Origin: an uncultured virus (IMG/VR IMGVR_UViG_2912893941_000001)
Lineage: Duplodnaviria; Heunggongvirae; Uroviricota; Caudoviricetes
Strand: one strand, 5' to 3'
IMG/VR virus record: IMGVR_UViG_2912893941_000001
Coordinates: 44,319 to 64,318 of that record
DNA length: 20,000 bases
The notes under the pieces were generated by a model. It saw nothing but the letters and a program-made list of their open reading frames with translations, searched no databases and was not told where the DNA came from. Each line of letters opens with the position of its first letter. Within the stretch, counting starts at the first letter, position 1. Positions 1 through 20,000 of this stretch are shown here, in pieces. A program made the translations under genes and the position numbers.

Positions 1-2
1 AG

Positions 3-1052
3 ATCAAAGCGGTCAATATAGCCCAAGTCGAATGGGTAGAGACGGAGCAGACGGAAATTCCTTTCCTAAACGTAGAGCGCCATATACCGGGACACATCTT
101 CTATACGCGCTACAGACTATATCAGAATGGCGTCGATGTTTCAGGTGGCGCCCCAATCAGCGTTTTCAATATAGGCGAAGAGGTGCCGACGGGCCGCGAA
201 GAAGACCACGAAGAAACATTCCTCCCGCACATTCCGGTATTTCACATCCCGTACAAGTCTATTGATGACAGTTATTTCGGTATTGGTGGATTGGAGAAGA
301 TTGAAACGGTATTCGCAGCGATCAACGACCGGCTTGTTCAGATCGATTATATTCTTTGGAAACACAGTGACCCCACAGCGTACGGTCCGGATTTAGAATC
401 AACTAACGGAGCCGTTCAGTTTGGTGGCAAATACATTCCGGTAAATAAAGACGACCCAACGCCCGGATATATGGTGTGGCAGGCTCAGCTTGATGCCGCG
501 TTCAAACAGCTCGACATGCTATTGAGTATTGTCTTTCAGATGTCTGAGACTCCGCAATGGCTTTTCGGAACAACAATGTCCGGAGACAATTCAGGCGGAA
601 CAGGCACGTCGCATACAGACGGTGCGGCGATCAAAGCTCGCTTCATGCCGATTCTTTCGAAGGTAAAGCGGATACGGGCGCACTATGACCGAGCGGTAAG
701 AGACGCCCTTTGGACGTGTATGCTGCTCGAAAAAGCAGTCGGTGTCATCGACGTTGAAAATGCGGTTTATCCACGGGCTATTTGGAGCGATGGACTTCCG
801 AAGAATGAAAAAGAGCTCGCTGAAATTATGCAAATCCGTACAGGCGGCAAGCCTACGATTGACGTTCGTGGAGCCATTAAGCAGCAGGACGACGTGGACG
901 ACGAGAAAGCTGACGAAGTCATTCGCCGCATTGAAGAAGACGAAAAAACGACGAGCGGCTTTGTTGACGGATCGATTTTCAATAAGGAAGGACCGGAAAA
1001 TAGCCACTCAGACGAGGATAAAGAGGAAATCGCAGAGGAGGACGGTAGTTAA
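3..1052 (+). CDS. Phage portal protein (SPP1 gp6-like), 5'-truncated by the window
   Basis: The frame of ORF 183..1052 stays open back to base 3 (IKAVNIAQVEWVETEQ...), so the start is upstream of the window. It has portal-like segments (GTSHTDGAAIKARF, WSDGLPKNEKE, EVIRRIEEDE), an acidic tail, and sits before the minor capsid gene. Confidence 0.88.
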   Translation: MKAVNIAQVEWVETEQTEIPFLNVERHIPGHIFYTRYRLYQNGVDVSGGAPISVFNIGEEVPTGREEDHEETFLPHIPVFHIPYKSIDDSYFGIGGLEKIETVFAAINDRLVQIDYILWKHSDPTAYGPDLESTNGAVQFGGKYIPVNKDDPTPGYMVWQAQLDAAFKQLDMLLSIVFQMSETPQWLFGTTMSGDNSGGTGTSHTDGAAIKARFMPILSKVKRIRAHYDRAVRDALWTCMLLEKAVGVIDVENAVYPRAIWSDGLPKNEKELAEIMQIRTGGKPTIDVRGAIKQQDDVDDEKADEVIRRIEEDEKTTSGFVDGSIFNKEGPENSHSDEDKEEIAEEDGS

Positions 1053-1876
1053 TGCCTCGTTCTCCTGAGCCTCAATACGATTATCAGACGAATCGGCTTG
1101 CCGGATATTATCAGGAAGCGATACAAGACATCCTGACCGAGCTTGAACGAATTGACCTCGATAATTTTCGAAGGGCTAACGCGTTGGCGACCTTGAAATC
1201 TATTAGCGAGATCCTCAGCGATTTAGACGAAAAATCTTCCGCATGGGTCAAAAAGAATGTTCCGAAGGCGGCCACCGATGGTATTGCGCGAGCACTGGTC
1301 GCTCTTGACGTAGCAAAGACGGTAGCTGACGCAGAAAAAATCGTTGCTTTTAACGAGGTAAACAAGTACATGGTTGCGGCGGCTGTAGCGGATACGCAGT
1401 CGGATTTATTAGCGATTACGCAAAACGTCGATAGGAAGACGCGGGCTGCCGTCAGGAAAGCCGTTTCGGATTCGATGCGGCTTAATATGACCAAAGGGAC
1501 GAACGGACGGCGCAGCATAACGGATCTGGTGCGCAAGTCTCTTCGGGCTTCGGTGAGTACCGGCATTATTGACGCGAGGGGAAATCGATGGAAGCCGGAA
1601 GTGTATGCGGACATGGTCGTCCGTACAAAAATGATGGAAACCTATCGGGAGGCCCATACGAATGAGGCGGTAAGTCGTGGCGCATATTATGCGCAAATTT
1701 CGTCGCACGGAGCGAAGGATCTATGCCGTCTCCATGAGGGACAAATCATTAAGCTGACTGACGATGCTCCCGGCAATTATCCGACATATGACGAACTCAA
1801 AGCGACCGGGGAGATATTTCACCCGCGTTGTAAGCACGTAATTTCTACAATAAGAAACCCATCAAGCGCCGTGTAG
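1052..1876 (+). CDS. Phage minor capsid / head morphogenesis protein
   Basis: 274 aa with motifs IDARGNRWKPEVYADMVVRT, SSHGAKDLC and FHPRCKH. The start overlaps the portal stop (TAATG). Confidence 0.88.
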   Translation: MPRSPEPQYDYQTNRLAGYYQEAIQDILTELERIDLDNFRRANALATLKSISEILSDLDEKSSAWVKKNVPKAATDGIARALVALDVAKTVADAEKIVAFNEVNKYMVAAAVADTQSDLLAITQNVDRKTRAAVRKAVSDSMRLNMTKGTNGRRSITDLVRKSLRASVSTGIIDARGNRWKPEVYADMVVRTKMMETYREAHTNEAVSRGAYYAQISSHGAKDLCRLHEGQIIKLTDDAPGNYPTYDELKATGEIFHPRCKHVISTIRNPSSAV

Positions 1877-1890
1877 CGCTTTTTTATTTT
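1864..1890 (+). terminator. Intrinsic terminator-like hairpin overlapping the minor capsid stop
   Basis: AAGCGC-CGTGTA-GCGCTT followed by TTTTATTTT. Confidence 0.6.
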
Positions 1891-1966
1891 GTCCGAACGT
1901 TATGACGTTAAAAGAAACGGCTGCATCACTCAATAGCCGACGGGCTTTAAGCGGTGGAGGGACTGT

Positions 1967-2638
1967 ATGAGCGAAGAACTTAAAGAAACGCAAACAAGCG
2001 AGGTTACCGATCAAACTACGGCTGAGGTGCCGGAAAATAAACCTGAAGCGCAGACGGTGACTATGACGCAAGAGGAATTTAACGCTGTAATTGCTCGCGA
2101 AAAGGGGCGCGTTAAGAACAAGTACGCTGACTATGACGAAGTGAAGGCGAAACTTAGCGATTACGAAAAAGCCCAGAAAGAACGCGAAGAGGCGGAAATG
2201 ACCGAGCTGGAAAAGCTTACGAAACAGCTCGACGAAAAGGCCGAAGCTGAAGCCACCTACGTAAAGCAGATTGAAGATTTAAAAGCGGCTGCTGAACAGG
2301 AAAAAGTGGCGAACGAATTTATCAAGGTTGCTACGAGCAACGGCATCGCCTACATTGACGACGCTTTACGTCTGGCTGACCTATCCGCGGTAAAGGTTGA
2401 GGACGGAAAAGTAATCGGCATGGAGGACGTTGTAAAGGGGCTCGTTGACAATAAGCCATACTTGGTTGCGAAACAGCAAACGCTGAAGCCGATCGGCCAA
2501 CCCTCTAATAGCGGAGGAGACGGAGACGGCGGAGAAATCAAGACGTTAGAAGCGCAGCTAAGCGAAGCAAGGAAAGAAAAGAATTTTTCGAAGGTTATCG
2601 AGCTTTCAAACAAATTGAAATCACTTTTGAAGAAGTAG
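1967..2638 (+). CDS. Capsid scaffolding protein
   Basis: 223 aa, acidic and coiled-coil-like, with TQEEFNAVIARE, YADYDEVKAK and KPYL motifs. RBS GGAGG at 1956-1960; directly upstream of the major capsid gene. Confidence 0.88.
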   Translation: MSEELKETQTSEVTDQTTAEVPENKPEAQTVTMTQEEFNAVIAREKGRVKNKYADYDEVKAKLSDYEKAQKEREEAEMTELEKLTKQLDEKAEAEATYVKQIEDLKAAAEQEKVANEFIKVATSNGIAYIDDALRLADLSAVKVEDGKVIGMEDVVKGLVDNKPYLVAKQQTLKPIGQPSNSGGDGDGGEIKTLEAQLSEARKEKNFSKVIELSNKLKSLLKK

Positions 2639-2649
2639 GGGGAAAATAA

Positions 2650-3753
2650 ATGTTAACTAGTTACGATTTTAAAGATCAGGTACGGCAGCTTGATGCGGGA
2701 ATTGAACTTATTATTCAGGATGAACCAACGTTGCTTGGTCTGATCGGCTTAAACGGAGAGGCACTTTATCAGACTAAATTCGAGTGGATGTCTGACCGAC
2801 TGAACTCAAACCTCGCGACTGTTAAATCGGTAGCGGAAGACGGAAAAATTACTGTGGCGGAAGATGACGGGGAGAAGTTCCGTAAAGATGCCATCGTTGT
2901 TATTGGCGAAGAGTATCTGAAAGTCACAAACGTGTCCGGCGATGTGCTGACGGTTGTTCGCGGATTTGACGGAACAGTTCAAGAGGAAATCGAGGCGGGC
3001 TCTGAGCTGCGCATCGTTTCCCGTCCGCAAAATGAAGGCGCTGGTGTCGGTATCGATGAAGGTCATGACCGTTATGTAGATTACAACTTCACGCAAATTA
3101 TCGAAAGGTATGCTGCTGTATCAAAAACCCAACAAGCGGTCCGCACACACAATGTGACGAGTGAGCTTGACTACCAAGTAAAGCTACGTCTTAAAGAGAT
3201 GGCGCGGGAATTTAACGACTGGTTGATCTATGGCCGCAGAATTGACGGTAAGCCTCGTACAACGGGTGGTCTTCTACACTTCGCTAGCTTGAAAAATGCT
3301 ACTAGAGCTAACTTAAAAGGCGCAGAGGTTGGAGCTAAGGCAATTAACGATGTTATGGAACAAGTTTATTTAAGAGGCGGATCTGCTAACACGATTCTCA
3401 CCAATACTGCGGGAGCTCGTCAAATTTCAAAATTGGCGAAAGATACTATCCGCACAGAGAGAACGGACACAGTTACAGGCCACAGAGTGAGCACCTTTGT
3501 TTCTGACATGGTAGGCGGAGGCGAGGCGACTGTAATCGTCGATCCAAACTTCCCTAAGAACAAAATCGCTTTGTTTGACCGTAACATTCTCTCTCTGCAT
3601 CCATTGAGCGAGCGCTCTGTCTACGACGAGGATGCCACAGTTCCGGGAGCTGACTTTGTTGCGCGCCAGATCCGTGGCGAATACGGAATCAAGATCAAAA
3701 ACGCGAACGAAAAAATCGCCATCCTCGAAAATATCTCGACAACTGTATCTTAA
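2650..3753 (+). CDS. Major capsid protein (DUF5309/SU10-like family)
   Basis: 367 aa with FEWMSDRL, NFTQIIERYAAVSKTQQAV, RTTGGL and IRGEYGIKIKN motifs. Follows the scaffold gene and precedes a strong hairpin. Confidence 0.88.
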   Translation: MLTSYDFKDQVRQLDAGIELIIQDEPTLLGLIGLNGEALYQTKFEWMSDRLNSNLATVKSVAEDGKITVAEDDGEKFRKDAIVVIGEEYLKVTNVSGDVLTVVRGFDGTVQEEIEAGSELRIVSRPQNEGAGVGIDEGHDRYVDYNFTQIIERYAAVSKTQQAVRTHNVTSELDYQVKLRLKEMAREFNDWLIYGRRIDGKPRTTGGLLHFASLKNATRANLKGAEVGAKAINDVMEQVYLRGGSANTILTNTAGARQISKLAKDTIRTERTDTVTGHRVSTFVSDMVGGGEATVIVDPNFPKNKIALFDRNILSLHPLSERSVYDEDATVPGADFVARQIRGEYGIKIKNANEKIAILENISTTVS

Positions 3754-3761
3754 AGACAATC

Positions 3762-3789
3762 GACGGGCTTCGGCCCGTCTTTTAATTTG
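3762..3789 (+). terminator. Intrinsic terminator after the major capsid gene
   Basis: GACGGGC-TTCG-GCCCGTC (cUUCGg tetraloop) followed by TTTTAATTT. Confidence 0.8.
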
Positions 3790-3803
3790 AAAGGAGGCCA
3801 ACA

Positions 3804-4040
3804 ATGGCAATTACAGATGAACAGAAACGGAGATTAAATGAATCTATGCCAGTCGCCAACGATCTAAAGCTCGGTGACATCATTCAGGAGTTACAAGAAA
3901 GCGGTGGGACTGCCGGACCAAAAGGCGATCCCGGTCCGAAAGGCGACCCAGGACCAAAAGGAGCGGACGGGTTCGGTACCAAGGCGCAGTATGACGACAT
4001 CATCGCGCGGCTTAAAGCGTTAGAGGGAGCTGGCTCGTAA
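3804..4040 (+). CDS. Collagen-like capsid decoration/spike protein (SPP1 gp12-like)
   Basis: 78 aa with eight Gly-X-Y triplets (G35-G58) followed by TKAQYDDIIARLKALE. RBS AAAGGAGG; directly after the major capsid gene. Confidence 0.78.
   Translation: MAITDEQKRRLNESMPVANDLKLGDIIQELQESGGTAGPKGDPGPKGDPGPKGADGFGTKAQYDDIIARLKALEGAGS
3915..3968 (+). repeat. Three imperfect 18-bp tandem repeats encoding GPKGDP/GPKGDP/GPKGAD
   Basis: ggaccaaaaggcgatccc / ggtccgaaaggcgaccca / ggaccaaaaggagcggac. Confidence 0.85.
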
Positions 4041-4042
4041 TA

Positions 4043-4261
4043 ATGGCCGTCTATAAGGCTTCTCCGTTTTATTCCGTAGGCACCGACCAGACGATTGTTT
4101 TCGACCACAAAGGCGTTTATGAAACCGATGTGCCTGCCGAAATCAAGCAGTTGAATGCATTATGTCCGCGATGGATTAGCTGTATTGCGTCAGACGATGA
4201 GACGGAAAAGGCGGAGGCTAAGGCGCCGAAAAAGCCTGCACGTAAGTCCTCCGGAAAATAA
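4043..4261 (+). CDS. Small hypothetical head-module protein with a basic low-complexity tail
   Basis: 72 aa filling the gap between the decoration and adaptor genes. GAGGGAG lies upstream and the C-terminus is Lys/Ala/Pro-rich. Confidence 0.7.
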   Translation: MAVYKASPFYSVGTDQTIVFDHKGVYETDVPAEIKQLNALCPRWISCIASDDETEKAEAKAPKKPARKSSGK

Positions 4262-4274
4262 GGGGGCTGTGCGT

Positions 4275-4661
4275 ATGGCTTTAAGCGTAGAAGCTGCAAA
4301 CGAATATATTAACCGAATGACAATCGATAACGAGGATTGGAACGACTATGACGACGCAAAGCAGCAGCGTGTACTAAACGTAGCCGAGGACGTCTTGGCT
4401 CGAAAGTTTCGTAAGTACGTCATTCCTGACGACGCAGTTTACGAGTTTACGAATGTGCTTGCGACTGCTTATAACGATACGAACCGCCTGAATAAGCATG
4501 GCATCGCGTCTTACTCAATCACCGGCGTCGGGTCGTTTACGTATAAGGAAACGCTTCGAGCTGACGATGAGTCTCTCATACCGAAAAAGACGATCGATCT
4601 GATCGAAGAAGCGAACGATGTGAAACTTAGCGGCCGGACCGTAAAAGCGACGGTGATGTAA
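4275..4661 (+). CDS. Putative head-tail adaptor protein
   Basis: Start revised from 4155 to the in-frame ATG at 4275 (AAGGGGG RBS, no overlap with the previous gene), giving 128 aa MALSVEAANEYI... Helical N-terminus, GIASYSITGVGSFTY beta-hairpin motif, and synteny. Confidence 0.72.
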   Translation: MALSVEAANEYINRMTIDNEDWNDYDDAKQQRVLNVAEDVLARKFRKYVIPDDAVYEFTNVLATAYNDTNRLNKHGIASYSITGVGSFTYKETLRADDESLIPKKTIDLIEEANDVKLSGRTVKATVM

Positions 4662-4997
4662 TTGGCGATCATACCGATGCGTCAGACCGTGACCGTTACT
4701 CGTGCTTCAGATGATATAGACGTGTGGGGAAACCCTGTGAGCGTCAAGCCGTTCGAAATTAAGTGCCGAATCGACGAAGGATCTACTATTGCGAATTCAC
4801 GTTCTTCCGGCGTTGTAAAGAGCGAGGAAGTCGTAGCTACGGCGCGTATATTGGTCGATAAATTAGCCGACATCAGGTATACGGATACACTCGCATTCAC
4901 GAACGAGTTGGGCGAAACCATTGAGCGTAAGCCGAAGGAAATAAACGTAAAGCGGCAAGTCAGTGGTAAGCCGATTCTGACCGAGGTAATCGTATGA
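4662..4997 (+). CDS. Putative head closure (stopper) protein
   Basis: 111 aa, beta-rich, with QTVTV and DVWGNP motifs. The TTG start abuts the previous stop; synteny fits. Confidence 0.7.
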   Translation: MAIIPMRQTVTVTRASDDIDVWGNPVSVKPFEIKCRIDEGSTIANSRSSGVVKSEEVVATARILVDKLADIRYTDTLAFTNELGETIERKPKEINVKRQVSGKPILTEVIV

Positions 4998-5401
4998 GTT
5001 TTACGTTGGATGCTGGAGATTTTCTGTCGATGTTGGATAACCGAGAGGTAGCCGTTGAGCAGGCAGCAAAGACAGCGATGCATGATAACACGGATGACCT
5101 CGCTAGACTTGCGCAAAATATCGCTCCGATTGACAAAGCTACGCTCCGTCGAGGCATGAAGAAGAAGGTTACGTTAAAGCGGGATAGTCTGATCGGTGAA
5201 GTATCGTTCCGGGCCGTCGATAAAGGCTTTAACTATGCGCTATGGACGCACGAGGCGGATTACAACCTCGGACCAGTTTCGGCAGGTGCAGGCGGCATCA
5301 ACGGTTATCCGGTCGGGAATAAGTACCTAGAACGTCCGCTGAAAGGTGAATCGCAGAAATACATTAATCACGTAGCAGACGCGGTGAGAAGGGAGTTGTG
5401 A
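4994..5401 (+). CDS. HK97 gp10-family tail completion protein
   Basis: 135 aa with APIDKATLRRG, NYALWTHE and KYLERPL motifs. ATGA overlap and GAGGT RBS. Confidence 0.82.
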   Translation: MSFTLDAGDFLSMLDNREVAVEQAAKTAMHDNTDDLARLAQNIAPIDKATLRRGMKKKVTLKRDSLIGEVSFRAVDKGFNYALWTHEADYNLGPVSAGAGGINGYPVGNKYLERPLKGESQKYINHVADAVRREL

Positions 5402-5407
5402 TAATCG

Positions 5408-5797
5408 TTGAAGATAACCGAATTAATCTCGTTTATACAGTCGCGGGTTGACGGCGTTTATTACGCGAACGGATTCCCGCGGAATGCGGCAGACGAATGT
5501 ACTTATGTGCGCTTTACAGGCGGATTTCCTCCGTCTCAATGGACCGGAAAGAGTCAGCCGTCGTTTCAAATAATCGTACGAGGAAAGGCTCAAGGCGACG
5601 CTGATTGCGAAGAGAAAGCGTACCGGCTTCAGGAAGCGTTAACGAATCTCCGTGAAGTGTTTATCGGTAATAGCTCAATCGTTGTTATCCGCGCGGCCAA
5701 TTCGGTGCCATTATTTATCGGATATGACGACAATGATCGTCCCCAATACTCGTTAAATTTCGATTGTGTAGTGCGCCCTAACCGGGCGCTTTTTTAA
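5408..5797 (+). CDS. Tail terminator protein (often annotated as minor capsid protein)
   Basis: 129 aa with PSFQIIVRG and IGYDDNDRPQYSLNF motifs. TTG start; directly before the major tail gene. Confidence 0.78.
   Translation: MKITELISFIQSRVDGVYYANGFPRNAADECTYVRFTGGFPPSQWTGKSQPSFQIIVRGKAQGDADCEEKAYRLQEALTNLREVFIGNSSIVVIRAANSVPLFIGYDDNDRPQYSLNFDCVVRPNRALF
5773..5795 (+). terminator. Intrinsic terminator-like hairpin within the last codons of the tail terminator gene
   Basis: GCGCCC-TAACC-GGGCGC followed by TTTTTT. Confidence 0.62.
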
Positions 5798-5821
5798 TGC
5801 AAAAATAAAGGAGGAAAACGG

Positions 5822-6376
5822 ATGGCTGGAATTAAAACGATTCAAGTTCCTATCGGCCCCGCAATCGTCGAGTACGGCGAGGGTAAGGATATGGTGACGT
5901 TTGACATCACGAAGGGCGGCATCGTTTTTAAGGCGCAGATGTCTAAGCAGGATACAACGGTCGACCAATACGGTGACTCGATTGTAGGCTCACGGACAAA
6001 GGGCGGAACTTGCGAATGTACCGTACCGTTTGCGATCTATGATTTAGAAAAGATTCATAAGGCGGTTCCGAACAGTAAGTACGTGTCTGACGGAGACAAA
6101 AAGAAGCTTGTAGTCAGCGGTAAAGCCGGATATGACTTGCTGAAGGACGCGAAGCCTTTACGAATTAAGCCGACAGATCCAGAAGCTACGGCCAACGACT
6201 GGCTCACGATTCCGTTAGCTGGTGCGTCGACTGACATCGAATATACCTATGATTCCGATAATGAGAGGATCGCTAACCTAACGTTTACCGGTTATCCGGA
6301 CACGATGGGAGAAGGCGATCTTTTTATTATGGGCGATGAAACGGCCGGTACCTCTTCTGGCTCTGGTAGCGAATAA
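5822..6376 (+). CDS. Major tail (tube) protein
   Basis: 184 aa, beta-rich, with IGPAIVEYG, TKGGIVF and TVDQYG motifs. Strong RBS AAAGGAGG; lies between the terminator protein and chaperone genes. Confidence 0.82.
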   Translation: MAGIKTIQVPIGPAIVEYGEGKDMVTFDITKGGIVFKAQMSKQDTTVDQYGDSIVGSRTKGGTCECTVPFAIYDLEKIHKAVPNSKYVSDGDKKKLVVSGKAGYDLLKDAKPLRIKPTDPEATANDWLTIPLAGASTDIEYTYDSDNERIANLTFTGYPDTMGEGDLFIMGDETAGTSSGSGSE

Positions 6377-6382
6377 CGAACG

Positions 6383-6416
6383 AAAGGCATCGTCGAGAGG
6401 CGGTGTCTTTTTAATT
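6383..6416 (+). terminator. Intrinsic terminator after the major tail gene
   Basis: AAAGGCATCGTC-GAGA-GGCGGTGTCTTT (12 bp with 3 G-U pairs, GNRA loop) followed by TTAATT. Confidence 0.75.
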
Positions 6417-6433
6417 AACGAAAGGAGAGTCGC

Positions 6434-6805
6434 ATGAACATTTTCAAAAAGAAACAGGAGACTGATTCGATCCAGCTCGGTAAGTATCCGGTCGAGGTTG
6501 CGAAGCTCACTCCGGCCAAGTGGAAACAACTTTTCGCAGCACTCGATAAAATTCCGTTTCTAGTTCTGGAAGTCTTTAGCGCGCCTAAAACTGATTTCTA
6601 CTCGTATTTAGTAAGCGCGATTGAAGTCGGTATGGATGAGCTCGTCGAAATTACGGCATTATTGAGCGGCGTAGATGCCGAGTACATCCGTGAAGAAGTC
6701 GGAACGGACGAAATTATCGAGTACATCACGCTCACTGTTAAAAATAACCGTCTCGATTCGCAAGCAAAAAACGTGAAGAGCCTTCTTCCGAAACTCGAAA
6801 AGTAG
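6434..6805 (+). CDS. Tail assembly chaperone (lambda gpG analogue)
   Basis: 123 aa between the major tail and tape measure genes. RBS AAAGGAG; slippery heptamer near the 3' end. Confidence 0.82.
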   Translation: MNIFKKKQETDSIQLGKYPVEVAKLTPAKWKQLFAALDKIPFLVLEVFSAPKTDFYSYLVSAIEVGMDELVEITALLSGVDAEYIREEVGTDEIIEYITLTVKNNRLDSQAKNVKSLLPKLEK

Positions 6806-6816
6806 ACGAAGAGGGC
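6766..6816 (+). other. Programmed -1 ribosomal frameshift site with a candidate downstream stem
   Basis: In-frame GCA AAA AAC gives A_AAA_AAC (6766-6772). A 9-bp stem GCCTTCTTC (6780-6788)/GAAGAGGGC (6808-6816) starts after a 7-nt spacer. Confidence 0.8.
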
Positions 6817-7137
6817 GATCCGTATACGATTGACGATTATCTGATCGAAGCGGCGATCAGTTTAGGTGTCACGCAGTATCAAATAGAAAACGAGTTTTAT
6901 ATGGTGGACATACCGAAATTTGTGCGTGCCAAGACGAAGCAAGGCGCGGTAAGGCGAATAGAAGACATTCGCGTACTTCTCGCGACGAATAGCCGGGCAA
7001 GTGAGGACGACGAGTATAAACAGCTCATGAATACGTTGATTCGGGCGGCTGGGCTTCGTCCGGAAGTGAAATTCGACCGTGAGAAATTCGAACAACTACG
7101 GGCTTTACAGGGGAATTTTCGGAAAGGAGGTAAATAG
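6772..7137 (+). CDS. Frameshifted C-terminal part of the tail assembly chaperone (gpT analogue); predicted fusion 6434..7137, 234 aa
   Basis: The -1 frame is open from 6748 to the TAG at 7135-7137 (REEPSSETRKVDEEGDPYTIDDYLIEAAISLGV...) and contains the listed ORF 6901..7137, whose ATG has no clear RBS. Confidence 0.78.
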   Translation, partial: REEPSSETRKVDEEGDPYTIDDYLIEAAISLGVTQYQIENEFYMVDIPKFVRAKTKQGAVRRIEDIRVLLATNSRASEDDEYKQLMNTLIRAAGLRPEVKFDREKFEQLRALQGNFRKGGK

Positions 7138-9939
7138 ATGGCCGGAACAACAGTCGGAGAAATCCGGGCGCGTCTCGTATTAGACATGGCGGACTGGTCC
7201 CGTCGATCTCAGCAAGCTCGAAGCGATATGGATCAAATGGGCCGTTCATCTGCGAATCTCTCGAAGCAAATGGGCCTCATCCAAAAGGCTTCGCTTGCGG
7301 TCGGTGGCGCAGTCGTAGCCGGTATCGGCGTTTCCGTCAAGAAAGCGGCTGACTTCGAGGAGGCCATGTCGCGAGTTAAAGCGATCAGCGGCGCGACCGG
7401 TCAGGACTTCGAAGATCTGAAGAACATCGCGGCTAAGATGGGAGCCGAAACAAAATATACCGCAGTCGAGGCGGCCGAGGGTCTTCAATACCTCGCAATG
7501 GCGGGCTTCAGCGTAAAAGCGCAAGTCGGATCGTTGCCGGCCGTGCTTAACTTGGCTGCGGCTTCCGGCGAAGGACTTGGACGTTCAGCGGATATCGTTT
7601 CGAACATCATGACCGGCTTCGGCATTAAAGCGGAAGACTCCGGGCACGCCGTTGACGTACTCGTAAAAGCGATGACTACGGCTAATACGGATCTGCCGCA
7701 ATTAGGCGATGCAATGAAGTTCGTGGCTCCTGTCGCGCACTCTCTCGGATATTCTATCGAAGATACTGCGACGGCCGTTGCGAAAATGTCAGACGCCGGT
7801 ATTCAGGGGTCGATGGCGGGTACGGCTCTTCGTGCGTCACTCTTGCACCTTACGAATCCGGTCGGCCAGTCGGCCAAGGCAATGAAAAAGTACGGAATCG
7901 AAGTAAAGGACGCGCACGGAAATCTAAAGCCGATACCGGAACTCGTCGGCCATATTTCGAAGCAGTTCGAGGGAATGACGTCAGCGCAGAAAACGGCCGC
8001 AGCGGCACAGCTCGTCGGAGTTGAAGCGGCTTCCGGATTCGTTACGCTCTTGGGCGTGGGGGAAAAGGGACTGCGCAACTACTCGAAGACGCTGAAGGAA
8101 GCCGGCGGGACAGCGGACAAAGTAGCGAAAACGCAGATGGATAACCTCAAAGGGTCATTCGAACAGTTTACGTCTGCGCTCGACGGCCTCGGAATTGCGA
8201 TCGGTAACGAGTTTTTACCTACTTTCCGAAAAATTGTCGATACCGGTACGAAGGTGGTCGAGTTCCTTAGCGAACTGAATCCGGGAATCATTACGACAGG
8301 CCTCGAAATGGCGGGTGCGGCCGCAGCGGTGGCGCTAGTTGCGTCTTCCATGATGAAACTCGGAATCGCAGTGCGCGGTTTGTTCGTTGCGATGGGTCCG
8401 GCCGGATGGGTGATCACCGGGCTCTCTTTATTAGCGGGAGCGCTTGTCGGGGTGAAAGCGGGATACGATCAGATGAACACCGTTAGTTTAGAGGCGGCCG
8501 AGTCGAAGCAGAAGGAAATAGATTCTATCAACAGCTTAACGAAAGAGTTCGATAAACTTCAAAATAAAACGAAGCTGACTGCCGATGAATTCGTTTACTA
8601 TCTCGATTTGAATGATCGAATTAAAACGGAGACGGATGCCAATTCCATTAAACGGATGAAGGAAGAACAGGAAGAACTGCGAAAAAAATCAGGTCTTACA
8701 AATGAGGAATTTAATCGCTACTTAGATTTAAACGATAAGGTTATCGCAAAAGCTCCGGACACTGCGGCCGCAATCAGCGAGCAAGGCAATGCCGCAGCAA
8801 AGAACACGGACGCATTAAAGCGTCTTAACAAAGAAAAAGCCGAGGAACTCCGGCTGGAGCTGGAAACCCAAAGGGCTAAAGCTGAGGCCAATATGTCTAA
8901 ATATATAGCCGAAGAAGCGCGATTAAAAGAAAAAGTTAATGCGTTGACGAGAGAGCGATCCGATTTAGAGCAGCAGGTATCTGATCAATTACAAGTTGTG
9001 GCAGCTAAAGAGAGCGAATTGGCGGCAGCTAAAGAGGCTAAAGACACAGCACGGGTGGCAATAGCTGAAAATGAGCTCAACTTAGAGCAGACAAAGTTAC
9101 AGAGATTGCGCGAGCAGTTTTCTACAAATATGGAAAACCTGAGCTCTAAGAATCAAGAGCTCCAAAAGACCCGTGAGAACATCAATCAGCTAGATGTCGT
9201 TAATCAGAAAATGATCGACCTTGAGCTCCGTCAAGTTGGATTAAACGCCAAAAAGGGCGAAGGCGTTAGAGTGATCGATAAGGAGATTGGACGCTTACAA
9301 GATGCGAAGGCGAACCTTAAAAATGTTACGAATGTTGCTGATCGTAAAACGGATGAGTACCGGAAGTCTGTTAAAGCAATTGATGACGAGATAGCAAACC
9401 TTCGTACAGCAAGAGGGCGGGTCGCGGATATTACGTCGGAAGCCCAAAGGATGAACGCTACTCTAAGTAAGGACATCACGAAACGAATCACGACAATTAC
9501 TTCGGATGTTTCTATGAAGACGGAGCGTGCCGTAAGTCGTGGAAAAGGGAACGAAGGTACTTACCACACCGGCGGCATCATCGGCCTCGGACAGATCAAT
9601 AAACTTCACATCGGCGGCCTCGCGTCTCAATTCGCTAACCCGATGAGCCACGAAGTCGATATCCGGGCCCTGCGTAACGAAATGGTGCTTACTGAAGCGC
9701 AACAGGCGAATCTTATGCGAATGATTGACGCAGGCCACACGACGGGCCTCGGAGGAGATTCCGGCTTATCTTCGGATATGCTGCGTGCGCTCAGTTCGAT
9801 TGAGCAGGTGATTAAGACGAAGGGCGGCGCTTCTATCGTGATGGATAGTGAAGTTGTTGGCCGTATTGTAGAGCCGCACATCAGTCGCATTCAGCAGGAC
9901 GGATATGATTTAGAACGGATGAGAGACGGGAGGTGGTAG
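7138..9939 (+). CDS. Tail tape measure protein (TP901 family)
   Basis: 933 aa with ADFEEAMSRVKAISGA and GIQGSMAGTALR motifs, a hydrophobic central stretch, a long coiled coil and C-terminal YHTGG. RBS AAAGGAGGT. Confidence 0.95.
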   Translation: MAGTTVGEIRARLVLDMADWSRRSQQARSDMDQMGRSSANLSKQMGLIQKASLAVGGAVVAGIGVSVKKAADFEEAMSRVKAISGATGQDFEDLKNIAAKMGAETKYTAVEAAEGLQYLAMAGFSVKAQVGSLPAVLNLAAASGEGLGRSADIVSNIMTGFGIKAEDSGHAVDVLVKAMTTANTDLPQLGDAMKFVAPVAHSLGYSIEDTATAVAKMSDAGIQGSMAGTALRASLLHLTNPVGQSAKAMKKYGIEVKDAHGNLKPIPELVGHISKQFEGMTSAQKTAAAAQLVGVEAASGFVTLLGVGEKGLRNYSKTLKEAGGTADKVAKTQMDNLKGSFEQFTSALDGLGIAIGNEFLPTFRKIVDTGTKVVEFLSELNPGIITTGLEMAGAAAAVALVASSMMKLGIAVRGLFVAMGPAGWVITGLSLLAGALVGVKAGYDQMNTVSLEAAESKQKEIDSINSLTKEFDKLQNKTKLTADEFVYYLDLNDRIKTETDANSIKRMKEEQEELRKKSGLTNEEFNRYLDLNDKVIAKAPDTAAAISEQGNAAAKNTDALKRLNKEKAEELRLELETQRAKAEANMSKYIAEEARLKEKVNALTRERSDLEQQVSDQLQVVAAKESELAAAKEAKDTARVAIAENELNLEQTKLQRLREQFSTNMENLSSKNQELQKTRENINQLDVVNQKMIDLELRQVGLNAKKGEGVRVIDKEIGRLQDAKANLKNVTNVADRKTDEYRKSVKAIDDEIANLRTARGRVADITSEAQRMNATLSKDITKRITTITSDVSMKTERAVSRGKGNEGTYHTGGIIGLGQINKLHIGGLASQFANPMSHEVDIRALRNEMVLTEAQQANLMRMIDAGHTTGLGGDSGLSSDMLRALSSIEQVIKTKGGASIVMDSEVVGRIVEPHISRIQQDGYDLERMRDGRW

Positions 9940-9942
9940 CGT

Positions 9943-11367
9943 TTGAGTAATACAGATTTTATAAAGAAAATCGCCCCGGATGCGCAGAAGATATTTGTAA
10001 ATTATAAAATCCTTGCAAGCCTTGTAATCGCGCAGGGATGTCTCGAAAGTGCGTACGGAACCAGCGGTCTTGCCGTTAATGGAAAGAACCTTTTCGGAGT
10101 CAAGGGCGAATATAACGGAAAATACGTCATCATGAAAACGTGGGAAGTAATCAACGGAAGGAACGTTCAGGTTGACGCCAAGTTCCGAAAGTACCCGACG
10201 TGGTATGAGTCGATGCAAGACCTTGCGAAGCTTTACGTAAACGGCGTCAGTTGGGACCCAAACCATTATAAGGCGGTCGTAGGTGAGAAGAATTACAAAA
10301 AAGCGACTGCTGCGCTGGTAGACGCCGGTTATGCAACGGACCCGTCTTACGCGTCAAAGCTTAACAGAATTATTGAAACGTACAACCTGACGAAGTATGA
10401 CACCGCCCCGTCTCCGTCGAATCCGTCCACTCCTTCTACGCCGGACACAAACAACCCGGCTCCGGTTGTCGTTGAAGAGCCGGAGGTATCTATCGACGTT
10501 TTTTCAAGCGTTTATACAACACCTCCATCCGGTGTCCCTATTACGGATAGCAACTTCCGGATACTTTACAAGGACGGCCGCATAATTGACATGGCTCGCG
10601 ATTTATCGGTCCTTGTAAGGAGCTTCAAAATTGCATCGCCCACTCCCGATATCGATTACGAAACGATTCCGGGAAGGGACGGCTTAGTTCGAGTAGGGAA
10701 AAACTTCGGAGCCCGAACGCTGACTGCCGAATGTCTCTTGCTCGGAGCGGATGATGTTGATTTTCATTTATTACAAGCGGAACTCTTTCACGCGCTTCAT
10801 CGCGAGGAGGAGTTCTTTTTAGTTTCGGAAGCGACGCCGAAAAAGCGATGGCGAGTCGAGTTAAGCGCATCTTTCACGCCTGACCGAATCGGCAGCTTCG
10901 GCGACTTTACGCTGACTTTCCAAAGTGCCTCGACTTATTGCGAATCAGTTGGCACAACGTTGGATGCATTTACTTTTGATGCGAACAAATGGCAGATAGG
11001 CGAAGGGCTGACGGATGATATCCCATCGTATAAACACAAGACGAAGACTTTCCGTATTTTCAATGCGGGAGCCGTCCGGCTAGATCCGAGATACATGCCT
11101 TTAAAAATTACGTATAAAGGCGCGTCTAGCAAATTGTCGATCAAAAATAGAACAACAGGCGATCTGTGGACGTTTTCCGGCACATCTGCCGCGAAGGAAG
11201 CGATTCAAATTTCCGGGGTTACTGCGAAAAAGGGGAACGTTAGCATCTTCGGGCAGACAAATTTCGGACTCATTACGTTAGAGCCCGGGTGGAATGACTT
11301 TGAGTTAAGCGGAACGAGCGGGGATTTTGAGGTCGCGTTTGATTTCAGATTCCACTATTACGCGTAG
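9943..11367 (+). CDS. Distal tail protein (Dit) with N-terminal GH73 glucosaminidase/muramidase domain
   Basis: aa 1-153 carry IAQGCLES (E35), NLFGVKG, FRKY and GYATDPSYASKL. A Pro/Ser/Thr linker spans aa ~154-200. The ~270-aa C-terminal part has ETIPGRDG, ITLEPGWNDF and FRFHY. TTG start with GGGAGGTG RBS; directly after the tape measure gene. Confidence 0.88.
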   Translation: MSNTDFIKKIAPDAQKIFVNYKILASLVIAQGCLESAYGTSGLAVNGKNLFGVKGEYNGKYVIMKTWEVINGRNVQVDAKFRKYPTWYESMQDLAKLYVNGVSWDPNHYKAVVGEKNYKKATAALVDAGYATDPSYASKLNRIIETYNLTKYDTAPSPSNPSTPSTPDTNNPAPVVVEEPEVSIDVFSSVYTTPPSGVPITDSNFRILYKDGRIIDMARDLSVLVRSFKIASPTPDIDYETIPGRDGLVRVGKNFGARTLTAECLLLGADDVDFHLLQAELFHALHREEEFFLVSEATPKKRWRVELSASFTPDRIGSFGDFTLTFQSASTYCESVGTTLDAFTFDANKWQIGEGLTDDIPSYKHKTKTFRIFNAGAVRLDPRYMPLKITYKGASSKLSIKNRTTGDLWTFSGTSAAKEAIQISGVTAKKGNVSIFGQTNFGLITLEPGWNDFELSGTSGDFEVAFDFRFHYYA

Positions 11368-11378
11368 GGAGGTGCACC

Positions 11379-12779
11379 ATGTCTAGTCTAATTGTAAAGA
11401 ATCTCGCTAATCAGGTCGAAGCTCTAACGGACTTCAGCGTGACGAAGAAAGATGAAATCGATAACGGTAGATCTTTAGACGTATCAGTTATACAGACGGA
11501 TCGGAACGCGCACTCCTTTCCACTGATTCAAAATGAAGGCTCTCTTTTTTATGAAGACGAGGAATTTGTCATCAGAAAGATGCGGTATGTTCCTATTAGT
11601 GGCAAGAGACTGAAGGTCGACATTACGGCCTTGCAACGTTCGTTTTCTGATCTCGGTGAGAATTACGTATATGAAACATCCGGGAAAAAGAAAAAACTTT
11701 ACATCGAAGACATGCTGGACATCGCATTGAAAGGTTCTGGGTATTCTTACGAGATTTTACCGGAAGGGCTAGGTGATTCGTTTGATGTAGAGGATTTTGG
11801 AAACGGCTACTCTCTCGGATTATTAAACGATATAAAGGAGAAATACTCGGCTGAATTTGAGTGCATTGGAAAGAAAGTCTATTTCGCGAAGGAGATAGCA
11901 CGAGATACAGACTACATCATCCGTGACCGTGTAAATGTAAAAGACCCCTCTCAGGAAATAGACACCTCTTCCATAAAAACGTACATTAAAGGATTCGGAA
12001 AGAAGGATGAAAAGACAGGAAAACATGCGGTGGAAGCCGAGTACACAAGTCCATTAGCCTCAGTCTATGGGATCAAGCATGCAAATCCCATTTTTGATGA
12101 CTCGTACACAGCAAAGGATGAGGGAAAGCTCGAAAAACGGTTAGAAAAAGAACTGACCGATAAAATTGAAATATCTATCAGCCTTACGTATATAGAGGTT
12201 AAACAATTAAACATGCAGGATATTCGCAAAGGCGATTATGTATGGTGCGTATTAGAGCCCTTTGATTTGAAGACGAAGCTGCGTGTAGTCAGTGTGGAGT
12301 CTTATTCAGATCCTAAAAAGTCTCCGGTTTTTACTTTCGGAAAGGTTCGGGCGAATATCAAAAAAACAACTGCTAAATTAGGGCGGGGACAAAGCTCCGT
12401 CTCTAAGCTTATCGATACGTCGACCGGAAAGGTGAAAGGCAGCGCCATAAGCGGAAACATAACTATCGGAAAAGACGCGATTTACGAAGACGGCTACGAT
12501 CCGACAAAGCTGACGATTCCTACGTACGGCCGGGCAAACGCAACAACGGACGGGCTTATGAGCTCGTCGGACTACGTGAAGCTGGCGAGTATCGTATTAG
12601 GGCCTGACGGTCAAGTTTCTGTCTCGCTGGCTACCGAAACAACGGACGGATTAATGAGCGCATCTGACTTCGCAAAGCTGAAGCGCATCAAGGTCGGTAC
12701 GGCTACGGTGGATATATCGACACTTTCGCAACAGCTCGAATCTATAAACAAGCGCCTGACCGCGCTGGAGAATAAATAA
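11379..12779 (+). CDS. Tail tip/hub protein (Tal; prophage tail endopeptidase-like family) with C-terminal fibre-like extension
   Basis: 466 aa with IDTSSIKTYIKGFGK, YTSPLASVYGIKHA and KGDYVW motifs, two GLMS repeats and a terminal coiled coil. Follows Dit; RBS GGGAGGTG. Confidence 0.82.
   Translation: MSSLIVKNLANQVEALTDFSVTKKDEIDNGRSLDVSVIQTDRNAHSFPLIQNEGSLFYEDEEFVIRKMRYVPISGKRLKVDITALQRSFSDLGENYVYETSGKKKKLYIEDMLDIALKGSGYSYEILPEGLGDSFDVEDFGNGYSLGLLNDIKEKYSAEFECIGKKVYFAKEIARDTDYIIRDRVNVKDPSQEIDTSSIKTYIKGFGKKDEKTGKHAVEAEYTSPLASVYGIKHANPIFDDSYTAKDEGKLEKRLEKELTDKIEISISLTYIEVKQLNMQDIRKGDYVWCVLEPFDLKTKLRVVSVESYSDPKKSPVFTFGKVRANIKKTTAKLGRGQSSVSKLIDTSTGKVKGSAISGNITIGKDAIYEDGYDPTKLTIPTYGRANATTDGLMSSSDYVKLASIVLGPDGQVSVSLATETTDGLMSASDFAKLKRIKVGTATVDISTLSQQLESINKRLTALENK
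12531..12689 (+). repeat. Two protein-level repeats (32-aa period) in the Tal C-terminus
   Basis: RANATTDGLMSSSDYVKLASI and LATETTDGLMSASDFAKLKRI. Confidence 0.8.
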
Positions 12780-12793
12780 CGAGGAGGAATACA

Positions 12794-15358
12794 ATGCCGA
12801 AATTTCCGTACAGAAAGGCCGGGGCAGCGTGGGACCGTGTTTTTCGTAACGACCACAACCAGAACCTCGATGACATTGCGGACGATATTAAAGGGTCATA
12901 TGCGGAACTGGCCGCACATAAGAACGCTAAAACCGCCCACACGTCGGATCAAATCGACCACGGCGGTTTTTCTTTGCGTAATTATATCGATGGCTTATAC
13001 AACCGCATAAAAAATCTCATTCTTAATGCCGACGGGACAAATGTAAAAGAAGTAGTGGACGCCCGTGTTAATGCTGATGGGGAAATTGCCCCACTGTTGA
13101 AAGAGCGTCTTGATAAGGAATATAACAAACTTCTACGTAAGATCACCAGAAACGTTAACGTAGACGACTACGGGGCCGACCCAACCGGAGAGACAGACAG
13201 CACAGAAGCATTCAAAAGAGCGATCGGAAACGGAAAGGTGCGGCTCAATCTATCAGCCGGAGAATACGTGATAAGGGGCGTAAAGCTGCCGTCATGGACA
13301 TATTTGATCGGCCAGGGCATGGGCGTCACCACGCTAAAACTGCACGAGGACACGCCGGCCAGTGAGTGGGTTGTCACAAATGCTGATCATGCGAAAGGCA
13401 ACCGGAATATCGTTGTGGAAGGTATGTCGCTTGACTGGAATCCTGATCGTCAGGGCGGAGTAGGCGCAACGGGAGGTGTACATTCAAGCTGTCTTCTTTT
13501 CGCACAAGTAAAGTTTGGTATTGCGCGCGGCGTTGAAGGCATTAATCCCGGCTTACATTGTTTCGATGTATCAGCGCCTTCTTATGACATCACAGCAAAA
13601 GATTACACGGCAACGGGGAGCAAATATATTTGGATCGACAAGTGTGTCGGTTCGGGGTATGGTGACGACGGCATTACGACCCATTACAGCGAGTATATTT
13701 TCATCACAAATAATGTGATGACAAACCCGCGCGGCACTGCCCACCGTAAAGGGGGAGCCAATTCAAACGGAATTGAAGTGGACGACGGCTCTAAGCATGT
13801 CTGGGTTATAGATAATTATACAGAGGGGAATGTGCGGGGCGTAGAAGTAAAAGCCCACAAGAAATGGCCGGCACCTTGTGACGTTCATATCCGCGGCCAC
13901 GAATCTTTTCGTGACGTTCGCTCATTTGATTTACGGCATATTGATCACCATCTTGTAAAAGACCCTTGGAGCGAGACGGCTCGTGATGTGACGTTAGTAG
14001 ATTGCACATCCCGGGAACCCGTCTATAATTCGCTTTATGAAGGATTAGCTCCGAAAGCCCTTGTCGTTTCAGCGTACCAGCGTGTTCAGATTATCGGATT
14101 CAAAGCCATAGGTGATCCAACATATGATTACAAAGACGGCTCGATCATTGCTTTCCAGTATAAGAGCAGGAAGATAACAGTAAACAACTTGCATATAACC
14201 GGGTTTAAAAAGGCTGATTGTGACATCTATATTACCGGCGGCGATCAGATGACTGACGATGTGTTTATTTCTGATTTTGTTATCCATGATTCCGCAAGAA
14301 CCGGCATCGCGATAGGGGGCGGTGTGTATAATGTCAACTTGTTAAATGGGCTTATGCATGTGGCAAGCGGAACGGCCGGCATTACATCCCCGAACACCCA
14401 GACCAATATTTTTCTTGTCAGAGCTTACGGCTATAAAGATGCGGCTGTCATTGCGGGGGAAAAGCATTCAGTCGTTCCGAATAACGTCAAGGGAGGCTTT
14501 CGAGCAGCTTCCGGCTCCGGTCATGCACTTACGAAGTACAGTGCGATTATTGCATGTACAGGACCAACGTATGCGAAGGGTGAGCGCAATTTGCTTGCAG
14601 GAAACGCCGGCGGCTCTTCCTCGGAAGGATCGCGCAACGGCGTCATGTTTTCATACGATTCTCATACAACAGGAGACGGGCCGTCCTCGGGTGTCATGTT
14701 CTCGAAGGCTACCAAGAATAGTAAATCTTACACATTGGTTTTAGGCCATGGAAACGGCAAAGCCTCGGAAGCCAACAAAAAAATTGAATTAAACGCAAAG
14801 AATGGAACAGTCAAGGCTACTGGCGCAATAGAAAGTGTATCGAATTTAAAAGACTTGGCGGAGTATTTTGAATCAGCTGACGGAGCAAAGATAGAGGCAT
14901 CTTATCTTGTAGCGTTAGAGGGGGACAAAATCCGAAAAGCGCAAGAAGGCGACAAGATACTCGGGGTCGTTTCTAAGACTGCCGGCGTTGTGCTTGGCGG
15001 AGCTGCCTTCTATTGGAATGATCGTTTTCTTCGTGATGAATTTGGCGGCATTATCTACCGGGAAGTATTTGACGGTGAGGACATCATTACGATTCCAGCT
15101 GAGAACCCGAACTATGATCCGGAAGCTGAGTACAAGCCACGAGAGGAACGAGACGAGTGGCATATTATTGGATTGATTGGTCAAGTGTTTGTGCGCGTTG
15201 ATGATACCGTTAACGTCGGTGACAGTGTTTCAGCAGTTGACGGCATCGCGACAAAGGCGGAAAGCGGCGGATACGGAACTGTGATGAGATTTGAATCCCC
15301 GTACGATGCGGAAAAAGGATACGGTGTGGCGCAAATGATGGTTACACCGCAGCACTAA
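12794..15358 (+). CDS. Tailspike / pre-neck appendage-like protein: beta-helix domain plus peptidase G2-type autocleaved chaperone (phi29 gp12-like)
   Basis: 854 aa. EVVDARV anchor; VNVDDYGADPTGETDSTEAFKRAI pectate-lyase-3-like start; GDDGITTH and NSNGIEVDDGS; DLAEYFES (aa 687-694); REERDEWHIIGLIGQVFVR. Confidence 0.9.
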   Translation: MPKFPYRKAGAAWDRVFRNDHNQNLDDIADDIKGSYAELAAHKNAKTAHTSDQIDHGGFSLRNYIDGLYNRIKNLILNADGTNVKEVVDARVNADGEIAPLLKERLDKEYNKLLRKITRNVNVDDYGADPTGETDSTEAFKRAIGNGKVRLNLSAGEYVIRGVKLPSWTYLIGQGMGVTTLKLHEDTPASEWVVTNADHAKGNRNIVVEGMSLDWNPDRQGGVGATGGVHSSCLLFAQVKFGIARGVEGINPGLHCFDVSAPSYDITAKDYTATGSKYIWIDKCVGSGYGDDGITTHYSEYIFITNNVMTNPRGTAHRKGGANSNGIEVDDGSKHVWVIDNYTEGNVRGVEVKAHKKWPAPCDVHIRGHESFRDVRSFDLRHIDHHLVKDPWSETARDVTLVDCTSREPVYNSLYEGLAPKALVVSAYQRVQIIGFKAIGDPTYDYKDGSIIAFQYKSRKITVNNLHITGFKKADCDIYITGGDQMTDDVFISDFVIHDSARTGIAIGGGVYNVNLLNGLMHVASGTAGITSPNTQTNIFLVRAYGYKDAAVIAGEKHSVVPNNVKGGFRAASGSGHALTKYSAIIACTGPTYAKGERNLLAGNAGGSSSEGSRNGVMFSYDSHTTGDGPSSGVMFSKATKNSKSYTLVLGHGNGKASEANKKIELNAKNGTVKATGAIESVSNLKDLAEYFESADGAKIEASYLVALEGDKIRKAQEGDKILGVVSKTAGVVLGGAAFYWNDRFLRDEFGGIIYREVFDGEDIITIPAENPNYDPEAEYKPREERDEWHIIGLIGQVFVRVDDTVNVGDSVSAVDGIATKAESGGYGTVMRFESPYDAEKGYGVAQMMVTPQH

Positions 15359-15374
15359 GGAGGGATAAGCGACG

Positions 15375-16652
15375 ATGTATAAAACGGGCAGCGTGCCGAT
15401 CAACATTAATACAAATCCAATCAATGGCCGGAGTACAAATATACAATTTATGACGCAAGACACGGGCAGCGCAAAGCTGTTTTTTTCTTTTACAAAGGAT
15501 GGTGTACCGTTGCCTCTGTCAGCCGTAGATGCAAAAATTGTCCTACTGTATGATGATGGATCGTTTTATAAAAAGAGCCTCACCATCACTGACAAGGTAA
15601 ACGGCACAGCGGAATATGTGTTGTCCAATGCAGAACTCAAGCATTACGGAACGGTTAAGGCGGAAATCAAACTATATTACACGAACGGCCAAGCGCTGGC
15701 GACTTCATTTTTTACTTTCTCTATCGCCAAAACGTTAGAGGATCAGAACATCGTTCCGACAGCTGATTATTACATTGATGATTTTGAAACGCTGAGAGAC
15801 GGGATAAACCACATCGTCGAAGAAATCAGTCAGACTGTCGAGGAATTACAGAAGAAATTTGCCGATCTGGAAGCTATTGAAACGAAAGAGGGCGCGCAGC
15901 AGAAGGCGGATGATGCAGAGGAAAAGGCCAGAGCTTATACGGATGAACATGCGAATGACGAAGAAAAGCACATTACAGCTGCCGAAAGAAAGGCGTGGAA
16001 TGCCAAGGAAACTCCCTCCGGCGCGCAAAAGAAAGTAGACGCCCATGCGAACGATCAAGAAAAGCATGTTTCTTCAGCAGATCGGAAGGCTTGGGACAGT
16101 AAAGAAACAGAAAGCGGGGCGCAAGAGAAGGTAAATACTCACGCCAATAATACGGACATTCATGTTACCAAACCTTTCAAAGATACATTAGAAGAATTAT
16201 CAAAGCTGTTCACAGCGGGTTTTAAAGATGAACTGGAAGAATTATTACGTCAGTTCACGGCCCATAATTACAACCAAGAACGACATATTTCTAAAGCTGA
16301 ACGGAAGACATGGAACGGAGCTGCCACCTATGCCAACATCATGCTGAAGAATGGAGCCGCCGCAGGGACGCGGACACCGATGTACGCAAAGTGGGGGGCG
16401 TTTTTAATCTTACGGGGGCATGTGAAAACAGACGCCGAAATTATATTCGGCTCCATCCCCGCGGAATACGCACCTGCTGGCGGTTCCGTTATAACAGTGC
16501 CGTTAAGTGGTACAGGCGGCACAGCCGATTTGATCATTTATGATAATGGGGATTTAAAAATAAAATACCCGGACCCGGCGGACTCAAGTAAGATGGGCGG
16601 AGGCTACTATCTGGATGTGGTCGTCGGCTTTCAGGAAGGAGGGACAGCATGA
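15375..16652 (+). CDS. BppU-family (DUF2479) baseplate/fibre protein with repeat shaft and putative receptor-binding head
   Basis: 425 aa. N-terminal FMTQDTGSAKLFFSFTKDG motif; H-x6-H repeats in the middle; C-terminal PMYAKWGAFLILRGHV...IPAEYAP head-like domain. Confidence 0.85.
   Translation: MYKTGSVPININTNPINGRSTNIQFMTQDTGSAKLFFSFTKDGVPLPLSAVDAKIVLLYDDGSFYKKSLTITDKVNGTAEYVLSNAELKHYGTVKAEIKLYYTNGQALATSFFTFSIAKTLEDQNIVPTADYYIDDFETLRDGINHIVEEISQTVEELQKKFADLEAIETKEGAQQKADDAEEKARAYTDEHANDEEKHITAAERKAWNAKETPSGAQKKVDAHANDQEKHVSSADRKAWDSKETESGAQEKVNTHANNTDIHVTKPFKDTLEELSKLFTAGFKDELEELLRQFTAHNYNQERHISKAERKTWNGAATYANIMLKNGAAAGTRTPMYAKWGAFLILRGHVKTDAEIIFGSIPAEYAPAGGSVITVPLSGTGGTADLIIYDNGDLKIKYPDPADSSKMGGGYYLDVVVGFQEGGTA
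15879..16320 (+). repeat. Intragenic repeats in the fibre shaft (96-bp/32-aa units plus a 45-bp/15-aa duplication)
   Basis: ETxxGAQxK units start at 15879, 16008 and 16104. FKDTLEELSKLFTAG (16176-16220) is followed by FKDELEELLRQFTAH (16221-16265). Confidence 0.85.
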
Positions 16653-17011
16653 TTCAGGTTTATGAATACGATGAAAATTTCATTTTGACTAAACCCGTTC
16701 CGGTTGAGCCTGATGAAGAAGGGAACTACACAATCCCTGAGAATTGTACAACCGTCCAGCCTCCGTCTTTCATAAAGGCGATGTATCATCCCGCTGAGAA
16801 GACATGGACGGAGGCGGCCACCCAGGAAGAAAAAAAAGCCCTGGAAAAGCAAATTGAAAGCGGGCGGGTGCCTTTTACCGTTGATGAATTGAAAGCTCAG
16901 AACGCGGCCATTACAGAACAACTTGCGGAAGCGCAAAGCCTTGCCGAGTCACAAGCGCAAATGATTGCCAATCTTTATCTAATGCTGGCGGAGGGGGGGA
17001 AAGGGGTATGA
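16649..17011 (+). CDS. Putative tail fibre assembly/accessory protein
   Basis: 120 aa with VYEYDENF, IPENCTTVQPP and WTE motifs and a C-terminal coiled coil. ATGA overlap; lies between the fibre and XkdX-like genes. Confidence 0.68.
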   Translation: MIQVYEYDENFILTKPVPVEPDEEGNYTIPENCTTVQPPSFIKAMYHPAEKTWTEAATQEEKKALEKQIESGRVPFTVDELKAQNAAITEQLAEAQSLAESQAQMIANLYLMLAEGGKGV

Positions 17012-17196
17012 TGGATTGGTTTACAAGCGTAAAAACCATCTACGGATGGGGGCCGCAGTATTACAGTAATGCAGACGTGGCCCGTTTTGTTGAGTGGGGA
17101 AGAATTACAGAAGATGAATACAAACAAATAACCGGCTTAACCTATCCGATGACAAAACAGCCTGTCAGTGTGGATTTAGGCGGCGCCGCAAACTGA
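17008..17196 (+). CDS. XkdX-family protein
   Basis: 62 aa with the VARFVEWGRITEDEYKQITGLTY signature. ATGA overlap. Confidence 0.85.
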   Translation: MMDWFTSVKTIYGWGPQYYSNADVARFVEWGRITEDEYKQITGLTYPMTKQPVSVDLGGAAN

Positions 17197-17198
17197 TC

Positions 17199-17225
17199 AA
17201 CACCCGGAGAGGTGTTTTTTATTTT
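17199..17225 (+). terminator. Intrinsic terminator between the tail and lysis modules
   Basis: AACACC-CGGAGA-GGTGTT followed by TTTTATTTT. Confidence 0.7.
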
Positions 17226-17247
17226 GCCTCGAAGGAGGTGATAACAA

Positions 17248-17670
17248 TTGGAGGGAATATACGTGTGGATGAATTTTGAGAGCTTACAGATCGCAAGAGC
17301 ATATCTTTTTGGGGAGGTGAAATATCTTGATTTAATGCTGGTGCTGAACATCATTGACATCATTACCGGTGTGATAAAGGCATGGAAATTCAAGGAGCTT
17401 CGGAGCCGTAGCGCATGGTTCGGCTATGTGCGTAAGATGCTCAGTTTCCTTGTGGTTATTGTGGCGAATGCTATTGATACGATTATGGATCTGAACGGCG
17501 TCCTGACCTTTGCGACCGTTCTTTTTTATATTGCAAATGAAGGCCTTTCCATCACAGAGAATTTAGCGCAGATCGGCGTTAAAATTCCGGCCGTCATCAC
17601 TGACCGGCTTCACGTAATTGAAAGCGACAACGATCAAAAAACAGAAAAAGACGATCAGGCCGCAGGTTAA
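17248..17670 (+). CDS. Holin, TcdE/phi29 gp14-like family
   Basis: 140 aa with DIITGVIKAW, LRSRSAWFGYVRK and FYIANEGLSITENLAQIGV motifs, about three hydrophobic segments and a charged tail. RBS AAGGAGGTGA; an alternative GTG start lies at 17263. Confidence 0.92.
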   Translation: MEGIYVWMNFESLQIARAYLFGEVKYLDLMLVLNIIDIITGVIKAWKFKELRSRSAWFGYVRKMLSFLVVIVANAIDTIMDLNGVLTFATVLFYIANEGLSITENLAQIGVKIPAVITDRLHVIESDNDQKTEKDDQAAG

Positions 17671-17690
17671 TCCGGCGGCTTTTTTATATT
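17657..17690 (+). terminator. Terminator-like hairpin between holin and endolysin
   Basis: AGGCCGC (17657-17663) pairs with GCGGCTT (17675-17681), followed by TTTTATATT. Confidence 0.6.
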
Positions 17691-17717
17691 TCAAAACAGA
17701 ATAGGAGACGATGAAAC

Positions 17718-18620
17718 ATGGTGAAAATCACTAAAGACTTTATTCCAGTGGGGCACAATAACAGACCGGGATATGCAATGGACCCGGCATACATCACCGT
17801 TCACAACACGGCGAACACGGCAAAAGGGGCAAGCGCAGCCATGCACGCCCGTTATGAGAAAAATCCAGAAACACCCACCAGCTGGCACTTTACAGTAGAC
17901 GAGAAAGAGATATATCAGCATCTGCCATTGAATGAAAACGGATGGCACGCGGGAGACGGAAACCGCGGAACCGGGAACAGGAAATCTATCGGCATTGAAA
18001 TCTGCGAGAATAGCGATGGAGATTTTGAGAAAGCCGTGGCGAATGCTCAATGGTTGATCAAAAAGCTCATGAAGGAGCAGGGGATTTCACTTGCAAACGT
18101 GGTACCTCATAAACATTGGTCAGGGAAACAATGCCCGCGCAAGCTGCTCGATCGATGGGACTCTTTTGAAGCTGGCATCAGCGGGGCATCGTCGTCTTCG
18201 CCAGAAACAAAGCCCGGGGCGACCTACACCGTTAAGAAAGGTGATACTTTATCCGAAATTGCACAGGGGACAGGCGTAAGTATGGCAAACCTCCAGAAAT
18301 GGAATAACATCAAAGACCCGAATAAAATTAAAGTGGGCCAAGTGCTGAAGCTCACGGGGGCATCCAGCTCTTCTAAGCCGTCATCTAGTGGCAAGAAGTA
18401 CGTTTACCTTCCGGCTTCTGCCGACTCATGGCGCATCTATTCGACTAACAAAGCGCCGGTTAAAGGGAATGAATGTGGATTCCTCCGTCCGAAGAAGTTC
18501 GGCGGCCTGAAGTACGAGGTTCTCGGAAATCCGCAGACCGACGTGTACACGATTAAGACGGATCAGTTCGGCAAGGTAAACGTTTATGCTGCGAAGTCCA
18601 CAGGCGCAACAGTAAAGTAA
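17718..18620 (+). CDS. Endolysin: N-acetylmuramoyl-L-alanine amidase (Amidase_2, XlyA/CwlA-like) with LysM and a C-terminal wall-binding domain
   Basis: 300 aa. Predicted Zn ligands H29 (HNT), H131 and C139, and E94 in SIGIEIC. LysM YTVKKGDTLSEIA...IKVGQVLKL; Ser-rich linkers on both sides. Confidence 0.94.
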   Translation: MVKITKDFIPVGHNNRPGYAMDPAYITVHNTANTAKGASAAMHARYEKNPETPTSWHFTVDEKEIYQHLPLNENGWHAGDGNRGTGNRKSIGIEICENSDGDFEKAVANAQWLIKKLMKEQGISLANVVPHKHWSGKQCPRKLLDRWDSFEAGISGASSSSPETKPGATYTVKKGDTLSEIAQGTGVSMANLQKWNNIKDPNKIKVGQVLKLTGASSSSKPSSSGKKYVYLPASADSWRIYSTNKAPVKGNECGFLRPKKFGGLKYEVLGNPQTDVYTIKTDQFGKVNVYAAKSTGATVK

Positions 18621-18640
18621 ACGAAAAGGGAGACGATATT

Positions 18641-18898
18641 ATGGAAGAAGTATTAATTTTCGCGACTATCCTCGCGCCCATCTTAACGGCGCTCGTTCAA
18701 CTCGTTAAGAAGACGATTAAGCTGCCGACGAATATTGTGCCGGCTCTCAGTTTCGTCATCGGTATCGGGTTGGGCGCGATTGCCTATCCGTTTACTGACC
18801 TCGACTTGGTGCTGCGTTTGTGGGCCGGCGGCTTTGCGGGTCTAGCAGCGACGGGTCTTTTTGAAATCGGAACAAAGCGAGAGGGAACTACGAAATAG
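18641..18898 (+). CDS. Second holin, Listeria phage A118 Hol118-like family
   Basis: 85 aa with three hydrophobic segments and the LVQLVKKT and WAGGFAGLAATGLFE motifs. RBS AAAGGGAG. Confidence 0.88.
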   Translation: MEEVLIFATILAPILTALVQLVKKTIKLPTNIVPALSFVIGIGLGAIAYPFTDLDLVLRLWAGGFAGLAATGLFEIGTKREGTTK

Positions 18899-18914
18899 AA
18901 TAACGGAACTTTTT

Positions 18915-18948
18915 GCGGGCGCTTGCGTATGAATACGTAGGTGCCTGC
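18915..18948 (+). other. Long G-U-rich RNA hairpin without U-tract after the lysis cassette
   Basis: GCGGGCGCTTGCGTA-TGAA-TACGTAGGTGCCTGC forms 15 contiguous pairs, four of them G-U, so it folds fully only as + strand RNA. Confidence 0.65.
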
Positions 18949-18967
18949 GCTACATAACGAACAGGTA

Positions 18968-18997
18968 TTGCGGAAAAAGATGGTCGGATAGTATAAT
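18968..18997 (+). promoter_or_regulatory. SigA-type promoter for the membrane protein gene
   Basis: TTGCGG (18968-18973), 18-nt spacer, TATAAT (18992-18997). RBS GGGGAGG at 19011-19017. Confidence 0.65.
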
Positions 18998-19025
18998 TTA
19001 ACTACGAATAGGGGAGGCGTGGAAT

Positions 19026-19391
19026 TTGGAGAAGATTACTGTTAAGGTGCTTATGTATTTGAGCGTCATTTGTTTAGTAGCCGGAATTATTGCGGGTTTT
19101 GTATTATACGATAAGGACGTAGCAGAAGATGCAAAAACGAGTAAAAAGGTAAGCGAAGAACTATACGATAATTCTGTCGCTCAAGCGCAATACAAAACGG
19201 ACAAAGCACTTGCGAACAGTATGCAGTCTTCCGTGTTCTTTAGCGTCTTGGCCGGCTTAGTATCCGGCGCTATTCTTTTCGGGCTCGCGATCATTATTCG
19301 AATCTTAGATGAAGCGAATAGTAGAGCGCATGAGTCCGCGAGTGATCTACGATTAATAAAAAACGATATTCGCGAACAAACTGCGAAATAA
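19026..19391 (+). CDS. Hypothetical two-TM membrane protein (moron-like accessory gene)
   Basis: 121 aa with hydrophobic segments at aa ~9-27 and ~70-92, a polar helical loop and a charged C-terminal tail. TTG start with strong RBS. Confidence 0.8.
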   Translation: MEKITVKVLMYLSVICLVAGIIAGFVLYDKDVAEDAKTSKKVSEELYDNSVAQAQYKTDKALANSMQSSVFFSVLAGLVSGAILFGLAIIIRILDEANSRAHESASDLRLIKNDIREQTAK

Positions 19392-19397
19392 TAAACA

Positions 19398-19428
19398 GCC
19401 CCGTCCTTAACCGGATGGGGCGTTTTTT
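19398..19428 (+). terminator. Intrinsic terminator at the convergent junction
   Basis: GCCCCGTCC-TTAACC-GGATGGGGC followed by GTTTTTT; overlaps the end of the YolD-like gene. Confidence 0.78.
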
Positions 19429-19742
19429 ACGTTTATGATATCCGCAAACCTCACGAAATTAGTATCGCCCTTGGCGTCCTTCACACGAAATTCCTTCCGT
19501 ATGTGATCCACGTAATGAACTGCACCGATTACTTCGCGTATGTATCCGTCGTCATAAAGCTCGAACGACAAATCTGCGCCTACTTCCATCGATTGCGCGA
19601 CCGTCACTTCCATATCCTCGATCTGCTGCGCGTCCAGTTGCGGCTTCTCTACTTTAAGCTTGGCCTCAGCCAATCGCTGAAACCCTTCGCGTAATTCCGG
19701 CAAGATAAAACTCGAAGCCCACAGTTTGTTATCGCTAGTCAT
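19407..19742 (-). CDS. YolD-like family protein
   Basis: 111 aa from the ATG at 19742; GGAGG at 19755-19751 lies 8 nt upstream, so this start is preferred to GTG 19751. Motifs NKLWASSFILPE, KPQLDAQQIE, GAVHYVD and FADII. Confidence 0.88.
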   Translation of the reverse strand: MTSDNKLWASSFILPELREGFQRLAEAKLKVEKPQLDAQQIEDMEVTVAQSMEVGADLSFELYDDGYIREVIGAVHYVDHIRKEFRVKDAKGDTNFVRFADIINVKNAPSG

Positions 19743-19761
19743 GCCGAACACCTCCGGCTTT

Positions 19762-19791
19762 ATTATATGCGAATATGTGTTCGGATATCAA
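19762..19791 (-). promoter_or_regulatory. SigA-type promoter of the YolD-like gene with a LexA (DinR) SOS box in the spacer
   Basis: Minus strand TTGATA (19791-19786), 18-nt spacer, TATAAT (19767-19762). CGAATATGTGTTCG at 19770-19783 has one mismatch to the Bacillus consensus CGAACRNRYGTTCG. Confidence 0.85.
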
Positions 19792-20000
19792 TCGGAAATA
19801 ATTTCTATGATCTCGCTGATGTCGTCGATTTCAAACGTATTCACGATTCGATCCAAGTGTTCGATTGAAATCCGGACCACATGATTACGTGATAATTGAG
19901 AGATGGCTGCGGGGCGTATTCCGACCTTTTCCGAAAATTCGCCTTGGTTTAGTCCGTGCTTCTCCATTAATTTATCGATACGTAAAACCACTCGTCTCAT
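19788..20000 (-). CDS. Cro/C1-type (XRE) helix-turn-helix regulator
   Basis: 70 aa, LMEKHGLNQGEFSEKVGIRPAAISQL...ISIEHLDRIVNTFEI. The ATG is at the window edge, so the RBS and true start cannot be verified. Confidence 0.85.
   Translation of the reverse strand: MRRVVLRIDKLMEKHGLNQGEFSEKVGIRPAAISQLSRNHVVRISIEHLDRIVNTFEIDDISEIIEIISD

What the first reader, a model, noticed from the sequence alone, without database searches (positions are those of the whole stretch)
9943..11367. Enzyme-armed Dit: GH73 peptidoglycan hydrolase fused to the N-terminus of the distal tail protein
Seen: one uninterrupted ORF with an intact-looking GH73 domain (E35 in AQGCLES, YATD at 130-133), a ~48-aa Pro/Ser/Thr linker and a full-size Dit-like domain. 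I see no RBS or start that would translate the Dit part separately, and no hydrolase motif in the tape measure or Tal. Known: Dit forms a hexameric ring, described 'evolved Dits' mostly carry internal carbohydrate-binding modules, and siphophage virion lysins usually sit on Tal or the tape measure. Inference: the virion displays six tethered wall-degrading enzymes around the baseplate, an entry architecture I do not recall being characterised.
Basis: partly seen in the sequence, partly recalled or inferred. Interest (0 to 1): 0.8.

Follow-up and report, generated by a model that had tools for sequence, protein, structure and literature searches.

The report
Wall-cutting enzyme on phage tail ring
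In a group of Bacillus phages, a cell-wall-cutting enzyme is fused to the six-copy ring protein at the tail tip, whereas related phages carry the same enzyme on the neighbouring three-copy tip protein or lack it, giving a natural test of where and how many wall-cutting enzymes a phage needs to get in.

Summary
Confirmed. Window 9943-11367 is one ORF in a 64-kb temperate Bacillus siphophage: GH73 (aa 1-153), a flexible linker and a classical Dit (aa ~198-474), placed between the tape measure and Tal genes. Within-clade dN/dS on GH73 is 0.02-0.03. It is not an artefact: the fusion is on 31 IMG/VR contigs (62-100% identity) and in the isolated phage KLEB27-1.

New here: the nearest GH73 relatives (up to 88%) are fused to the N-terminus of Tal in phi105-, phi18-2- and yong1-like phages. 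The module sits on Dit, on Tal, or is absent (5 contigs of a sister lineage); I never found it on both. Best reading: a movable virion glucosaminidase, tethered six-fold to the Dit ring, that loosens the wall during entry and is accessory rather than essential.

Presence in virions, activity and role are inferred, not shown. Evolved Dits, N-terminal Dit appendages and virion lysins are known; my searches found no enzyme-bearing Dit described. Verdict: new variant of a known kind.

The parts
9929..9935 (+). Shine-Dalgarno site of the fused gene (overlaps the end of the tape-measure gene)
   Evidence: strong SD (-13.6 to -21.1 kcal/mol) in 32 of 32 fused loci
9943..11367 (+). GH73-linker-Dit fusion gene, 474 aa
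9943..10401 (+). GH73 glucosaminidase domain (aa 1-153), AtlA/Auto type
   Evidence: PF01832 E 1e-33; 3fi7/7qfu by sequence; fold to 3fi7 rmsd 1.5 A; pLDDT 92-98
10045..10047 (+). E35, predicted general acid (= AtlA E212 / Auto E122)
   Evidence: alignment; roles from PMC9108991 passages; invariant in 28 of 28
10144..10146 (+). E68 on the beta-hairpin, predicted general base (= AtlA E246 / Auto E156)
10330..10341 (+). YATD signature (aa 130-133)
10402..10533 (+). Pro/Ser/Thr-rich linker (aa 154-197); aa 179-187 resemble the linker/first-strand junction of GH73-Tal proteins
   Evidence: disordered; shuffle p 0.001 in this protein, 0.05-0.3 in five other fusions: suggestive only
10482..10494 (+). 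SD-like hexamer and in-frame ATC; possible but unconserved internal start
   Evidence: group A only, 4-nt spacing, non-canonical codon
10534..11367 (+). Classical Dit: ring-forming N-domain, side-fibre 'rod holder' loop, galectin-like C-domain; no internal insertion
   Evidence: plain sister Dits begin at the equivalent of aa ~197
7138..9939 (+). Tape measure protein, no lytic domain detected
11379..12779 (+). Tal / baseplate hub without GH73 (relatives carry GH73 here)
12794..15358 (+). phi29 pre-neck-appendage-like beta-helix spike with autocleaving C-terminal domain (probable receptor-binding protein)
   Evidence: E 3e-121
15375..16652 (+). BppU_N-type upper-baseplate / side-fibre anchor protein
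17718..18620 (+). Separate endolysin (Amidase_2 + LysM) between two holins, so GH73 is not the lysis enzyme

Best explanation
The gene encodes an enzyme-armed Dit. Its Dit part builds the hexameric ring between tail tube and Tal. Each subunit drags, on a ~44-residue flexible tether (about 4-6 nm typical reach, 15-17 nm at most), an active GH73 domain. This domain most likely cuts GlcNAc-beta-1,4-MurNAc bonds by an inverting E35/E68 mechanism. After the spike and side fibres attach the tail tip to the wall, up to six enzymes nick glycan strands locally and ease the tip and tape measure towards the membrane. The module is the same one that related phages carry on the N-terminus of trimeric Tal. 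It probably moved from Tal to Dit by recombination and is accessory (helpful on thick or cross-linked walls) rather than essential. SHOWN: single conserved ORF, both folds, intact and selected active site, three-state distribution. INFERRED: hexamer, outward-facing N-terminus, display on virions, activity, bond specificity, role in entry, direction of the move.
For: Domains and folds: (top fold hits monocin FtbK, then 80alpha, SPP1, NF5, p2 and TP901-1 baseplate chains for the C-part; Auto and AtlA for the N-part). It is the genome's only Dit and sits in the TMP-Dit-Tal slot. All AtlA residues discussed for activity or binding (E212, F229, G230, K232, W245, E246, F259, Y310-D313, Y316; PMC9108991 passages) map to residues invariant in 28 of 28 fused genes. 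GH73 dN/dS is 0.021 in group A and 0.029 in group C, at or below the Dit domains (0.018-0.12). The fusion is in isolated phage KLEB27-1 gp17 (63%). Architecture: GH73 on Dit in 31 IMG/VR contigs, on Tal in 54 contigs plus phi105, phi18-2 and yong1, on both in 0; 3 versus 2 more in metagenomes. In the NF5 structure the Dit N-arm contacts the last tube ring and the peripheral RBP, so it is outside (PMC12917162 section 10). N-terminal CBMs on Dit are reported (PMC9128512). A dedicated endolysin and holins exist elsewhere in the window.
Against: No virion proteomics, no activity assay and no oligomer model are available. The Dit N-domain is only moderately confident in the model (pLDDT mostly 45-67). 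A sister lineage (5 of 5 contigs, B. licheniformis group by protein names) has neither fusion, and no Pfam hydrolase was found in the four tail proteins of L183 scanned, so the enzyme is not required by this tail type. The Dit N-terminus faces the tube side of the ring, further from the wall than Tal. Direction is unresolved: fused Dits form one group with only 76/71 support, and the GH73 tree's apparent mixing of Dit- and Tal-borne copies is not significant (p-AU 0.11).
Confidence: 0.68

Rival explanations
1. The fusion is a production trick. The linker is cut by Bacillus proteases, or an internal start makes plain Dit, so mature virions carry few or no enzymes and the GH73 acts free, or rings are mixed.
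For: The linker is long and disordered. An SD-like hexamer precedes in-frame ATC184 in group A. Tal processing giving mixed virions in lactococcal P335 phages is recalled from memory, from no call.
Against: No internal ATG/GTG/TTG with a conserved SD in 32 loci; the invariant M217 has no SD (-1.7 to -3.9 kcal/mol) and lies inside the Dit fold. No conserved cleavage motif appears across groups A-C. Linker length is held at about 40-47 aa and its dN/dS is 0.11-0.13.
Confidence: 0.14
2. The GH73 domains stay on the virion but serve mainly as peptidoglycan-binding or 'walking' adhesins, like the CBMs of evolved Dits, aiding reversible adsorption or access to receptors rather than boring the entry path.
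For: Evolved Dits aid first reversible binding (PMC9863714, PMC9128512). The peripheral, tube-side position suits this. HydH5 catalytic domains bind cells themselves (PMC3150257 abstract).
Against: Both catalytic glutamates and the hairpin lysine are invariant, which pure binding would not require. The same domain is used on Tal, the usual lysin site.
Confidence: 0.13
3. The enzyme acts at release: unassembled Dit or tails help the endolysin open the wall from inside or free progeny from wall debris.
For: Distant GH73 relatives in phages are endolysin-like, with LysM, PG-binding, amidase or NlpC/P60 partners in 8 of 9 scanned.
Against: The phage has its own Amidase_2-LysM endolysin and two holins. 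The close GH73 relatives are always tied to a tail-tip protein.
Confidence: 0.04
4. Assembly or annotation artefact, or a recent neutral read-through.
For: None found.
Against: 31 IMG/VR contigs, an isolated phage and 7 protein clusters; single contigs span the whole gene in two runs (one may be this DNA's source); synonymous sites are saturated between groups with the frame intact.
Confidence: 0.01

Closest known systems
Evolved Dits (evoDit) of Lactobacillus J-1, lactococcal 936, streptococcal cos/pac and B. cereus Deep-Purple phages
   Same: An extra functional module carried six-fold on the Dit ring at the baseplate periphery. N-terminal placement is reported for phBC6A51 and vB_BtS_BMBtp2 (PMC9128512 passages).
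   Different: Described modules are carbohydrate-binding, mostly inserted in the galectin domain (PMC7291167 passages). Here the module is a catalytic GH73 on a flexible N-terminal tether, and the Dit has no internal insertion.
GH73-Tal of Bacillus phages phi105 (ORF39/gp18, 'putative cell wall amidase'), phi18-2, 268TH002/007 and yong1
   Same: The same N-terminal GH73 plus Pro-rich linker, 58-88% identical, one gene downstream in the same tail module.
   Different: Fused to trimeric Tal (3 copies) with a plain Dit. Database-annotated; I found no functional study of it.
Tail-associated lysins on Tal or TMP (Tuc2009/TP901-1 Tal, NF5 gp17, SPbeta CwlP, enterococcal TMP-LT)
   Same: Virion enzymes that degrade peptidoglycan locally for injection (PMC5380687, PMC9863714, PMC10194240, PMC12917162).
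   Different: They sit on the tail axis (on Tal or inside the tube), not on the peripheral Dit ring.
Staphylococcal virion hydrolase HydH5 (CHAP + LYZ2)
   Same: Virion-associated muralytic protein of a Gram-positive siphophage (PMC3150257 abstract). That LYZ2 is a GH73-type domain is recalled, from no call.
   Different: A stand-alone protein, not fused to a structural ring.
GH73 autolysins AtlA (E. faecalis) and Auto (L. monocytogenes)
   Same: Fold and two-glutamate active site (42-47% identity).
   Different: Cellular enzymes with LysM/GW binding domains. Here the virion replaces the binding domains.
Monocin FtbK (PDB 9j1k)
   Same: Closest solved Dit (E 1e-31), hexameric, with a rod-holder loop that anchors BppU-like side fibres (PMC11830787 section 7). 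The window also encodes a BppU_N protein.
   Different: 272 aa, no N-terminal enzyme.

Membership tests
Siphophage Dit | Gene between tape measure and Tal | tested here: met
Siphophage Dit | Tube-fold N-domain plus galectin-like C-domain | tested here: met
   PHROG 33 aa 196-473; Foldseek to 9j1k E 2e-18, 6v8i 3e-11, 2x8k 5e-9; N-domain confidence moderate and whole-protein rmsd high
Siphophage Dit | Hexameric ring in the virion | not testable with these tools
   no complex model available; inferred from monocin and NF5
GH73 (AtlA/Auto subgroup) | PF01832 domain and fold | tested here: met
   116.8 bits against cut-off 30.2; rmsd 1.5 A to 3fi7
GH73 (AtlA/Auto subgroup) | Acid Glu, hairpin base Glu, hairpin Lys, YATD motif | tested here: met
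   E35, E68, K54, Y130-D133, Y136, F81 invariant in 28 of 28
GH73 (AtlA/Auto subgroup) | Measured glucosaminidase activity and bond specificity | not testable with these tools
   needs assay; best NCBIfam hit is labelled a muramoylhydrolase but scores far below cut-off
Evolved Dit (as defined in print) | Extra module on Dit | tested here: met
Evolved Dit (as defined in print) | Module is a carbohydrate-binding module, usually inserted internally | tested here: not met
   module is catalytic and N-terminal; Dit part is 277 aa like plain Dits
Virion-associated lysin | Muralytic domain on a tail-module gene, distinct from the endolysin | tested here: met
Virion-associated lysin | Present and active in purified particles | not testable with these tools
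   no proteomics or zymogram data found (one search found no primary paper on KLEB27-1)

The most novel reading that the evidence does not exclude
A catalytically armed Dit. Six tethered glucosaminidases ring the baseplate and dig at the wall from the periphery. The GH73-linker cassette is a plug-in that Bacillus phages have moved between the three-fold Tal and the six-fold Dit, or dropped, tuning enzyme number and position to the host wall. This would extend 'evolved Dits' from binding to catalysis and show the Dit N-terminus is a natural display site for whole enzymes.
Probability: 0.62. Interest if true: 0.68.

Novelty: new variant of a known kind. Interest (0 to 1): 0.55.

Why it matters
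How siphophages cross the thick Gram-positive wall, and whether the place and copy number of a virion lysin matter, is open. This phage group offers three natural states of one tail (enzyme on Dit, on Tal, absent) in tractable, harmless Bacillus hosts, with isolated phages for two states (KLEB27-1; phi105 and phi18-2). It adds a catalytic class to evolved Dits, corrects database labels ('glucosaminidase domain-containing protein', 'phage tail family protein') and points to a six-copy display site on phage tails.

Tried and rejected
- First AlphaFold run on a 6-sequence alignment: unusable (pLDDT 45); repeated with 140 rows.
- No hexamer or complex model could be obtained, so ring assembly with the tether is untested.
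- Search for other long or enzyme-bearing Dits among proteins of 493-2000 aa: 1 hit and 0 hits. Both searches were crowded and missed the 300-490 aa range, so they are weak evidence of absence.
- GTDB genome scan: only two short MAG contigs.
- Repeated exchange of GH73 between Dit- and Tal-borne copies: suggested by trees (3 changes) but single origin not rejected (p-AU 0.11); not claimed.
- Vestige of Tal's first strand in the linker: motif chosen after seeing it; p 0.001 in 1 of 6 fusions, 0.05-0.30 in the other 5; kept as a hint only.
- Internal start at ATC184 or M217: rejected as unconserved.
- RNA runs: only patchy contigs from related strains, which cannot show expression.
- Earlier scan notes: nothing.
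- A linker profile-profile comparison timed out and was dropped.

Full report
Context. The window is the last 20 kb of a single 64,318-bp contig that begins with an integrase-like ORF (my reading of its translation). It encodes a siphophage head-tail and lysis module. Members of the window protein's cluster are named from B. velezensis and B. amyloliquefaciens. The closest isolated phages are the ~65-kb Bacillus phages KLEB27-1, phi18-2 and 268TH002/007; the last two are described as temperate (PMC9476937, first part of the whole text).

Observation. 9943-11367 is one 474-codon frame with a TTG start and a strong SD at 9929-9935. Pfam finds Glucosaminidase at aa 12-149 and Sipho_tail at aa 232-326, and PHROG 33 (Dit) covers aa 196-473. 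The best solved relatives are Auto (3fi7, E 2e-33) and monocin Dit FtbK (9j1k, E 1e-31). An AlphaFold model on a 140-row alignment gives a confident GH73 (pLDDT 92-98), a disordered stretch at aa 162-204, a moderately confident Dit N-domain and a confident C-domain. Foldseek returns FtbK first, then Auto and AtlA, and 80alpha, SPP1, Douge, NF5, p2 and TP901-1 baseplate chains. It is the only Dit and the only GH73 in the genome. No Pfam lytic domain was found on TMP or Tal, and a separate Amidase_2-LysM endolysin lies between two holins.

Not an artefact. Seven 90%-clusters carry both domains (63-100% identity, 209 member sequences; one of them is C-terminally aberrant). KLEB27-1 gp17 is a full-length fusion at 63%. 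Counting distinct contigs (table), 31 IMG/VR contigs hold the fusion: 14 at 97-100% (group A; one may be this same prophage), 2 at 69% (B) and 15 at 62-64% (C). Three metagenome contigs add to these. By protein names, A is velezensis/amyloliquefaciens, B mostly B. subtilis and C mostly the pumilus group. Single contigs span the whole gene in two sequencing runs (one may be the source). Among the 150 best hits of a profile search of 1.84 billion representatives, only one (P0004) covers both domains, so the fusion appears confined to this Bacillus lineage.

The enzyme looks alive. Aligned to AtlA (PMC9108991 passages), E35 is the acid (E212), E68 the hairpin base (E246), K54 the hairpin lysine (K232), and F51, G52, W67, F81, Y130-D133 and Y136 the binding residues. 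All 12 positions are invariant in the 28 fused genes aligned (28 of the 32 complete loci then held; four near-duplicates left out). dN/dS on GH73 is 0.021 within A and 0.029 within C, against 0.018-0.12 for the Dit domains and 0.11-0.13 for the linker. AtlA is an inverting endo-glucosaminidase; the same chemistry is inferred here, not measured.

One product or two? All 32 loci have a strong SD at the GH73 start. An SD-like hexamer at 10482-10487 precedes an in-frame ATC in group A only (-10.9 kcal/mol in 9 of 14, weaker in 5), with 4-nt spacing. It is absent at that place from B and C. The invariant M217 has no SD and lies within the Dit fold. A conserved separate Dit start is therefore unlikely. 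Proteolysis of the linker cannot be excluded from sequence.

The main new result. The nearest GH73 domains (up to 88% identity) are N-terminal fusions to Tal. In phi105, phi18-2 and yong1 and in 54 IMG/VR contigs the order is plain Dit, then GH73-linker-Tal (five of these contigs have a split Dit or Tal). In the fused phages the adjacent Tal lacks GH73 in 30 of 30 contigs where it is visible. No locus has both. The other 30 GH73 loci retrieved were distant and had no Dit or Tal hit; 8 of 9 scanned have endolysin-like partner domains. One search kept 80 of 110 matches. A third state exists: 5 of 5 contigs found with the sister plain Dit P0011 (licheniformis group) have the same kind of tape measure, Dit and Tal but no GH73. 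GH73-based queries undercount this state.

Direction. In the Tal tree the fused phages form one starred group (96, quick method). In the careful Dit tree they group with the licheniformis plain Dits (96/94) and alone at only 76/71; all outgroup Dits are plain. In GH73 trees the Dit-borne copies lie among Tal-borne ones in three places, but one origin is not rejected (p-AU 0.11). Linker aa 179-187 resembles the linker/first-strand junction of GH73-Tal (p 0.001 here, weak in five other fusions). A single Tal-to-Dit move is the most economical reading, perhaps 65% likely. Whether the licheniformis lineage lost the module or never had it is open. Trees used subsets of rows, listed in the scripts.

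How it probably works. Homologous Dits form a hexamer under the last tube ring with galectin domains radiating out, and the inter-domain loop anchors BppU-like side fibres (PMC11830787 section 7). That loop is matched here and a BppU_N gene is present. In NF5 the Dit N-arm touches the last tube ring and the peripheral RBP (PMC12917162 section 10), so an N-terminal tether would leave on the outside. A 43-48-residue chain reaches about 4-6 nm on average and 15-17 nm at most (polymer estimate). After binding through the phi29-appendage-like spike (E 3e-121; its teichoic-acid activity in phi29 is recalled, from no call), up to six enzymes could nick glycan strands around the tip. Tal lysins are reported to matter for infecting highly cross-linked stationary-phase walls (PMC9863714 section 20), which fits an accessory role and the existence of the enzyme-less lineage. 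Rivals are shedding of the enzyme (0.14), an adhesin-like role (0.13), a release role (0.04) and artefact (0.01).

What is known. Evolved Dits carry CBMs, mostly inserted in the galectin domain (PMC7291167 and PMC9863714 passages). N-terminal CBMs are noted for two B. cereus-group phages (PMC9128512 passages), and an unrelated 1571-aa protein ends in a Dit-like domain behind CBM and Fn3 repeats. Virion lysins are listed at tail tips, baseplate spikes, necks and heads (PMC5380687 passages and section 13). The passages seen of a survey of 506 enterococcal phage genomes placed lysins on Tal, TMP or other tail proteins and none on Dit (PMC10194240). HydH5 is a stand-alone virion hydrolase (PMC3150257 abstract). 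Searches (listings and abstract openings, plus the papers named) showed no description of an enzyme-bearing Dit or of KLEB27-1 gp17. The library lacks most subscription papers, including the main evolved-Dit surveys cited in those reference lists. I read no supplements, where such a fusion might be tabulated. The GenBank record notes only Sipho_tail for gp17.

Verdict. Real, conserved and selected. It works like a virion-associated lysin and is carried like an evolved-Dit module, but fails the CBM criterion of evolved Dits. New variant of a known kind; interest 0.55, mainly because three natural states make the question of lysin position and copy number directly testable.

Noticed in passing
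window 12794-15358: phi29 pre-neck-appendage homologue (E 3e-121) encoded in the tail-tip receptor-binding slot of a siphophage. The slot holds a different beta-helix protein in KLEB27-1 and an unrelated 682-aa protein with no Pfam hit in L183.
   Followed up: partly
L003 5810-7513 (phi105), L002 6823-8700 (phi18-2): GH73 on the N-terminus of Tal is itself unusual (Tal lysins are mostly C-terminal) and widespread in Bacillus prophages; no functional study surfaced in my searches.
   Followed up: partly
L183-L187: Sister prophages with no GH73; no Pfam lytic domain in the four tail proteins of L183 scanned.
   Followed up: partly
L004 478-4965 (yong1): Tape measure carries an SLT domain in addition to the GH73-Tal, giving two virion lysins.
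   Followed up: no
window 11379-12779, C-terminal part: Tal ends in two short DGLMS-containing repeats and a helical tail, shared with phi18-2-type Tals.
   Followed up: no
window 17248-17670 and 18641-18898: Two holins of different families flank the Amidase_2-LysM endolysin.
   Followed up: no
window 3804-4040: 78-aa protein with a short collagen-like repeat just after the major capsid gene.
   Followed up: no
window 19026-19391 and 19407-19751 (-): Unassigned membrane-protein-like ORF and a YolD-like gene after the lysis cassette.
   Followed up: no
window 6434-7137: Two tail-chaperone-like ORFs before the tape measure; a programmed frameshift was not checked.
   Followed up: no
P0268 and P0201: A 1571-aa protein with CBM and Fn3 arrays ahead of a Dit-like C-terminus (one contig), and a 468-aa Dit with a large insertion that has no Pfam hit.
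   Followed up: partly
L019, L020: Short contigs 93-100% identical to this Dit inside MAGs labelled as unrelated bacteria; probably binning contamination.
   Followed up: no
L008, L017, L024: Some group A copies have a split tape measure or shortened Tal while the fusion gene shows no internal stop; may be decay or sequencing error.
   Followed up: no
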